Part shown: positions 1 through 64,000 of the stretch, piece after piece
Position numbering within the stretch: position 1 is the stretch's first letter
Layout of the letters: each line of letters opens with the position of its first letter
NCBI GenBank assembly: GCA_963695555.1
Contig: CAVOGR010000002.1
Location: 288,001-352,000 of the forward strand
Direction: 5' to 3'
DNA from: an uncultured Gemmatimonadales bacterium
Lineage (GTDB): Bacteria; Gemmatimonadota; Gemmatimonadetes; Gemmatimonadales; GWC2-71-9
DNA length: 64,000 nt
The notes under the pieces: generated by a model
Told to the model about the DNA's origin: nothing
Seen by the model: only the letters and a program-made list of their open reading frames with translations
The model's database searches: none
Made by a program: the position numbers and the translations under genes

Positions 1-486
1 CGGGATACAGGCAATATCCGGACGATAAATCTCCCCTATGAGCTTCATGTCGCCGAAGATTGTGGTGTCGCCGCAATGATAGACCGTCACTCCACCCATA
101 TTGATCACCAGTCCGCACGGCATGCCCATGTAGCGCCCCTCATAGGACGAGGAGTGGAATGCCTGCGTGAAGGCGATCCAGCCGAATGGCAGCGAAATCT
201 TGCCTCCCGGATTCCCGGGTTCCGTAGCCGCGACGCCGTGTTCCGCCAGGTAGTTACAGATCTCGAACGCGGCGATCACGGTGGCCTTGTTGTGCTTGGC
301 CAGGGCGATGGTGTCGCCGAAATGGTCGGCGTGCCCGTGGGTCAGCGCGATGTGGGTCGGGTGGAGATCCTTGGGAGTCACCGTCGCTAAGGGGTTGCCG
401 GTGAGGAACGGATCGATGGCAAGGGTGTGGCTCCCGCTCTTCAATAGGAAAGCGGAGTGGCCCAGGTAGGTGATGTCGAGAGGCAT
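1..486 (-). CDS. Metal-dependent hydrolase, metallo-beta-lactamase fold (UPF0173-like); 3' end outside window
   Basis: Manual translation from ATG at 486: MPLDITYLGHSAF...IDPFLTGNP...ALTHGHADHFGD...AFHSS...YHCGDT; THxHxDH motif. Missing from the ORF track because it is truncated. Confidence 0.9.
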   Translation of the reverse strand, partial: MPLDITYLGHSAFLLKSGSHTLAIDPFLTGNPLATVTPKDLHPTHIALTHGHADHFGDTIALAKHNKATVIAAFEICNYLAEHGVAATEPGNPGGKISLPFGWIAFTQAFHSSSYEGRYMGMPCGLVINMGGVTVYHCGDTTIFGDMKLIGEIYRPDIACIP

Positions 487-589
487 GACCGGGCTCCCAG
501 TGGTTACGCGGGTTCTGGATGCGAAGCGGGCGGCTCCGCGGTATCGTCACATGTATGGACTCGCGTTCTGAGAATAGCGTGAAACCCGA

Positions 590-1021
590 ATGAGAGAACC
601 GTCTCGTGCAACGTCGCGCTGGGTGGGTGTGCTGGCGGCGGCCGGCCTCGCCCTGCTCATGGCCTACGGCTGTGACATCGAGACCCTGCGGATCCAGGTG
701 TGTTCCGACGGCCTCGGGGTATTGGTGAGCACCGAGCCCGGGGCCGAGTTCGATTGGAGCGGCGGCTGCGGGGTGGGTGAGCTGCAGGTGCGCGAGGCCG
801 GTGCGAGCGGGCGGGTCGTGTGGCGGATCCGCGATCGCGCGGCGATGAACCGGTTGGTGGCGCCGATCCGTTATGGTAGCGCACCATCTGAGGCGACGGT
901 CATCGTCCCGCCGGCGCCGCTCGAGGTGGGCGTGGGTTATCTCGTCGAGGTCCGGTCACTCACGGCACTCGGCGGTGGCGGTACCAGGATCGTCGTGGGT
1001 CAGGCCGCGTTCGTTCGGTGA
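590..1021 (+). CDS. Hypothetical lipoprotein
   Basis: Hydrophobic signal ending in a lipobox-like LMAYGC; beta-rich body. Confidence 0.6.
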   Translation: MREPSRATSRWVGVLAAAGLALLMAYGCDIETLRIQVCSDGLGVLVSTEPGAEFDWSGGCGVGELQVREAGASGRVVWRIRDRAAMNRLVAPIRYGSAPSEATVIVPPAPLEVGVGYLVEVRSLTALGGGGTRIVVGQAAFVR

Positions 1022-1183
1022 GTCGGTGCGCAGCGTTATCGTAAGTTGCGGCGTGGCGTAGCGATTATAGGGCACCGTGTGCAGTACTGGGTTTGGTGTA
1101 CGTGATATGCGGCGGAGTGCGATTTGAGAGCTCGGTGGGTTAGCTGGCGGCTTTGCGGGTCTATCGCTCCGCAGCCTATCACC

Positions 1184-1221
1184 TAGGGTTTTCCCTAGTG
1201 CGTAGGGTTTTCCCTAGTGCG
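1184..1221. repeat. Perfect 19-bp tandem duplication TAGGGTTTTCCCTAGTGCG x2, each unit palindromic
   Basis: Units at 1184-1202 and 1203-1221; TAGGG-TTTT-CCCTA dyad. Confidence 0.9.
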
Positions 1222-1378
1222 ATGGTGTTGAGTGGCTTGGGCTGGACCAAGCAGAGCCGCGGCTCATGGAGGAATCCGCAGTGGTGGGTCAGATTGTTTG
1301 CAGTTCATTTTCAAGTAGACGTACAGAAACAGAGGCAACACAGCAGAATGAACAAGCGCCGATCGCCAAAAACTACCC

Positions 1379-1867
1379 TTGGAAAGCTACCACGTTGTTA
1401 TCCTCGCTCAGATTGCGTTGTCGCTTTCGATTGCCCCATGTCATTCACAAGCACAAGGACAGCCCATGACTCAATCCGCAAGAGGTGAATTCGTCGTCTC
1501 CTTGAAGCCTTTGGCGTTTGAGGGCGCCGACCCAGAGTTCAAGCTTGGGCGAATGTCCATCGACAAGCAGATTTCCGGCGACCTCACCGCGAGCACAGTG
1601 GGTCAAATGCTCAGCGCGATGACGAGTACTAATGGGTCTGCCGGCTACGTCGCAATTGAGCGGGTAGCAGGTGTTCTAAACGGAAAACGAGGAACCTTTG
1701 TTCTGCAACACACCGGCACCATGAATCGTGGCGCACCATCCCTTGTAGTAACCGTAGTTCCGGACTCAGGCACTGAGGAATTGGTCGGACTGGAAGGCGA
1801 GTTCAAGATCAACATCGAAGAAGGCAAGCACTCTTACGAGTTCACGTATCGCTTGCCTGCGCAGTAG
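1379..1867 (+). CDS. DUF3224 family protein, probable integron gene cassette (start may be ATG 1466)
   Basis: GSAGYVAIERV...GKRGTFVLQH...VVPDSGTEELVGLEG pattern; visibly lower GC; attC follows 10 bp after the stop. Confidence 0.85.
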   Translation: MESYHVVILAQIALSLSIAPCHSQAQGQPMTQSARGEFVVSLKPLAFEGADPEFKLGRMSIDKQISGDLTASTVGQMLSAMTSTNGSAGYVAIERVAGVLNGKRGTFVLQHTGTMNRGAPSLVVTVVPDSGTEELVGLEGEFKINIEEGKHSYEFTYRLPAQ

Positions 1868-1877
1868 AGCAAATGAC

Positions 1878-1985
1878 GTCTAACCACCACGTGCAGTGGA
1901 CGGGCCCTGCTGGTTTCAAAGGGAATCATTGATTTGTGAGCAGGCAGGCCGAGGTGGCCCGCCACTGACCCGGAATTCGTTAGGC
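1878..1985 (+). mobile_element. Integron attC recombination site
   Basis: GTCTAAC (1878-1884, RYYYAAC) and GTTAGGC (1979-1985, GTTRRRY); inner arms CAGTGGACGGGCC (1894-1906) and GGCCCGCCACTG (1956-1967) pair with one extrahelical base; 108 bp. Confidence 0.85.
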
Positions 1986-2089
1986 GGCGAATCAGTCTTG
2001 GGTTCTCACGGCCGAGGACTCGATGAGCATGGGACTCAATAGCCCCAGTTCCAGTCGGACGTCGTGTTCGCCCTAGGGGGAACTGAGCC

Positions 2090-2308
2090 CTACGCCTTCG
2101 ACTTCGCCATCATTCCGATACCGGCCAGTAGACTCACGGCACCCAGCCCCAGCAGGATATAGGACTGGGTTCGCCCACCCTGGTCAGTGGCGGAGACTTC
2201 AATGTCGCCGACAGAGAGAGAAGCACCAGAATCATCAAATTGTGAGAATCCGAAGAAGCCAAGCGCCAAGCCAACGACAATGAGTGCGATGGGAAAAAAC
2301 TTGTTCAT
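2090..2308 (-). CDS. Small two-TM membrane protein (DUF3185-like)
   Basis: 72 aa, two hydrophobic helices around a short polar loop. Confidence 0.7.
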   Translation of the reverse strand: MNKFFPIALIVVGLALGFFGFSQFDDSGASLSVGDIEVSATDQGGRTQSYILLGLGAVSLLAGIGMMAKSKA

Positions 2309-2671
2309 AGAACCGCCTGAGTCGAAGTGCGGGAAAACGGGACCACGCGCCGTTGGGGCTCAATCGGCCGCTTCCACCACAAAGATATGTGTCGCGCGGA
2401 GCCGCGCAAACAAACCCACCGGGCATTGAATGAACCGGTTGGCCGGCGCTCTGCATTCGCCCTCGAGCGCCGTGGCGAGATGTATCGATCCGGCGTGGCT
2501 GATCGAGACGGAGGTCGATGCCGTCGTCGGAGGCTGACGCCGAGCCCGCCCGCAGCGGCCTAGCCTTGCCTCGCTCGACATAAGGGGTTGATTGGGTGAA
2601 ACAGGAAGGGCTCCGTAGCCGCTCCAGGCCCGGACGATCCGAGCGATATGACCACGCGATGGAGGCACGAC

Positions 2672-4464
2672 ATGAAGACCGGAACGCTGTTGGTGCTGGG
2701 TGGCGTAGGCGTGCCCGCGGGACTTGCCGCCTGGCTGGTTGTGGGCGCGAGCCCAGGCGCGCCGACCGGCGCGGCTTTGGCCGAGCTCGGCCCTCAGGAG
2801 GCCGACGGGATCGAGTGGTACTGGGCCCTCAACGGGCCGGTGTCCGCCGATGCCGGGGTCGACCTGTCGGTCGACCCGCAGGGCAACGTGTTCCTCGCCG
2901 GCGGCCACGGCGGCCTCGACATGGATCGCGACGGGACGTCGACCTCCCGTCGGGGGCCACCGCTTACGTGGGTGCCAAGAACCCCCTGTTCATGAAGCTG
3001 AGCCGGCACGCGGCGGGCGAACCGATGAAGATTCGCTGGGCCCGCTCTCCCAGCACGCCGGCGGACCGTACCCAGACCAAGATCGCCGCCGACGGGCGCG
3101 GCGGGGCCTACGTGGTCAGGAGCGTTCATGGAATCGCTGTCGTTCGAGGACGGGCCCACCCTCCAGGGGGCGGGCGGGAACGACGCCTTCATCGCCCGCT
3201 ACGACGGCGAAGGGTCGGTGACCTGGGCGCGAGTGTTCGGCGGGCCCGGCGGAGGCGACGCCATCTATGGCCTGGCCAGCGATGAGGACGGGAACGCCTA
3301 TCTGGTCGGCACCGGGAACGAAACGTTTCCGCTCGACGATCAGGGTGCCGAGTTTCGGACCTCGACTGAACGCGCCGCCGCGATCGTGTCCTACAACCCG
3401 GAAGGGGTGGTGCGCTGGGCCCGCGTGTTCGGGGCCGGTGCCCCGCTCGCGTTCGCGGTCAAGGTGTCGCCCAACGGCCGGATCTACGTGACGGGTGAGC
3501 TGGCGGGCGAGGCCGACTTCGACGGCGACGGGACGGCCGACCTTCCCGCCCCCAGGGACCGCGACGGCTTCGTGGCCCGATTCGATAGGGAGGGCACCTT
3601 TCTGGGCGCGTGGGCAGTTCCGACAGCGGCGGTCCCGACATTCACGCCCGAAGGCGACGTCCTGCTGGGCGGTCCGATGGGAGGCGCGATGGAGCGGCGG
3701 TACGGGCCCGCCGATTTCGATGGTGACGGCCGGCCGGACGTGGAGCTCAAGGGCGGCGGACCGACCGGAACGTGGGTCGCCCGCTACTCGTCGGAGGGCC
3801 GGCTTCGGTTGGGTCCGCTCGTATGCGCTGCGAGCAGCCGGCGGACTTGGAGGTCCGGGGCGACCTGATGGTGATGTCGGGCAACTACAAGGGCGTGCGC
3901 GATCTCAATGAAGACGGCGAGGCCGAGCCGCGGTTGGACGTGGTGGATTCGGAGCTGGAGACGGACCTGGCGATCATGATCCTGTCGGCCCGGGACGGCA
4001 GGCCCCTCCGCGTCTGGACCGCGCCGGGCCCGGGCAACGACTGGGCTAACGCGGTGGCGTTCCTTCCCAACGAACCCGCGCTGCTGGTCACCGGCGCGAT
4101 CCAGCTCACGGCCGACTTCACCGGCGACGGCGAGCACGGCGAAGGCTGGATCGTGTGCGAGAACCTGGGCGATCTCTATGTCGCCCAGTACCGGTTGCCC
4201 GAGCCGGTCGAGACGCCCAACGAGATTCTGCTGGACGTGTCGCTGGCCCGGCGCGAGGGCGAGCTGCGCGCCACCCTCATGTGGTCGGGTGCCACGACGG
4301 ATCGGATTGACGTGTACCGCGGTGACGAGCGGATCGCCACGGTGAAGAACGACGGGTCGCACACCGACGTGATCCCGCAGGACGGTGCGGCACCCCCTTA
4401 CCGCTACCGCGTGTGCGACCGGGGCAGCTCCAGGTGCTCGGCGACATGGAAGGGCGGCCGCTGA
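2672..4464 (+). pseudogene. Secreted beta-propeller (SBBP-repeat-like) protein with DxDxDG Ca-binding loops; frameshifted (error or decay)
   Basis: GGAGG RBS at 2661, ATG 2672. Coherent protein continues across track ORFs 2648-2995, 2596-3285, 3128-3868, 3772-4464, with shifts near 2935, 3118 and 3805-3830. Repeats such as VDPQGNVFLAG, ASDEDGNAYLVG, DFDGDG. Confidence 0.75.
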
Positions 4465-4586
4465 TGGCTCGGTTACATGTTCAATCGACGCTCGCTCGGA
4501 GCCGGCCTTTGCGCCATCGTCATCCTCCTCGGCACCGCCGTGAATTGACGGTGCGCGTCATCGTGGTTCCCAAGAGCTATTAGGGC

Positions 4587-4608
4587 GCCTAACAAGTAAA
4601 TGCACCTG
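4587..4608 (+). mobile_element. Truncated attC left arm
   Basis: GCCTAAC followed by AAGTAAATGCACCTG, a typical attC start; no matching right arm nearby. Confidence 0.5.
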
Positions 4609-4905
4609 GCGCTGGCTCAGGACTTCTTCGCGGGCCAGCGGGTGCGGCGCGACATCGTCCGTTTCGTGAGTGTTCTGTCTCGACGTCCTCGCGCCGCCCC
4701 CAAACTCCCCATGAGCCTCCCTTCCCACGGCAAGTGGCTGCAGAGAGTTCTCGCGCGCGATGACCGGTTTCTCGTCGGGTTGCACCTGCGCCAGATGAAA
4801 GCCATCAGTTACCTTGGCACGTTAGATCGGGTCTTCGGGGTACCCGTCACCACGCGCAACTGGAATACCATGAGCGCAGTCGCCAGGCTGCTGGACCCCG
4901 AGTGA
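4600..4905 (+). pseudogene. C-terminal fragment of DUF1697 family protein
   Basis: Ends FGVPVTTRNWNTM, the DUF1697 C-terminal signature; the N-terminal LRGINVGG half is absent. Confidence 0.7.
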
Positions 4906-4908
4906 GGC

Positions 4909-4987
4909 AAGCGCTGGCGAGTGGACCAGGCCGCCGGCTATGTGGGCATGCCGGTGGCGTCCCCGCTCACGCTGTGTCCGTTAGAGT
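4909..4987 (+). mobile_element. Degenerate attC-like site
   Basis: Dyad GCCGCCGGC/GCCGGTGGC flanked by GAGTGGAC/GTCCCCGCTC, ending in GTTAGAG at 4980-4986, 7 bp before the next ATG; left TAAC core missing. Confidence 0.5.
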
Positions 4988-4993
4988 GAACCC

Positions 4994-5860
4994 ATGGATT
5001 CCAAACCAATCCTGATACTGGGAGCGACCGGGATGCTGGGCCGACCGGTCGCGCAGTGCCTGACCGCTCAGGGCCAGCGGGTGCGTGCCTTGGTTCGTGA
5101 GGCTGGGAGGGGCCGCCGACAGCTGGGCGATTCCGTCGAAATCGTCGAGGGGAGCGCGCTCGAGGAGCGAGACGTGCGCCAGGCGATGGCGGGGTGTTGG
5201 GCGGTCCACGTCAACCTGGTCCAGGAAGCGGAACTGACTGCCATGCAGCACGTCGTCCGGTCGGCGGCGGCGCGGGGAATTCAACGGGTGTCCTATGTGT
5301 CGGCGACCACCGCGTGCGAAGCGAATCGATGGTTCGAAGTGGTGGATGTGAAGATGCGCACGGAGGAGGTCCTCAGGCAGAGTGGCGTCCCGCACGTGGT
5401 GTTTTGCCCGACCTGGGTGATGGAGACGCTCGAGAACTTTGTCCACGGAAGTCGAGGGACGATCATCATTGGGCGAAACCCTCCCGAGCTGCACTTCGTC
5501 GCCGCCGCCGACTTCGGACGGATGATGGCCCAGTCCTACGTAGATGAGCGCGCCCTCGGCAAGCGCTTGTTCATTCACGGGCCCGACGCCGTTACGCTTC
5601 CCGACGCGCTCCAGCGCTTCTATGCGGCCTGCCATCCTCAGCTGAGGGTGATGCGGTTGAAGCTGTGGCAGGCCCGGCTCCTCGCCAGGCTGACCCGGCG
5701 GGCGGGGCTGACCTATGTGACCAAATTGATCGACTACTTCGACCGAGTGGGGGAACTCGGCGACCCCAGCGAAGCGAATCGCCTGCTGGGCACGCCGTCG
5801 ACCACACTCGATGAGTGGTTCATCTCGCCGCACGGCGAGCGGCAGGGGTTACCGCACTGA
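4994..5860 (+). CDS. NmrA-like / atypical SDR NAD(P)H-binding protein
   Basis: ILILGATGMLG Rossmann motif, VRALVR, K..TEEVLRQSG. Confidence 0.9.
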   Translation: MDSKPILILGATGMLGRPVAQCLTAQGQRVRALVREAGRGRRQLGDSVEIVEGSALEERDVRQAMAGCWAVHVNLVQEAELTAMQHVVRSAAARGIQRVSYVSATTACEANRWFEVVDVKMRTEEVLRQSGVPHVVFCPTWVMETLENFVHGSRGTIIIGRNPPELHFVAAADFGRMMAQSYVDERALGKRLFIHGPDAVTLPDALQRFYAACHPQLRVMRLKLWQARLLARLTRRAGLTYVTKLIDYFDRVGELGDPSEANRLLGTPSTTLDEWFISPHGERQGLPH

Positions 5861-5965
5861 GGATGGGGCAACTCTGGGCCCTGGCCACGACGATTCCCTC
5901 CGTGAACGAGATAAGTCCCTCCCTGCCGCAGCGCCGTCACGACGCACCAGCGCGCCGTCGCCGCG

Positions 5966-6745
5966 TCAGCGGGACGAGCGGACCGTGCGCCCGGACAGCG
6001 GTTGCACGGGACGGTTCGTCGGCCCGTGGTCCCCGGCCAGGGCCGCCAGCTGATCTGAGCTGAGCGACATGGACTCGGTCAAGAGATTCCACCGAACGCC
6101 CTCCGAACACGGCGGTGTCGTCAACGACCCGTCATAGGTGATGTAACCGGCTGCGTCCGGCAGGAGCTCAGCAAGGTTTACCTCCATCGTCGCGCCGCCT
6201 TCCCGACCGGCGCCGGCGATGGCTTCGTACGCCGCCGATGACGCGCCCTCCTCGAACATCACGCCGACCACCGCGAGCTGACCAGCATCGTTCTGGTGCA
6301 CGAAGTGGATCTCGAGCGGGAAGCTTTGGCCGTCGATGGTGTGCTCGCTCGGTCCGTGGGGATGGAACTGGAGGAGCGTGTACTGGTCCTCCCCGATGGT
6401 GAGGCGTTGCGTCGTCTCAGGTGTCACGACCATCCCGTATCCCGACGTCTCGACCCGCACCGTCGTGTTGCCGTAGTCAAACTCCAGCGGTGGGAGATCG
6501 TGCGACTCCACGGACGCGGTGGCCACGTCAATGGGAGACTGCGCCATTCCCGCGGCGCACGCCGCGTATTCCTCGGACAGCATACCCCACCGATCAGGAC
6601 CGGTCTCGCCCGCGTACGACCAGGCCACCTCCGTGTGGGCAGCCTCCGCTGCTTTGTCCTGGGAGGCGGTATCTCCCCGGGCGCATGCAGCGACGAAGGG
6701 CAGGCCAATGAACAGCAAGCTCAAGCAATATGTGGTTCGCCTCAT
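5966..6745 (-). CDS. Alpha-class carbonic anhydrase, lipoprotein
   Basis: WSYAGETGP, QSPID, QFHPHGPSEH, EIHFVH, YDGSLTTPPCSEGVRW, NRPVQP; lipobox VAAC. Confidence 0.95.
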   Translation of the reverse strand: MRRTTYCLSLLFIGLPFVAACARGDTASQDKAAEAAHTEVAWSYAGETGPDRWGMLSEEYAACAAGMAQSPIDVATASVESHDLPPLEFDYGNTTVRVETSGYGMVVTPETTQRLTIGEDQYTLLQFHPHGPSEHTIDGQSFPLEIHFVHQNDAGQLAVVGVMFEEGASSAAYEAIAGAGREGGATMEVNLAELLPDAAGYITYDGSLTTPPCSEGVRWNLLTESMSLSSDQLAALAGDHGPTNRPVQPLSGRTVRSSR

Positions 6746-6845
6746 GATTGTCTCTCCTCGTTGATGACTTCGGGGCCGCTCATGCGACCGTCGGTTTTCG
6801 GACGCCTCCCGCCCGGGTTGGCGCGCCGCACTCCTGGGCCCGCTG

Positions 6846-7154
6846 TCAGGGCGATCGGCCTTCGACCATCCGGATCAGCTCGCGAACCGTGCGGTGGGCC
6901 TCCAGGGGATGCCGGAGCGCTCCGTCCAAGTGCAGCACGTAGCGGTTGCGACGGCCTTCCCGCACGCGCTCGACGATTCCTTCCGTCTCCAGATCCGCCA
7001 GAATCAGCTGCACCGCCCGCTCGGTGATGCCTACGACCTCCGCCAGATCACGAATCCGTGCGCGTCGATTCCGGACCAGCGCGACCACGACGTGAGCGTG
7101 GTTGCTGAAGAACGTCCACGTGCTGCCTGCGCGCTTCCGGTCTTTCACTTTCAT
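6846..7154 (-). CDS. Winged helix-turn-helix transcriptional regulator
   Basis: WTFFSNHAHV...ARIRDLAEVVGITERAVQLILADLE...REGRRNRY...LRHPLE. Confidence 0.9.
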   Translation of the reverse strand: MKVKDRKRAGSTWTFFSNHAHVVVALVRNRRARIRDLAEVVGITERAVQLILADLETEGIVERVREGRRNRYVLHLDGALRHPLEAHRTVRELIRMVEGRSP

Positions 7155-7313
7155 CCCGACCTCGTTAATATGTGAAAACTATTTCGGTAATTATTGTTCG
7201 TCAATACCGACCTCGGCACTCGAGGAGCGTGTGACTCCGCCACTGACGCGGGATTTGTCAATGCGGCGGTCTAGAGTGCTTGGCATGGCAAGTTACCCGG
7301 GCTATCGTGCCAT

Positions 7314-7421
7314 ATGATCCGCTCCTTTGCGGATCCCGGCACCGAGGATGTCTTCTACGGCCGTGATCCCCGGCGCGCCCAGGGTACCTCCCCACACAGA
7401 GGCATGTCTTTCAGCTCCTAG
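7314..7421 (+). pseudogene. N-terminal remnant of HigB-type (RelE/ParE superfamily) toxin
   Basis: Manual translation MIRSFADPGTEDVFYGRDPRRAQGTSPHRGMSFSS*; first ~22 aa resemble HigB N-termini; no antitoxin follows. Confidence 0.6.
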
Positions 7422-7460
7422 CACTGTACCGGGTCCCAAACGACCAGCGCGGAGAGCAGC

Positions 7461-9773
7461 GTGCATCTCGAATTGATCGACCTTTTGGCCATCCTGCTAG
7501 CGGCATGGGGAAGCGGACTCCTCGCCGTCCGGCTCGGCTTTCCCGCGATTCTCGGCGAGCTCGCGGCCGGCGTCGTGTTTGGGCCCGCACTGCTCGGCTG
7601 GCTGGTGCCCAGCGAATCGGTGGACGTGCTCGCCGAGCTCGGCGTGTACCTGCTCATGCTCTACATCGGGATGGAGATCCAGCCGCGACAGCTGGTCTCC
7701 GCCTCGCGGGCCGGCGTGCTGGCCGCCATCGGCGGCTTCCTGGTCCCGTTCGGCATCGGCGTCGGCCTGATGCTGTCACTGGAGTACTCGACCGCGGCGG
7801 CCTTGTTCATGGGCATGGCGATGGGGGTCACCTCTCTCGCCACCAAGTCACGGATTCTGGTCGATCTCAACCTGCTCGGCACCCGCGTCGCCAGTGTCCT
7901 CCTGGTCGGCGCGGTGTTCGCCGACACCCTCGCCCTCATGACCTTCGCCGGTATCCTGGCGATGGGCTCGCAGGGGGCCGGAAGCGACGCGTGGATCGGC
8001 GTGGCCGTCACCGGGGTCAAGGCCGTCATCTTCTTTGCCGCAGCCGTGGTCATCGGACTCCGGGTCTTCCCGTGGATCGGGACGCACCTCGCGCGGTGGA
8101 AGCTCGGTAAACGCACCAGCAACTTCACCATCGTCTTGATCGTGGCCTTCCTCTTCGGCGAACTCGCTCATCTGGCGGGGCTGCACGCCATTCTCGGAGC
8201 GTTCGTGGCCGGCCTCTTCCTCCAGGAGGGGATTCTCCAGCGGAAGTGGTCATACGAAGTCACCGATGTCGTGCACGATCTGTCGCTGGGGTTCCTCGCT
8301 CCCGTGTTCTTCGTCTCGGCCGGCTTCCACATCTCCCTGCCGGCGGTCATTGCCAACTGGGAACTTCTGCTGCTCGTCGTGGTGCTGGCCACCCTCGGCA
8401 AAATCGTCGGGACGGCGCTGTTCTACCTGCCAAGCGGCCATGGCTGGCGCGAAGGGCTCACCGTAGGTGCCGGCATGAACGGCCGCGGGGCGGTCGAGAT
8501 CATCGTCGCCGAGATCGGCCTGGCTATGGGACTCATTACGCCGGACGTGTTTTCAATTCTGGTGGTGATGGCGTTCCTCACCACGTTGTCGGTTCCCTTC
8601 TTCCTGACCTGGCTGGTGCGGTGGCTCCGGGCGCGGAACGAACTCGTACCGGCGGCGACCGGTCGCAGCGGTGTGATCATCACCCCGGTGACGGCGTTGG
8701 GCCTCAAGCTGGCAACCTTGTTCGTGGACGAGGGCAAACCCGTCACGTTCGTGGATCGGTATCCAACGGGCTGCCGCGATGCCCAGCGGCATGGCTTTCG
8801 CGCGGTGCACGGAGACATCTTGGACCGCGACATCCTGGCCGATGCTGGAGCGACCGATGCCAGAATGATCATCTCGCTGTTGGACGACGAGCCGGAGTCC
8901 GTTGCGCTGGGGCGCTATGCGCGGGTGGAGTTCGGGGTTCCGGAATTCTACTTGCCGGGTGCACCCGAACGCGCGACGGCCACCGCGGCGGAGGTCGAAC
9001 GATTGGGGCTCCGGCGCCTGGTGTTGGGTGGCGACGCGCTGGTGAGCCTACACTCGCAAGCGGACCTCGAGCGCTTCGAGCTGATCCAGGAAGTGGTTCC
9101 CGACATGATCTTGGGGGACGAAATCGCCGTGGTGTTCCCGGCCGATGCCCAGGCCGTGCCGCTTGCCTTCCGGCAGGATGGGCGGACCCAACCGCTCCAC
9201 CGCAACGCCACCCTCCTCCCCGGTGCCACGGTCTGGGTCCTCAAGTGCGCGCCCCACGAGAAGCTGCCAGAGCCTCGGGCCCGCGCGCTCGCACGGCTCC
9301 ACCGGGCCGAGGTCATCGACCTCGGGAATCTCCAGGAAGCCGATCAGGTGGTCGGCGCGCTCGCGAAGCCGCTCGCCGGGGCAACCACGCTCTCAGAAGA
9401 GGAGGTCCAGAGCCTCCTCTGGGAGCGCGAGCGAACCATGACCACGGTGGTGGCGCCAGGCATTGCGATCCCGCATGTGCTCGTGACCGGCCTCGGGGAG
9501 CCGGTGCTGGCCGTCGCGCGGTCGAAACCGGGCGTCGTCTTTGCCAAGGGCCGGCCCCCGGTGCACGCCTTCTTCGCGATCGCCAGCGATCCCGACCGAC
9601 GAAGCCCGTATCTCTATTTGCTGTGGGCCATTTCCTCGATCGCGTCGCTCGAACGCTTTATTCCGCTGTGGACCGCTGCGGAGCAGGAAGCCGACCTCAC
9701 GCACGTGCTGCGCACCCTCGCGGCCGAGTTGGCAAGTGAGAACGGACCCAGCGGCGGAGCCGCCCACCCATGA
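7461..9773 (+). CDS. Cation:proton antiporter (CPA2) fused to TrkA_N and PTS EIIA domains
   Basis: Multi-TM N-terminus with ILGELAAG, LGAFVAGL, GMNGRGAV; VHGDILD in the RCK part; ERE...GIAIPH EIIA motif. Confidence 0.9.
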   Translation: MHLELIDLLAILLAAWGSGLLAVRLGFPAILGELAAGVVFGPALLGWLVPSESVDVLAELGVYLLMLYIGMEIQPRQLVSASRAGVLAAIGGFLVPFGIGVGLMLSLEYSTAAALFMGMAMGVTSLATKSRILVDLNLLGTRVASVLLVGAVFADTLALMTFAGILAMGSQGAGSDAWIGVAVTGVKAVIFFAAAVVIGLRVFPWIGTHLARWKLGKRTSNFTIVLIVAFLFGELAHLAGLHAILGAFVAGLFLQEGILQRKWSYEVTDVVHDLSLGFLAPVFFVSAGFHISLPAVIANWELLLLVVVLATLGKIVGTALFYLPSGHGWREGLTVGAGMNGRGAVEIIVAEIGLAMGLITPDVFSILVVMAFLTTLSVPFFLTWLVRWLRARNELVPAATGRSGVIITPVTALGLKLATLFVDEGKPVTFVDRYPTGCRDAQRHGFRAVHGDILDRDILADAGATDARMIISLLDDEPESVALGRYARVEFGVPEFYLPGAPERATATAAEVERLGLRRLVLGGDALVSLHSQADLERFELIQEVVPDMILGDEIAVVFPADAQAVPLAFRQDGRTQPLHRNATLLPGATVWVLKCAPHEKLPEPRARALARLHRAEVIDLGNLQEADQVVGALAKPLAGATTLSEEEVQSLLWERERTMTTVVAPGIAIPHVLVTGLGEPVLAVARSKPGVVFAKGRPPVHAFFAIASDPDRRSPYLYLLWAISSIASLERFIPLWTAAEQEADLTHVLRTLAAELASENGPSGGAAHP

Positions 9774-9877
9774 TGCCACCGACGTCGGTCGCCTCGGGGC
9801 GCGATCGGTGAGGCCGCGGCAGCGGGCCTGATCCGAGCTCGATCCGTCCGCGCGACTGACTCGCGCGACCCCTGCCC

Positions 9878-12130
9878 CTACCCTTTCAACTGATCCAGAA
9901 TCGGCAGCCGCCGGATCCGCTTTCCCGTCGCCCGGAAGATGGCGTTGGTGAGCGCCGGGGCGGCGCTCGGAATGCCGATCTCGCCCACACCGGTCGGCGT
10001 GTCGCCAAACGGGAGGATGTGGGCCTCGAACCGGCTCGGAAACGCGGCGATGCGTGCCAGCGGGTAGTCGTGGAAGTTGCTCTGCTCGATCTGCCCGTCC
10101 TTGACCGTGATCTGGAGACCCAGGGCCGTGCTGATCCCATCGACCGTGGCGCCCTGGAGCTGGGCCTCGACCGCGTTCGGATGCACCGCGAGGCCGCAAT
10201 CGATCGCGGCGACGATGCGCTCGATCCTGAGATCGCCGTCGTCGCCCACCTCGACCTCGATCGCGTGGGCCGCATACCCGCCGAAGGTGAAGTGCGACGC
10301 GAGCCCGATGCCGCGGCCGGCCGGTAGTGCCCTCCCATATCCGATCCGCTCGGCCACGAACCCGACCAGCCGGGCCAGACGGCCCGGGTTGAACGTCGGG
10401 CCGCCGTGGCTGGAATAGGGCAGTGTCCTGTCCGCGCCGTACAGCCGGAGGCGGAGCTCGAGCGGGTCCTGACCCGTGGCGGCGGCGACTTCGTCGATGA
10501 AGCTCTGGACCACGAACGCGTTGGCCGTGTGGGCCGGCCCGCGCCACGAGCCGCGCGGCACACCGATGGCGTTGTGGAAGTACTCCAGCCGGAAGTTCGG
10601 CACCATGCGGCGCGGGAAGTCGTCGGGATAGAGCTCGGCTTGCCACAAGTTGTCGTCCGGCATGTTGGGCCGCCGGTAGTACTTGCTGGCACTGGCCAGG
10701 CGGTGGGTCCACGCGACGATGTCGCCACCGGCGCTCATCCCGGCGCGCAGTTCATGCGTGCCGGCCGGGCGGTAGAAGTCATTCTTGACGTCGTCCTCGC
10801 GGGTCCATTGAAGCTTGATCGGCCAGCCGGTCTTCTTCGAGATCAGCGCCGCCTCGGCCACGTAATCGTTGGTGAGCCGGCGGCCGAACCCGCCGCCGAC
10901 CCGCGGGAAGTCGACCTCGATTTGGTCGAGCTCGAGACCCGTGGCCCACGCGGCCGACCGGGCCGCGCCCCCGGGCATCTGGGTCGGTGCAATGATGTGG
11001 CAGCGACCGGCCTCGACGAAGGCGTAACAGTTCTGTGGCTCGAGCGGCGCGTGATTGACGAACGGGACCTCGTAGCGATGTTCGACCACCATCGCCGCAC
11101 CGGCCATGGCCGCGTCGAATCCGCCGTCATCGAGCACCACCTGCCCCCGGCCGTCGAGCAGCCTCGCGTTCTCGGCCCAGAAGGCTGCCGAGCTGTCGCC
11201 CGCGTTCGGGCCCTTGTCCCACTCGACCCGTAGGGCACGCCGCCCCTTGATGGCGGCCCAGGTTGAGGTCGCCACCACGGCCACGCCGCTCGCCAGGATG
11301 TTGTACGGCGCCCCCGGGGCCGGGCCCTCGATTTCGAACACGTCCAGCACGCCGTCGACCGCGCGGGCGGCCGAGTCGTCGAACGACACCGGCTTGCCAT
11401 TCAGGTACGGGCACCGGGCGATCACCGCGTACCGCATGTTGGGCTGCTCGGTATCGCTGGCGTACTTTGCCGCACCAGTCACGATGTCGCGGGCGTCGAT
11501 CGTCGGGTGGCGCTTTCCGACGATGCGGTAATCGGCCGTTGCTTTGAGCGGCGGCCGTTCCGTCGGCACGGCCAGCAGGGCGGCGTCGGCCACGAGGTCG
11601 GCGTACGCTAGCCTGTTGCCGCGGGTGGGCCCGACGACCAATCCGGGCTCGGTGCGGCACTGGCCGGGATCGACGTTCCACCGTGTGGCCGCGGCCCGGA
11701 TCAGTTGCTGCCGGGCCGTCGCGCCGACCTGGCGCATGAAGTCCCAGTTGTTGGTGAGCCCGCTGCTGCCGCCGACTCCCTGGCCGCCGTACTTCCAGGT
11801 ATAGCCGTCGGCCGTCTTCACCAGGCCGAGCGGCATCGGGCGGATGCTGACCGTGTCCCAGGCGACATCCAATTCCTCGGCCACGAGCATGGGCAGCGCC
11901 GTGCGCACGCCTTGCCCGAGTTCGGGCTGGTTGGTGCCGATGATGACACCGCCGTCAGGCAAGATCTCGATGAAGAACCCGAGCTGGCGATCGGGAGAAT
12001 CGACTTGTCCCAGCAGGTCCGCGAGCGGCACGCCGAGCACGAACGTGCCGGCGGCCGTGGCACCGGCAACGACGAACTGCCGGCGCGACAGCGTCAGGGT
12101 CGGGGTCGGAGACGACACGCTATCGGACAT
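9878..12130 (-). CDS. Xanthine dehydrogenase family molybdopterin-binding subunit (IorB-like), Tat-exported
   Basis: SRRQFV twin-arginine; ELGQG, HAPLEP, VGGGFGRR, GVGEIG. Confidence 0.95.
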   Translation of the reverse strand: MSDSVSSPTPTLTLSRRQFVVAGATAAGTFVLGVPLADLLGQVDSPDRQLGFFIEILPDGGVIIGTNQPELGQGVRTALPMLVAEELDVAWDTVSIRPMPLGLVKTADGYTWKYGGQGVGGSSGLTNNWDFMRQVGATARQQLIRAAATRWNVDPGQCRTEPGLVVGPTRGNRLAYADLVADAALLAVPTERPPLKATADYRIVGKRHPTIDARDIVTGAAKYASDTEQPNMRYAVIARCPYLNGKPVSFDDSAARAVDGVLDVFEIEGPAPGAPYNILASGVAVVATSTWAAIKGRRALRVEWDKGPNAGDSSAAFWAENARLLDGRGQVVLDDGGFDAAMAGAAMVVEHRYEVPFVNHAPLEPQNCYAFVEAGRCHIIAPTQMPGGAARSAAWATGLELDQIEVDFPRVGGGFGRRLTNDYVAEAALISKKTGWPIKLQWTREDDVKNDFYRPAGTHELRAGMSAGGDIVAWTHRLASASKYYRRPNMPDDNLWQAELYPDDFPRRMVPNFRLEYFHNAIGVPRGSWRGPAHTANAFVVQSFIDEVAAATGQDPLELRLRLYGADRTLPYSSHGGPTFNPGRLARLVGFVAERIGYGRALPAGRGIGLASHFTFGGYAAHAIEVEVGDDGDLRIERIVAAIDCGLAVHPNAVEAQLQGATVDGISTALGLQITVKDGQIEQSNFHDYPLARIAAFPSRFEAHILPFGDTPTGVGEIGIPSAAPALTNAIFRATGKRIRRLPILDQLKG

Positions 12131-12599
12131 TGCCGCCTCCTTCCGCCTGCAGTTCCGCCGCCCGGTGGATGGCCGCGCGGATCCGCGGATAGGTGCCGCA
12201 GCGGCACAGGATGGTCAGTTGGGCGTCGATGTCGGCATCGGTAGGGTTTGGAATGCGTTGCAGCAGGTCGACCGTTGCCATGATCTGCCCGGCCTGGCAG
12301 TAGCCGCATTGGGGCACATCGTGCTCCAGCCACGCCGTCTGCACCGGGTGCAGTTGCTCAGCCGAGGCGGCGAGCCCTTCGATGGTGGTAATCGACAAGC
12401 CGGCGATGCTCGATACTGGTGTGAGGCACGACCGCCGTGCCTGGCCATCGACCAGCACCGTGCACGTGCCGCAAAGGCCGACGCCGCAGCCGTATTTGGT
12501 GCCGGTGAGCCGGACGTGATCGCGGAGCACCCAGAGGAGCGGGGTCTCCTGGCTGCCGTCGAACACCACGTCTTGGGAGTTCACTCGGAAGGAAATCAT
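12120..12599 (-). CDS. (2Fe-2S)-binding small subunit (IorA-like)
   Basis: GTKYGCGVGLCGTC, QCGYCQ, CRCGTY. Confidence 0.95.
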   Translation of the reverse strand: MISFRVNSQDVVFDGSQETPLLWVLRDHVRLTGTKYGCGVGLCGTCTVLVDGQARRSCLTPVSSIAGLSITTIEGLAASAEQLHPVQTAWLEHDVPQCGYCQAGQIMATVDLLQRIPNPTDADIDAQLTILCRCGTYPRIRAAIHRAAELQAEGGGNVR

Positions 12600-12878
12600 G
12601 GGCGGAGGCTCCGCGTCGGATGGAAGGTCGGCCCTACCGGCCCTGGCAGGAGGGGCCGGCGGTCAGCGTCGGGGGGGGCACGGCTGGTCGAGACGAGAAG
12701 ACCGTCTCCCGGCCGGCGTGCCTACACTATGAACCTTTACGAGTGGGGCGGGCAAGTGTTTCGCCGCCGCCGTGCGACTCGGCGGGTGCTCGGCGGCCGG
12801 GCCCGCGAGGAATGCGAATTCGATCCGATGCGACGAGGGACGACCGAGCGGCGACCACCGATGCTGCCCGGAGCCATA

Positions 12879-12914
12879 GACGAACGAGCCCGCCTAGCGG
12901 CGGGCTCGTTCGTC
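12879..12914. terminator. Perfect 16-bp hairpin directly 3' of tRNA-Cys
   Basis: GACGAACGAGCCCGCC-TAGC-GGCGGGCTCGTTCGTC; no clear U-tract. Confidence 0.65.
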
Positions 12915-12915
12915 A

Positions 12916-12987
<72 letters not shown>

Positions 12988-13030
12988 GGGATGTGGAAAG
13001 TGGCGCGGGCCCCAACCCGCCGCAAGGGCC

Positions 13031-13954
13031 TTACAACTCCTTCAGGTACCACCGATTGCATGATGTGTAACCGGTGTTGCCCACCTGCCGGTCTACCTCG
13101 CGGAACCCCGCCCGCTCGTAGAGCCGCCGCGCCTCCGCCATCGGATCGGACGTCTCCAAGTAGCACTGTCGGTAGCCCAGCGTTTTGGCCCGCTCGAGCA
13201 GGCGCTCGAGCACCGTGCGGCCGAGCCCGAGCCCGCGGAGCTCGGGCAGGAAGTACATCTTCCGAAGCTCACAGATAGCCGCGTCGGCACCGGCCAGCGA
13301 GGCTATCCCCCCGCCGCCCAGCACCCGCTGGCCCCGTGCAACCACCAGATACTGGGAGCGATCGCCCCGGTAGGCCTCATACATGGCGTCGACTTCCGAC
13401 CCTTCGCCCGCGCACACGCTGTCGGCCACACCGTACTCAGCCATCACACCGCGGATCATGCGCGCCAGCGCCGGGTCGTCGCTCCGACGGACCGGCCGGA
13501 TGGTGTAGTCGCGGAGCGCCCGGGAGCGGGCCAGCGCCTTGGCATAGAGTTCGAGCCCCTCGACCACCGCCCCGCGGCCGGCCGAGTCCAACAGCTCGAG
13601 CGCGCCGGCCACCTGCCGGTCGGCCGCCCGGTCGAGCCGCGCCACCGCCCGGCGACCATTCGGCGTTAGCCGAATCGGCTTGGCCCGCTTGTCGGCTACC
13701 TTTACCCTGCCGACGAGCCCGCGGCGCCTGAGCCGCCCGACGGTCCGGCTCATGGTCGACTTGTCGAGCGCCATTCGCTCCGCCAGTTCGGTGATGGTGA
13801 GCGGTGCCTCGCGGCCGAGCTCGGTCAGCACGTGACACTCGGACAGGGTCGGGCCGCCACCGGCGGCGCCCGCTCCATCGCCCAGGAGCCCCAGCTGCCG
13901 CACCATCCGGCGCGACGCGTCGCGCACCTGGCGGACGGGTAGCCCTGTCGACAT
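13031..13954 (-). CDS. Bifunctional MarR-family regulator / GNAT acetyltransferase
   Basis: TITELAERMALDKSTMSRTV HTH; CELRKMYFLPELRGLGLG and LYERAGF GNAT motifs. Confidence 0.92.
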   Translation of the reverse strand: MSTGLPVRQVRDASRRMVRQLGLLGDGAGAAGGGPTLSECHVLTELGREAPLTITELAERMALDKSTMSRTVGRLRRRGLVGRVKVADKRAKPIRLTPNGRRAVARLDRAADRQVAGALELLDSAGRGAVVEGLELYAKALARSRALRDYTIRPVRRSDDPALARMIRGVMAEYGVADSVCAGEGSEVDAMYEAYRGDRSQYLVVARGQRVLGGGGIASLAGADAAICELRKMYFLPELRGLGLGRTVLERLLERAKTLGYRQCYLETSDPMAEARRLYERAGFREVDRQVGNTGYTSCNRWYLKEL

Positions 13955-13985
13955 ACCTCGATCTCCCGATGGAGAGTAGAATCAA

Positions 13986-14010
13986 ATATAGTTGTAGTAT
14001 GCAACTATAT
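13986..14010. promoter_or_regulatory. AT-rich palindromic operator, probably bound by the adjacent MarR-GNAT
   Basis: ATATAGTTG-N7-CAACTATAT perfect arms between divergent genes. Confidence 0.75.
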
Positions 14011-14036
14011 CACGGCTCGGGCCAGGGGAGGGGGTC

Positions 14037-14522
14037 ATGACCATCGAACGGGTGGTGTCGGGCGGCCAGACCGGAGTCGATCGCGCCGCCCTGGATGCGG
14101 CGGAGGAGCTAAGCCTGCCAGCGGGCGGCTGGTGCCCGGCCGGGCGGCTGGCCGAGGACGGCCCCATCCCGCCACACTATCCCCTGACCGAGACCCCGAC
14201 CGACGCGTACGAGGAACGCACCCGGTGGAACGTGCGCGACAGCGACGGCACCCTCGTGCTCACCATCGGGCGGCCCAGCGGCGGCACCGCCCAAACCATC
14301 GAGTGCGCGCGCGGGTTGGCCCGGCCCTACTTCGTGCTCGACCTCCGCGCCACACCGGCCGAGCGGCGCCGGGTCGAGGCGTGGCTCGCGGCCAACCGGA
14401 TCCGCACGCTCAATGTTGCGGGTCCCAGGGAGAGCAAGGCGCCGGGGGTGTACCAACTGGCGAAGGATTACCTGAAGAACCTGCTCACGATCGCGTCAGC
14501 GGGTGATGCTCGGATAGAGTGA
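14037..14522 (+). CDS. 'Putative molybdenum carrier' / circularly permuted YpsA (SLOG) family protein
   Basis: VVSGGQTGVDRAALD, GGWCP, RTRWNVRDSDGTL, LNVAGPRES. Confidence 0.9.
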   Translation: MTIERVVSGGQTGVDRAALDAAEELSLPAGGWCPAGRLAEDGPIPPHYPLTETPTDAYEERTRWNVRDSDGTLVLTIGRPSGGTAQTIECARGLARPYFVLDLRATPAERRRVEAWLAANRIRTLNVAGPRESKAPGVYQLAKDYLKNLLTIASAGDARIE

Positions 14523-16151
14523 GAAGGCGAGCCCCTTGGCGATGACCAACACCCAGCCCGCGGACTCGACGTCGGTCGCGAAGCGCCGCGCGACGTCGAC
14601 CCGAAGCGGGCTGAGCGAGGTATCGCGGCTCAGGCCGATCCGGAGGCCGACCCCGGCATCCCATCCCAACCGGCGCTCGAAGCCGTCATACCATGCTCCG
14701 CCGTGGTCGACGAACCCCGCGAGCCCGATGCCCGCGAATCGCCACAAGTCTGGAATCAGGGTGTAGCGGTACTCCGCCGTCGCGAACACCATGCGGTCGC
14801 CGGTGAAGGCGTGGGAGCGGAAGGCGCGCGGCCCGTAGTCGAGGCCGAGGTCGAACTCGGTGCCCGGGGTCGGGTCTTCCAACCACCCGGCCTCCGCGTG
14901 GACCATCACATTATGCCGCTCCGCCGGCTGGAACACGGCCGTACCGCTCAGGCTGACCGACCCCGAGTCGAGCCCCGCGCCGGTAAAGAGCCCGTTGGCC
15001 GCCGCCTCGACCAGGGCAAACCCCAACGGCAACGCGGTGCCGCTCCGAACGGTCACACCGGGGCCGATGCCGTCCTGCTCATACCCGAAGGCACGGGAAG
15101 CGACCAGCGCGCTCACTTGCACCGTGGTGCTCAGGTCGATGTCTTCTTCCCGTCCGAAGGCGAGGAAATTTCGGGTGACCAGGAACCGGGAGCGGCTCCA
15201 GTGCATGAACGGGCCGACGACGCCGGTGATGGTCTCCGGAAACGGCCCGGCCAGAGAATCGTCCCGGAAGTCCTCCCGGCGCAGCTCGCCGAGCCCGCCC
15301 AGCCTCAGGTACCCCGAAGCGCCGGTCTCGAGGGCCCAGGCACCCGCGATGCGAGCCGAGGTGCGACGTTGACGCAGCGTCTCCGACGGCGTCCTGACCC
15401 CTTCCCGGAACCGGAGCACGCGGGTGTCACGCACCGTCCCGCCCACGCCATACGACAGCCGCGAGTCGAGCGACAAAAACGGCCGGCCGACGGCGGCGCT
15501 CAACACGGTGCCGTCCGAGCGGTCTTCGTACACCGCAGCCACGCCAATAGAGTTGGCGATCAGCCGGCCGCGCGCGAACCCGAGCTCGATGGAGGAGCGA
15601 TCGGGATCGTCCCGAAATTCGAAGGACGCGGTGCTTGCCGTGCCGAGCAGGTTTTCCTCGGCCACGCGGATGGTGAAGGCGATCTCATCGCCCGAACTCC
15701 GAAAGCGGAAATCGGTGCGGGTGCTCCAGCCATCTTTGGTGTTGACCCGAGCGATCAGGCCGGAGTCGGTGCGAACGGTATCGATCAGGACTCGCCGAAA
15801 GATGCCGAGCGATCGGAGATTGCGCTCCGTTTCGGCGACGCGCGCGGAGTCGTAGGGCTCACCCGCGCGGAACAGGAGTTCCTTCCGCACCACGGATGGC
15901 CGCGTGGTGAAGTGGAGTGCGTTCACCAGCCGGGCAATCCAACTCTTTTCCGCTTCGTCCTGATCGAAGATGTCCTGCCGCTCGATCTCGATGGCGCGGA
16001 TGGTGTCGGGGGTCGCCGAAGCCTCGGGCCCGCCGGCAACCTGCGCCGTGACGGCCGATGCGTACCCAACGAGAGCGAGGCAGACCAGGGTGCACCTGGC
16101 CAGTGTGGTAGCGGACAGAACCGACTCCGGAGCGCGGGGATCCAGCCGCAA
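14496..16151 (-). CDS. Omp85/BamA-TamA-like outer-membrane protein with POTRA domain (start uncertain)
   Basis: Signal peptide; VRKELLF..GEPYD...ETERNLRSLGIF POTRA; EENLLG; PRAF motif; beta-barrel C-terminus. Confidence 0.8.
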   Translation of the reverse strand: MRLDPRAPESVLSATTLARCTLVCLALVGYASAVTAQVAGGPEASATPDTIRAIEIERQDIFDQDEAEKSWIARLVNALHFTTRPSVVRKELLFRAGEPYDSARVAETERNLRSLGIFRRVLIDTVRTDSGLIARVNTKDGWSTRTDFRFRSSGDEIAFTIRVAEENLLGTASTASFEFRDDPDRSSIELGFARGRLIANSIGVAAVYEDRSDGTVLSAAVGRPFLSLDSRLSYGVGGTVRDTRVLRFREGVRTPSETLRQRRTSARIAGAWALETGASGYLRLGGLGELRREDFRDDSLAGPFPETITGVVGPFMHWSRSRFLVTRNFLAFGREEDIDLSTTVQVSALVASRAFGYEQDGIGPGVTVRSGTALPLGFALVEAAANGLFTGAGLDSGSVSLSGTAVFQPAERHNVMVHAEAGWLEDPTPGTEFDLGLDYGPRAFRSHAFTGDRMVFATAEYRYTLIPDLWRFAGIGLAGFVDHGGAWYDGFERRLGWDAGVGLRIGLSRDTSLSPLRVDVARRFATDVESAGWVLVIAKGLAFSLYPSITR

Positions 16152-16176
16152 TCTAACCCGCGGCCGTGGGAGCCCC

Positions 16177-16962
16177 CTACCCCAACAGCTCCGCCACGCT
16201 CGTGAGGATTCGGTCCGGTGCGACACCGCTCTTGGCGACGGTGTCGGAGCGGTACTTCCCGGTCTTGACCAGCCACCCGCGATAGCCGGCCTGTTGGGCG
16301 CCCTGGACATCGGTCCAGATGTCGTCGCCGATGACGACGATGTCGGCCACGGCCGGATCCTCATCGCCCCGGATGCTCCGGACGGCGCCGTGGAAGAATT
16401 CGGGGCTGGGTTTTCCTGCGATGGTGGCGGTGACGCCGGTGGCGTATTCGAGGCCCACCACGAACGGGCCGGCGTCGAGTGCAAGCCCGTCGCGCCGCAT
16501 CCAGTAGCGGTCGCGTGACAGCGCAATGAGGGCTGCGCCATCGAGTACGTAGCGGAAGGCTTCCTGCATGAGCGCATAGGTCCAGCGCTCGCCCAGGTCC
16601 CCGATCAGGACCGCGTCCGGTCCTTCGGTTGCCGCCTGGCCGGAGGTGCCGCCGCCCAGTTCGAACTCCGCGAGGTCCGGCAGCGCCGCCTCCGCGACGA
16701 ACGGGGCCAGCCGTCGCACGCCGCGCACGCGGGCCGCCGAGGCCCCGGCCACTACCGCGGTGATCACCTCATCCTCGGAGAGGGTGAACCCATAGCCGGC
16801 GAGCCGCTCGAGAATCGCGGCTCGCGAGCGGCTCGACGTGTTGGTGACGCACCGGAACGGGGTGGATCCCCGCAGGGCGGCGAGCACCTCGACGGCACCC
16901 GGAACCGGACCGGCCTCCGTGTAGAGCGTGCCGTCGAGGTCGAACAGATAGGCGTCCGGCAT
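16177..16962 (-). CDS. HAD-IIA hydrolase (LHPP/NagD-like)
   Basis: FDLDGTL, VTNTS, AGKPS, IGDDIWTDV, VKTGKYR. Confidence 0.92.
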   Translation of the reverse strand: MPDAYLFDLDGTLYTEAGPVPGAVEVLAALRGSTPFRCVTNTSSRSRAAILERLAGYGFTLSEDEVITAVVAGASAARVRGVRRLAPFVAEAALPDLAEFELGGGTSGQAATEGPDAVLIGDLGERWTYALMQEAFRYVLDGAALIALSRDRYWMRRDGLALDAGPFVVGLEYATGVTATIAGKPSPEFFHGAVRSIRGDEDPAVADIVVIGDDIWTDVQGAQQAGYRGWLVKTGKYRSDTVAKSGVAPDRILTSVAELLG

Positions 16963-17010
16963 TGCGCTAGTGCTCTCGCCGGGCGGCATGCGCCAACCGG
17001 TTGCGGCCGA

Positions 17011-18432
17011 CTAGTACCGGCCCAAGTAGTTGTCGATCTCCCATTGGCTCACCTGCAGGTTGTACTGCAGGATCTCGTCACGCTTTGCCTCGAGGAATCG
17101 TTCCGTCAGATGCGGTCCCAGCGCCTCGGTCATCACCTTGTCCTTGGCAAAGACATCCAAGGCCTCGTGCAAGTCGCGCGGCAGCTCGTCGATCTTGTAC
17201 TTCCGTCGATCCCGGTGACTCATGGTGAAGATGTTCCGATTGACCGGATCGCGGGCCTTGAGCTTGCGCTCGACGCCGTCGAGCCCGGCTGCCAGCTGCA
17301 CGGTGAGCGACAGATACGGATTGGCCGACGGGTCGGGCATCCGCAATTCGCAACGGGTGCCTTCGCCACGGCGGTCCGGGATACGCACGCAGGGCGACCG
17401 GTTCCGCATCGACCAGGCGACGTTGACCGGCGCCTCGTAGCCGGGCACCAGACGCTTGTAGCTGTTGATGAGCGGGTTGGTGATGGCCACGAAGGCGCGG
17501 GCGTGTTGGAGCAAGCCCTCGATGTAGCTCAACGCGATATCGGACAGCTCGTATTTGCCCTTCGGATCCCAGAACGCGTTCTTGCCACCCAGAAACAGCG
17601 ACTGGTGGGTGTGCATGCCGCTCCCGTTCTGCCCTCGAATGGGCTTCGGCATGAACGACGCGACCGAATCGTGACGGTGGGCCACATCGCGCACGACAAA
17701 CCGGAACGTCGTCAGGTTGTCAGCCGTGGTGAGCGCGTCGGCATACTTGAAATCGATCTCGTGCTGCCCCGGGGCCACCTCGTGGTGGGCGGCCTCGACC
17801 TCGAATCCCATGTGCTCGAGGTCCTTCACGATGATTCGCCGCAGCGCCTCGCCCTCATCTACCGGGGTGAGATCGAAGTACGCTCCGGAGTCGTGGGTTA
17901 CCGTCGTCGGCGCGCCGGTTGGGCTCTTGTCGAACAGGAAGAACTCGGCTTCACAGCCCGCCATCATCAAGAAGCCCAGCTTCTTGGCGCGTTCCACCTG
18001 CCGCTTGAGCGTCAGGCGCGGACACCCGGCAAAGGGCGACCCGTCAGGAAGGTGGATGTCACAGAGCAGTCGCGCGACCCGCCCGCCTTCGTCCTCGTAC
18101 GGCATGATCCGGTAGGTGTCGAGGTCGGGCTTCAGCAGCATGTCCGATTCCTCGATCCGCACAAATCCCTCGATCGAGGAGCCGTCGAACATGATCTCAC
18201 CATCCAAGGCCTTGCTGAATTGCGTTCTGGGAACCTCGACGTTCTTGCTGACGCCCAGGATATCGGTGAACTGCAGCCGGACGAAATCGACTTCGAACCG
18301 TTGCATCAGGTCCAAGATGTCCTGCTTGCTCGAGCCCGTCAGGTCGGTGGGGAAGCCATCGAGAATCGGGCGGCCCTTCCGCCCGGTTGCCACTCTGTGT
18401 TCCGATTCGGTACCACGTCCTTCGTGGGTCAT
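17011..18432 (-). CDS. glnA: Glutamine synthetase type I
   Basis: FDGSSIEGF, EAAHHEVAPGQHEIDF, FMPKP..GQNGSGMHTHQS, YKRLVPGYEAP. Confidence 0.97.
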   Translation of the reverse strand: MTHEGRGTESEHRVATGRKGRPILDGFPTDLTGSSKQDILDLMQRFEVDFVRLQFTDILGVSKNVEVPRTQFSKALDGEIMFDGSSIEGFVRIEESDMLLKPDLDTYRIMPYEDEGGRVARLLCDIHLPDGSPFAGCPRLTLKRQVERAKKLGFLMMAGCEAEFFLFDKSPTGAPTTVTHDSGAYFDLTPVDEGEALRRIIVKDLEHMGFEVEAAHHEVAPGQHEIDFKYADALTTADNLTTFRFVVRDVAHRHDSVASFMPKPIRGQNGSGMHTHQSLFLGGKNAFWDPKGKYELSDIALSYIEGLLQHARAFVAITNPLINSYKRLVPGYEAPVNVAWSMRNRSPCVRIPDRRGEGTRCELRMPDPSANPYLSLTVQLAAGLDGVERKLKARDPVNRNIFTMSHRDRRKYKIDELPRDLHEALDVFAKDKVMTEALGPHLTERFLEAKRDEILQYNLQVSQWEIDNYLGRY

Positions 18433-18493
18433 CGCGGTCTCTGGGTAGGAGTTCTGAGGTTGGGCAGGGGGTGCTCCCCAGCCAAGCGGCAAA

Positions 18494-18543
18494 GATTAAT
18501 GGCGTACGTCAGCATTTGCAAATTATGCGCATTTTTGGTGCCA
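18494..18543 (-). promoter_or_regulatory. Candidate glnA promoters: sigma54-like -24/-12 plus sigma70-like pair
   Basis: Minus strand TGGCACCAAAAATGC (18543-18529) has GG-N10-GC spacing; downstream TTGCAA-N17-TAATCT. Confidence 0.55.
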
Positions 18544-18611
18544 CGGAAGCAAGAAATCGTGAATATGTGCAGAAGTGTGCATGGAAAAATGCGGGTAATG
18601 TAGAAATATTT

Positions 18612-18668
18612 GGTCGGTTAGGTCGGTAGGTCGGTAGGTCGGTAGGTCGGTAGGGCGGTTGGGCGGCC
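18612..18668. repeat. Octamer tandem repeat (GGTCGGTA)x4 plus degenerate copies
   Basis: Perfect units 18621-18652, flanked by GGTCGGTTA, GGGCGGTT, GGGCGGCC. Confidence 0.9.
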
Positions 18669-18739
18669 GGGAGAGACCGATAGCGGGGGGTGGGGCGCGG
18701 AGTGGTAGCCGATAGCGGGCTGGGTTGGGGGAGGGGGGT

Positions 18740-19015
18740 TTAGCCCAGGCTTTCCAGCACCCGCCACAGTTCGAGCGGGCTGAAATCGTTGAACCGGTTG
18801 ACGATCTCCTGCTCACTCCATTCGAGGAAGATCCACCCGGTGGTCCTCACGGCATCATCGGATAGGAAATGGAGCCGGCCTGCCACGGTGTCGCCGTGGT
18901 GCCGGGTTTCGAGATACACGCCCCAGGAGACGTCGCTGCGCGCCAAGTCTCCCAGGTGCCTCGCGGAGGGCACTTCCGACAGTTGGCCTGAGCTGGACAA
19001 ACGCGATGGCTCCAT
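18740..19015 (-). CDS. Hypothetical protein (91 aa)
   Basis: GGAG RBS before ATG 19015; globular composition (WGVYLET...GRLHF...TTGWIFLE). Confidence 0.7.
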   Translation of the reverse strand: MEPSRLSSSGQLSEVPSARHLGDLARSDVSWGVYLETRHHGDTVAGRLHFLSDDAVRTTGWIFLEWSEQEIVNRFNDFSPLELWRVLESLG

Positions 19016-19224
19016 GCAGATCTCCCCAGAACACTGCCGGTCCGCTATCACGGTAATGAGTCCTGGCGAACAACGCCAGCGTTGGCGTTCTTCGCCGCTC
19101 TGATGGGTGTAGATTTCCGACTCGGACTCGACCCGCAGGGGCGGGTGGAGCCGGTCCGGGCACTCACAGTGGCCAGCCGAGGAGGGTTGGGCCGGGAGGC
19201 TACGATCCTGAACCCGTCGATTCC

Positions 19225-20067
19225 ATGACCCGAACAATACACGTCGCACACAGTCCGGACTCCGACGACGCTTTCATGTTCTTCGCCCTCACCGAGGGGA
19301 AGATCGACACCGGTGACCGGCGGTATGTGCATGAACTCTCCGATATCGAGTCGCTCAACGCCCGGGCGCTCCGAGGCGAGTTGGAGGTCTCGGCGGTTTC
19401 GATTCACGCGTATGCGTACATTGCCGATCGCTATGCACTGCTGGCAAGTGGCTGCTCCATGGGCGATGGGTATGGCCCTCGATTGGTTTCGCGGCAAGCC
19501 AAGCCCGAGGATCCGGTGGCCGCGCTCTGCGGACTGCGAGTGGCCGTGCCGGGCAAGCTCACCACTGCCTATCTCGCGCTGAAGCTCTTTCAACCGGACG
19601 TGGTCGAGGTTGTGCTTCCGTTCGACCAAATCGAAGCAGCGGTCCGCGACGGGACCGTTGATGTGGGCCTGGTGATCCATGAAGGCCAGCTCACCTACGC
19701 GGACGAGGGATTCACCCTCTGGGGCGACCTCGGCGCTTGGTGGCTAAGCGAGACGGGGCTCCCGCTCCCGCTTGGAGGCAACGTCGTCCGGCGAGACCTC
19801 GGCCCGGAATTGGTGGCCCTCATTGCCGCCGATCTTCGCCGCAGCATTGAATTTGGGCTCGCACATCGCCAGACCGCCCTCGCATATGCCAAGCGTTTCA
19901 ACCGGGGAATCGGGGATGACCGGACCGACACCTTCGTGGGTATGTATGTCAATGAATGGACGGTCGATTACGGGCCACGGGGAAGGGAGGCCGTACGCTT
20001 GCTGCTCGGGCGCGGCACGGAATCCGGCATCATCCCTGCAGCAGTAGAGGTGACTTTCGCTGGGTAA
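19225..20067 (+). CDS. mqnD: 1,4-dihydroxy-6-naphthoate synthase (futalosine menaquinone pathway)
   Basis: HSPDSDDAFMF, DIESLN, YGPRLV, IHEGQLTY, LPLPLGG, MYVNE. Confidence 0.9.
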   Translation: MTRTIHVAHSPDSDDAFMFFALTEGKIDTGDRRYVHELSDIESLNARALRGELEVSAVSIHAYAYIADRYALLASGCSMGDGYGPRLVSRQAKPEDPVAALCGLRVAVPGKLTTAYLALKLFQPDVVEVVLPFDQIEAAVRDGTVDVGLVIHEGQLTYADEGFTLWGDLGAWWLSETGLPLPLGGNVVRRDLGPELVALIAADLRRSIEFGLAHRQTALAYAKRFNRGIGDDRTDTFVGMYVNEWTVDYGPRGREAVRLLLGRGTESGIIPAAVEVTFAG

Positions 20068-20221
20068 TGGGGGCCTAGGGCACCCGGGAGACCCTCCCAC
20101 AAGGGCCCTGGAGTGGCTGAGGCCGCCTGCCGTGGCGGTTCTGTGACTGACCTTGGCCGCCCGTCGTGGGCCGGAAATGGGTTCCGGCACCGGAAGCAAG
20201 ACCGAACACTGAGGAGATCCC

Positions 20222-21268
20222 GTGTCCGACAATGACGGGGCGCTGACCTTGTTGGTCGTGGATGACGAGGAGTCGATTCGAAGTGCGTTGCATCGATTCC
20301 TCTCCCAGCAGGGGTATCGGGTTCTCACCGCCGAGTCCGGCGAGGAGGCCCTGGAAATCCTCGCGCAGGAATCGATCGACGCCGCGTTGCTCGACGTCCG
20401 ACTCCCGGGCATCAGCGGCATCGACCTCGTGCCCAGGGTTGTTGAGGCCGGGCCGCATATTGCCATTCTCATGTTGACCGCGGTCAATGACGCAACCACC
20501 GCCAGTCTGTGCATGCAGCGTGGGGCGATGGAGTATCTCACCAAGCCGATCGACCTCAAGGATCTCGATCGGGCGATCCGGCGAGCGCTCCAGCGCCGTG
20601 AATCGTCGCGCCAGTCGAGCGAGCTCAGCGAATTTTTCCGAGAAGAGGGCGCGCGCCGCACCTCGGAGTTGGAGCGGGTCTCCGTGGCGACGCTCGAGGT
20701 GCTCGTGAACGCCCTCGAGGCCAAGGATTCGTACTCCCGCGGGCACTCGGCCCGCGTGGCCGATCTGTCGGCCATGGTCGCCGCCGAGCTGGGGCTGGCC
20801 GATGAAGAGGTCGAGCGGGTCCGTACGGCCGGGCGGCTCCACGACATCGGAAAGATCGGTGTCCGGGAAGACATCTTCCTCAAACAGGGGCCGCTCACCA
20901 AACATGAATACGAGCTCGTCAAGCAGCATGTCGTGATCGGATCACAGATCCTCGCCCCGCTGGCCCATCTCCAGGACATCTCCGATTCCGTCCTCCATCA
21001 TCACGAACGCTGGGACGGCAGCGGGTACCCGGACGGGATCAATGGGGAGAACATCCCGTTGGGCGCCCGCATCATCGGGGCCGTGGAAATCTTCGATGCG
21101 CTTACGACCTCCCGGCCGTACCAAGAGAAGATGTCCACGGAATTTGCGATCGAGCGGCTGCGCGATCTCATGGGCACCGCGGTGGAGCCTCGGATCTACT
21201 TGGCCCTCGAAGCCGTGGTGGGACGCCGCCGGACGCTGGTGTTTCTCGAAGATGACGGGAGGGGTTAG
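20222..21268 (+). CDS. Response regulator with HD-GYP c-di-GMP phosphodiesterase domain
   Basis: REC (VVDDE, LLDV, YLTKP) plus LHDIGKIG and HHERWDGSGYPDG. Confidence 0.95.
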   Translation: MSDNDGALTLLVVDDEESIRSALHRFLSQQGYRVLTAESGEEALEILAQESIDAALLDVRLPGISGIDLVPRVVEAGPHIAILMLTAVNDATTASLCMQRGAMEYLTKPIDLKDLDRAIRRALQRRESSRQSSELSEFFREEGARRTSELERVSVATLEVLVNALEAKDSYSRGHSARVADLSAMVAAELGLADEEVERVRTAGRLHDIGKIGVREDIFLKQGPLTKHEYELVKQHVVIGSQILAPLAHLQDISDSVLHHHERWDGSGYPDGINGENIPLGARIIGAVEIFDALTTSRPYQEKMSTEFAIERLRDLMGTAVEPRIYLALEAVVGRRRTLVFLEDDGRG

Positions 21269-21301
21269 CAGCTACCGCCCTGTACCCACCGGCCCCGGCT
21301 C

Positions 21302-22348
21302 GTGAAGTCTGACCGCAGCAGGGTCCGGATTCTGATCGCGGACGACGATCATGCCATTGTCCGCCTGATGTCGTTGGCCCTCACGCGCAACGGGTTCTCC
21401 ACGCCACTCGAAGTCTCCACCGGTCAGGCCGCGCTTGCCACCGCGGACCAGGCAGACATTCTGCTGCTGGACTACCAGCTTCCGGATCTCTCCGGTGTCG
21501 ACGTTCTCGAGCAGCTTCAGCACAACCCTCACGCTCCATCGGTGGTGCTCGTGACCGCGCATGGCGGCGAGCAAGTCGCCGCCAGAGCCCTCCGCCTCGG
21601 CGCCGAGGATTACCTCACCAAGGACACCGCCCTGGCAGACCTGCTCCCCGAAGTGGTCGAGCGGGTGCGGCGCACCCGAGCCCTTCGGACCGCTCTCGCC
21701 GACGCCGAGCGCGAGCTGATGCTCGCAGCCCGCCGCGAGGCAATCGGTGAGATGACGGTGACCCTGCACCACGAGATCAACAACCCGCTCATGACGGCGT
21801 TTGCCGAGGTCTCGATCCTGCTGTCGGACGATCAGCTACCGGCGCACTATCGCGCCGGCCTCGAGGAGCTGAAGGCGGCGCTCGAGCGCATTCGAGACAT
21901 CATGCAGCGGGCAGGAGACTTACAAGCGGCAGAGGCGGTCGAGTACGTGCACGGGATTTCCATGATGGACCTGTCGGCCCTCCCCGAATCATCCCACACG
22001 CTCGGAAACGCGGTGGTGTACCTCGAGAGTCCGTCCCTCGCCCGGATCGCGGAGCTCCTCATCCGCCGGGCAGGCTACACCGTCGACCGGGTTGGCTCCG
22101 TCGAACAGCTTGCGGAACGCGCGAGCGACGGAAGCGCCGCAGTCGTTGTGGTGGCGGATGCGACCTGGAACGAGGGAGGTACCTGGCTCGGTCGCCAGCG
22201 AGAAAGCAACCGGAACTGCCGGGTGGTGGTGCTCACGGCGGACGACGGTCGGCTGGTGCGCGAAGCCGGGGCCGATGCGGTGTTCTCTCTCCCCTTTGAT
22301 CCGGCTGTGTTCGTCGAGCAGCTCGCCGGCTTCGGCCAGGCTCCCTAG
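21302..22348 (+). CDS. REC - HisKA(DHp) - degenerate REC signalling protein without kinase ATP domain
   Basis: IADDD/LLDY/YLTK receiver; TLHHEINNPL H-box; no N/G boxes; C-terminal VVVLTA..AGADAVFSLPF. Confidence 0.8.
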   Translation: MKSDRSRVRILIADDDHAIVRLMSLALTRNGFSTPLEVSTGQAALATADQADILLLDYQLPDLSGVDVLEQLQHNPHAPSVVLVTAHGGEQVAARALRLGAEDYLTKDTALADLLPEVVERVRRTRALRTALADAERELMLAARREAIGEMTVTLHHEINNPLMTAFAEVSILLSDDQLPAHYRAGLEELKAALERIRDIMQRAGDLQAAEAVEYVHGISMMDLSALPESSHTLGNAVVYLESPSLARIAELLIRRAGYTVDRVGSVEQLAERASDGSAAVVVVADATWNEGGTWLGRQRESNRNCRVVVLTADDGRLVREAGADAVFSLPFDPAVFVEQLAGFGQAP

Positions 22349-23394
22349 ACGGGAGGGCCGGCTGGGGGCATAGAACGTTCGGGTGCCCTACCCTGTTTTG
22401 CAAACTGATACGACATTCCTTTGAGCCGGGCGATCCGTTGCCGGATGGGCGGGTGCGAGGCAAGGACGTCCCCCACGAATCCCTCGCGGGCGGCGATGCG
22501 ACGCTCCGCCGGGTCCACGATGCACAGATGCGCCGCTCCCCGCCTGATCGAGGCCGTCGCCCCGGATGCCGCGTCGAGCTTCTCCAGGGCCGACGCGAGG
22601 GCCCCGGGATTGCGAGTGAACTGGGCGCCCGTTGCATCGGCCAGGAACTCGCGCTTGCGGCTGACGGTCATCGCCATGAGGCGAGAGACGATCGGTGCCA
22701 CGATGAGCGTCAGCACCCACGCAATCAGTATGGCAATGGCGAGCGGATTGCCGCCGCGGCGGCCGCCGCCCTTTCCTAATGTCCGGGGCATGCGGCCAGA
22801 CCCTTGAAACACGCGGCCGAGGCCGTCCGATAACAGGGCGATCGCGCCCACCATGGCGGCCAGCACGGTCATGAGGCGGACGTCGAGGTTTCGGATGTGC
22901 GCCATCTCGTGGGCCACGACGCTCTGCAACTCCTCTCGGCTGAGCACGTCGAGCAGGCCTTGGGTCACGGCGATATGCGCGTGGCTCACATCGATGCCCG
23001 TCGCGAAGGCATTGGGGTCGGGGTCCGGCACGATCCACACGGTTGGCTTCGGGACGCCGGACGCGATGCTCATCTCCTCGACCACATTCGCCAGTTGTCG
23101 TTGCTCGAAGGTCACCGGCGTCACCAATTCCCACGCCCCGCTCGACCAGAGCACGCGCTTGGGCCCCTGACGCCACGAGAACCATGCGAGGCTGCCGGCC
23201 GCGAGCGTTGCCACGATCCCAATGATCGGCACCGTGTGGCGGTAGGCGCCGGGAGCGGCATGTTCGGTCAGGAGATAGAGGCCGAGGTCGCCGCCAAACC
23301 CGATCCACGCAAAAAACACGACGAAGCCTGCAACGAGTAGCGTCGTGGTCCGGCGGTTTGCTGCCTGTTGGCTGAAGAGATCCTGCGCCGTCAC
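22345..23394 (-). CDS. htpX: HtpX-like M48 zinc metalloprotease
   Basis: PNAFATG, VAHEMAH, REFLAD, SHPP. Confidence 0.9.
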   Translation of the reverse strand: MTAQDLFSQQAANRRTTTLLVAGFVVFFAWIGFGGDLGLYLLTEHAAPGAYRHTVPIIGIVATLAAGSLAWFSWRQGPKRVLWSSGAWELVTPVTFEQRQLANVVEEMSIASGVPKPTVWIVPDPDPNAFATGIDVSHAHIAVTQGLLDVLSREELQSVVAHEMAHIRNLDVRLMTVLAAMVGAIALLSDGLGRVFQGSGRMPRTLGKGGGRRGGNPLAIAILIAWVLTLIVAPIVSRLMAMTVSRKREFLADATGAQFTRNPGALASALEKLDAASGATASIRRGAAHLCIVDPAERRIAAREGFVGDVLASHPPIRQRIARLKGMSYQFAKQGRAPERSMPPAGPPV

Positions 23395-23963
23395 GCAGAG
23401 GGCTTTTTCATCGACAGGTCGACGGCAGGAACAGCCCGCTCGCCTGCATCTTCGATCTCCCAGAGGTCTGCGGGCACGGCCTTCGCCAAACCTGCCACCA
23501 GGTTGGCCGGAAACTGCATTTGCTTGGTGTTGTATTGTGTGGCAACGTCGTTATACAGCTGGCGCGCAAAGCCGATCTTGTTTTCCGTTGTCGTCAGCTC
23601 TTCCTGCAATTGGGTGATGTTGGCTGTGGCCTTGAGATCGGGATACGCTTCCACCAACGCGAAGAGCTTGCCCAGCGCCTGTGTGAGCATCCCCTCGGCT
23701 TGCGCAACCTCCTTGACGCCAGAGGCACCGACGGCGCGCGAGCGCGCGGCAATGACCGCCTCCATGGTCTCCCGCTCGAAGTCCATGGCCCCCTTCACCG
23801 CGTTGACCAGATTCGGAATCAGGTCGTGCCGCCGTTTGAGCTGGACGTCGATCTGCTTCCATCCGTTGAGAACCTGGTTCTTGAGCGCGATCAGGCCGTT
23901 ATAGGTCGCAATGAGCCACAGAATGACGGCTGCGATCAGCACCAAGAAGAGGACGGTCCACAT
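23391..23963 (-). CDS. lemA: LemA family protein
   Basis: QLKRRHDLIPNLV, EAYPDLKA, ENKIGFARQLYN. Confidence 0.95.
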   Translation of the reverse strand: MWTVLFLVLIAAVILWLIATYNGLIALKNQVLNGWKQIDVQLKRRHDLIPNLVNAVKGAMDFERETMEAVIAARSRAVGASGVKEVAQAEGMLTQALGKLFALVEAYPDLKATANITQLQEELTTTENKIGFARQLYNDVATQYNTKQMQFPANLVAGLAKAVPADLWEIEDAGERAVPAVDLSMKKPSA

Positions 23964-24005
23964 GGCTATCTCACTTTGTTGAGGTAAGCGCGCTCGGCTA
24001 CCGGT

Positions 24006-24632
24006 TCATTCCTTCCCGACGTCCGAGAGGAGCCGACGGAGGGTAGCCGCTAATTCGTCGTCGCTCCATCGCCCCCGAAGGAAGGGGTGTCCCGCATCGA
24101 TCAGCAATTCACAGCCCTGCGCGATCGAGATGCGCCGCACCAGCGACGCGGCAGGTTCTGCCGACGGGTTCGCAGACCCGGAACTACGCGGCGGGTCGGG
24201 AGTAGCCGGCACCCTGCGACGAGTCCAGCCAAGGGCTTCGGGATCCGGAAGCCTGGGGCCGAGGGCAGCGGCAACTCGCCGCTCAACCACGTCGCCGGCG
24301 AGACCGGTCAGCTCCTGCCGAATGGTATCCAAGGTCGCACCTTCCATCTGCCGCAACTTAATGGCTAACACCTGCAGCAGGTGCCGGTACATGTAGATGG
24401 CAGATGTGCCGCGCCCCTCGGGCGGGGAGACCAGCCCGCGCGAAATATAGAATCGAATGGTCCGGTCGCTCGGTACGGCGCGCGCAACCGCATTCACCGG
24501 ATAGACGTCGGAGGCACGGAGAATGGCGCCGGCCAAGGCCGACAATTCCCGCAGGTTCCAGGGCGCCAACGCACGATAGGCCCACAGGGTCTTCAATGGG
24601 CCACCGGTCGTAGGAGCAGGCGTCGCGGTCAT
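24006..24632 (-). CDS. MerR-family transcriptional regulator
   Basis: DRTIRFYISRGLVSPP..RG...Y...HLLQVLAIK..Q..G.TL..I. Confidence 0.8.
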   Translation of the reverse strand: MTATPAPTTGGPLKTLWAYRALAPWNLRELSALAGAILRASDVYPVNAVARAVPSDRTIRFYISRGLVSPPEGRGTSAIYMYRHLLQVLAIKLRQMEGATLDTIRQELTGLAGDVVERRVAAALGPRLPDPEALGWTRRRVPATPDPPRSSGSANPSAEPAASLVRRISIAQGCELLIDAGHPFLRGRWSDDELAATLRRLLSDVGKE

Positions 24633-24850
24633 TGACGCCCCTAGCGAGGGGGCGGGAGACGCGCGGGTTTCCGGCCTGGCTGCGGCATGCGGGTGGCTCC
24701 AGCGTGGCGAATACATGGGTCGATGCTGACGGCTCCGGAGAGTATGCTCCGGTGCGGCGCGTCCGGCAAGATGCCGACGCACGCGATTTCCTGACCGGTG
24801 GCGGGCCATTGCGATGATGCTCTTCAGCCGCGCCAAGCGCACCTTTCGTC

Positions 24851-25282
24851 ATGCAACACGGCATGACCCTTCCCGAGCTGATGCTCGGCATCGCGCTGCT
24901 TGCTCTCCTGACAGCCATCGCGATTCCGAAATACCAAGAAACCCTCGATCGCGTGGCCGTCGATCGGTCGGCGTATGCATTGGTTGCCGCCCACCACCGC
25001 GCCCGAATTGCGGCCATTCTCGAGAGCCAACCGTCACTGCTTCAATTCACGCCCGATTCTCTCGTTATCCGCATCCGCCGCGGGGCCGGGAACTCACTCT
25101 ATTGGAACGGTCCGGGTCCCGCCGCTCGGAGGGTCCAGCTGACCGGGCCAGGCAAGGCAGTGGTGTTCAGCCCAACAGGCCTCACCATGGGGTTTGCGAA
25201 TGGCACCTGGGTGCTGCGGAGAGGGCAGGCCTATCGGCGGGTGGTCACGTCCAGGCTCGGCCGTGCCCGGATTCTGCGCTAG
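24851..25282 (+). CDS. Prepilin-type (GspH/FimT-like) pseudopilin
   Basis: G|MTLPELMLGIALLALL..IAIP class III signal. Confidence 0.88.
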   Translation: MQHGMTLPELMLGIALLALLTAIAIPKYQETLDRVAVDRSAYALVAAHHRARIAAILESQPSLLQFTPDSLVIRIRRGAGNSLYWNGPGPAARRVQLTGPGKAVVFSPTGLTMGFANGTWVLRRGQAYRRVVTSRLGRARILR

Positions 25283-25299
25283 ACGGACACGACCCGGAC

Positions 25300-25695
25300 T
25301 CAGCGCGGAGAGTTCCGGGCGGGCGGCTCGATCCCATATCGCCGGATCTTGTTGAGCAGGGTCGACCGAGAGATCCCGAGCAGGAGCGCCGCTTGTCGAC
25401 GGTTGCCCCCCGTGTGGTCCAACATCGCCGCGATATGCCGTCGCTCGACCGCATCCAGGGGTTCCACACCCGGCGGGGCGGCGGGAGCCAGGGCCTGCCT
25501 GAGGCGGGGCAAGTCGAGGCCTGGATCGTGAAGGTCGATCGCGAGAATGTCGGGTGCGCCGCCAGGCATCGGACTGGCAGCGTCGCCGAGCCGATCTATC
25601 CCCACTGCTCGATACCCTGCCTGACGCAGAGCCGCCACCAACGACGCGCGACGTGACGCGTCGGGCCCAACGACAACGATCTCGAGCGCGGTCAT
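25300..25695 (-). CDS. Small Fis-type HTH protein with degenerate receiver-like N-terminus
   Basis: LDAVERRHI..ML..TGGNRRQAALLLGISRSTLLNKI; no AAA+ domain. Confidence 0.8.
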   Translation of the reverse strand: MTALEIVVVGPDASRRASLVAALRQAGYRAVGIDRLGDAASPMPGGAPDILAIDLHDPGLDLPRLRQALAPAAPPGVEPLDAVERRHIAAMLDHTGGNRRQAALLLGISRSTLLNKIRRYGIEPPARNSPR

Positions 25696-25770
25696 CTGCT
25701 GAAGCTAGCGGCCGTTCAGGCTCGGAGCCACCCGGCCGGCGCCCATCAGCAGGTATTAGCTTTCGACTAT

Positions 25771-26772
25771 ATGGAGACCCGCACATCCGAGCGCTCGACC
25801 CGCCCGGCCATCGACCTGACCCATGCGCCGCTGGGCGAACGCGTCCAAGAACCGTTTGTCGTCGTCGCGGTCGATCACCGCGGAATCGATGAACCGTTCA
25901 CGGTGCTTACTCTCGGCAACCGCACCGGACGGATCGAGACGGCCCCGTTTTGGCTGAAAGACCTGCCCCGTGTGACCGGCATCGTGAAGGGCGACGTGGC
26001 CCAGGTCATCGGAGAGATCGCCTCGTATCACGACCGGCGACAGCTCAAGGTCAGTTCACTTCGCGTGCTGCCGAAAGACATGGTCGATTGGTCCGACCTG
26101 CTGCCGTCGATCGGGGATACTGGTCCCTATTGGGATGCGGCGGATCGGTGGCGGTCGACGATCGTCCGCCCCAGGCTGCGGGCGGTGATCGACCTGTTCT
26201 TCGCGGACCCGGAGTTTCGCCTACGCTTCGGAGCCTGCCCCGCAAGCCTGAACGAGCACCACGCCGCCCTGGGCGGGGTGCTGGTGCATACGGTGGAGGT
26301 GGCGAGGATTGCCCGGACAATTGCCCGGGTGTGCCATGCCGAAGTCGATGTGGCCGTGGCCGGGGCCTTGCTTCACGATATCGGAAAGACCGAGGCCTAC
26401 CGCTGGTCGGGAGGATTCGATCTCTCCGAGCGTGGGACCTTGCACGGCCCACAGGTGCTTGGAGCGGACTTGCTCGCTCAGCGGGTCCGGTCCGTCACGG
26501 CACCGGCCTGCACCGAGCACGAGCTGGCTCTCCTGCAGCACTTGGTGCTTGCGCAGTCGGATACGCGTCCGCATCGCTCTCCCGTGGTTCCGGCAACCCT
26601 CGAGGCCTTGGTCATCCATCACGCAGACCGAGCCAGTGCCCAAACCGCAGGGCTAGCCGAGGCGCCCCCTTGGGGGACAGGCGCGCCGGGCGATCTCTTG
26701 ATCACATTGGCGAACGTCCGAGGCCCCGACGGGCAGCAGGTGTTTCGTGGGGCCAGCGATTGGGGGGCGTAG
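25771..26772 (+). CDS. YhaM/Cbf1-like OB-fold + HD-domain 3'-5' exonuclease
   Basis: LTLGNRTGRIE OB-fold; PAS..HHAALGGVLVHT; ALLHDIGK; LEALVIHHAD. Confidence 0.85.
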   Translation: METRTSERSTRPAIDLTHAPLGERVQEPFVVVAVDHRGIDEPFTVLTLGNRTGRIETAPFWLKDLPRVTGIVKGDVAQVIGEIASYHDRRQLKVSSLRVLPKDMVDWSDLLPSIGDTGPYWDAADRWRSTIVRPRLRAVIDLFFADPEFRLRFGACPASLNEHHAALGGVLVHTVEVARIARTIARVCHAEVDVAVAGALLHDIGKTEAYRWSGGFDLSERGTLHGPQVLGADLLAQRVRSVTAPACTEHELALLQHLVLAQSDTRPHRSPVVPATLEALVIHHADRASAQTAGLAEAPPWGTGAPGDLLITLANVRGPDGQQVFRGASDWGA

Positions 26773-26791
26773 GTCCGCATAGACCAGATAC

Positions 26792-26834
26792 AAAAGAGGG
26801 ACGGCCGTCTGGCTCTTAACCAAACGACCGTCCC
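26792..26834 (-). terminator. Intrinsic terminator ending the candidate ncRNA
   Basis: GGGACGGUCGUUUGG-UUAAGAG-CCAGACGGCCGUCCC-UCUUUU; 15-bp stem with 2 G-U pairs that work only on the minus strand. Confidence 0.85.
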
Positions 26835-27215
26835 ACACATCAGCTACCCGAGGCCGGGGCTCGCGCCGCCGTTCTTCTCCCACCCGCCGCCGCTTGGCTG
26901 ATGCGCCGATCGGTAGGGCTAGGTGAGGCCTCAGCTTCCATCCCCAGGCCGGATGGCCCTCCCACCTGGTTCGTTGATGCGAGCGCTGCGAGTCAGATCG
27001 GGTCGCGGACCGACCTTTCGCACTGCACCCCGAGGCGCCACATCGGGGTGGATGAAGCGCGCGACTGGCTTCATCCGCCTCGGTCGAGGTGATCACCGGA
27101 ATCAAACGGCCGCCTGAGCCCTTGGTGCTTGGCAACCTCTCCCGATAACTCGCCGAAGCTCACTCGCCGGTCGTACCCAGAATTCAGGGATCCCAAGCCG
27201 GTCCCAACGAGTGAC
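26792..27215 (-). ncRNA. Candidate ~420-nt highly structured non-coding RNA, family not recognised
   Basis: No credible ORF; at least 7 hairpins plus long-range stems; G-U pairs consistently favour the minus strand; bounded by promoter-like motif and terminator. Confidence 0.65.
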
Positions 27216-27221
27216 GACCCA

Positions 27222-27249
27222 AAGATAAGGCCCAGGCAAAACGGCACAA
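27222..27249 (-). promoter_or_regulatory. Sigma70-like promoter for the candidate ncRNA
   Basis: TTGTGC (27249-27244)-N16-TATCTT (27227-27222), 7 nt before the first hairpin. Confidence 0.55.
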
Positions 27250-27283
27250 GTGCCTGTCTTTCTTCGGGTTACGCGATTCGGTC

Positions 27284-27376
27284 TGTGGATAGATGTGGAG
27301 CATTAAGCCCTGATATCGGTATCAGGTAGGGGGGCTCTCCACAGGGTGTGGAGATGTTGATTACTGCTTCTCCACA
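27284..27376. promoter_or_regulatory. Cluster of five DnaA-box-like 9-mers
   Basis: TGTGGATAG 27284, TGTGGAGCA 27294, CTCTCCACA 27335, TGTGGAGAT 27347, TTCTCCACA 27368, versus consensus TTATCCACA. Confidence 0.55.
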
Positions 27377-27423
27377 CCTGGTGATAGATGGTTGCCGAAG
27401 GTGCCGCGGTTGTGGAGTGGTCC

Positions 27424-28032
27424 TCAGGACTCGAGACCGACCTCGATATATCGGAACGACGAGTCCAGTTCGGTCGGGAGGAACAAGCACCCTGCGGAGC
27501 CAGCGGCGAACCACCCGCCGAGCAACGCCCGGGGAACATCGAGTTCCTGGATCACCGGACCCAACCAGCGGCGCAGGTGCCGCACCTCGGGGGCCCGCCG
27601 CGCCAGGACCGACAGCAGGGCCCCACCGCCGGGTGTCGCACGGAGAAAATGTGCCAGCGCATGGGCGCGCTGTCTGAATTCCACGGCCTTGACGCCCGGT
27701 TCGTCGAACAGCACGGCTCCCTCCAGCAGAGCGGTGGGCGGGGCGTCGAGCCGCGGGCCGAGATACACGTATTGGCGCGACTTCTTGATCTTACGCTCTA
27801 CTACCGCGGCACCGGTCTCGCTCGTGAGCCGCGCCGCATGCAGCTGGTCGTCGTCGTGCAGGATGCCGACTGCCGCCGTCCATTCGAGGGCCGAAAGGGC
27901 GGATTCGATGGGACAGCCTCCATCGTCGGTGGCGACTAGCCTCGGCGCTTCCCCGGCACGAAGCATGAAGTGCGCAAGGCCTTCGGCCCGGTCCATAAAT
28001 GTCCGGACGACAAGAATTTGTGGCAGAGTCAT
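27424..28032 (-). CDS. Hypothetical protein
   Basis: GAGGA RBS, 202 aa, protein-like composition. Confidence 0.75.
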   Translation of the reverse strand: MTLPQILVVRTFMDRAEGLAHFMLRAGEAPRLVATDDGGCPIESALSALEWTAAVGILHDDDQLHAARLTSETGAAVVERKIKKSRQYVYLGPRLDAPPTALLEGAVLFDEPGVKAVEFRQRAHALAHFLRATPGGGALLSVLARRAPEVRHLRRWLGPVIQELDVPRALLGGWFAAGSAGCLFLPTELDSSFRYIEVGLES

Positions 28033-28124
28033 TCCTCAAACCTAAGGCCGCAGCACCGTAAATTCTACGTGCGCCACCGACCGGTGCGGCGCGAGCCGCT
28101 CACCACAGGCGTCTGCCCCCAACG

Positions 28125-30107
28125 TCAGGGCACGGCGGCCGGCCGGGGCTCCACCCGGACGATCCAGAGCCCCGAGTTCATGTCCGGCACGTAGATCCGG
28201 CCATCCCGGTAGATCGCCCCCCACGCCATGGGGGAGTTGGGCATCGTCGCGTTGGGGTCGCCGGTGTAGACGTGCGCGATTTGTCGTCCCTGCCGGAGCA
28301 GGTCGCCCCTCAGCTCGCCTGAGATGTCGAGCACACGGAGCCCGCCTTGGTAGTCGCCGAGGTACAGCGTATCGCCGGCCACCCAGATGTTGTGCGCGCC
28401 TCCGTCTCTGGGCTCGTAGTACGCCACCTCCCGCGGGTTGAGCAGGTCCGACACATCGACGACGTGCAATCCGCCGTACGGACGGCCCAATCCTAGAACC
28501 GTTGGGCCCGTGAGCGGCGATGGTGTCGCGGCGAACACCTCGTCGCCGACAAAGACATACCGGCCATGTCGCCAGGCGGTATGGGTGCCCCGAATGAAGC
28601 CCGGCCCGCCCACGGCCTCGACATCTCGATACAGCCGATCGAGGTCATACTTGAACTGCGATACCAGCTGCGGGTTCTCCGCGGTTCCGCCCCGGATGCC
28701 GTTGCCAACATCCAGGATCACGAGGCCGTCATTCCAGTAGCTCAGATAGGCCAAACCGTCCTGCACATCGATATCATGCAACATCCGTCCTGCGGGTGCG
28801 CGGGGCACTTCCCAGCGTGCGACCTGCCGCGGACTGTAAGGGTTCCGAATGTCGATCACACGCATCGAGCCGGTCGCGTCGTCTGTCAGGTACACATGGC
28901 CGCGGTAGACGAAGGCGCTGTGGACACCTCCCGTGACCGTCTCGGTGAATTCGGCGATTGCCTTGGGGTGGGCCGGATCCTCGAAGGAGAGAATCACGAT
29001 GCCGTTCTGTCTCGTCGAGGCCCCTTCACGGGTCATGACGCCGAACTTGCCGTCTTCGGTTGTCATGACGTCGTTGATGTGCCGTGCGTCAACCACCACC
29101 GAGTCCGTGATGTGGGGAGCGCCCGGATTGGACAGGTCAATGGCGTAGAGTCGGTCCCCAACCGTAGTCAGATAGCCATATTGCCCGTTGGGGTGAAGCC
29201 AGAATTCGGCGGCGGTCCCCGCGACGGGTTGCCGACCCACGAGCGCAGCCGACCGGACCACGTTCCGCGCCGACGCTTCGACTCTCGCCTCTGCGGTGCG
29301 TCCGGCAAATGTCGCGACGACGCGATAGGATCCCGGCACTTCAGCCACAAACATCCCATCGGGATCGACCAGTGCGTGCCCCGGGCTCACCGCCCACTCG
29401 GGACTGGCGTCTGCCAGCAGATTGCCGGCTGCGTCGCGTGCCCGAAACGTGAACGCCACGACATCGCCCGTTCGGACGGTTGCACTGGGGGGGTCTAATT
29501 CGATCGACGCCACGGGATTGGCGTTGACCCGGAGCGACATCCGCTCAACCACGGTTCCCACCCGCGCGGACAGGGTTGCCCGGCCGGGCCTGAGCGCGGC
29601 AAGCCTCCCGGCGGATGTCACCGCCACCACTCCTGGAGCATCGGATTCCCAGAGCACCTCGTCATACCGGCGGTCGCCGTCGGCCGAATATGGGATGGCA
29701 CGGACCTGTGCTGATTGCCCGACATAGAGCATCGCGAGGGCGGGCTCGAGTGCGATCCGAGATGCCGGCCGGGGCACGATCCGCACGTCAGCAAAGCCTG
29801 TCGCTGGCGCCCCACCTGCACGACGGCTTACCAAGGCCGAGATGCGGAGAGTTCCGGTTGACCCGCCCGTCACCAGACCAGTCGAATCCACGGCTCCTTC
29901 GAATTGGCCGCCGGATTGAAACCAGCGGACGCGGATATCGCGAAGCCTGGCTCCGGATGAATCGTACGCCGCGACAGTGAGTCGAATGGTGTCGCCCACT
30001 ACAATGGCAATGTCACGGGGCTCAATGTCGACCCGGGCCACAGACTGGGACGTTGGCGAGGGTGCCACCTGTTGAAGCGCGACGAGGAGAAGAGCTGCGG
30101 AAACCAT
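28125..30107 (-). CDS. Secreted protein with tandem Ig-like (Big_2) domains and LVIVD-repeat propeller
   Basis: Signal peptide; WESDAPGVVAV..G..AALRPGRATLSA; repeats MRVIDIRNPYSP, GLVILDV, LHVVDVSDLLNP. Confidence 0.85.
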   Translation of the reverse strand: MVSAALLLVALQQVAPSPTSQSVARVDIEPRDIAIVVGDTIRLTVAAYDSSGARLRDIRVRWFQSGGQFEGAVDSTGLVTGGSTGTLRISALVSRRAGGAPATGFADVRIVPRPASRIALEPALAMLYVGQSAQVRAIPYSADGDRRYDEVLWESDAPGVVAVTSAGRLAALRPGRATLSARVGTVVERMSLRVNANPVASIELDPPSATVRTGDVVAFTFRARDAAGNLLADASPEWAVSPGHALVDPDGMFVAEVPGSYRVVATFAGRTAEARVEASARNVVRSAALVGRQPVAGTAAEFWLHPNGQYGYLTTVGDRLYAIDLSNPGAPHITDSVVVDARHINDVMTTEDGKFGVMTREGASTRQNGIVILSFEDPAHPKAIAEFTETVTGGVHSAFVYRGHVYLTDDATGSMRVIDIRNPYSPRQVARWEVPRAPAGRMLHDIDVQDGLAYLSYWNDGLVILDVGNGIRGGTAENPQLVSQFKYDLDRLYRDVEAVGGPGFIRGTHTAWRHGRYVFVGDEVFAATPSPLTGPTVLGLGRPYGGLHVVDVSDLLNPREVAYYEPRDGGAHNIWVAGDTLYLGDYQGGLRVLDISGELRGDLLRQGRQIAHVYTGDPNATMPNSPMAWGAIYRDGRIYVPDMNSGLWIVRVEPRPAAVP

Positions 30108-30376
30108 GCAAACCTCGAATCGGGACAGAGAGGGCCGGAGCGGCACAATTGGCCGAGCGGCTAATCTATGCCCACGGTCCGCGTCCCGCGACTGCCTGGT
30201 ATGTCACCCTCGAATCGAACCGGTCAGGAGGTGTGCGACGGCGTTATCGTTCCACGCTCACCGCAGCCGGCGCCGCTCGCCGTGGTATCGGACTGCCGCT
30301 TTCGACCAGGAAGAGGCTGGCCGCGAGCAGAGGGACACGCCTACATCGGGCCACGCCACAGAGATCCAGAAACAGC

Positions 30377-32053
30377 TTACTCACCACCCCCCGTCTGCGA
30401 CACGACGGCATACCGTTCCGCCCACGGCCGGCCGTTGGCATCACGAACAGCGGCCAGCGCCGGGGTCGGGGTCGTGAGTTCTAGTTCCAGACCTGGCGGC
30501 AGTTTCTCCAAGGTGAGCGCATCCGGAAACGGGCTGCCGCGCATCCGGTAGATCAGGTCGCCGCGGCGGAGCTCCAGACGCTCGAGTCCTTCCCACTGCG
30601 GCGTCTGGCGCGAAATGGTCATGATGTGCATGCCGTCCAACTCGAGCCATGTCTCCGTCTCGAAGTACATTCCCGGGGCCCGCGAGATGTATGTGGCCTG
30701 CTCCAGTTGCGCGTAATAGTGGAATCCGTGGGCGAATCCCCCATCGAGCAAGACCACGGCGGTCCTTCCTTCGCGTGCAATATTGCGCAGATCCGCAAAG
30801 AAGGCAGGAAAGCCCTCCCCGTCGAAGTTCCCCTTCCCAAAGCCACCCACCCCGAGGTTACCAAGGAGCTTGCCGCTGGGGTTGTAGGTCCAGTACAAGA
30901 GTGCCCCGGTCGGCATGAACCCGTCATGGGTTCGGAACGAAGGTCCGACGAGCGGATTGATGAGCTTGTTGGGTATGAAGTGCCCCAACCCGACGAACAA
31001 GTGGACGTTGACCAACAGGAGCACTGTTGCCCAAGCACGCGAGGGCCGAAGGATGCGAGTAGTGACCTGTACGAGATCCGTGACCCCCACGGCCGTACAC
31101 AAAGCAATGGGCATGGCGGTCAGCAAAAAGTATCGTGGAGTGGTGGTCGACCCGTAATAGAAGAGGACCGGCACGGCACACCACGCAACGACGAACCCCC
31201 ACACCATTCTCCGCTCCGCCAACAACTGGCGAAACCCAACGAACGCCACCAGGAGAGGAATTGGGGAAATCGCCCAGACGAGATACTCCCAGAACATTGT
31301 AGGATACCAACGATTGAAAATGTGGAGGGCGATTTCCGTTCCCATGCTATCGGTACGGGGGTCGAAGGCGAGCGCGAGAACGTACGGGACCGCGATGGCC
31401 ATCGAGGTAAGCGCCGCGCGCGCGATGGCGGCGCCCCGTCGGTCGGGGTGGTTCACCCAGATCAGGTACGCCACCACTGGCGCAACCAGAATCGCGTCCG
31501 CTCGAACGATGACCGCCAGCCCGAACAGTATGAGGCTCAGGGTCTCGGCCGCCACACGGGGGCGGTTGGACAGGATTGCCACGGCCACCGCGATCATCGC
31601 AGTCTGGAGCATCAGGGAGTTACCGTACTGCGCGCTCGTCCAGACGATCGGGTTGACCGTGAGCACGGCGGCCATCAGCCACCGTTCCTGCGCTGTGAGG
31701 GCATGGCGCAGCGTGAACAGTCCGGCCAGCGGGATCACGGCGCCGCTCACCGCCGAGACGACCTTCATGATGTACGGAATGAGCCCGACTTGAGCCCCCA
31801 ACAGCACATCCACCACTTCGATGAATCGGTAGTAGCCGAGCTGTGGTGCATAGCGGTAGAGCCCCCCGCCAATGCTGTCGCGCACCAACGCCGCCGTGCC
31901 GGCGGCGAGGGACAACTCGTCCTCCTCCCAGAAGTACTGGAAATGGACGGCCAGCAGGCGGGCGGCGAGGAGGAGGACGAAGAATACGACCGCTCCAAGA
32001 ACCGTGGGCTCCTCTCGGAAGACCTTTATCGACCAGACCCTTCTCGTCGACAT
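30377..32053 (-). CDS. Multi-TM GT-C-like (ArnT/PMT-type) membrane glycosyltransferase, putative
   Basis: First loop WEEDE after TM1; about 10 TM segments; PRYFL motif; soluble C-terminal domain; downstream of GT2. Confidence 0.6.
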   Translation of the reverse strand: MSTRRVWSIKVFREEPTVLGAVVFFVLLLAARLLAVHFQYFWEEDELSLAAGTAALVRDSIGGGLYRYAPQLGYYRFIEVVDVLLGAQVGLIPYIMKVVSAVSGAVIPLAGLFTLRHALTAQERWLMAAVLTVNPIVWTSAQYGNSLMLQTAMIAVAVAILSNRPRVAAETLSLILFGLAVIVRADAILVAPVVAYLIWVNHPDRRGAAIARAALTSMAIAVPYVLALAFDPRTDSMGTEIALHIFNRWYPTMFWEYLVWAISPIPLLVAFVGFRQLLAERRMVWGFVVAWCAVPVLFYYGSTTTPRYFLLTAMPIALCTAVGVTDLVQVTTRILRPSRAWATVLLLVNVHLFVGLGHFIPNKLINPLVGPSFRTHDGFMPTGALLYWTYNPSGKLLGNLGVGGFGKGNFDGEGFPAFFADLRNIAREGRTAVVLLDGGFAHGFHYYAQLEQATYISRAPGMYFETETWLELDGMHIMTISRQTPQWEGLERLELRRGDLIYRMRGSPFPDALTLEKLPPGLELELTTPTPALAAVRDANGRPWAERYAVVSQTGGGE

Positions 32054-32055
32054 AT

Positions 32056-32796
32056 TCAGATCAACCCGCGAAGCTGGCGGACGAGTTCCGTCGCCTTCGC
32101 GCCGAACTGACCGAGAGCAACCTTCGGTTCCCCGCCGTACCGCTCGCGAAACCTGATTGGGACTGTTCCATGCGTGACCGCCATCCGTTTCAACAACACG
32201 GCCAGCCCGACATTGGTGAGGTCGACCCGCGTCGCCTTCAGCCGTGCCACGGGTTTCTGGAGCACGGACGCGTGCATCAGCCGGTACGGTGTGTTCGCAT
32301 CGACGCACCATACACCGGCCGTGGCGAGTACGACCAGCCGGAGCAGGCGACTCGCCACCACACGGCGCCAGCCGTCGTCACGTGACTTGCGCCACCCGTA
32401 GACGACCTGCGCTCGATGGCGCTGGCGCCACATCTGGAAGAAATACTGGGGGTCGCATTGCCCGTCGGAGTCGATCTGGAATACGTAGCGAGCGCCGAGT
32501 TCGAGGGCACGCTCATATCCGGCGAGACAAGTGAGCCCGTGCCCACGGTTCGTATGTGTGTGGAGCTGAATGCGGTCACCGAGTTGCTGCTGGAGCCGCT
32601 CGACGATGTCGGGACTACGGTCGGTCGACCCATCGTTCATCACTAGAATGATGAAGTCTTCCGTCCAGTTTTCTATTTCCAGGCACCACTCCCGGATCAC
32701 CTTGCGCAACGACGGCTGCTCGTTATACACCGGAAGGACCACCACCAGTTCCGGCGACCCTTCCTCACCTGGCATTGCGGCGGCGGCAAACATCAC
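32056..32796 (-). CDS. GT2 glycosyltransferase (polyprenol-phosphate sugar synthase-like)
   Basis: LPVYNE, NDGSTD, NRGHG, IDSDGQ, DANTPYRL, FRERYGG. Confidence 0.92.
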   Translation of the reverse strand: MMFAAAAMPGEEGSPELVVVLPVYNEQPSLRKVIREWCLEIENWTEDFIILVMNDGSTDRSPDIVERLQQQLGDRIQLHTHTNRGHGLTCLAGYERALELGARYVFQIDSDGQCDPQYFFQMWRQRHRAQVVYGWRKSRDDGWRRVVASRLLRLVVLATAGVWCVDANTPYRLMHASVLQKPVARLKATRVDLTNVGLAVLLKRMAVTHGTVPIRFRERYGGEPKVALGQFGAKATELVRQLRGLI

Positions 32797-33962
32797 CGGG
32801 TGCTCGGCTTCACGCGTGCCTTCAATCTTTCAAACTCCTTCAGCGCCATCGCGACCACCTGATCCATATTGTAATATCGGTAGGTTGCGAGCCTGCCGAC
32901 AAAACTCACGTTCGTCTCACTCGCTGCGAGCCGGGCATACTTGGCATACGTGGCTGCCGATGCTTCCGTCGGAACGGGGTAGTACGGCTCTCGGGTTTCG
33001 TCAACAGATGCCGGAAACTCGCGCACGATCGTGGATGCCGGAGTTGCCTGCCCCGTTGCGTGCTTGATCTCGACGATGCGAGTGAAGGCATGATCGTTGG
33101 GATAATTCACCTGCATCTCCGGCTGCCAGAATCCAGGCTTGCCGGACACCGGTTTCCGCGCCTCGAGCGCGGGCGCCTCGAAACTCTCGAACTCGAACTG
33201 CAGGGATCGGTACGGCAGTCGTCCGAAAGCGTAGTCGAAGAACGCATCGACGGGACCGGTATAGATCATATGATCGAACCGGACATGGGGCATCACGTCA
33301 CGATAGTCGGTGGCGAGACGGATCGTGAGCGGTTGGCTCTGCGCAACCATGTTGTCGAATAGGCATGAGTACCCGTCGCGTGGCAGAGCCTGGAATCTCT
33401 CTTCCAGGTAAGCGTCGTTCCGTGTCATGCGGATGGGAATCCTTGCGCACACGGAAGGCGCCAAATCCCGCGGGTGCATCTTCCAATGCTTTTGCGTATA
33501 CCCGAGAAAGAACATCTCGTAAAGTTCCCACCCCACCTGCGATACCACCACCTCTTCGGAATTCCGCGGGTTGTCGATGGGTACGCGCTTGTCCGCCAAA
33601 TATGCTGCGAACTCCTCCTCGCTCGACGGACGACCGATCAGTTGCTCGAAGGTCGTCAGGTTAATCGGGAAACTCCAGAATCGACCGCCCGTGAAACTTT
33701 GCACCTTGTATGTGACGTGATGCCATTCGGTGAACTGCGACAAATAGTCGACGACGCGCGGAGCGTTGGTGCGAAAATAGTGTGGCCCGTACGTGTGGAC
33801 CAACACGCCGGCGTCATCGAAGTAGTCGTGCGCATTGCCTCCGATGTGCGGTCGGCGCTCCACCACCAGACACCGCAGGCCAAGCTGCGACGAGAGGCGC
33901 TCGGCCAGGACGAGCCCTGCGAATCCCGCGCCGACAATGAGGAAGTCATACCGGTCGGGCAT
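32793..33962 (-). CDS. glf: UDP-galactopyranose mutase
   Basis: IVGAGFAG, HIGGNAHD, HTYGPHYF, YTQKHW, EPYYP, GRLATYRYYNMDQV. Confidence 0.96.
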   Translation of the reverse strand: MPDRYDFLIVGAGFAGLVLAERLSSQLGLRCLVVERRPHIGGNAHDYFDDAGVLVHTYGPHYFRTNAPRVVDYLSQFTEWHHVTYKVQSFTGGRFWSFPINLTTFEQLIGRPSSEEEFAAYLADKRVPIDNPRNSEEVVVSQVGWELYEMFFLGYTQKHWKMHPRDLAPSVCARIPIRMTRNDAYLEERFQALPRDGYSCLFDNMVAQSQPLTIRLATDYRDVMPHVRFDHMIYTGPVDAFFDYAFGRLPYRSLQFEFESFEAPALEARKPVSGKPGFWQPEMQVNYPNDHAFTRIVEIKHATGQATPASTIVREFPASVDETREPYYPVPTEASAATYAKYARLAASETNVSFVGRLATYRYYNMDQVVAMALKEFERLKARVKPSTR

Positions 33963-34470
33963 TGCGCGATTCAGTCCCTTCTCGTGATCACACGATTGAT
34001 CTCGCGACGATGAGCACCACCGCCGCGCGGCGGCCCACCAAGCCAGACCCGGCGCGACGGATCCGCCCGACCCGAAAAAGTACACCAAAGCAAGAACGAG
34101 GCCACGGCGGTCGCATCGCGGGTTGAGTTCCTTGAGGATTTTGGCCGGCGCCGGGGACACGGGACACCGAACCACGGTCGATGCCGGAGCGCGGGCCGCC
34201 GCCGCTGCCGATCAGGACTGTTTGACACTGCCGACCCCACTCTCGAGAATCGCAAGGCACCCGCGCCCCGCGTCGCGATCGCAATGGGACCGACATTCTC
34301 CCCAAGCTCACCACCAAGAGCCTCCAAGAAGTCGGGCAGCGGCGCAAGGGCTGGCTCGTGGAGCGAAGTGAAGGATGGATCCGCAGCCAGATCCGGCTAA
34401 TCGATGCCCACCTTCCGCATCCTGCGGCCGTCTCGTACCTTACCCATTGAACCGAGCCAGCGAGCGCCGC

Positions 34471-34992
34471 ATGCGGGTTGAGTGGAATTCGTATCTTTCG
34501 CCAGTGGGGACGTTGACCCTCGTCGAGGGTGCGGACGGTCCGTTGCTCGTCGAGTTCCCAACCAAGCGCACGAACCTGAATTGGGCCGACCGGTTACGCA
34601 AACGTAATCGCGATGTGACCATCGACCCCGGGCCGTGCCAGCGCTTGACCAACTGGCTTGCGGGGTACTTTCGCGGTGGGCCACGGCCGTTCCCGTTCCC
34701 GGAGTACCTGGGCGCCTATTTCGTGCTCGAACCATCCCAACTCGCGGTGTGGCGTCACCTCTGCACCATTCCCTTCGGGAAGACCTGCAGCTACGACGAC
34801 TTGGCACGGGCCACGGGCATTCCGCCCAGGGCCGTCGGACAAATCCTCGGATCGAACCCGTTGGCGCTACTCATCCCTTGTCACCGCGTCGTCGGAAAGC
34901 AAGGTGGCTTGGTGGGTTACGGTGGGGGGCTCACCCGAAAGCGCTGGCTGCTCAACCACGAGTTGCGGGCGGTCGGGGTGGTCCTCAGCTGA
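34471..34992 (+). CDS. ogt: Methylated-DNA-protein-cysteine S-methyltransferase
   Basis: IPFGKTCSY, RAVG, NP..LLIPCHRVV, GYGGGL. Confidence 0.93.
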   Translation: MRVEWNSYLSPVGTLTLVEGADGPLLVEFPTKRTNLNWADRLRKRNRDVTIDPGPCQRLTNWLAGYFRGGPRPFPFPEYLGAYFVLEPSQLAVWRHLCTIPFGKTCSYDDLARATGIPPRAVGQILGSNPLALLIPCHRVVGKQGGLVGYGGGLTRKRWLLNHELRAVGVVLS

Positions 34993-35231
34993 TCCTCGGA
35001 GGCCGGCCCGGCCCGGCCCGCCCACCGCCTGGCATCCTGCATTAACCGTGAAGTCGAGCCCCCACCGATCGATCCCAAAGTGGCCGATGCCGCCCCCAAG
35101 GTGGCCATCACGGACCGAGGGCCCATGGTCCGGACATTGCAGCGAGCATGGACGAGCCCATTGTGGCCGGACCGGTGGCCGGGCGCGCCGGGCGCTCGAT
35201 TGACGGGGTTGTCCGCTAAGAGGAAAGGCCA

Positions 35232-35765
35232 ATGATCCGACGTTTGGGAGTTCTCATCGCGTGCATGGCGACTGCGTCCGTTGGGGCCGCCTCGGCTCAG
35301 GACGAGCTGCCGGCTGACGGGGTCCACCTCAGCTTTTTCGGGTTCGAAGCCGGTGGGCATCTGACCGACCTGGATGATCAGGTCAGGGAGTTAGGCGGCT
35401 CGGGTCTGCGATGCACCCGCTCGCGCGCCGATCGTCGGCTACTCGATTGCCGTGGAACCGCACCCGATCCTGCCGCGGGCCGACAGATAGAGATCTGGAT
35501 CTCGGCCATCGACAGTCTGGGCGGGGTTGTCACCATCTCGGGGAACGTGAGCGCGGCACAGCTCGACGACTGGAGACGGCTCATCGAGCAAGACTACGGC
35601 AAGGTTGGGGCTCGCGTTCAGGGACCCCAGTGGATGATGCAGTGGGTGCGGCGGCGGCAGATGATCCGTCTTACTTGGCGGGTCGAAAACAACCAAAAGG
35701 TTGCTTCGGTCAGTCTGGTCGACGGCCCGGTCCTCGATGGCTGGGGTCGATCCTCGGCTCGGTGA
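35232..35765 (+). CDS. Hypothetical exported protein
   Basis: Signal peptide ending ASA|QD; RBS upstream. Confidence 0.75.
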   Translation: MIRRLGVLIACMATASVGAASAQDELPADGVHLSFFGFEAGGHLTDLDDQVRELGGSGLRCTRSRADRRLLDCRGTAPDPAAGRQIEIWISAIDSLGGVVTISGNVSAAQLDDWRRLIEQDYGKVGARVQGPQWMMQWVRRRQMIRLTWRVENNQKVASVSLVDGPVLDGWGRSSAR

Positions 35766-35886
35766 CCAGAGGGCGGACAACTACCAACTCTCGCTCGAGC
35801 CGTTAGCTCGTCGCCCAGCAGGACTTGGGCGGTGAGGCGGGCGGCGCGGCGTGTCCCCGCTCATAACGCGCAGGATAGCGGCCGAG

Positions 35887-36261
35887 CTACTTTTTCCTTA
35901 CCGCTTTTCGCGGCTTGCTCTTCACGGGCTTCCGCGCCGAAGGCTTCTTCGCGCCGGACTTCTTCGGCGCTACTTTCTTGGCCTTCTTTCGAGCCGTCGA
36001 CTTGGCCTTGGTGCGCTTGGCCCGCACCGCGGCACGGCTCGCACGCTTCTGGTGCGCCACGTCGACTTCTTGGAGTATTCGGACACATTCGTCCTCGGCC
36101 AAGAGGCCGCGGCGGCTCGCGTACTGGAGCAGCTCCTGGGCGTCGGTTAGCTCGAATTCCTCGATGCGGGCGGCGGATCGGATTATACCGACCAACGCGT
36201 CGGCCACCGGACTGCGCAACACATTCGCGATCCCCGGCAAGCTTTCCAACAGGGTGGACAT
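35887..36261 (-). CDS. Hypothetical protein with histone H1-like Lys/Ala-rich tail
   Basis: Helical acidic N-domain then KAKSTARKKAKKVAPKKSGAKKPSARKPVKSKPRKAVRKK. Confidence 0.8.
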   Translation of the reverse strand: MSTLLESLPGIANVLRSPVADALVGIIRSAARIEEFELTDAQELLQYASRRGLLAEDECVRILQEVDVAHQKRASRAAVRAKRTKAKSTARKKAKKVAPKKSGAKKPSARKPVKSKPRKAVRKK

Positions 36262-36422
36262 CTGGGCGCCACCAAGCTCTGACACAACCCCTCCTTCCGA
36301 TCACTGCCGACCAGCCGGCAACCGCCTCACGGCGTATGCCCAAAGAGGCGGCAAGCTAGTGTTGCGACTGCCTCACCAAAAGGAGTTGTCGGAGCAACTA
36401 CCAAATATATGCCGAAAAGAAC

Positions 36423-36836
36423 CTACTCGATCACCAGGCTTCCCACCGCGCCATAGACCTGGTGGGTCAGGCAGTAGAACCGGTAGGTCCCAGCGGCCAG
36501 ACGCGGCACGACTATTCGGTAGGTGTCACCCACGTCGACGAGCAGCGGACCTCTCAGGTCGCTTACCCTCCCGACCATGGCGCGGTTGAGCGCCGCAACT
36601 TGGGCTCCCTCGAGTCCGGTCGGGTCAAAGGCGATGCTGTGTGGAGGGCCGGAAACGACCCGGAACGCGATGACATCCCCGGGGCGTGCCGAGACTTTGA
36701 GTGGGTGGAATCCGAAACGGCTTTCGGCTCGATCTGCCCGCACCTCGACCGTGTGCGTGCCTTGGCCTCGGAGCTGTCCGGGCATGAGGAGCGCAACGGC
36801 TCCCAGCAGCAGGCCGACGTGGCAGCGAACGAGCAT
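36423..36836 (-). CDS. Plastocyanin/azurin-type cupredoxin, exported
   Basis: FHP....RPGDVI, GPPHSI, GTYRFYCLTH. Confidence 0.85.
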   Translation of the reverse strand: MLVRCHVGLLLGAVALLMPGQLRGQGTHTVEVRADRAESRFGFHPLKVSARPGDVIAFRVVSGPPHSIAFDPTGLEGAQVAALNRAMVGRVSDLRGPLLVDVGDTYRIVVPRLAAGTYRFYCLTHQVYGAVGSLVIE

Positions 36837-36931
36837 GGTTCCCCCTCTTCTTTGCGGCCTGTGGCGACGGACCCTAGATTGAAGATGGCGGAGCGGATGG
36901 GATTGTCCACCTCTCCCCGGAAGGACCGCCA

Positions 36932-37183
36932 GTGGGTCGCAGGAAGATAAAGGAGTACCGACCGTCCGAAGCCCTGGCCCTGATTGCGGCCGACCGCGAC
37001 CAGCAGCCTCTGGTTTGTCCGGTCTGCGGCAAGGGCGCCATTAGCCGCATCCCCAAGCGTCCGCCGAGAAGCCGATCGTCGAGAGGGGGTCGGATCAGGC
37101 TCCACTGTACGGCCTGCGATCGCAGCGCCGCCTACACGCAGTCGCCGGGCGACCGCTCGACGACCTCCCCGTCACGCTTCTAG
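36932..37183 (+). CDS. Small putative zinc-ribbon protein
   Basis: CPVC...CTAC; fills the gap before the MFS gene. Confidence 0.55.
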   Translation: MGRRKIKEYRPSEALALIAADRDQQPLVCPVCGKGAISRIPKRPPRSRSSRGGRIRLHCTACDRSAAYTQSPGDRSTTSPSRF

Positions 37184-37242
37184 GACTCTCGTCCTGTTGC
37201 TCCCTTGCCCCGCGGCACGGGTCCCAGCATCCTGCATCCCTT

Positions 37243-38460
37243 ATGAGCGAGTCCCCCTCGGCCGCGGCTACGGCGGGCCAGCGGCGCGCCCTTCGACTGG
37301 TGCTCCTGACCGTCTTCATCGACCTCATCGGCTTCGCCGTCGTGCTGCCGCTCCTGCCGAGCTATGGAGCGCGATACGGCGCCAGCGATGCGGCGATCGG
37401 TGTTCTCGTCGCGAGCTATTCCCTCATCCAACTCCTGCTCGCACCGTGGTGGGGGCGGCTGAGCGACCGTATTGGCCGACGGCCGGTTCTCTTGATCAGC
37501 CTAGTTGGAAGCGCGGCATCATATCTCTTGTTCGGGTTCGCGGGCAGCTTCCTCGTGCTCCTGCTGTCTCGCGTGATCGCCGGGGGCAGTGGGTCCATCG
37601 TCAATGTTGCTCAAGCCACCTTGGCCGATGTGACCCCACCGGAGCGACGCGCCCGTGCCATGGGACTGATTGGCGCTGCGTTCGGGGCGGCATTTGTGAT
37701 CGGTCCCGCGCTCGGTGGCATGAGCACGCGTCTCGGGGACGCTGCCCCTGGGCTCCTGGCCGCCGCGCTGAGTGGCATGAACTTCATCGCCGCGCTGGTC
37801 TGGCTTCCTGAAACACGGACGGAAGCCCACAGGGCCGAGAGCCAGGTTCGACCGCCGTGGCGACCGCTCCTGGCTCCCTTGGGCATCCTGTTCCTCGAGA
37901 CCTTCGCCTTCGCCGTCATCTACGCCGTGTTCCCCTTATACGGTGAACGCATGTGGGGCTTCGACCGGGAGGGTGTGTCCTATCTGTTCGTGTTTATCGG
38001 GTTGGTTACCGTCGTGGTCCAAGGCTGGATGGTAGGACGACTCGCGCCCCGGTTTGGAGAGCCGCGCGTCATGGTTGCGGGCTGTGTTTCGCTGGCGGTC
38101 GGCCTGATGCTGCTCCCGATGAGCGCCACCCTGGCGGCGTCAGCCGAGTGGCGCCTGCCCTCGTTGCTCGGGGTCCTGGCATTGATTTCCGCGGGGACTG
38201 GGCTCGTGGCGCCGACTGCCGCGAGTTATGTGTCGCGGCTTACCAGGTCCGAATCCCAGGGTCACGCCCTCGGACGGCTGCAGAGCTCGGGTGCTATGGC
38301 GCGAGTGGCGGGCCCAATACTCCTGGGGGTGGTGAGCGACCTGTCCGATTCCGGACCATTCATCGCCGCGAGCGGTGTTGCATCGCTCGCGCTGCTCCTC
38401 GCCGTAACGACGGCGTACCGATCGCCTATTCGGGGGTCGAGAAGATCCGGCCCCACCTGA
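37243..38460 (+). CDS. MFS transporter, TetA/DHA1-like
   Basis: TVFIDLIGF, GRLSDRIGRRPV, GLIGAAFG..FVIGPALGG. Confidence 0.93.
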   Translation: MSESPSAAATAGQRRALRLVLLTVFIDLIGFAVVLPLLPSYGARYGASDAAIGVLVASYSLIQLLLAPWWGRLSDRIGRRPVLLISLVGSAASYLLFGFAGSFLVLLLSRVIAGGSGSIVNVAQATLADVTPPERRARAMGLIGAAFGAAFVIGPALGGMSTRLGDAAPGLLAAALSGMNFIAALVWLPETRTEAHRAESQVRPPWRPLLAPLGILFLETFAFAVIYAVFPLYGERMWGFDREGVSYLFVFIGLVTVVVQGWMVGRLAPRFGEPRVMVAGCVSLAVGLMLLPMSATLAASAEWRLPSLLGVLALISAGTGLVAPTAASYVSRLTRSESQGHALGRLQSSGAMARVAGPILLGVVSDLSDSGPFIAASGVASLALLLAVTTAYRSPIRGSRRSGPT

Positions 38461-39142
38461 CGTCCGTGATGAACGGCAGGGGACGCCAGCTTTGTTGATC
38501 GTAGCTGAAATAGATCAGCAATGGCCTGCCCCGAATGTTCTTCCTGGGCAGGAAGCCCCACATCCGGCTATCGTGTGAGTTGTCGCGACTGTCACCCATC
38601 ACGAAATAGGAGTCCGACGGCACGACGATCGGCCCCCAGTCCTGGAGGTCGGGATGGTAGGTGGCGCTGTCGCCGTTGGCGAGATAACGCACTTGCCAAT
38701 CGCGCATTCGTTGCCGCTGGAACTGGTCGGCCGATGGAAGCGGGTCCGCATGCACGATGTAGGGTTCATTCAGCATGCGGCCATTGCGCATCATCCGGCC
38801 GGCCGTCATGGCAAGCGTATCCCCGGGCGCTCCCATCAACCGCTTCACCACTTTGATGTCTTCTTCGACGGAGTCGAAGACGATCAAGTCGCCGCGCCGC
38901 GGCTCGCGCACCGCCGGCAGGCGTTTGTGGATCAAGGGAACCTCGGCGCCGTACAGCGCCTTGTTCACAAAGAGGAAGTCCCCGATCATCAGGGTGTTTT
39001 CCATGCTCCCCGACGGAATTCGGAACGCTTCCACCAAGAACGTGCGGAGGAAGAACCACACCACCAGAGCGAGGGCGATGGACTTGACCCATCCCCAGAT
39101 CCAGGGGACGAAACCGGATTCTTTTGACGCCGCTCTTTTCAT
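38426..39142 (-). CDS. lepB: Signal peptidase I
   Basis: IPSGSMENTL, VKRL, MGDSRDNSHDSR. Confidence 0.95.
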   Translation of the reverse strand: MKRAASKESGFVPWIWGWVKSIALALVVWFFLRTFLVEAFRIPSGSMENTLMIGDFLFVNKALYGAEVPLIHKRLPAVREPRRGDLIVFDSVEEDIKVVKRLMGAPGDTLAMTAGRMMRNGRMLNEPYIVHADPLPSADQFQRQRMRDWQVRYLANGDSATYHPDLQDWGPIVVPSDSYFVMGDSRDNSHDSRMWGFLPRKNIRGRPLLIYFSYDQQSWRPLPFITDVRWGRIFSTPE

Positions 39143-39179
39143 AGTCAGATCCTGCCCTTTGCGCTCGGCCGACCGTCGA

Positions 39180-40265
39180 TCAATCTACCCAATCCGCAAT
39201 GAACAAGTTGGTTTCCCGGGCCTCCGAACCGTGGCGGTTCGATGCCCACACCAACTTCGACCCATCCGGGCTGAACATGGGGAACGAGTCGAATTCCCCG
39301 TCGAAGGTTACCCGCTCGAGTCCGGTCCCATCGACGTTGATGAGGTAGAGGTTGAAGACGCGTCCACCCTGGCTTTCGTGATTGGAGGCGAAGATGATCC
39401 GCGACCCGTCCGGGTGGAAATATGGGGCGAAGTTTGCGCCCCCGAGATTGGTCACTTGCCGCGGGTCGCTGCCGTCGGCGTTCGCGACCCATAGCTCGAG
39501 ATTGCCCGGCCGCACCATGCGCTGCGCCAGCAGACCCAAGTAGTCCGCAGAGTCCGCCGCGGTTTGCGGGTATCCGGCCCGCCAGACGAGCTTCTTCCCA
39601 TCCGGCGAAAAGAACGCTCCCCCATCGTAGCCCACCCGCTGCGTCACTCGGCGGAGATCCGACCCGTCCACGTTCATCGTATAGAGTTCGAGATCGCCGT
39701 CCATCGTGCTCGTGAAGATGATACGGGACCCGTCCGGGGAGAGGGTCGCCTCCGCATTATAAGTCCCGTTGTTGGTCAGTTGTTGAGGGTCGCTTCCATC
39801 GGCCGCCGCCGTGTAGATCTCGAAGTGGCCGATCGGCCACACGTAGCCTTTCGAATGATCGGGTGGCGGTGGGCACGCGGTGTCGTGCTCGAACGTCGAG
39901 CTGTAGAGAATCCGCCGGTCGTTATCGTAGAAATACCCGCAGGTGGTGCGCCCCTGGCCGTTCGACACCCGTCGCATGCCGGTGCCATCGGCGTTGATGA
40001 TATACTGCTGGTCACAGCCTTCGGAGACCTTGTCCTGACGTTGGAAGATGATCTCCTTGCCGGATCTGGAGAAGTAGCCCTCCGCGTTGTTTCCCCCGAA
40101 GGTCAGCTGTTGGATGTTTGCGAGATGGACTTCCCCTGGCTCGGGATCAACAAACACACCCGCGGGCGCTGCGGCTTCGTCGCGCGCTCCGCCACAGGCG
40201 GTCATCATCATCAGTCCGCCCAACCCAAGAACCCCGAGGTGCCTTCGAATCTGCATGCCGGTCAT
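39180..40265 (-). CDS. TolB-like PD40-repeat lipoprotein
   Basis: Lipobox MTAC; repeated SPDG/FSPDG propeller blades. Confidence 0.88.
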   Translation of the reverse strand: MTGMQIRRHLGVLGLGGLMMMTACGGARDEAAAPAGVFVDPEPGEVHLANIQQLTFGGNNAEGYFSRSGKEIIFQRQDKVSEGCDQQYIINADGTGMRRVSNGQGRTTCGYFYDNDRRILYSSTFEHDTACPPPPDHSKGYVWPIGHFEIYTAAADGSDPQQLTNNGTYNAEATLSPDGSRIIFTSTMDGDLELYTMNVDGSDLRRVTQRVGYDGGAFFSPDGKKLVWRAGYPQTAADSADYLGLLAQRMVRPGNLELWVANADGSDPRQVTNLGGANFAPYFHPDGSRIIFASNHESQGGRVFNLYLINVDGTGLERVTFDGEFDSFPMFSPDGSKLVWASNRHGSEARETNLFIADWVD

Positions 40266-40720
40266 CCTTTCAACAGGGCGAGCACTTCCGCCGCGTGTCC
40301 CTTCGGTTTCACCTTTTCGAACACCTTGAGCACCGTCCCATGTTCATCGATCACGAAGGTCGTCCGGAGGACGCCATGATACGATTTCCCGTACATGGAC
40401 TTCTTCCCCCACGCGCCATACGCGTCCGCGACGACGTGGTCGGGGTCGGCAAGGAGGGAGAAGGGGAGTTGATATTTCGTCTTGAACTTTCGGTGCGACG
40501 CCTCGTCGTCCGGAGACACCCCGAGCACGACTGCCCCCGCCTGCGAGACAGCCCCCCAGGAGTCGCGAAACCCGCATGCTTCCGTGGTACACCCGGGCGT
40601 GTCGTCCCGGGGGTAGAAATAGAGAACGACCTTCTTACCACGGAACATGTCGAGCGAGATCTCCGTTCCGTCGTCGGATCGGAGCGAGAATGCAGGGGCA
40701 CGATTGCCGGATTTAACCAT
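40262..40720 (-). CDS. bcp: Thioredoxin-dependent thiol peroxidase Bcp
   Basis: YFYPRDDTPGCTTEAC. Confidence 0.95.
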   Translation of the reverse strand: MVKSGNRAPAFSLRSDDGTEISLDMFRGKKVVLYFYPRDDTPGCTTEACGFRDSWGAVSQAGAVVLGVSPDDEASHRKFKTKYQLPFSLLADPDHVVADAYGAWGKKSMYGKSYHGVLRTTFVIDEHGTVLKVFEKVKPKGHAAEVLALLKG

Positions 40721-40734
40721 GAATCGTCGTATCG

Positions 40735-42342
40735 TTACGGCGCGGCGCGCCACGTTGGAGGTTCGAGCAACGGAATAGCCCCCGGCTGTCGGACCCGCAG
40801 AATGGGGGAGTCGTGCCCTTGGCGCAAGTCGCGATCGAGGAAGTTCCACGCGGCGACCCCATCGGCGGAACCCGGCTCCAGTAGGTATGCGGCAAGCACG
40901 CCCAGACGCTGCTCCGTCGGTACGTAGAACCAGCCCGCCGCTGCCCGTCCGGCCGCGGGCCGCCAGTTCCCGCGCACGTCAACAAGCCGATGGCCCTGAA
41001 ATGGCCGCCGAGCTCCTGCGAGGCTGTCTATGTGAAAGGCCTCAACGGGTCCCGTCCACTCCTCGCCGACCCGGGCGACCCGTACTCCGTGACGGCCAAG
41101 CGCCTCCACGACATGCCCCAGACCGGGCGGGAGAAGATAGCCGGCCGGAAGCGCCTCGCGCCGCACGGGGGCGAAGCGGTCGAACACCGGCATACGGATC
41201 GAGCGGTAGGCCCCGGTGCGACGGCGGCGGGCGAACCCATGCGACCCATCACCCACCGGTTCCGTAATCTCGGCAAGGACCTCGACGAGGTGGGGCGCGG
41301 CATAATCGGATCGCACGGCGACGGAATCCGGCGCCCAGCGCCAGGGTGATCCGTGGAGCGAGGCGATGGTGTCGCGCTGCTCGGCAGCAAGACTCAGGAT
41401 CTCGCGCACGAAGTTGTACGTGGCCGAAATGCGCTCCGCAAACGGCGCATTGCTGTACGCTTCGCTGAGGATCGCCATGCGGCCACGCATCGCGAACCAA
41501 TTGACGCCATAGCGCGGGTATGGTTCGTAGGTAAACCATCCCTGATCAAGAGAATCGGGGTCTTGGTTCTTGAAATTGCCGTAATCGAACACTTCTTGGC
41601 CATGCCGGTCACGCATGTGTGTGCGGATGGTTGGCAGGAACGTATCCCGTAAAAAATCGTTCGGCGGGCCGCTGTTCGGATTGAGCCCTGGGGAATAGGT
41701 GAGTGCGTACCCGTGGTAACTCCCGTTGGTGGTGTGGAGGTCAATGAAGAAATCCGGGTCCCACTCGTTGATCAGCGCCGCGGCGCCTCGTGTCTCGGGG
41801 GCCTCCATCTTGACGTAATCCCGGTTCAGGTCGAGTCCTTGCCCATTGACCCTGCGACCGACCAGCGCGGGACCGTTTTGCCCCGGTCGATTTCGGTCGG
41901 ACGAACCGACTGCCTCATTCCCGTCGACGTTGTAGATCGGCACCACGAGGACAATCACGCTATCCAAGAGCGGCCGAAGGACCCCGAGCGTCAGCTCTCG
42001 AAGCAACATCTGAGCGGCCTCTTTTCCCTCGACTTCCCCAGCGTGAATATTGCCCTGGATGTAGAGAATAGGCTTCCGAGTCCTGTGGGCCGCTGCGGCA
42101 TCATCGACCATCGGCTTGGCGGCGAGTACCCACGGGATCCATCGTCCCTCCACGCTTTGGGCCAGGGTGCCGACTCTGAGGTCGGCGCCGGCGCGTTCGA
42201 GCGAGTCGAGGAACGACAGCACGTCCTGGTGGCTCGAGGTTTGCTGTGCATTGGTGCGCTCGGGTCGGGTGGTCTGTCCGACAAGGAGGCCGCTCGACAG
42301 CGCCACCAGCACGAGCAGTGACGTGCAGAATCGGGGGGTCAT
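40735..42342 (-). CDS. M14 zinc carboxypeptidase family, secreted
   Basis: IHAGEVEG, NVDG, DLNRD, IDLHT. Confidence 0.92.
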   Translation of the reverse strand: MTPRFCTSLLVLVALSSGLLVGQTTRPERTNAQQTSSHQDVLSFLDSLERAGADLRVGTLAQSVEGRWIPWVLAAKPMVDDAAAAHRTRKPILYIQGNIHAGEVEGKEAAQMLLRELTLGVLRPLLDSVIVLVVPIYNVDGNEAVGSSDRNRPGQNGPALVGRRVNGQGLDLNRDYVKMEAPETRGAAALINEWDPDFFIDLHTTNGSYHGYALTYSPGLNPNSGPPNDFLRDTFLPTIRTHMRDRHGQEVFDYGNFKNQDPDSLDQGWFTYEPYPRYGVNWFAMRGRMAILSEAYSNAPFAERISATYNFVREILSLAAEQRDTIASLHGSPWRWAPDSVAVRSDYAAPHLVEVLAEITEPVGDGSHGFARRRRTGAYRSIRMPVFDRFAPVRREALPAGYLLPPGLGHVVEALGRHGVRVARVGEEWTGPVEAFHIDSLAGARRPFQGHRLVDVRGNWRPAAGRAAAGWFYVPTEQRLGVLAAYLLEPGSADGVAAWNFLDRDLRQGHDSPILRVRQPGAIPLLEPPTWRAAP

Positions 42343-44492
42343 GGAGCCACCTCCAGTACGCCGGAAGGGGAGTCGGGCGGAATCAAGTAGCGCGTCTCCT
42401 CGACAAATGGCTGGCCGTCGTCCACGGTAAACGTGACTTCAGGAATGAGCACAGGCCGGCGGCGCGGCCCCACGGAGAGGTCACGCGCGTCAACGTCCGA
42501 TACGAACCACGACGCAACGCTGTTATCCATGATCACCTGGAATGCATCCGTATCACGCCGGATGACGAGCCGCCTCACCTCAGCGGGCTCCGGCACGGCA
42601 TCGGCAAGGGCCGCGATCATGAGATAGCCCTGGACGTGCGGGTCCAGTGGACGCGAGGCGGCCATCTCCGCGAGTTTCTCGGCCTCACCGAACGCGATGA
42701 GAGGGAACTCGACGGCGAGCTTCCGAAGAATCCGGTCGGCCTCGTATTCGGCTAACCCTTCCGCCAAGTAGAGGTCCGGCTCTATCACGGTAAGGACCGC
42801 GCCATCCGCGCCCACCGAAAGCCCGGAGCCGTCGGAACGGGTGCGCACATGGCCGTGGACAATGTGATGCCATTCATGGAGCACTGTCCCGATCGCGAAG
42901 AGGGGCATGGTGCTCGGGTCGATCAACACGATGTCGTGCGCTTCGAGAAATCCGCCTCGGGCCCGTGTGGATTCCTGGCCGATGCTGCTGATCTCGTATC
43001 GAAATGTCCCGAGATCGACGACTGACGTCCCGGGGGCGGGCGACCCTACCTCTTGAACAACCCGCCGCAGCCCTGCACTACCGTGTCGTGCCAGCCAGCG
43101 GACCGCAGATGGGTTTTCTGCAACGATCAACCGATCGAGGACTTCCGGGAAGACACCCGCCACTGGTGCGCCTTCGGCGTACCCGAACAGGCGCACGCGA
43201 ACGGCCGGCACAGGCGCGCCATTGTCGGGCCAAGTTGATTGTACGATGTCGGCAAGGGAACGTGCACCGGAGTCCCCGAGCCACGGCTCGGTCACGAGGA
43301 ATCGCATGGCGGCTTCGTACCAGTGCACGGCCCCTTCGTAGCCGGCGAGCAACGCTTGAACCGCGCGGAACGAATCCGGAGCTCCGTGCTGCATGGGGCC
43401 GAGTACGGCGCCGTAGTGCTCCGGCTCCGTGTTCGAGAGGACGAAGAGACGGTACAGTTCTAACGCGATCACTTCATCGGCAGGCTGGTGTTCCGATCGG
43501 GACAGACGTCCGGCCACCGAAAGCGCGGCCGTGGCGCTTGTCCATTCAACTCCCGGCAGCTGGTGGCGCGCAGCACGGAGTGCCACATCGTGAATGTCGA
43601 CCTGCCACTCACCGGCCGGTCGGAAGAGGAAGTCGAACCGCTTGCGGGCGGGATCGGTAACCAAACGACGTCGCACGGTCGCCAACACGGCCTGGTGCGC
43701 GGCCACCATCGCCTCGCGGTGACGCAGTCCCATTGCCCGGATCACCGCGGCCTCGGCCAAGTCCTCAGGACTCAATGTCGTGAGTCCGGATGCGCCCGCC
43801 ACAGCACGATATCGTTCGAGAACCGACTCGGTAGTGTGTCCGCGCGCGGCGGCGGCTCGCAGCCAGGCACCCGGCAGCCGCTGGATGGAATCTCCGGCCC
43901 CGTAGAAGACCAGCATCTGCCGCTGGGTAAATCGGGGCAGTGATGGGTAGAACTCGACAGAATCCGCGAGACGCCCGGCAACCCACTGGCGGCGCGCACC
44001 GCCGTCCAAGAACGCCTCACCGACCAGGCTATCCTGCACGAGCCGGCCGGCAAACCGCCGCACGTTCGAGCCGGTTACCAGCCACTCGACACTGTCGTGA
44101 TCGAACGCGCGGCCCGTGAGCGGGCGGGGGCTGTCCGTGAGGCCTGCCAGATCCAACGTGCCGGACAGAGTTGCCCCATCAACCGCGAGCCACAGCTCAC
44201 CCAAGATTGCGGCCGGTGTACCGCCACGAAGGATGACCCGCCACCGACCGGCCACCTGACCGTTGAGCGTGGTGGTGGATGTGAGGAAGACCAGGATCAG
44301 CGTGGCGAGGATGCGCGGCGCAGTCCAGCCTCCGCGGGGACCACGGCGCGGATTCGTTCCGCGGTGCCGGGAAGCCTGTTTGCTAAGGAGACGCAGGGGG
44401 GGAGTTCTCTGACGCGGCCCCAGCAGGGGATGCCGGTTCGGGACCAGCCTTGGCGGCTGCCGTGTCCGCGGGCACGACTTGTTGACGGTCAA
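42339..44492 (-). CDS. Secreted protein with C-terminal gluzincin-like metallopeptidase motif (start uncertain, probably nearer 44.3 kb)
   Basis: Signal-like ILATLILVFLTS; LHEWHH plus downstream AEGLAEY; the track start overlaps the upstream gene by 110 bp. Confidence 0.65.
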   Translation of the reverse strand: MTVNKSCPRTRQPPRLVPNRHPLLGPRQRTPPLRLLSKQASRHRGTNPRRGPRGGWTAPRILATLILVFLTSTTTLNGQVAGRWRVILRGGTPAAILGELWLAVDGATLSGTLDLAGLTDSPRPLTGRAFDHDSVEWLVTGSNVRRFAGRLVQDSLVGEAFLDGGARRQWVAGRLADSVEFYPSLPRFTQRQMLVFYGAGDSIQRLPGAWLRAAAARGHTTESVLERYRAVAGASGLTTLSPEDLAEAAVIRAMGLRHREAMVAAHQAVLATVRRRLVTDPARKRFDFLFRPAGEWQVDIHDVALRAARHQLPGVEWTSATAALSVAGRLSRSEHQPADEVIALELYRLFVLSNTEPEHYGAVLGPMQHGAPDSFRAVQALLAGYEGAVHWYEAAMRFLVTEPWLGDSGARSLADIVQSTWPDNGAPVPAVRVRLFGYAEGAPVAGVFPEVLDRLIVAENPSAVRWLARHGSAGLRRVVQEVGSPAPGTSVVDLGTFRYEISSIGQESTRARGGFLEAHDIVLIDPSTMPLFAIGTVLHEWHHIVHGHVRTRSDGSGLSVGADGAVLTVIEPDLYLAEGLAEYEADRILRKLAVEFPLIAFGEAEKLAEMAASRPLDPHVQGYLMIAALADAVPEPAEVRRLVIRRDTDAFQVIMDNSVASWFVSDVDARDLSVGPRRRPVLIPEVTFTVDDGQPFVEETRYLIPPDSPSGVLEVAP

Positions 44493-45528
44493 CCGGGATG
44501 GGCGTCACCGCCATTCCGGGCTGGAGGCGGACCTGTCCGCCGACCACCACTTGCTCTCCGGCAGCCACGCCTGAACGGATCTCGACAAAGCCAGGGATTC
44601 GGACTCCCAACTCAACCGCGCGTCGCTCCGCCTTGCTACTGTCATCGATCACCCAGATCACCGGCCCTGCCTCGAGCGGGACGATCGCCTCCTCGGGCAC
44701 GATCGTCGCTGCGGGGCGCACGTCGGTGGCCAGCCGGACTTCAATGAACATGCCGGGCTGGAGATCTCCCTCACGGTTCGGAACGCGGGCTTTCACCAGG
44801 ATCGTTCGCGAGGGAAGGGTGACGATGGGATCGACGAACTCGACGGTACCCCGGAAATCACGCCCCGGAATGGCCGCTACCCGGAAGGCGACCTCCTGCC
44901 CGAGGGCGAGTTCCGAGGCGTAGCGCTCGGGAACCTGAAACACGGCACGCTGGGGGTGAACGGTTTGGAGCGTGACCAACCCGGTGGAGCTGGTGACGTA
45001 ATCGCCCAGGCTCACTTGCCGCGAGCCGGCGACACCGCCAAAGGGAGCGCGGACGACCGTCCGGTCGAGGCGGACCTTGAGAAGTTCGTACTGCGCCTCG
45101 CTACTGCGGGCGGTGGCTTCCGCCTGTTCCAGATCGGCCTGCGAGGCGGCATTCTGTGCGATGAGAGTGCGAGTCCGTTCCAGGGCCTGGCGGCTGAGAT
45201 CTCGCTCGGCTTCGGCCCGAGCGACCTGGGCGACCAGCTCCGCGTCGTCGACCTTGAACAGTGGCGCCCCGGCCCGAACGTATCTGCCCTCCCGAAAAAG
45301 GATACCGGTGATTCGTCCGTCGATGTCCGGCCGGAGGATGATCGATTGCACGGCTTCGATCTGACCCGTTGCCTGAATCGCGTCGATCACCGTGTCCACC
45401 TGCGCCCGAGCGACTTCCACTGGCGCGGCAAACCCGCCGCCGCCAAACCCGCCATCTTCGGCTTGCCCATCGCCACAACCCCATGCGGCGACAACCGCGA
45501 GCCCGAATACCAGACCTCGTGTGACCAT
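44383..45528 (-). CDS. RND efflux periplasmic adaptor subunit
   Basis: Lipobox AWGC; GRITGI.F.EG, VRAPFGG, LQPGMF. Confidence 0.93.
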   Translation of the reverse strand: MVTRGLVFGLAVVAAWGCGDGQAEDGGFGGGGFAAPVEVARAQVDTVIDAIQATGQIEAVQSIILRPDIDGRITGILFREGRYVRAGAPLFKVDDAELVAQVARAEAERDLSRQALERTRTLIAQNAASQADLEQAEATARSSEAQYELLKVRLDRTVVRAPFGGVAGSRQVSLGDYVTSSTGLVTLQTVHPQRAVFQVPERYASELALGQEVAFRVAAIPGRDFRGTVEFVDPIVTLPSRTILVKARVPNREGDLQPGMFIEVRLATDVRPAATIVPEEAIVPLEAGPVIWVIDDSSKAERRAVELGVRIPGFVEIRSGVAAGEQVVVGGQVRLQPGMAVTPIPVDRQQVVPADTAAAKAGPEPASPAGAASENSPPASP

Positions 45529-46805
45529 TAGTCCTTCCCGGTGAAGAGGCGCCGGCCGAGAATCGCTTCCAGCCCCGCCAGTGCCAATCGTGTTGCCGTG
45601 CGGGACTGTACCAGCCCCGCCTGGGCGTCGCTCAAGTTGACCTGCGCTTCGAGGAGATCGAGAATGTCGGTTGCGCCGCTCCGATAGCGTGCCTGCTGAA
45701 CACGATAATTCTCTTCGGCAACGACAACGGCCTGCGCGGCGAGGTCGGTCGCCGCCCGCGACGTCAGGTACTGGTCATAGGCCTGGGTCACGTCGGGTCG
45801 GGCCGAGCGTTCCAGATCCTCTCGAATGGCACGGGCGACGTCGCGGTTGACGCGTGCCTGCGTAATACCGATCTCGCGTCTCCCCCCGTCCCAGATCGGC
45901 AGGCTCACCCCGATCGAGAGGGTCGAGCGCTTGGTGGCGTTCGGGAAGACTTTCACGTCGAAGGCGGAGGTGTTCGCGGACAGTCCCACCTGCGGCAACC
46001 ACGCCGAGCGTTGGGCCCAGAGTTGTGCTCCGGCGCTCTGCTCGTTGGCCCGGGCAACCCGATAGCTCGGGCCCTGTTCCAGCGCTTCGGCGACGGCCTC
46101 TTCGAGGGTCAGCGGGAGATCGGGCGCGGGCCCGGACGGCAGTGGCGCGGCATCCACCGGCCCTGCCGCCCCAATCAGGCTGCCCAGGGTCAGTCGCGAC
46201 ACGCGCAGCCGGCTTTCCTCGCGCAGCAGGTTGACGCGAGCCCGGGTGAGTTCCAGCAAGAGCCGGAGCGAATCGGTCTGGACGGCCGCCCCGGACAATA
46301 CCCGGGCCCGCGCAACGACCAACTGTTCCTCGGCGCGGGCCACCCGTTGCCGAGCGACTTCGGTGAGCTCCCTGTTCGAGACCAGATCATAGTAGGCCGA
46401 CTCGGTGAGGAGCGCAGCCGCGAAGCGCGCCTCCAGTTCCCCCGCTCGAGCGCCGGTCAGCTGGGCCTTGGCGGCCGCGAGATCGGCAAATTTCCGTCCG
46501 CCCGCAAAGAGTTCGTATTGGCCGGTCAACTGGGCAAAGGCAAACGTCTTCGATGCCGCGCCCGTCCCGATATTGAAACTCGGCGAGGAGGAGACCTGGT
46601 AGCTCCCCTGCACCGTGATCGAGGGAAGGATGAAGGCCAGGTAGGCTGCGCGCCGACCCCACGCCGCGTTATCGATCTGTCCGAGGGCCGCCACATAGTT
46701 GGGATCGAGCTGGGTCGCGCGTTCCAACGCTTCGGCAAGGGTGACGCGAGGCATGGTATCCGTCGCGGCAACCTGCACCGCCAGGAACAATCCGAGCAGC
46801 ATCAT
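45528..46805 (-). CDS. TolC-family outer-membrane factor
   Basis: VTLAEAL, LPIWDGG, RYRSGAT..LDLLEAQ. Confidence 0.92.
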   Translation of the reverse strand: MMLLGLFLAVQVAATDTMPRVTLAEALERATQLDPNYVAALGQIDNAAWGRRAAYLAFILPSITVQGSYQVSSSPSFNIGTGAASKTFAFAQLTGQYELFAGGRKFADLAAAKAQLTGARAGELEARFAAALLTESAYYDLVSNRELTEVARQRVARAEEQLVVARARVLSGAAVQTDSLRLLLELTRARVNLLREESRLRVSRLTLGSLIGAAGPVDAAPLPSGPAPDLPLTLEEAVAEALEQGPSYRVARANEQSAGAQLWAQRSAWLPQVGLSANTSAFDVKVFPNATKRSTLSIGVSLPIWDGGRREIGITQARVNRDVARAIREDLERSARPDVTQAYDQYLTSRAATDLAAQAVVVAEENYRVQQARYRSGATDILDLLEAQVNLSDAQAGLVQSRTATRLALAGLEAILGRRLFTGKD

Positions 46806-49800
46806 GCTTCAACCGTGGCGCGCGGGATTCGGCCACGCCACCCTCCGACGGCCAGCCGGATCTGGAGCGCATCCAGCAGGACGTAGACCACCGGCACCAG
46901 GAAGAGCGTCAGGACCGTCGATACCATGATGCCCCCGACGATAACCAGGCCAAGTGGAATCCTGCTCTCGGAGCCGGCGCTGAGCCCCAACGCGATTGGC
47001 ATGGCCCCTGCTACTGTTGATGTAGCCGTCATCAGGATTGGCCGGAGTCGTATGCGCCCCGCCTCGAGCACGGCATCGATGGTGTCCAGTCCTTTGGCCT
47101 TCAATTGATTGGCATATTCCACCAACAGGATCGAGTTCTTCGACGCCAACCCGATCAGGAGGATCATCCCGATTTGGCTATAAAGATTGAGCGTGGACTG
47201 CATGATGAAGAGCGTCACCAGCGCACCGCTTACTGCTAATGGCACCGCGAGGAGTACGGTGAACGGGTGCACCAGCGACTCGAATTGGGCGGCCAGGACC
47301 ATGTATACCACGATGAGTGCCAGCACAAACGCGAAATACAACGCCGTTCCGCTGTCTTCCAGCTCTCGCGATTCTCCGGCGAGTGCGGTGGAGCTACCGG
47401 GTGGCAGCACTTCGGCCGCGGCTGCGCGGAGGGAATCAATCGCCGAGCCAAGTACCAGGCCGGGCGCAAGGCTCGCGTCGAGCGTGTAGGAGCGCACCCG
47501 GTTGTAGTGCAGCAGCGCCGACGGGCCGATGTTCTCGGTCACGGTGGCCACTTGATCGAGATTGATCAACCCGCCCTCGCGCCCTCGGACATAGAGGCCG
47601 CTCATGTCGCTCGGCGTGGCTCGCTCCTCCGGGCGCATCTGTACCACGACATCATAGAGCTTGTTGTCGCGGGTAAACGTGCTGACCCGCCGACCCCCGA
47701 GCATGGTTTCGAGCGTCGCCCCGATAGACTCCACCGAGACGCCGAGATCTTCAGCCCGATCGCGTTGGTAACTGACGGTGAGTTCCGGTTTGTTCACCTT
47801 GAGGTCGATATCGAGGTTGATCAACCCCGGAATCTGGGCCGCCCGCGCCTGGAAGCCGTCCATGCCGGCCAGCAACGAATCGAAGTTCGGGTGTTGCACC
47901 ACGAACTGCACCGGCTTCCCGAATCCTCCGATGGGCGAGGGAGCGAAGGCAAATGCCTGAACCCCCGGGATCCCGAAATATTGAGGGAAGAGCTCTCCGA
48001 TCACGTCCTGGGTGGAGCGACTGCGCTCCGACCAGTCGGTGAGTTGCGCGAAGACAATGCCTTGGTTGACCGGAACGAAGCCGCCCACGATGCTGAAGTA
48101 CGACTCGATGTCCGCCGTCCTGGCCAGGATCGCCTCGACCTGTTGTTGGTATTGATCGGTGAATTCGACCGTGGACCCTTCCGGCGCCTGAATGACGCTG
48201 AGGAACCACCCACGATCCTCGTCCGGGACGAACTCCCGTTCGAGCGCCCGGAAGGTGACCACCGCCACCACGAGAGCGCCGACGGCACCACCAAGCACGA
48301 CTCCGCGATGCCGCACTGCCCAGGTGAGCGCCTTGGTGTAGCCCGCAGCCAGCCCTACAAACCCGCGCTCGAACGCCTGAAACACCGGGCCGTGCGACTT
48401 GGGGACCCGCAAGATTTTGGCACACAGCATGGGCGTCAGGCTGAGCGCGACGAAACTCGACACGATCACCGCACCCGCCAACGCCACGCCGAACTCGTTG
48501 AACAGCCGACCGGTCGTGCCCTGGAGGAAGGCCAGCGGCGAGAACACCGCCACGAGCGCGACCGTGGTGGCAATCACGGCGAATGCGATTTCCCGCGTGC
48601 CGTCGCGTGCAGCGATTGCCGGGTCTTCGACCAGCTCTTCCTGGTGGCGGTAGGCGTTCTCGAGCACAACGATGGCGTCATCGACCACGAGGCCGATCGC
48701 GAGAATCAGCGCCAGTAAGGTAAAGGTATTGATCGAGAATCCGAGGAAGAACATGACCGCGAAGGCCGCAATGATCGACACGGGAATCGCGAGACCTGGA
48801 ATCAGCGTGGCGCGGACGTTGCGCAGTGCCAGGAAGATGATGACGACGACCAGAAACGCCGCGAGCCCGAGCGTCAGCAGCGTCTCGCGGATGGATCGCT
48901 TGACATAAATCGAGGAATCGAACGCCGCTTCGATCTCGACACCGGGCGGAAGTGCTGCCTGCACCGCGGGCAGGCCCGCACGAATGTTCTCGGCCACGTC
49001 GAGCAGATTCGCCTTGGACTGACGGACCACGCCGATACCGATAGCGGAAACGCCCTTGTATCGCAGGGTACTCCGCTCCTCTCGGGCGGCCAGCTCGACT
49101 TTCGCCAGATCGATCAGCTTCACCAACTGGCCGCCCTGGTTGGCCACCGTGATGTTGCCGAACTGTTCGGGTGTCTTGAGCTCGCCCAAGGAGCGAACGG
49201 TGAACTCCCGAGTCTCGGATTCGATTCTGCCGGCCGGGATTTCCACGTTCCGGGTCCGGATGGCGTTCTCGACGTCTTGGACCGTCAGCCCGCGCGCCGC
49301 GAGCTCCTTCGGCGAGAGCCAGATTCGCATGGAGTATTGCCGCTGCCCGGCAATGAAGACCCGCCCGACCCCGGTAATGGTTTGCAGTCGGGTCTTCACG
49401 ATCCGGTCTGCGATGTCGGAGAGCTGCATGCGGGTGTAGTTGGCCCCAGAAAGCGCTATCCAATAGAACGGCTGCGCGTCGGCGTCCTGCTTGGCCACCA
49501 CGGGCTCGCCGACCTCTCGGGGCAGCCGGCCCCGCACCCGGGAGACCTTGTCGCGCACGTCCTGCGCGGCGCTCTCGATGTCCCGACCCAGGTTGAATTC
49601 GAGGGTGATGTTGCTGCTTTGCTCCGCGCTCGAGCTGGTGAGGGTACGAAGGCCCTCAACGGTGCTCAATTCCTCTTCGAGAATGTCCGTCACGGCCGAT
49701 TCGACCACCCGTGGATTGGCACCGGGCAAGAAGGTCGACACCGAGATGATGGGCGGGTCGATATCGGGAAACTCCCGTACCTGAAGTCGGGTGTACCCAA

Positions 49801-49879
49801 TGACGCCAAAAAGCACGAGTGCCGCGCTCATCATCGTAGCCAGCACGGGGCGCTCGATCGACATATCGGACAGTTTCAT
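46802..49879 (-). CDS. RND efflux permease (AcrB/D/F family)
   Basis: IERPV, IGLVVDDAIVVLEN, KNSILLVE, RLRPILMT. Confidence 0.96.
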   Translation of the reverse strand: MKLSDMSIERPVLATMMSAALVLFGVIGYTRLQVREFPDIDPPIISVSTFLPGANPRVVESAVTDILEEELSTVEGLRTLTSSSAEQSSNITLEFNLGRDIESAAQDVRDKVSRVRGRLPREVGEPVVAKQDADAQPFYWIALSGANYTRMQLSDIADRIVKTRLQTITGVGRVFIAGQRQYSMRIWLSPKELAARGLTVQDVENAIRTRNVEIPAGRIESETREFTVRSLGELKTPEQFGNITVANQGGQLVKLIDLAKVELAAREERSTLRYKGVSAIGIGVVRQSKANLLDVAENIRAGLPAVQAALPPGVEIEAAFDSSIYVKRSIRETLLTLGLAAFLVVVIIFLALRNVRATLIPGLAIPVSIIAAFAVMFFLGFSINTFTLLALILAIGLVVDDAIVVLENAYRHQEELVEDPAIAARDGTREIAFAVIATTVALVAVFSPLAFLQGTTGRLFNEFGVALAGAVIVSSFVALSLTPMLCAKILRVPKSHGPVFQAFERGFVGLAAGYTKALTWAVRHRGVVLGGAVGALVVAVVTFRALEREFVPDEDRGWFLSVIQAPEGSTVEFTDQYQQQVEAILARTADIESYFSIVGGFVPVNQGIVFAQLTDWSERSRSTQDVIGELFPQYFGIPGVQAFAFAPSPIGGFGKPVQFVVQHPNFDSLLAGMDGFQARAAQIPGLINLDIDLKVNKPELTVSYQRDRAEDLGVSVESIGATLETMLGGRRVSTFTRDNKLYDVVVQMRPEERATPSDMSGLYVRGREGGLINLDQVATVTENIGPSALLHYNRVRSYTLDASLAPGLVLGSAIDSLRAAAAEVLPPGSSTALAGESRELEDSGTALYFAFVLALIVVYMVLAAQFESLVHPFTVLLAVPLAVSGALVTLFIMQSTLNLYSQIGMILLIGLASKNSILLVEYANQLKAKGLDTIDAVLEAGRIRLRPILMTATSTVAGAMPIALGLSAGSESRIPLGLVIVGGIMVSTVLTLFLVPVVYVLLDALQIRLAVGGWRGRIPRATVEA

Positions 49880-50328
49880 GCGTCCTCGACTTGATTGGAC
49901 CGCGCAGGCCGCCGCTTCAGAGCTAGGATTGACGTCCCCCTACGAGCACCCGACCCCATTGGTTACTGCCCGGACGGCAGGGATGGGCAGACCATGGGGC
50001 TTCGGGGGTCGTCCTCGCGCGGCTATCGGGGCGGGGGATTGCTGGAGAAGAACGCGGCCTGCTCAATCCTCGTCAAGAAAATGCTGGAGAGTCGTCGGGT
50101 TAGGATGACTCGCTGCCCAGCCGGGCGTCCACGAGCGGTCCGGCAAACAGGAGGATCATCGCGTTCACGAGGACCCCGATCAAACCAGTCACGAATGCCA
50201 GCGCAGCGAGCATCAGGCCGGCGCCAATTGTGGCCAGGACCATCACGAGGACGTCGAACATCGTGCCGCTCCCGAAGTCAGGCTCTGAAGGACACGTAGG
50301 TTACATCCCTGGTCGGCATCCCCGCAAC

Positions 50329-51795
50329 TCAGCCGTCCACGCCTCGGGATGACCCCGGACCCCGTGCGGCAAGCGCCTGCCGCGCAGCCGCCGCCACCTC
50401 CCTCTCCGCCTGCCGGCCGACGCTCTCGAGGGCACCCCGGGCGGCATCTGATCCACAGTCGGCGAGGACACTGACCGCCTCCAATCGCTGGGCCCGGCTG
50501 TACCCCCGTTTCAGAATTCCCTTCTTCTCGAGCGCGACCGTGGCAAGGGCGGTTACGGCCTCCCGTGTTCCGAGCCGGCCGAGGGCACGGGCCATCATTA
50601 CCCAGGCAGTCTCATCCCGCTCTCCTTCGAGCGCCACCATGAGGGGCATCCCAAGGCCGGGCCGCTCGGAGGCCGCGATCGCGAGCGCCGCGTGCCCCCG
50701 GGTGTCAGGTGATGCATGCTGCAGCCCTTGCCGGAGCGCCTCCACTGCCCGGGCGTCCGCAAACGCCGCCAGCGCGTGGAGCCCCGCAGCTCGGATGTCC
50801 GGACTTGGATCGTCGAGCAGGGCGAGCAAGGAGGGGAGAGCCTCGGAGTCCGCCAGGCGCGCCAGCAGTTCGGCGCCGACCTGGACGACGGAAGCTTTCT
50901 CATGATGTAGCAGAGGAAGTACCTGCCTGAGCGCTCCCGGGGTTTCGACGATGGCGTCGTGGAGAAAGGCCCTTGCTTCGACCGATTCGGTCTGCTGAAT
51001 GGACTCGATCATCGCTTCGAGGGCATCACGGCCACCCCATGGCAGGATGTCTGCAACGCGTTGTTGCTCCTCGGGAGCCCGGATCGCAAAGGATATAAAG
51101 GAATCGAGTGTCGGCTTGGGGAGGAGGCGCTTCACCTGGATGGCGAAACTGCGCGACTCGGGTTCCGGAATACGCGGCGCCATCTGGATTAGGGCCTGGG
51201 CAGCATGAATCGCCTCCATCCACGACGATTGCGCGCAGGCCTCCGTCAGGGCAGCCGTCACTTCCGCCATCTTGGCGGAGAGGCCTTCCGCTAACCGAGG
51301 GCGGCGCGGCTGGTCGTCCTCCACCAGTGGCAGGAACTGAAAGCCGGGGTCCTCGACGAGCGGTGGCTCCGGCGCCGTGGCGACCGCCTTCGGAGTGATC
51401 GCCTCCGCGGCACCAGGGCGGATGGAGTGCACCAGCTCAACCTGGACGGCCTCGGTGCTGGGAATCGGGCCGTCTTCTTGGGCAAGGGCCTGGGCCAGCG
51501 CGAGCAGCTCCTCCGCCGGCGCCCCAGGAGCCACCCGAATCACGTCGACCTGTCGGGCATGCATCCGCCCCCTGAGGCTCGTGTCATTGAGCATGCCGGT
51601 GAGTTGGATCCCGGCCTCTTCCACTACCGGCTCGCGCGCAACGAGAGCAGTGACTTCGGTCACGAGCTTCCGAACGGATGCTTGGTCCCCGCGCGTGGCG
51701 CGCAGCTGTTGCACCAGGCGTCCGAGGGCGTCGCTGAATGGGGTGTCACCCGCCACGACCGACTCCTTCCGGTTCGATTCCCCGAACGTTGTCAT
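50329..51795 (-). CDS. HEAT/PBS-lyase repeat protein
   Basis: Repeated LLDDPSPDIR..G..AL and LQHASPDTR..AA.AI helical units. Confidence 0.8.
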   Translation of the reverse strand: MTTFGESNRKESVVAGDTPFSDALGRLVQQLRATRGDQASVRKLVTEVTALVAREPVVEEAGIQLTGMLNDTSLRGRMHARQVDVIRVAPGAPAEELLALAQALAQEDGPIPSTEAVQVELVHSIRPGAAEAITPKAVATAPEPPLVEDPGFQFLPLVEDDQPRRPRLAEGLSAKMAEVTAALTEACAQSSWMEAIHAAQALIQMAPRIPEPESRSFAIQVKRLLPKPTLDSFISFAIRAPEEQQRVADILPWGGRDALEAMIESIQQTESVEARAFLHDAIVETPGALRQVLPLLHHEKASVVQVGAELLARLADSEALPSLLALLDDPSPDIRAAGLHALAAFADARAVEALRQGLQHASPDTRGHAALAIAASERPGLGMPLMVALEGERDETAWVMMARALGRLGTREAVTALATVALEKKGILKRGYSRAQRLEAVSVLADCGSDAARGALESVGRQAEREVAAAARQALAARGPGSSRGVDG

Positions 51796-51869
51796 CCGGC
51801 ACGACGAATGGGAAGTAGTCTGGCTCTCGAAACGATGCGGACCAGTGCCTGGAATGGCTCCCAGACACG

Positions 51870-51901
51870 CGCGCCCCCGCGAGCAATCTCGCGGGGGCGC
51901 G
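51870..51901. terminator. 14-bp GC hairpin after the Hsp20 gene
   Basis: CGCGCCCCCGCGAG-CAAT-CTCGCGGGGGCGCG. Confidence 0.7.
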
Positions 51902-51922
51902 TGGAGCTACTCGTCGGCGAGG

Positions 51923-52369
51923 TTAGGAAACCCTGACCGGGATCTCGCGCGGCCGGGCCCGCTCGGCCTTGGGCAACGTCACCGTCAGCAGGCCGGCATC
52001 GTACTTGGCTTCGATCTGATCGGGATCGACGGTGCTCGGCAACGAGAACACTCGCTCGAACGAGCCGTACGAGCGCTCATACCGATGCACTCGCTCCGTC
52101 TTCTCGTCGGCCACCTGCCGCTTCTCGCCCCGGATGGTAAGCGTGTTGTTCTCCAGGGACAGCTTCACATCCTCCGGCCGAACGCCGGGAATCTCCGCGA
52201 TGATCTTGATCGTGTCCGAATGCTCGAACACGTCGCACGGCGGGACCCACTGAGACGTAATGGTCCCCTCTCCGCCTTCGCTCTGCCAGGTTCCGTAGGC
52301 GTCATCGAACATCCGATTGATCCGATTGAGCAGAATCGCCTCCGGTCGCCTCCTAATGGTGAGTGCCAT
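51923..52369 (-). CDS. Hsp20/alpha-crystallin small heat-shock protein
   Basis: EIPGV..EDV, LTIRGEK, ERSYGSFERVFSLP, A.Y..GLLTVTLPK. Confidence 0.96.
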   Translation of the reverse strand: MALTIRRRPEAILLNRINRMFDDAYGTWQSEGGEGTITSQWVPPCDVFEHSDTIKIIAEIPGVRPEDVKLSLENNTLTIRGEKRQVADEKTERVHRYERSYGSFERVFSLPSTVDPDQIEAKYDAGLLTVTLPKAERARPREIPVRVS

Positions 52370-52458
52370 GGTACATCCTCCAGGTGCGTGTCTAACATGA
52401 TCTGTTTCGTCCCCGGTACGCCGAGTCAGCCGTCGATGGCAGGACCGACCACTCTCTT

Positions 52459-52474
52459 TGCAGCAGCTATGCCA
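52459..52474 (-). promoter_or_regulatory. Sigma54-like promoter of hsp20
   Basis: Minus strand TGGCATAGCTGCTGCA, GG-N10-GC spacing, ~90 bp upstream of ATG. Confidence 0.6.
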
Positions 52475-52620
52475 GGGCTAACTGGCAAAAATCGGCCACA
52501 ATGGCAGCTTTTTGAGATTTATAGTTAGTCGCTGGCAGTCCGATGAACTGCCAGTTTGTGCCACCGGGAGCGAAAGAGGGGTGGAGGCCGCCTCTTGGTG
52601 GGGGGGGCCGGCGTGGGGCC

Positions 52621-54057
52621 TCAGGCAACCCCGTCCGATACCACGGGCAGTCCTGCCTCGACCCAGGCCACGATTCCCCCCGTCAGGTTTGAGACGTCTC
52701 GCCGGCCAGCCGCGCGCAATAGGCTCGCAGCAATCGTGGAGCGTCCGCCGGTCCGGCATTGCAGGACCAGCGGCCGGTCGGACGGGAGTTCCTGGAGCCG
52801 ATCTCGGAGATAGCCGAGGTGGATATGGGTCACGCCCGGCAGATGGCCGGCCTTCCATTCCGCGGCGGCGCGGACGTCGATCACGGCCACGTCCCCGGTT
52901 TCCATGCGACGGGCAAGCTCCCGGCTGTCGATCTGGTCGATCCGGTCTAGTTCGACGCCGTTCGCTTCGGCGCTGATGATGGCTGAGGCCCCGGCGTATC
53001 CAGCGATGTTCTCGAGTCCGATCAAGGCCAGATCGCGCACAGCGTCATCGAGGGCGTGCTCGTGCGTGTCGGGAACGATCAGGTAGAACTCGCGGTCATA
53101 GGGGACCAGCCACCCGGCCCAGGTTGGAAAGGAACGGCCGAACGGGATGTTGATGGTGCCGCGATGGTGGCCCTCGCTGAATTCCTGTTTCGAGCGGGCG
53201 TCGATGACCACTGCCCCGTCACGGATGAGGTCGACAATCCGGGCGTCGTCGAGTCGTGGCGGGCGCTTGAAGCCGTTGAGGATCGCCGGCCCCTTCCGGT
53301 TCACTCGCTTCATTTGCCCGAAATACTTGGGAGGCTCTGGCTGGTCGGCCAGCACCAAGGCCAGAAAATCGTCTTCTTCGGTCGCAGCGAAGGCCCAATT
53401 AAACAGGCGTTCATAGCCGACCGTCGACTGTGGCACCGCGCTCATCCCCTTGCCGCAGGCCGACCCGGCTCCGTGTGCCGGCCACACTTGAAGATGGTCT
53501 GGGAGGTCCTTGAACGCGCGCAGGCTTCGGAAGAGCGCCCTGGCCGCTCCCTCGCTGGCACCCGTCACATGCGCAGCCTTTTCCAACAGGTCCGGTCGTC
53601 CCACGTCTCCCACGAACACGAAATCGCCGGTGAGGACGCCCATGGGGCCCGATGCTCCAGCCGTATCCGTGACCACGAAACAGATGTGCTCCGGAGTATG
53701 TCCCGGCGTGTGAATCACATCGAACCCGATGTTGCCGACCATGAAGTGGTCGTCGTGGCGGAGCAGCGTCGCGCCTGCGCCCGCGGCAAAGGCGTACTGC
53801 CAGTCCTCACCGCCCTCTGCCGACAGCAGGAGCTGGGCGCCGACTCGGTGGGCGAGTTCCCGGGCGCCTGAGACAAAGTCGGCGTGGATGTGGGTCTCGG
53901 TCACGGCGCTCACGCGAAGGTCCTCCGCTTCCGCGGCTCGCAGGTACTGATCGATATCCCGGTTCGGGTCGACGACGAGTGCCTCCCCCGTCGCGGCACA
54001 GCCGATGAGGTAGCTAGCCTGAGCCAACTTGTCGTCGTAGATGCGCTGGAAGATCAT
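52621..54057 (-). CDS. MBL-fold persulfide dioxygenase-like protein fused to two rhodanese domains (CstB-like)
   Basis: ETHIHADFVSG, HTPGHTPEH, GDVGRPDL, HGAGSACG; C-terminal rhodanese QCRTGGRS. Confidence 0.9.
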   Translation of the reverse strand: MIFQRIYDDKLAQASYLIGCAATGEALVVDPNRDIDQYLRAAEAEDLRVSAVTETHIHADFVSGARELAHRVGAQLLLSAEGGEDWQYAFAAGAGATLLRHDDHFMVGNIGFDVIHTPGHTPEHICFVVTDTAGASGPMGVLTGDFVFVGDVGRPDLLEKAAHVTGASEGAARALFRSLRAFKDLPDHLQVWPAHGAGSACGKGMSAVPQSTVGYERLFNWAFAATEEDDFLALVLADQPEPPKYFGQMKRVNRKGPAILNGFKRPPRLDDARIVDLIRDGAVVIDARSKQEFSEGHHRGTINIPFGRSFPTWAGWLVPYDREFYLIVPDTHEHALDDAVRDLALIGLENIAGYAGASAIISAEANGVELDRIDQIDSRELARRMETGDVAVIDVRAAAEWKAGHLPGVTHIHLGYLRDRLQELPSDRPLVLQCRTGGRSTIAASLLRAAGRRDVSNLTGGIVAWVEAGLPVVSDGVA

Positions 54058-54065
54058 GATTGAAC

Positions 54066-54100
54066 AGTGAGTAGTGAGTAGTGGGTAGTATGTAGTACGC
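54066..54100. repeat. Degenerate heptamer tandem repeat x5
   Basis: AGTGAGT AGTGAGT AGTGGGT AGTATGT AGTACGC. Confidence 0.8.
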
Positions 54101-54194
54101 AGCGCACCAGGCAGCAGCAAGGCGGATTTCGACCGAGCCCAAAGGTACATCTCCGGCCGACATCCACCATTCACTCCCGGGGACAATTTCGTTA

Positions 54195-54211
54195 TATTGC
54201 TATATGGTTGT
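54195..54211. promoter_or_regulatory. Putative ArsR operator copy 1, overlapping the ArsR start codon
   Basis: Reverse complement ACAACCATATAGCAATA matches 60532-60548 at 13/17. Confidence 0.6.
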
Positions 54212-54563
54212 AAAGCGAAAGAGCCGTCAATCGGGCGTCCAGCTCACCGAGGACACCGCCGACCTGGTAGCCGAGCGGTTCAGCGCGCTCGGCGAGCCCA
54301 TGCGGCTGCGTCTCCTGAATGCCTTGCGGCCCGGGGCTCGGTCGGTGGGCGACCTCGTGACCCTCATCGGCACGAGTCAAGCCAACGTCTCAAAGCACCT
54401 ACAGGTGCTTTACAAGCAGGGATTCGTGGACCGGCGAAAGGATGGGACGACCATCTTTTACCGGATTGCCGACCCCATGGTTTTCGAGATGTGCAACCTG
54501 GTGTGTGATGGGATCCAACAGGATCTCGACCAGCGGCGCGCCCGACTACGGCCGAACGACTAA
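54204..54563 (+). CDS. ArsR/SmtB-family repressor
   Basis: FSALGEPMRLRLL, SQANVSKHL, C-terminal MCNLVC. Confidence 0.93.
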   Translation: MVVKRKSRQSGVQLTEDTADLVAERFSALGEPMRLRLLNALRPGARSVGDLVTLIGTSQANVSKHLQVLYKQGFVDRRKDGTTIFYRIADPMVFEMCNLVCDGIQQDLDQRRARLRPND

Positions 54564-54595
54564 CCGTCGGCGTTCGGGCCGCACCCCGCTGCCCC

Positions 54596-54890
54596 CTAGA
54601 AGAACTCGTCGACTCCGAGCGTCGAGACGTGGAGGCGCCCACCCTCCGGCATATGCCCGGCCTGCGATTTGAGCGCTACCATCACGGGTTCCTGCCGCTC
54701 TGGTGACACGACCGAGAAGAAGAGCGTGGTGTTCCCGGGGAACGCACGCGTTCCTTGGCGTGGACCGCTCGTTCCGTCTCCACACGCTTCGTTCACGCAG
54801 GTGTAGCCAGACACGCCTTCTTGCTTGAGCACGTCGAGTCACGATTTCCGGATGGGTGCCGGAGTAGGTAATCAAGAACAAGCGGTGCAT
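54596..54890 (-). CDS. P-II-like transporter-associated small protein, one frameshift near 54838
   Basis: [17 protein letters not shown] joins LDVLKQEGVSGYT...G.G.SGPRQGTRAFPG if one base is removed. Confidence 0.65.
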
Positions 54891-57800
54891 CAGGACGTAC
54901 CTCCTTCTCTACGGCGAAGCTCCCAGTACAACAGCGGCACGACCACCATCGTGAGCAAGGTTGCGACGATGGCGCCGCTGATCAGCGCTACGGCCAGTCC
55001 CTGAAAGATCGGATCGACCACCATGACCAGGCCACCGATCACCACCGCCGCGGCCGTCAAGGCGATCGGCCGGAACCGTACGGCACCGGCCTCCACCACG
55101 GCCTCGGCCAGGGGGCGGCCACGCTCTTCGGCCAGTTGGATGAAATCGACCAGCAGGATCGAGTTTCGAACGATGATGCCGGCGAGCGCGATCATCCCGA
55201 TCATCGAGGTGGCGGTAAAGAACGCCCCGGTCACCGCATGTCCTGGCAGGATCCCCACCAGGGTCAGCGGAATGGGGCCATGATGACCAACGGAATCTTG
55301 AACGACTGGAACCACCCAACCACCAGCACGTAGATCAGGATCAAGACCGCCGCGAAGGCGATCCCAAGATCGCGAAAGACTTCGATGGTGATGTGCCACT
55401 CGCCGTCCCACTTCATCGCCGTCTCATCCAGCTGCTCGGGGAGAATGGCGTTATAGCGCCGGATTTCGGCCCCGGCCACCCGCACCGTATCCAGGGCCCG
55501 GTTCATGTTCAGGATCGCGTAGACCGGTGACTCGACGGTGCCGGCTACATCGCCGGTTACGTAAATCACCGGACGCAGGTTCTTCCGAAAACGTGACGGT
55601 TCGCGCACGGTGGAATCGACGGTGACGAATCGCGCCAGCGGTTGCGGGCCGGAGGCGGTGGCCACCGGGGTGGCCAGCAAGGCCTGCACCGAGGATCGCT
55701 GGGGAAGCGGGAACCTTGCCACGATGGGCACAGGCTCACGAGCCGGCGATTCTCGCACGAGGCCCGCGACCGACCCCGAGAGTGCCAGGGTGAGCGTGTG
55801 GGTCAGTTGCTCCACGCTGGCACCGGCCTGCGCTGCGCGGACCCGGTCCACCGTGAACATCCACCCTGCCTGCGGCGCCTCGAGCGACCAATCGACATCG
55901 ACTACACCGGCGGCGTGCTCGAAGACGTCCTTGACGCGCCGGGCGGCCTCGACGCGGGTGGAGTCATCCGCGGCATAGATCTCAGCAACCAACGTTGAAA
56001 GCACCGGCGGGCCGGGGGGAATCTCCGCAATCTTGGCACTCGCTTGGTAGCGCCGTGCGATGGAGTCGATCCCCGGGCGCACGGCGACCGCAATCTCATG
56101 GCTCTGTCGTTTGCGATCGTTTTTGGGACGCAAGTTCACCTGGAGATCCACGCCGTTCGCACTTTGGCGGAGGAAATAGTGGCGCACCAAGCCGTTGAAG
56201 TTGAAGGGCGCCGCGGTGCCGGCGTACACCTGGGTGTTTTCAACTTCCGGTGTCTCTCCGACGTAGGCCGCCACTTCAGTGCCGAGCGCATTAGCCGTTT
56301 CGAGTGTGGCGCCCTCCGGAAGGTCCAACACCACCTGGAACTCACTCTTGTTATCGAACGGCAGCATCTTGACCTCGACCACCTTGATCGCGAGGAGCCC
56401 CATGCTGAGCACCAGGAGTGTGGCCACGGCGCCGTAGAACAAGTGGCGGCGGCGTGGATCCTCCATGAGCGGTTGCATGATCCGGGCATACCGTTGGCCG
56501 AATTGCGACCGTTCTTCGGGCTCGTGGGCCACATCCGTCTTGGGGTGGGTCACCGGTACGTGGCCGCGCAGGAGGCGCAGCGCCAGATAGGGGGTGATCA
56601 TGAACGCCACGGCGAGCGAGGCCAGCATCGCCGCCGAGGCGCCAATCGGGATGGGACGCATGTACGGCCCCATCAAGCCCGAGACGAAGGCCATCGGGAG
56701 AATCGCGGCGATCACGGTGAAGGTCGCGAGGATGGTCGGATTCCCGACCTCATCGACGCCTTCGACGGCGGCCACCTCCGGGCGTGCGTCCGCCCATCTG
56801 GAGGTGGCGGTAGATGTTCTCGACGACCACGATCGCGTCGTCGACCAGGATGCCGATCGAGAAGATCAGAGCGAACAGCGTGATCCGGTTGAGGGTGTAG
56901 CCCAGGGCGTAGTAGACGAAGAGGGTCAGGGCCAGCGTCACCGGAACCGCCACGAGCACGATGATCGCTTCCCGCCAACCCAGAAAGATGCCGATGAGCA
57001 CGGTGACCGACAGCGTCGCGATCAACAGGTGGAGGATGAGCTCATTGGCCTTCTCGCTCGCCGTTTCCCCGTAGTCGCGGGTCACCTCGAGTCCGACGTC
57101 GGCGGGAATCAACCGAGACCTGGCTGCCTCGACGCGCTCGAGGACTGCATGTGCGATGGCCGTGGCATTGGCGCCCGGTCGCTTGGCGATCGCAAGCGTC
57201 ACGGCATGTTCCACGACACCGTCACGTCCCCGATGAGACACGTAGTGCTCGACTTCGCCGAAGGTGTCGTCGAGTGTGGCCACGTTTCCCAGATAGACCG
57301 GCCCGGCTCCCCGGCTGCTCACCACGACCCGCGCGAGATCCTGGACGCTCCGAATCGGGGCGCCGATTTGCACCCGGAACACGGAATTGCCCGAGGCGAA
57401 CTCGCCGGCCGTCAGGCGCGCGTTGGTGCCGCGAAGCGCCGCTGCCACTTCGCCCGGTGTGATCCCGTTCGATGCCAGACGTGCCGGGTCGAGAATCACG
57501 CGCACGGTGCGCGGTCTGCCGCCAACCACGAAAGTCTCCGCCACGTCCGGCAGGGTCCGGACCTCGTCATCGAGATGGGTGGCAATGAGCCTGAGCTCGT
57601 CGGAGCCGTAGCGTGTCGAGTGGAGGGTCAGCGTGAGGATCGGGACGTCATCGATGCTGTGCGGCTTGACCAGGGGCGGAAGCGCTCCGGGCGGAATCTC
57701 GTCCATGGCCGCGGCGAGCTTTGCGTGGACCTTGCTCACGCTCCGATCCTGATCCTCACCGACCGTGAAGCGCACGGTCACCAGCGTCATGCCATCTCCG

Positions 57801-58060
57801 GCCATTGCGTAGACGTACTCGACGCCGGGAATTTCCCACATCAGCTTTTCGATTGGGCGAGTGAGCAAGTTCTCCACTTCCGATGGACTCGCTCCCGGGA
57901 AGACCGCCATGACGTCGATCATGGGGACCGAGATTTGCGGCTCTTCCTCGCGCGGCGTGCCGAGCAGCGCGAGGGCGCCCACCGCCAAGGACGCCAGCGT
58001 AACCAGTGGAGTCAGCTTCGAACGAAGGAAGGCCTGAGCAATCCTACCCGCGATGCCCAT
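54890..58060 (-). CDS. RND efflux permease, split by two frameshifts (near 56780 and 55275)
   Basis: Track ORFs 56750-58060, 55264-56775 and 54890-55411 join into one ~1050-aa [34 protein letters not shown]. Confidence 0.9.
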
Positions 58061-58063
58061 CGT

Positions 58064-59101
58064 TCAGTCCGCCTCTTCGGTTGGAGTCGGGAGCATGATG
58101 TGCTCTCCCGGCTCGAGGCCGGATAGGACCTCGACCCAATCACCGAATAATTCCCCCACCCGGATCCACCGGAGCTCGGTCTCCTCGCCGCGACGAACCT
58201 GCACTCCGGTCAGGGCTCCTTCGCGAACCAGCGCCGCCCGAGGTACGGCCAGTGCGTGGCGCTCTCCCTGGACGAGGGCAAGCGTCGCGGCGCTCCCGCT
58301 CAAGTATTTTCGGTTCAGGTTGGTGACGAGTGCGTTGACGGTGTAGAGATTGGCACCGGGACCAGGGACCACCCCCTCGATCTTGAGGTCGACCTGCTCT
58401 TCTTCCAAGGTCCCTCGGATGGCGGCGCCACGGACGAGTCCGCGCACGGCATGCGGGGGTGCCATCACGCTCACGCGTAGCCGCGATGCATCCTCGAGCA
58501 CCACCAGCGGCGCGCCGGGAGCGGCAAACGCGCCGGGATCGACGAACCGTCTGGTCACGACCCCGCCGAATGGTGCGCGGATCTCTGCGTAGCGCTCCGC
58601 GGCAGCGACCTCGGCCGCAGCCGCCTGGGCGGCCGCCACCCCGGCCGCCGCGCGGCTGAGTTGGGTCTCGGCGGCGTCGAGCTGGGCCTTGGCTGCCGCG
58701 CTATCCGCAAAGAGCGCCCGGATCCGCGTCGCGTGCAGCTCCGCCTCGCTGCGGACGGCCTCGGCCTCCTGCAGACCCGCAGCCACTCTGGCTCGCTTGG
58801 CGTTCAGGTCCTGCGCGTCGATCGCGAGCAGCAACTGACCCGCGCGAACCACGTCACCCTCGTGCACCAAGACTCGGGTCACGGCCCCCATCAGTTTAGT
58901 GCTGAGCGTTGCCTGCTGGATTGGAGCTGCCGTGCCCGAGGCTTGGAACACGTCCTCGATCACCGTGTCTGACACCACGTACGTCGCACCGGTAATCGTG
59001 GCAGCCGCGGTGCTGCGCGTTTGGCTGTCATGCCCGCGCGAGCAGGCTCCGGCAGCGGTAAGGGTCGCTATGACCATGACGGAATTCGACCAGCGACTCA
59101 T
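58064..59101 (-). CDS. RND efflux periplasmic adaptor subunit
   Basis: Lipobox AGAC; V.EGDVV.AGQLL, IRAPFGG, EVLSGL.PG. Confidence 0.92.
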   Translation of the reverse strand: MSRWSNSVMVIATLTAAGACSRGHDSQTRSTAAATITGATYVVSDTVIEDVFQASGTAAPIQQATLSTKLMGAVTRVLVHEGDVVRAGQLLLAIDAQDLNAKRARVAAGLQEAEAVRSEAELHATRIRALFADSAAAKAQLDAAETQLSRAAAGVAAAQAAAAEVAAAERYAEIRAPFGGVVTRRFVDPGAFAAPGAPLVVLEDASRLRVSVMAPPHAVRGLVRGAAIRGTLEEEQVDLKIEGVVPGPGANLYTVNALVTNLNRKYLSGSAATLALVQGERHALAVPRAALVREGALTGVQVRRGEETELRWIRVGELFGDWVEVLSGLEPGEHIMLPTPTEEAD

Positions 59102-59105
59102 TGTG

Positions 59106-60474
59106 TCACTCCTCTAGGGCGGTCAGGCTCGAGATGCTGACCCCGAATGCTTTACGCCGATCGGCTTCGGCAACGATGAGTTGATACTGCACGAGCGACA
59201 GGCCCAACTGCGAACTCGTCTCCGTAGCCTGGGCGTCGAGCAGTTCGACCACCGTGGCGAGCCCGCCTTCGTACTTCCGACTCACGATCCGGTGGGCCTC
59301 CCGGCTCTGTTCCACCGCACGCTCGGCAATGGCCAGTCGGGTGAGCGCCACCTCGACATCGGTTTGGCGGGCTGCCATCTCTACGCTGCGACCGGTGCGT
59401 CGCCGCCTCGGCCATGGCTCGCGCCGAAGCTTCCCGGCCCTTGGCCGCCTGCATGTCGCCGATCTCCGAGGCCCCCGCAAAGGGCGTCCAGACCGCCATG
59501 ACCCCGACGGTCCAGCTCTTCTCGCCGGCGAAGAACCCGTCGGCGTACCAATCGTACCGGGCGAACGAGTTGACCCTCGGCACATAGCGGGACCGGGCTC
59601 GCCACACGTCGCGCCGGGTGGCGTCCCAGGCGTGGGTAGCTGCCGCCACGTCCTGACGTGCCTGAAGCGTTAACGAATCGGGCCGGATCAAGGCGCGGAT
59701 GCGAGTGGGAGAAGGGAGGCTCTCGGGTAGCGTGGCGGCTGCGCTGGCTGGGTCGCCGAGCAACAACGCCAACTCCCGATGCGCGTTGGCGCTCTCTCCT
59801 CGAGTCATGGCTAGTTGCGCGTCGACTTCGCCGGCACGCACCGAGGCGAGCAGTGCATCGGACCGGGTAACCATCCCGTTCGTCACCATCAACTCAGCTT
59901 GTCTGGTATGTTCGTGCGCGGCGCGGGAGGCGGCTTCCAGTGTCTGGACTTGGAACCCCGCCAGGATCGAGCCGAAATATGCGCGCACGACGTCGGCACG
60001 CACCGACTCCCGGGTCCACCGTGCATTCGCGGCACTTGCCGCGGCGGCACTCGAGGCCGCAGCCCGTCCCAGCCACGCATCGGCGTTGAAGAGTGGTTGT
60101 TCCACCACCAGCGCCCCGGCGTACAGGGATTGGGTCGCCGGATGATTCAGGGCGACGGGATCAAACGCCGCTGGCGTCACGGCGCGCTGCCGGAGGATGG
60201 TTCCAAAGGCGCCGAGCGGATCGGTGGTGCGGGTGTAGCCACCTTCGGCACGGAGGGTCGGTAATACCCCCGCAAGGGCCGAGGTCTTGTCTCCGGACCG
60301 GACCTGGGTTTCCCCCGCGGCAATACGGTTGGAATACGCCAGCTGGTCGGCCCGATCCAGCGCCTCGGCCAGCGAAAGGCTCTGGGCGGCCGCACCGGAC
60401 ACGGCACCCACGGCCAGGGCTGCGCCGAGCACTATACCGTAAACCATTGTCTTTATGTGTTTTACGCTTCGCAT
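59106..60474 (-). CDS. TolC-family outer-membrane factor, one frameshift near 59390
   Basis: LSLAEAL, QPLFN; C-terminal KYEGGLATVVELLDAQ lies in the frame of track ORF 59106-59585. Confidence 0.88.
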
Positions 60475-60531
60475 AGACGCTACCTAAAGGGCGTTGAGCT
60501 CGAAAACCGGCAATTGTTGCTTCACTACTAT

Positions 60532-60548
60532 ATAACCATAAAGTTATA
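60532..60548. promoter_or_regulatory. Putative ArsR operator copy 2, upstream of the TolC-MFP-RND operon
   Basis: ATAACCATAAAGTTATA; ATAAC-N6-GTTAT dyad. Confidence 0.65.
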
Positions 60549-60666
60549 AAACAAGAGGTTGCGTCGCTACAGTTTGAGCCAGGCCTCGTGAAGCCCCTTG
60601 CCATCGAGTATGAGGGTTTCTTGTTTCTCCCCAAAGCTCGATCATGTCCGAGGGTACCGGGTGCTA

Positions 60667-61071
60667 ATGGAAAGCACGATGGAAAACAGGTCGGTCCGAC
60701 TCGATCAGTGGCTCTGGGCTGCGCGGTTCTATAAGACACGCGCCCTGGCTGCTCGCGCCGTCGACGGGGGCAGGGTCCAGGTGGACGGCCAACGGGTAAA
60801 GCGAGCCAAAGCCATTCGCGTTGGCGATCAGATCCGCATTCGACTAGCGCCGTTCGAGTACCAGGTGGTCGTTCGGGAACTGGCCGAGCGCCGGGGCTCC
60901 GCAGCTGCGGCAGGAGAACTCTACCTCGAGACACCGGAGAGCAGGTCGGCTCGGGAGGTTCTTACGACCCGCCTGAAGAGCGCCCCCCCGCCCCTGTTCT
61001 ACGAAAAGGGCCGCCCTTCCAAGAAGGAACGGCGGGAGATGGAGCGACTCAAGCGGCGGCAACGTGAATAA
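60667..61071 (+). CDS. hslR: Ribosome-associated heat-shock protein Hsp15 (S4 domain)
   Basis: VRLDQWLWAARFYKTRALA, LY.ETPES, GRPSKKERR. Confidence 0.93.
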   Translation: MESTMENRSVRLDQWLWAARFYKTRALAARAVDGGRVQVDGQRVKRAKAIRVGDQIRIRLAPFEYQVVVRELAERRGSAAAAGELYLETPESRSAREVLTTRLKSAPPPLFYEKGRPSKKERREMERLKRRQRE

Positions 61072-61152
61072 AAGCAGGCGCCGGCGCACCCACTCGCCCC
61101 CCAAGCTGCTGAGGAGCAGTCATGCACAAGCGCGCAGGCTGGAGCACCGTCC

Positions 61153-63066
61153 GTGAGCGCGCTCCTTGGCGCATTCCCGCGATATGGATCGCCATCGCCG
61201 AGTGACGGGGCGCTCAGCCCCGTGCTCGATGCGCTTCGCGTACGAGGCCGCGATCGGGAAGAGCTGCATCGTGAGGACGCGGCATTGCTCGGAGTGCTCC
61301 GCCACGACTGGGAGCTTGCACCGTGGATCTCGGGGAACGTCCTACTCGCCCGGGACCAGGAAGCCGGTGTCGTCGTTGCCGCGGACGCGGCACTCTATTA
61401 CCGCGACGATTTGGTGCACGCCGTGGAGAGAGCGGGTACTCGGATCCGCGGTCGGAGCCCCGCCGAGCTGATCCTTGCCGCATACCTGGCATGGGGCGAT
61501 TCGTGCCTCGAGCGACTCGAGGGTGATTTCGCCTTCATTCTCTGGGACGGGCGCCAGAGGCGGGTGGTGGCTGCCAGAGATTTCGGCGGGAAACGGCCGC
61601 TGTTTCACGCCGAGCTTGGCGGAACGCTCTTTCTCGCCTCCACCATCCCGGCGCTTCTCGCCGCACCGGGCGCGAGCCGGGAACTCGATTGGACGGTGAT
61701 TGCCGAGGCGGCCGCGGCGCTGACCAACTCGCCGGATGAGACGGCCTTTCGCGCCGTCTGCCGCCTCCCTGCCGGATCGACGCTCGTTTACGAGCCAGGC
61801 TCGGCGCCACGAATCCGACAGCATTGGCACCCACCCACCTTCAGCACCTGGGGGGGGCGAGACGCCAGGGAGGCGGCTGCGGAGTTGCGCATCACGCTCG
61901 AGCGCGCCGTCGATGAGCGCCTGGCAGGCGAAGGCGTAACGGCGTGTTTCCTCTCGGGCGGGTACGACTCCCCGGCAGTTTACGCCGCGGGGCGCCACCT
62001 ATTGGCAAACAGCGGAGCGCGGCGTGAACTCCGTCCTATCTCGATGAGTTTTCCGCCCGGCGACTCCGGCCGGGAAGACGAGCTCATCGAGCAGATCGTC
62101 GGACACTGGAACGACGCGACGCGTTGGATCCAGAGCACGGACGTTCCCTTCTGCGAGGATCCGGAGGAGCACGCGCGTCAACGCGCCGAGCCATTCCCGC
62201 ACCTCTTCGAAACCTTCAACCGCGTCGCCACCCGCGCTGCCGTTGGCCAAGGTGCACGGGTTGTGCTGGACGGGAGCGGTGGCGACCAGCTCTTTGCCGT
62301 CGGGGCGAATGTCTTGTCAGATCTGCTGCGTGGCGGGCACTGGCTGCGGTTGGCTTCGGATTGGAAGGCCCTGGGTGGAGGGAGCTGGCGCGACTTCTTC
62401 AAGGTGGCGGTCCAGCCCCGGATGGGACCGAAACTGCTTCGAGCGGCAACCTGGCTCCGCGGCGGCCGCCCGCTGGCCGATGTCGGGTTCGTTCGCGACA
62501 TCCCGCCCTGGTTCTCGAAGACGTTCGTCGAGCGCCACGGCCTTCGTACCCGCGAGCAGGATCGCCAACCGGCCCGCGGCACCATGAGTTGGTCCGCCTA
62601 CGAAGCCTTGTGGTACCTGACCACCCCGGCGTTCCCTCGCATGGCCGAATACGTCGCGAGCTTTGCCTTGGAGGAGGGCGCCGAGTACCGCTCCCCGCTC
62701 CTCGATAGGCGAATCGTTGAACTGGCGGCCACCCGCCCGGCATCGGACCGGCGCCGGGGCACCGAGACCAAGCTACTGCTTCGCCACGCCATGGAAGGAC
62801 TCCTCCCGACACCCGTCCTCGCTGGGCGGCCGCACAAGACCGGGATGCCGGTGGACTACATGCGGGGATCCGCCCGGACCCTCCTAGGCGGGCCGTTGCG
62901 TCCGCTGCTCCGAGATTCAGCCCTGGCAGAGGCCGGGATCGTCGAGCCGGAGGCCTTGCAGAGGGCAGTCGAGCGCTGTGTGGCTGGTCAGGACGACGGG
63001 CAGGCCGTCGGGCTCTACCTGACCCTCCAGGCCGAGCTCTGGGTGCGCCAGCAGATTGGGGGGTGA
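61153..63066 (+). CDS. Asparagine-synthetase-like protein, probable lasso peptide cyclase (C protein)
   Basis: LEGDFAF, RDFGGKRPLF, PP-loop LSGGYDS, LDGSGGDQLF, SPLLDRRIVE; no N-terminal catalytic Cys; adjacent to a lasso-type precursor. Confidence 0.85.
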   Translation: MSALLGAFPRYGSPSPSDGALSPVLDALRVRGRDREELHREDAALLGVLRHDWELAPWISGNVLLARDQEAGVVVAADAALYYRDDLVHAVERAGTRIRGRSPAELILAAYLAWGDSCLERLEGDFAFILWDGRQRRVVAARDFGGKRPLFHAELGGTLFLASTIPALLAAPGASRELDWTVIAEAAAALTNSPDETAFRAVCRLPAGSTLVYEPGSAPRIRQHWHPPTFSTWGGRDAREAAAELRITLERAVDERLAGEGVTACFLSGGYDSPAVYAAGRHLLANSGARRELRPISMSFPPGDSGREDELIEQIVGHWNDATRWIQSTDVPFCEDPEEHARQRAEPFPHLFETFNRVATRAAVGQGARVVLDGSGGDQLFAVGANVLSDLLRGGHWLRLASDWKALGGGSWRDFFKVAVQPRMGPKLLRAATWLRGGRPLADVGFVRDIPPWFSKTFVERHGLRTREQDRQPARGTMSWSAYEALWYLTTPAFPRMAEYVASFALEEGAEYRSPLLDRRIVELAATRPASDRRRGTETKLLLRHAMEGLLPTPVLAGRPHKTGMPVDYMRGSARTLLGGPLRPLLRDSALAEAGIVEPEALQRAVERCVAGQDDGQAVGLYLTLQAELWVRQQIGG

Positions 63067-63251
63067 AGACCCGCGTGGGGAGGGGTGTCCCCGGTTTGGG
63101 ACATCGCCCACCCCGGGTTGCCGCCAGCCGTTAGCCCCCCCCCCAACCCCCCCTTGCGGACGGGGCTTTCGTACGGTACAGTTTCTGCAGCTAAGAAAGC
63201 TGTTACGGGGTTGTGGTCGTGTAGTCCGGCCCAATGTCTAAGAGGTGGTGT

Positions 63252-63440
63252 ATGTACGCCAAGCCTGTGTTGGAGCGATTCGGCACATTTCGGGATCTCA
63301 CCCAGATGCCGCCGCCACGAGGGAAGAAGGATCCAGGCGCGGACCTGGCGAGTGCGCTCAACTGTGAGTCCCATGCCGCTCCCGGCTCCCACGCGGCATG
63401 TGGTGGCAGTCCCGGTACCGGCGGCGGACGCACGAGCTGA
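63252..63440 (+). CDS. Lasso RiPP precursor peptide (62 aa)
   Basis: GAGGTGG RBS; leader MYAKPVLERFGTFRDLTQ fits YxxPxLxxxGxxxxxTx. Confidence 0.85.
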   Translation: MYAKPVLERFGTFRDLTQMPPPRGKKDPGADLASALNCESHAAPGSHAACGGSPGTGGGRTS

Positions 63441-63491
63441 TTCCGCTGGGAGGTTCTTGACCTCCCGCCGCACAATTACTGAATTGTGAAC

Positions 63492-63532
63492 CGCCCGCCC
63501 TCAGAGAAATCTCCGAGGGCGGGCGTCCCTTT
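63492..63532 (+). terminator. Hairpin/terminator after the precursor gene
   Basis: CGCCCGCCCTC...GAGGGCGGGCG followed by TCCCTTT. Confidence 0.7.
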
Positions 63533-63586
63533 GGGTACAGGCGCCGGCATCGGAATCGCAGCCGCGGGCCCATCAGAACTCGGCTC

Positions 63587-64000
63587 GTGACCCACCCCCG
63601 CGCCCAGAGCACCAATTCCCTCGAACCCCCGTTCGTTCTCATCCGGGCGCTCACCAAGTCCTACCCGATTCACCGCCAATGGCGCGAGATACTGCGGAGC
63701 CCGTTTACCGAACAGTGGACCCCCGCGCTCGAGGGAGTGGACTTAGCCGTTGAGCGTGGCGAGTTCTTCGGCCTCCTGGGGCCCAATGGGGCCGGCAAGA
63801 CCACCTTGTTCAAGGTGCTGTCCACCCTCATCACCCCAGACTCCGGTCAGGCCCAGGTGGACGGCCTCGATGTGGTCCGTGACGCGTCCCAGGTCCGGAG
63901 GATCCTGTCGCCCGTGATCCCGGATGAACGCAGTCTCTTGTGGCGTCTCTCGGCGCGCGAGAACCTGAATCTCTTTGCCGGCCTGTACGGCTACACCGGC
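63587..64000 (+). CDS. ABC transporter ATP-binding protein, runs off the window
   Basis: Manual translation from GTG 63587: ...[28 protein letters not shown]...LSARENL; Walker A. Confidence 0.9.

Follow-up and report, generated by a model that had tools for sequence, protein, structure and literature searches.

What kind of gene, if any, fills the 651-bp gap between a YhaM-like ORF (25771..26772, plus strand) and an orphan ORF (27424..28032, minus strand) of this Gemmatimonadales genome? The gap lies in the 64,000-nucleotide stretch of DNA that was analysed (the window, to which all plain coordinates refer), and an earlier note had described it as a space of about 650 bp that has no credible ORF and is occupied by a large non-coding RNA. 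The only long ORF in the gap, which encodes 160 amino acids and overlaps the RNA (26653..27135, minus strand), gave zero matches in a Pfam search. A protein-coding reading of the RNA was rejected because codon periodicity is absent: column variability by three-base phase is 0.264, 0.235 and 0.236. Single-base indels are common among the RNA homologues. The minus strand folds with a minimum free energy of -231.2 kcal/mol as compared to -203.0 +/- 6.0 kcal/mol for 100 shuffled sequences (z -4.67), none of which was as good. Sequence, conservation, covariation and RNA contigs identify window positions 27215 to 26792 on the minus strand as the gene for a non-coding RNA of ca. 390-425 nt (ca. 424 nt as transcribed here) with its own promoter and intrinsic terminator.

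The predicted start of the RNA, near 27215, is about 7 nt past the -10 hexamer; its 3' end lies at the U-tract of the terminator, near 26792. The promoter (27222..27249, minus strand) consists of a -35-like hexamer TTGTGC (27249-27244), a 16-nt spacer and a -10 hexamer TATCTT (27227-27222). These elements, proposed earlier, are present and are kept as TTGCGC-N16/17-TAT(A/C)TT in homologues and paralogues, but they match 7 of 12 consensus letters and fall below the threshold of a generic sigma-70 scanner, which calls no promoter at the RNA locus. Because this scanner misses the hexamers, the promoter assignment rests on conservation and position. The -35 hexamer is abutted by an upstream element, GTAACCCGAAGAAAGACAGGCAC (27250..27272, minus strand), which is near-invariant between genera in upstream alignments and occurs once in the genome itself. 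A promoter common to other genes was considered and rejected, the element being unique and three looser promoter patterns giving zero matches genome-wide. At the other end, the expected terminator (26792..26834, minus strand) is borne out by a terminator scanner, which finds a stem of 17 pairs (26834..26798) followed by TCTTTTG (UCUUUUG in the RNA), and by covariation, with compensatory changes at 8 of 10 pairs of this helix (helix 25).

The RNA exists as a discrete species of ca. 375 nt in environmental RNA. Three metatranscriptome studies yielded contigs of 375, 371 and 374 nt that match with zero mismatches and each end inside the RNA; they cover 27202..26825, the RNA alone, and give neither strand, exact ends nor level. 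Some 220 nt separate them from the upstream gene, and the libraries behind them are as small as 34 and 80 million letters. Additionally, 13 runs labelled as RNA contain at least 43% of the sampled words of the RNA. A contig of 1967 nt from one run (X1) spans the whole stretch and is uninformative on transcript ends. The locus thus shows what is generally expected of an independent sRNA or ncRNA gene, that is, its own promoter, its own terminator and a discrete transcript, strand and exact ends lying outside the contig evidence. It does not form the 5' UTR of a same-strand gene, as a riboswitch or cis-acting leader would: the terminator ends the RNA, and it has nothing to lead into because the next downstream gene (25771..26772, plus strand) is convergent. 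This neighbour, included as context, encodes an HD-domain, YhaM-like 3'-5' exoribonuclease (Pfam HD, E 5.3e-10; NCBIfam YhaM, E 1.1e-19, far short of the family cut-off). It adjoins the RNA in 36 of 110 loci, and the downstream neighbours vary between loci.

Sequence comparison with Rfam 15 (4227 models, family gathering thresholds), the novelty check that had been suggested, returned no family at the gathering score for the locus, the only match in the whole window being a tRNA (12916-12987). At E<=10, the region 26400-27700 gave four matches, all far under gathering (best 20.1 bits vs 35), to eukaryotic snoRNA and miRNA models and RT-15; OLE, raiA, ROOL, GOLLD and HEARO, all of them Rfam 15 families, are absent from these matches. 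The claim that the locus bears no RNase P, tmRNA or SRP signatures holds, and all three RNAs were located elsewhere in the genome: RNase P RNA (RF00010) at C2:401595-401974 (299.6 bits), tmRNA (RF00023) at C5:134479-134845 (148.5 bits), and SRP RNA at a further site. No account of the RNA was found in the full-text literature, subscription journals being outside the coverage. A covariance-model search detected the RNA in 70 of 71 genomes of family f1 and in both genomes of family f3, and in 0 of 77 genomes from ten other Gemmatimonadota families; the gene is conserved in all 150 loci that were fetched, as the earlier note would have it for related genomes. The RNA occurs in just two families, both of uncultured Gemmatimonadales. 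Its range, together with the lack of an Rfam family, the covariation and the RNA-only contigs, agrees with the proposal of a lineage-specific large ncRNA, perhaps of a new class, and supports its assignment to a family not yet described. Diverged paralogues, two to three per genome, are found in 18 of the 73 RNA-positive genomes, each of which has one gene for the adjacent protein (see below); the paralogous copies have no consistent neighbour genes and sit apart from any copy of that protein gene.

The fold was derived from a covariation alignment of 99 RNA homologues. Pairing is found in 92.0% of cells. Shuffles reach 79.2%, none of 500 being as high as the real value, and sliding the partners gives 36-44%. 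Compensatory changes occur at 115 of 143 pairs, which is the covariation in relatives that had been called for, and 52 columns are invariant over the 99 sequences. Wobble pairs, from which a minus-strand RNA had been argued, bear the argument out; for example, one pair reads G-U in 87 of the 99 sequences when the minus strand is taken. The RNA is multi-branched with two pseudoknots, and its 5' and 3' ends are not paired with each other: the 5' end folds back on itself in a local hairpin, and the terminator makes up the 3' end. The interrupted rod of 6S/Ms1 type that had been suggested is thereby not borne out, and the 6S model RF00013 gave no match.

All elements of the fold lie on the minus strand. 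The 5' hairpin (27160..27214; helices 2-5, 69-83% of cells paired) is variable in sequence and register, shows compensatory changes at every pair, and is missing from short forms and paralogues. The stem proposed here earlier, 27214-27204/27170-27160, pairs in the genome itself, but this register is found in only 60.3% of cells, the homologues keeping a 5' hairpin in other registers. The 5' domain (27077..27159) comprises nested helices 6-12, which are 88-96% paired (27159-27149/27088-27077, 27144-27140/27101-27097, 27137-27128/27119-27108 and 27096-27093/27092-27089), and a conserved loop CAAGGGC; some homologues (L012, L013 and L069) have lost it by deletion. The 3' domain (26836..26981) is closed by a long-range helix, 26981-26973/26844-26836, with compensatory changes at 9 of 9 pairs. 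It contains helices 17-23, 90-95% paired (26969-26960/26953-26944, 26936-26929/26853-26846, 26928-26917/26888-26877 and 26871-26864/26861-26855), and carries the conserved strand GAGAAGAAC; in some genera (L027, L028, L030, L041 and L096) the profile match stops short of this domain.

Between the two domains lies an invariant three-hairpin core (26987..27075), in which 97-99% of cells are paired: H5 (27075-27051, loop CCAGUCGCG), H6 (27050-27026, loop GAUGUGGCGCCU) and H7 (27022-26987, loop UCCGCGAC). H5 and H6 have 5-6 pairs with compensatory changes. Pseudoknot PK1 (27002..27065) joins GUCGCG of the H5 loop (27065-27060) to CGCGAC of the H7 loop (27007-27002) by 6 pairs, 98.5% paired; its end pair is G-C in 51, A-U in 12 and G-U in 2 sequences, an inner pair is G-C in 64 and A-U in 1, and in the paralogue L166 it reads AUCACG/CGUGAU. 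Pseudoknot PK2 (26982..27039) joins GGCGC of the H6 loop (27039-27035) to GCGCU (26986-26982) just 3' of H7 by 5 pairs, 98.8% paired, one of which is C-G in 56 and U-A in 10 sequences and another G-U in 27, G-C in 21 and A-U in 14. The lead to PK2 came from a blind all-against-all covariation scan that was swamped by clade-correlated columns, and PK2 was then tested directly. Both of these loop contacts covary. Of the six local stems drawn from the single sequence, three survive in the 99 homologues and three do not. The survivors are 27076-27068/27058-27050 (88.7% of cells paired), which is H5 one position out of register, 27050-27043/27033-27026 (98.2%), which is H6, and 27016-27010/27001-26995 (94.1%), the inner part of H7. 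Besides the 5' stem discussed above, 26956-26951/26943-26938 (73.5%) gives way to the supported helix 26969-26960/26953-26944, and 26904-26897/26844-26837 (63.9%) falls since its 3' strand pairs with 26981-26973 instead. The long-range pairings proposed earlier likewise find no support: AUCGG/CCGAU is paired in 75.3% of cells, CGUUUGAU/AUCAACG in 52.2%, and AGGGCU/AGCCCU in 75.8% with no compensatory change. AGGGC (27121-27117) may nevertheless pair with GCCCU (26919-26915).

The gene that adjoins the RNA at 27424..28032 (minus strand) encodes an orphan protein of 202 amino acids whose distribution over families matches that of the RNA. The two genes are neighbours in 95 of 110 loci of at least 2 kb, neighbour counts being taken from tblastn with the window's own neighbour proteins. 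In f1 the protein gene lies upstream of the RNA on the same strand; in six f3 loci it lies downstream on the opposite strand, and adjacency is also found in genome G026. In some loci the two are separated by an extra gene, which encodes a small protein with a signal peptide and has no evident connection to them. The protein is found in 118 of 125 f1 genomes, 3 of 3 f3 genomes and 0 of 172 genomes of other families. All 73 RNA-positive genomes of the covariance-model survey are protein-positive, one genome (G102) lacks both, and the overlap of the protein and RNA surveys holds no protein-positive genome without the RNA. The RNA is retained in five genomes that lack the protein, all three of genus g18 among them, at a completeness of 92-99%; because of these genomes, and because RNA paralogues outnumber protein genes, the protein is not needed for RNA retention. 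The matching ranges, and an adjacency kept in f3 despite the changed side and strand, suggest that protein and RNA are linked in evolution, although the adjacency could simply be inherited gene order.

Homology searches place the 202-aa protein in no known family. The family is acidic (median pI 5.55), and structure searches revealed no recognisable RNA-binding fold. Pfam at E<=10, NCBIfam, and Pfam run on all 41 family members gave stray matches only (E 0.005 or weaker), the best match among PDB sequences had E 0.018, and Foldseek against the PDB gave nothing at E<=0.001. A wide VIA-align search reached a best Z of 5.4, over residues 58-134 only, and a second look a best Z of 5.0. The ESM Atlas returned unnamed clusters only (best score 0.87); a collection of 5.8 billion sequences gave 909 clusters, the names shown among the best 120 being all 'hypothetical protein', and a library of 1.84 billion gave 137 representatives, most of which cover just part of the protein profile. 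Chains of PCNA, 9-1-1 and beta-clamp proteins align to residues 2-202 at background level (Z 3.8-4.8, rmsd 4.1-5.2 A, about 100 residues). The CYTH/TTM fold scores a Foldseek probability of 0.3-0.47 with TM about 0.2 (VIA Z 3.6-4.2), and the ExExK motif of TTM proteins was not seen in the alignment.

Upstream of the promoter, about 70-200 nt before the predicted RNA start, lies an array of six DnaA-box-like TCCACA/TGTGGA boxes (27284..27416) within 133 bp, some arranged as inverted repeats such as CTCCACAcccTGTGGAG. An array of 3-6 boxes precedes the promoter in the homologues, with at least three boxes in 102 of 110 loci; relative to the core it is found at -300 to -150, with 2.31 and 1.06 boxes per 50-bp bin as compared to a background of about 0.02. 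It is the densest of only three TCCACA clusters in the 3.57-Mb genome. The RNA paralogues have 0 or 1 exact TCCACA hexamer in the ca. 230 nt upstream of each. The best 9-mers of the array, CTATCCACA and TTCTCCACA, match the DnaA-box consensus TTATCCACA at 8 of 9 positions, and perfect TTATCCACA and TTGTCCACA are present in some loci. In 4 of 6 genomes the core is also present immediately before dnaA, in the form TTTTCCACA, and 5 of 6 dnaA-dnaN spacers contain TCCACA. Unlike in canonical DnaA boxes, the three 5' positions are not T-rich across loci, and the boxes form palindromes typical of dimeric regulators; because of these two features another factor than DnaA may bind them. In 6 of 6 genomes the distance from the RNA locus to dnaA is 40-380 kb, and the presumed oriC region of the genome itself has few TCCACA boxes. 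The array as oriC was rejected: dnaA (C2:397461-398855), followed by dnaN, and the minimum of the cumulative GC skew of C2 (ca. 390-400 kb) lie 83 kb from the RNA.

What, then, does the RNA do? The reading we prefer, to which we give about an even chance, is that of a stable trans-acting RNA of an undescribed family, probably acting with the 202-aa protein, its synthesis being controlled by the array. The folded RNA would itself be the working part, as it is in RNase P RNA, tmRNA and OLE, with no antisense or sponge role. In most lineages it probably partners the co-inherited acidic alpha/beta protein, which might form an RNP with it or be its substrate or cofactor. A factor bound to the TCCACA array probably governs synthesis, DnaA being the obvious candidate; under DnaA control, the amount of RNA would follow replication or growth state.

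A less probable but still serious possibility is that the RNA acts alone, as a self-folding or self-assembling particle, a ribozyme or a ligand sensor, with the protein being a syntenic bystander or a regulator of some other process. The five protein-less genomes that retain the RNA fit such a solitary role, as do the paralogous copies away from any protein copy, the invariant and doubly pseudoknotted core, and the acidic nature of a protein without an RNA-binding fold. There is precedent in OLE, ROOL and GOLLD, which are reported to form RNA-only assemblies (cryo-EM, PMC12286853). It would leave unaccounted for the identical family range of RNA and protein, an adjacency that outlasts the change of side and strand, and the lack of any protein-positive genome without the RNA in the survey overlap. 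At the opposite pole, and in our judgement unlikely, RNA and protein would constitute a new cellular RNP that is gated by DnaA through the boxes and, given the invariant doubly pseudoknotted core, possibly catalytic. If true, a major group of uncultured bacteria of soil and sediment would possess a housekeeping-type RNP by which an RNA-based activity is linked to the state of chromosome replication.

Alternatively, the DNA itself may be the functional unit, a box cluster for titrating or reactivating DnaA, with the RNA as by-product or as a helper that modulates the site by being transcribed. Clusters of this type outside oriC include datA and DARS of E. coli and the DnaA-box clusters of B. 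subtilis. Similar to datA and DARS, the present array is a tight cluster of DnaA-box-like sequences that lies off the origin but, in 6 of 6 genomes, within the origin-proximal part of the chromosome; no other TCCACA cluster of the genome is as dense, and the array is kept in 102 of 110 loci. Unlike them, it stands directly upstream of a conserved RNA gene and its boxes are without a T-rich flank, DnaA being a presumed, candidate binder. We regard a DNA unit as very unlikely, since the selection seen on the RNA (covarying helices, pseudoknots and 52 invariant columns) is too strong for a by-product, and the paralogues keep the RNA with reduced box sets only.

Hardly to be expected, either, is an RNA of 6S/Ms1 type that would bind RNA polymerase as a global regulator of transcription. 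Such a role would agree with the recovery of the RNA from libraries of 34 and 80 million letters, with its size, which lies in the range of Ms1 (about 300 nt), and with the lack of a detectable canonical 6S RNA in the genome. Similar to 6S (RF00013) and Ms1, the RNA would act in trans and not as an antisense regulator. It has no match to the 6S or any other Rfam model, however, and unlike the 6S rod with its central bubble it is branched with two pseudoknots, has no such bubble, and lacks a closing stem that joins the ends. The 6S model detects 0 of 61 genomes of the order (0 of 20 in each of f1, f2 and f3), although it detects only 5 of 14 control genomes. The 20 genomes of f2 have neither a 6S match nor the RNA; because 6S is also undetected in this family, which lacks the RNA, the RNA probably fills no 6S-shaped gap. 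Finally, the notion that there is no independent RNA gene but a 3' UTR, a cis-regulatory leader or a small coding region, to which the position downstream of the same-strand 202-aa gene in f1 and the overlapping 160-aa ORF might lend colour, is largely refuted by the conserved promoter, the f3 protein gene on the other side and strand, the convergent downstream gene, RNA contigs that end ca. 220 nt before the upstream gene, the absence of codon periodicity, the frequent single-base indels and the lack of a Pfam match for the ORF.

The preferred reading, a trans-acting RNA with a probable protein partner, has parallels among known large RNAs. OLE RNA (RF01071) is large, conserved, intricately folded, stable and of restricted range, and is linked to Oap proteins of otherwise unknown family. 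Similar to OLE, the RNA described here is large, folded and conserved, has a restricted range and is linked by gene position to an orphan protein. The differences are that neither sequence nor structure matches, that it is of ca. 420 nt and found in Gemmatimonadota, as opposed to ca. 610 nt and Bacillota for OLE, that its candidate partner is one soluble-looking acidic protein of 202 aa instead of membrane proteins, and that a repeat array precedes its promoter. The raiA motif RNA is likewise an orphan, conserved, pseudoknotted and independently transcribed RNA, often with its own promoter and terminator, features which the present RNA shares; it differs from raiA in having no Rfam match, in size, in the phyla where it occurs and in its neighbour genes. 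RNase P RNA and tmRNA are comparable in size (ca. 360-400 nt) and in having a pseudoknotted core that is invariant while the peripheral helices vary, and each has a small dedicated protein partner, a place for which the 202-aa protein is a candidate here. Unlike these RNAs, to which it shows no homology, the present RNA is not universal, being found in 0 of 77 genomes of the ten other Gemmatimonadota families.

To our knowledge, few large RNAs of bacteria possess a core that is invariant and pseudoknotted. Those that are understood (RNase P RNA, tmRNA, group I and II introns, OLE) mostly have catalytic or other central roles. For the RNA described here, experiments can start from the fold, which is backed by covariation and has two tertiary contacts, from a candidate partner protein whose family has no known relatives, and from a conserved array that possibly couples expression to DnaA. 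The locus also illustrates that annotation-empty gaps in metagenome-assembled genomes can conceal whole RNA families, and that the RNA of one such gap is assembled by itself even from very small metatranscriptomes.

An RNA gene lies on the minus strand of the 651 bp gap between an HD-domain YhaM-like ORF (25771..26772, plus strand) and a 202-aa ORF (27424..28032, minus strand). Its product is an independently transcribed, structurally constrained and pseudoknotted RNA of a family without described relative. A predicted promoter, with a -35-like TTGTGC (27249-27244), a 16-nt spacer and TATCTT (27227-27222), is separated by about 420 nt of GC-rich sequence from a terminator composed of a 17-pair hairpin (26834-26798) followed by UCUUUUG, all on the minus strand. 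A generic sigma-70 scanner called no promoter at TTGTGC/TATCTT, and the assignment therefore rests on conservation. The 458-nt stretch has a folding energy of -231.2 kcal/mol, as compared to -203.0 ± 6.0 in 100 dinucleotide shuffles (z -4.67), none of which folded as well. The column variability of the RNA shows no three-base period (0.264/0.235/0.236).

RNAalifold predicted 112 pairs from 25 sequences, with compensatory changes in 73. A 143-pair structure was then counted on an alignment of 99 sequences with less than 95% identity: 92.0% of the cells are paired, compared to 79.2% in shuffles (0/500 reached this value) and 36-44% when the partners are slid. Both sides have changed in 115 of the 143 pairs, versus 81.1 in shuffles; for the covariation score the values are 0.438 and 0.210. 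From its 5′ end the RNA, on the minus strand, consists of a variable hairpin (27214-27160), a 5′ domain (27159-27077), a core of three nearly invariant hairpins, H5 (27075-27051), H6 (27050-27026) and H7 (27022-26987), a 3′ domain closed by a long-range helix (26981-26973/26844-26836), and the terminator. The stems proposed in the earlier note at H5, H6, inner H7 and the terminator are retained, with 88.7-98.2% paired, and its 5′ stem forms in this genome, although no more than 60.3% of cells conform to that register. Its stems 26956/26938 (73.5% paired) and 26904/26837 (63.9%), as well as the long-range pairs AUCGG/CCGAU (75.3%) and CGUUUGAU/AUCAACG (52.2%), give way to alternative pairings rich in compensatory changes; its possible AGGGCU/AGCCCU helix is 75.8% paired and has no compensatory changes.

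In an alignment of 66 sequences, paralogues included, built with a model that contained no pseudoknots, comparative counts support two loop pseudoknots as tertiary pairings. In PK1, GUCGCG of the H5 loop pairs with CGCGAC of the H7 loop (6 pairs, 98.5% paired); its end pair is G-C in 51, A-U in 12 and G-U in 2 sequences, a single sequence has A-U at one inner pair, and paralogue L166 has AUCACG/CGUGAU. In PK2, GGCGC of the H6 loop pairs with GCGCU located after H7 (5 pairs, 98.8% paired), with one pair varying as C-G 56/U-A 10 and another as G-U 27/G-C 21/A-U 14.

The RNA is found in two families of Gemmatimonadales, denoted f1 and f3. BLASTN of the stretch gave matches in 23/24 relatives of f1, 5/8 of f3 and 0/8 of a third family, f2, with a core of ~300 nt at 70-86% identity between genera. 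Scanning 185,579 species genomes for an exact pattern gave at least 120 matching stretches, and all 80 titles among the matches listed were Gemmatimonadales, Gemmatimonadetes or Gemmatimonadota MAGs; the RNA was present in 150/150 fetched loci. When 150 further genomes of the phylum were searched with R1, a core covariance model with 138 positions and 37 pairs, the RNA was found in 70/71 genomes of f1 and 2/2 of f3, and in 0/31 of f2 and 0/46 of nine other families.

Two to three matches per genome occur in 18 of the 73 RNA-positive genomes. Eleven diverged paralogues (ten second copies, L160-L169, and L026) retain core, 3′ domain and terminator; the profile does not match them before positions 67-152 of 432, and the 5′ hairpin with some or all of the 5′ domain is therefore missing. 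Four of these paralogues have a promoter of the form CTCTTGCGCGC-N17-TAT(G/A/C)(T/C)T preceded by TGTGGAAATGTG-type boxes, and no consistent gene neighbours the set. In some genera (loci L027, L028, L030, L041, L096, L146 and L147) the profile match stops after the three-hairpin core, before the 3′ domain, and the HD/YhaM-like gene is closer to the RNA; these forms are either decaying copies or a shorter, minimal variant.

At gathering score, Rfam 15 has no match at the RNA locus. Its only match in the whole window is a tRNA gene (67 bits) at 12916-12987 on the minus strand. At E ≤ 10 over 26400-27700 it gives four matches, far below threshold, to eukaryotic snoRNA/miRNA models and RT-15. RNase P RNA (C2:401595-401974), tmRNA (C5:134479-134845) and SRP RNA (C1:841776-841873) are encoded elsewhere in the genome. 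No 6S RNA was detected in this genome (87% complete). That the RNA is of the 6S/Ms1 type, to which it had been likened, is unlikely, since the architecture is wrong and the 6S model is silent in 61/61 genomes sampled in the order, including 20 of family f2, itself without the RNA. Among the titles and abstract beginnings returned by a full-text literature search, no paper on this RNA was found.

Environmental RNA samples contain the RNA as a discrete species. At least 43% of sampled words were found in each of thirteen RNA-labelled runs (estuary, sediment and aquatic metatranscriptomes), four of which were compared contig by contig with the locus. Three runs from three studies each contain one contig of the RNA alone with 0 mismatches, covering 26828-27202 (375 nt), 26832-27202 (371 nt) and 26825-27198 (374 nt), from which strand and exact ends are not readable; two of these libraries are just 34 and 80 million letters in size. 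From the fourth run came a 1967-nt contig spanning everything, which is uninformative on the RNA limits. The three RNA-only contigs all break off around 26825-26832, at the base of the terminator hairpin, which hints at best weakly at 3′ trimming. Because they end there, trimming by the YhaM-like enzyme is conceivable; its gene is convergent to the RNA in 36/110 loci, and its similarity to the 3′-5′ exoribonuclease YhaM is weak.

In 95/110 loci of at least 2 kb, the 202-aa ORF is a neighbour of the RNA. Its position in f1 is upstream of the RNA on the same strand, some loci having a small signal-peptide gene between the two; in six f3 loci, as in genome G026, it is downstream on the opposite strand. 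Its profile matches 118/125 genomes of f1, 3/3 of f3 and 0/172 in ten other families. All 73 genomes positive for the RNA by R1 are also positive for the protein, and G102 lacks both. Judged by its conservation (27 invariant columns among 41 diverse members), the ORF is evidently a genuine protein. AlphaFold predicts an alpha/beta fold (pLDDT 88.2, pTM 0.85). The protein belongs to no Pfam or NCBIfam family, its best match among PDB sequences has E 0.018, Foldseek returned nothing at E ≤ 0.001, and VIA structure searches reached Z 5.4 and 5.0 at best; sliding clamps (Z 3.8-4.8) and triphosphate-tunnel enzymes (Z 3.6-4.2) resemble the whole chain at background level. Among 1.84 billion proteins the profile matched 137 representatives, most over part only, and the source names shown for relatives were 'hypothetical protein' alone. 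The family has a median pI of 5.55, and its conserved residues include many Arg, His, Asp and Glu. An obligate partnership is disfavoured because the RNA is kept in five protein-less genomes (92-99% complete), including 3/3 of one genus (g18), and paralogous RNAs come without a second copy of the gene. That the RNA acts with or on behalf of this co-inherited orphan in most lineages has, in our estimate, slightly less than an even chance. Beyond the 202-aa gene lies a 673-aa Big_2/LVIVD-repeat protein (28125-30146, minus strand), present in 31/110 loci.

Upstream of the promoter, ~70 to 200 nt from the predicted RNA start, six TCCACA/TGTGGA boxes, partly palindromes, form an array (27284-27416). 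Across loci, the 50-bp bins at -250 and -200 relative to the core contain 2.31 and 1.06 boxes, compared to about 0.02 elsewhere; 102/110 loci have at least three boxes. The conserved layout is TGTGGAttCACAac-TCCACA-t-cgTGTGGAc, ~30 nt, gTTAgc-TCCACA, followed by a near-invariant GTAACCCGAAGAAA-N3-CAGGCAC abutting the -35. Just three clusters of at least four boxes per 250 bp exist in this genome; the array is the densest, and the dnaA cluster has 3/4 boxes within the dnaA coding sequence. The DnaA box consensus is TTATCCACA. The box core is identical to the DnaA-box core, TTTTCCACA stands immediately upstream of dnaA in this genome and 3/5 relatives, and the dnaA-dnaN spacer has 1-3 TCCACA boxes in this genome and 4/5 relatives. 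The locus is origin-proximal in 6/6 genomes (40-380 kb from dnaA); as oriC itself it was rejected, dnaA and the GC-skew minimum being 83 kb off. Against DnaA count the palindromes, which would also suit a dimeric regulator, and the three 5′ flank positions of the array boxes, which are not T-rich across loci. DnaA is a tentative candidate for the factor at the array, somewhat less probable than not. A scanner scores the palindrome TCTCCACAGGGTGTGGAGA (27336-27354), which comprises two boxes, as a plus-strand hairpin resembling a terminator; a protein-binding dyad is the likelier reading.

Taken together, the RNA would act in trans through its fold, paired in function with the orphan protein in most lineages, and the array would govern its promoter, possibly via DnaA; we hold this reading to be evenly balanced between right and wrong.

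The only other intergenic TCCACA cluster in the genome (C1:828915-829191) lies in an AT-richer spacer and has five boxes, most of which carry the canonical T-rich flank (TTTTCCACA twice, TTCTCCACA and TATTCCACA). It is no obvious origin, as the contig GC skew rises steadily through it. Besides a normal dnaA, the genome also encodes a 670-aa ORF (C1:1052674-1054248) with two tandem Bac_DnaA (PF00308) ATPase domains, an arrangement found again in five relatives.
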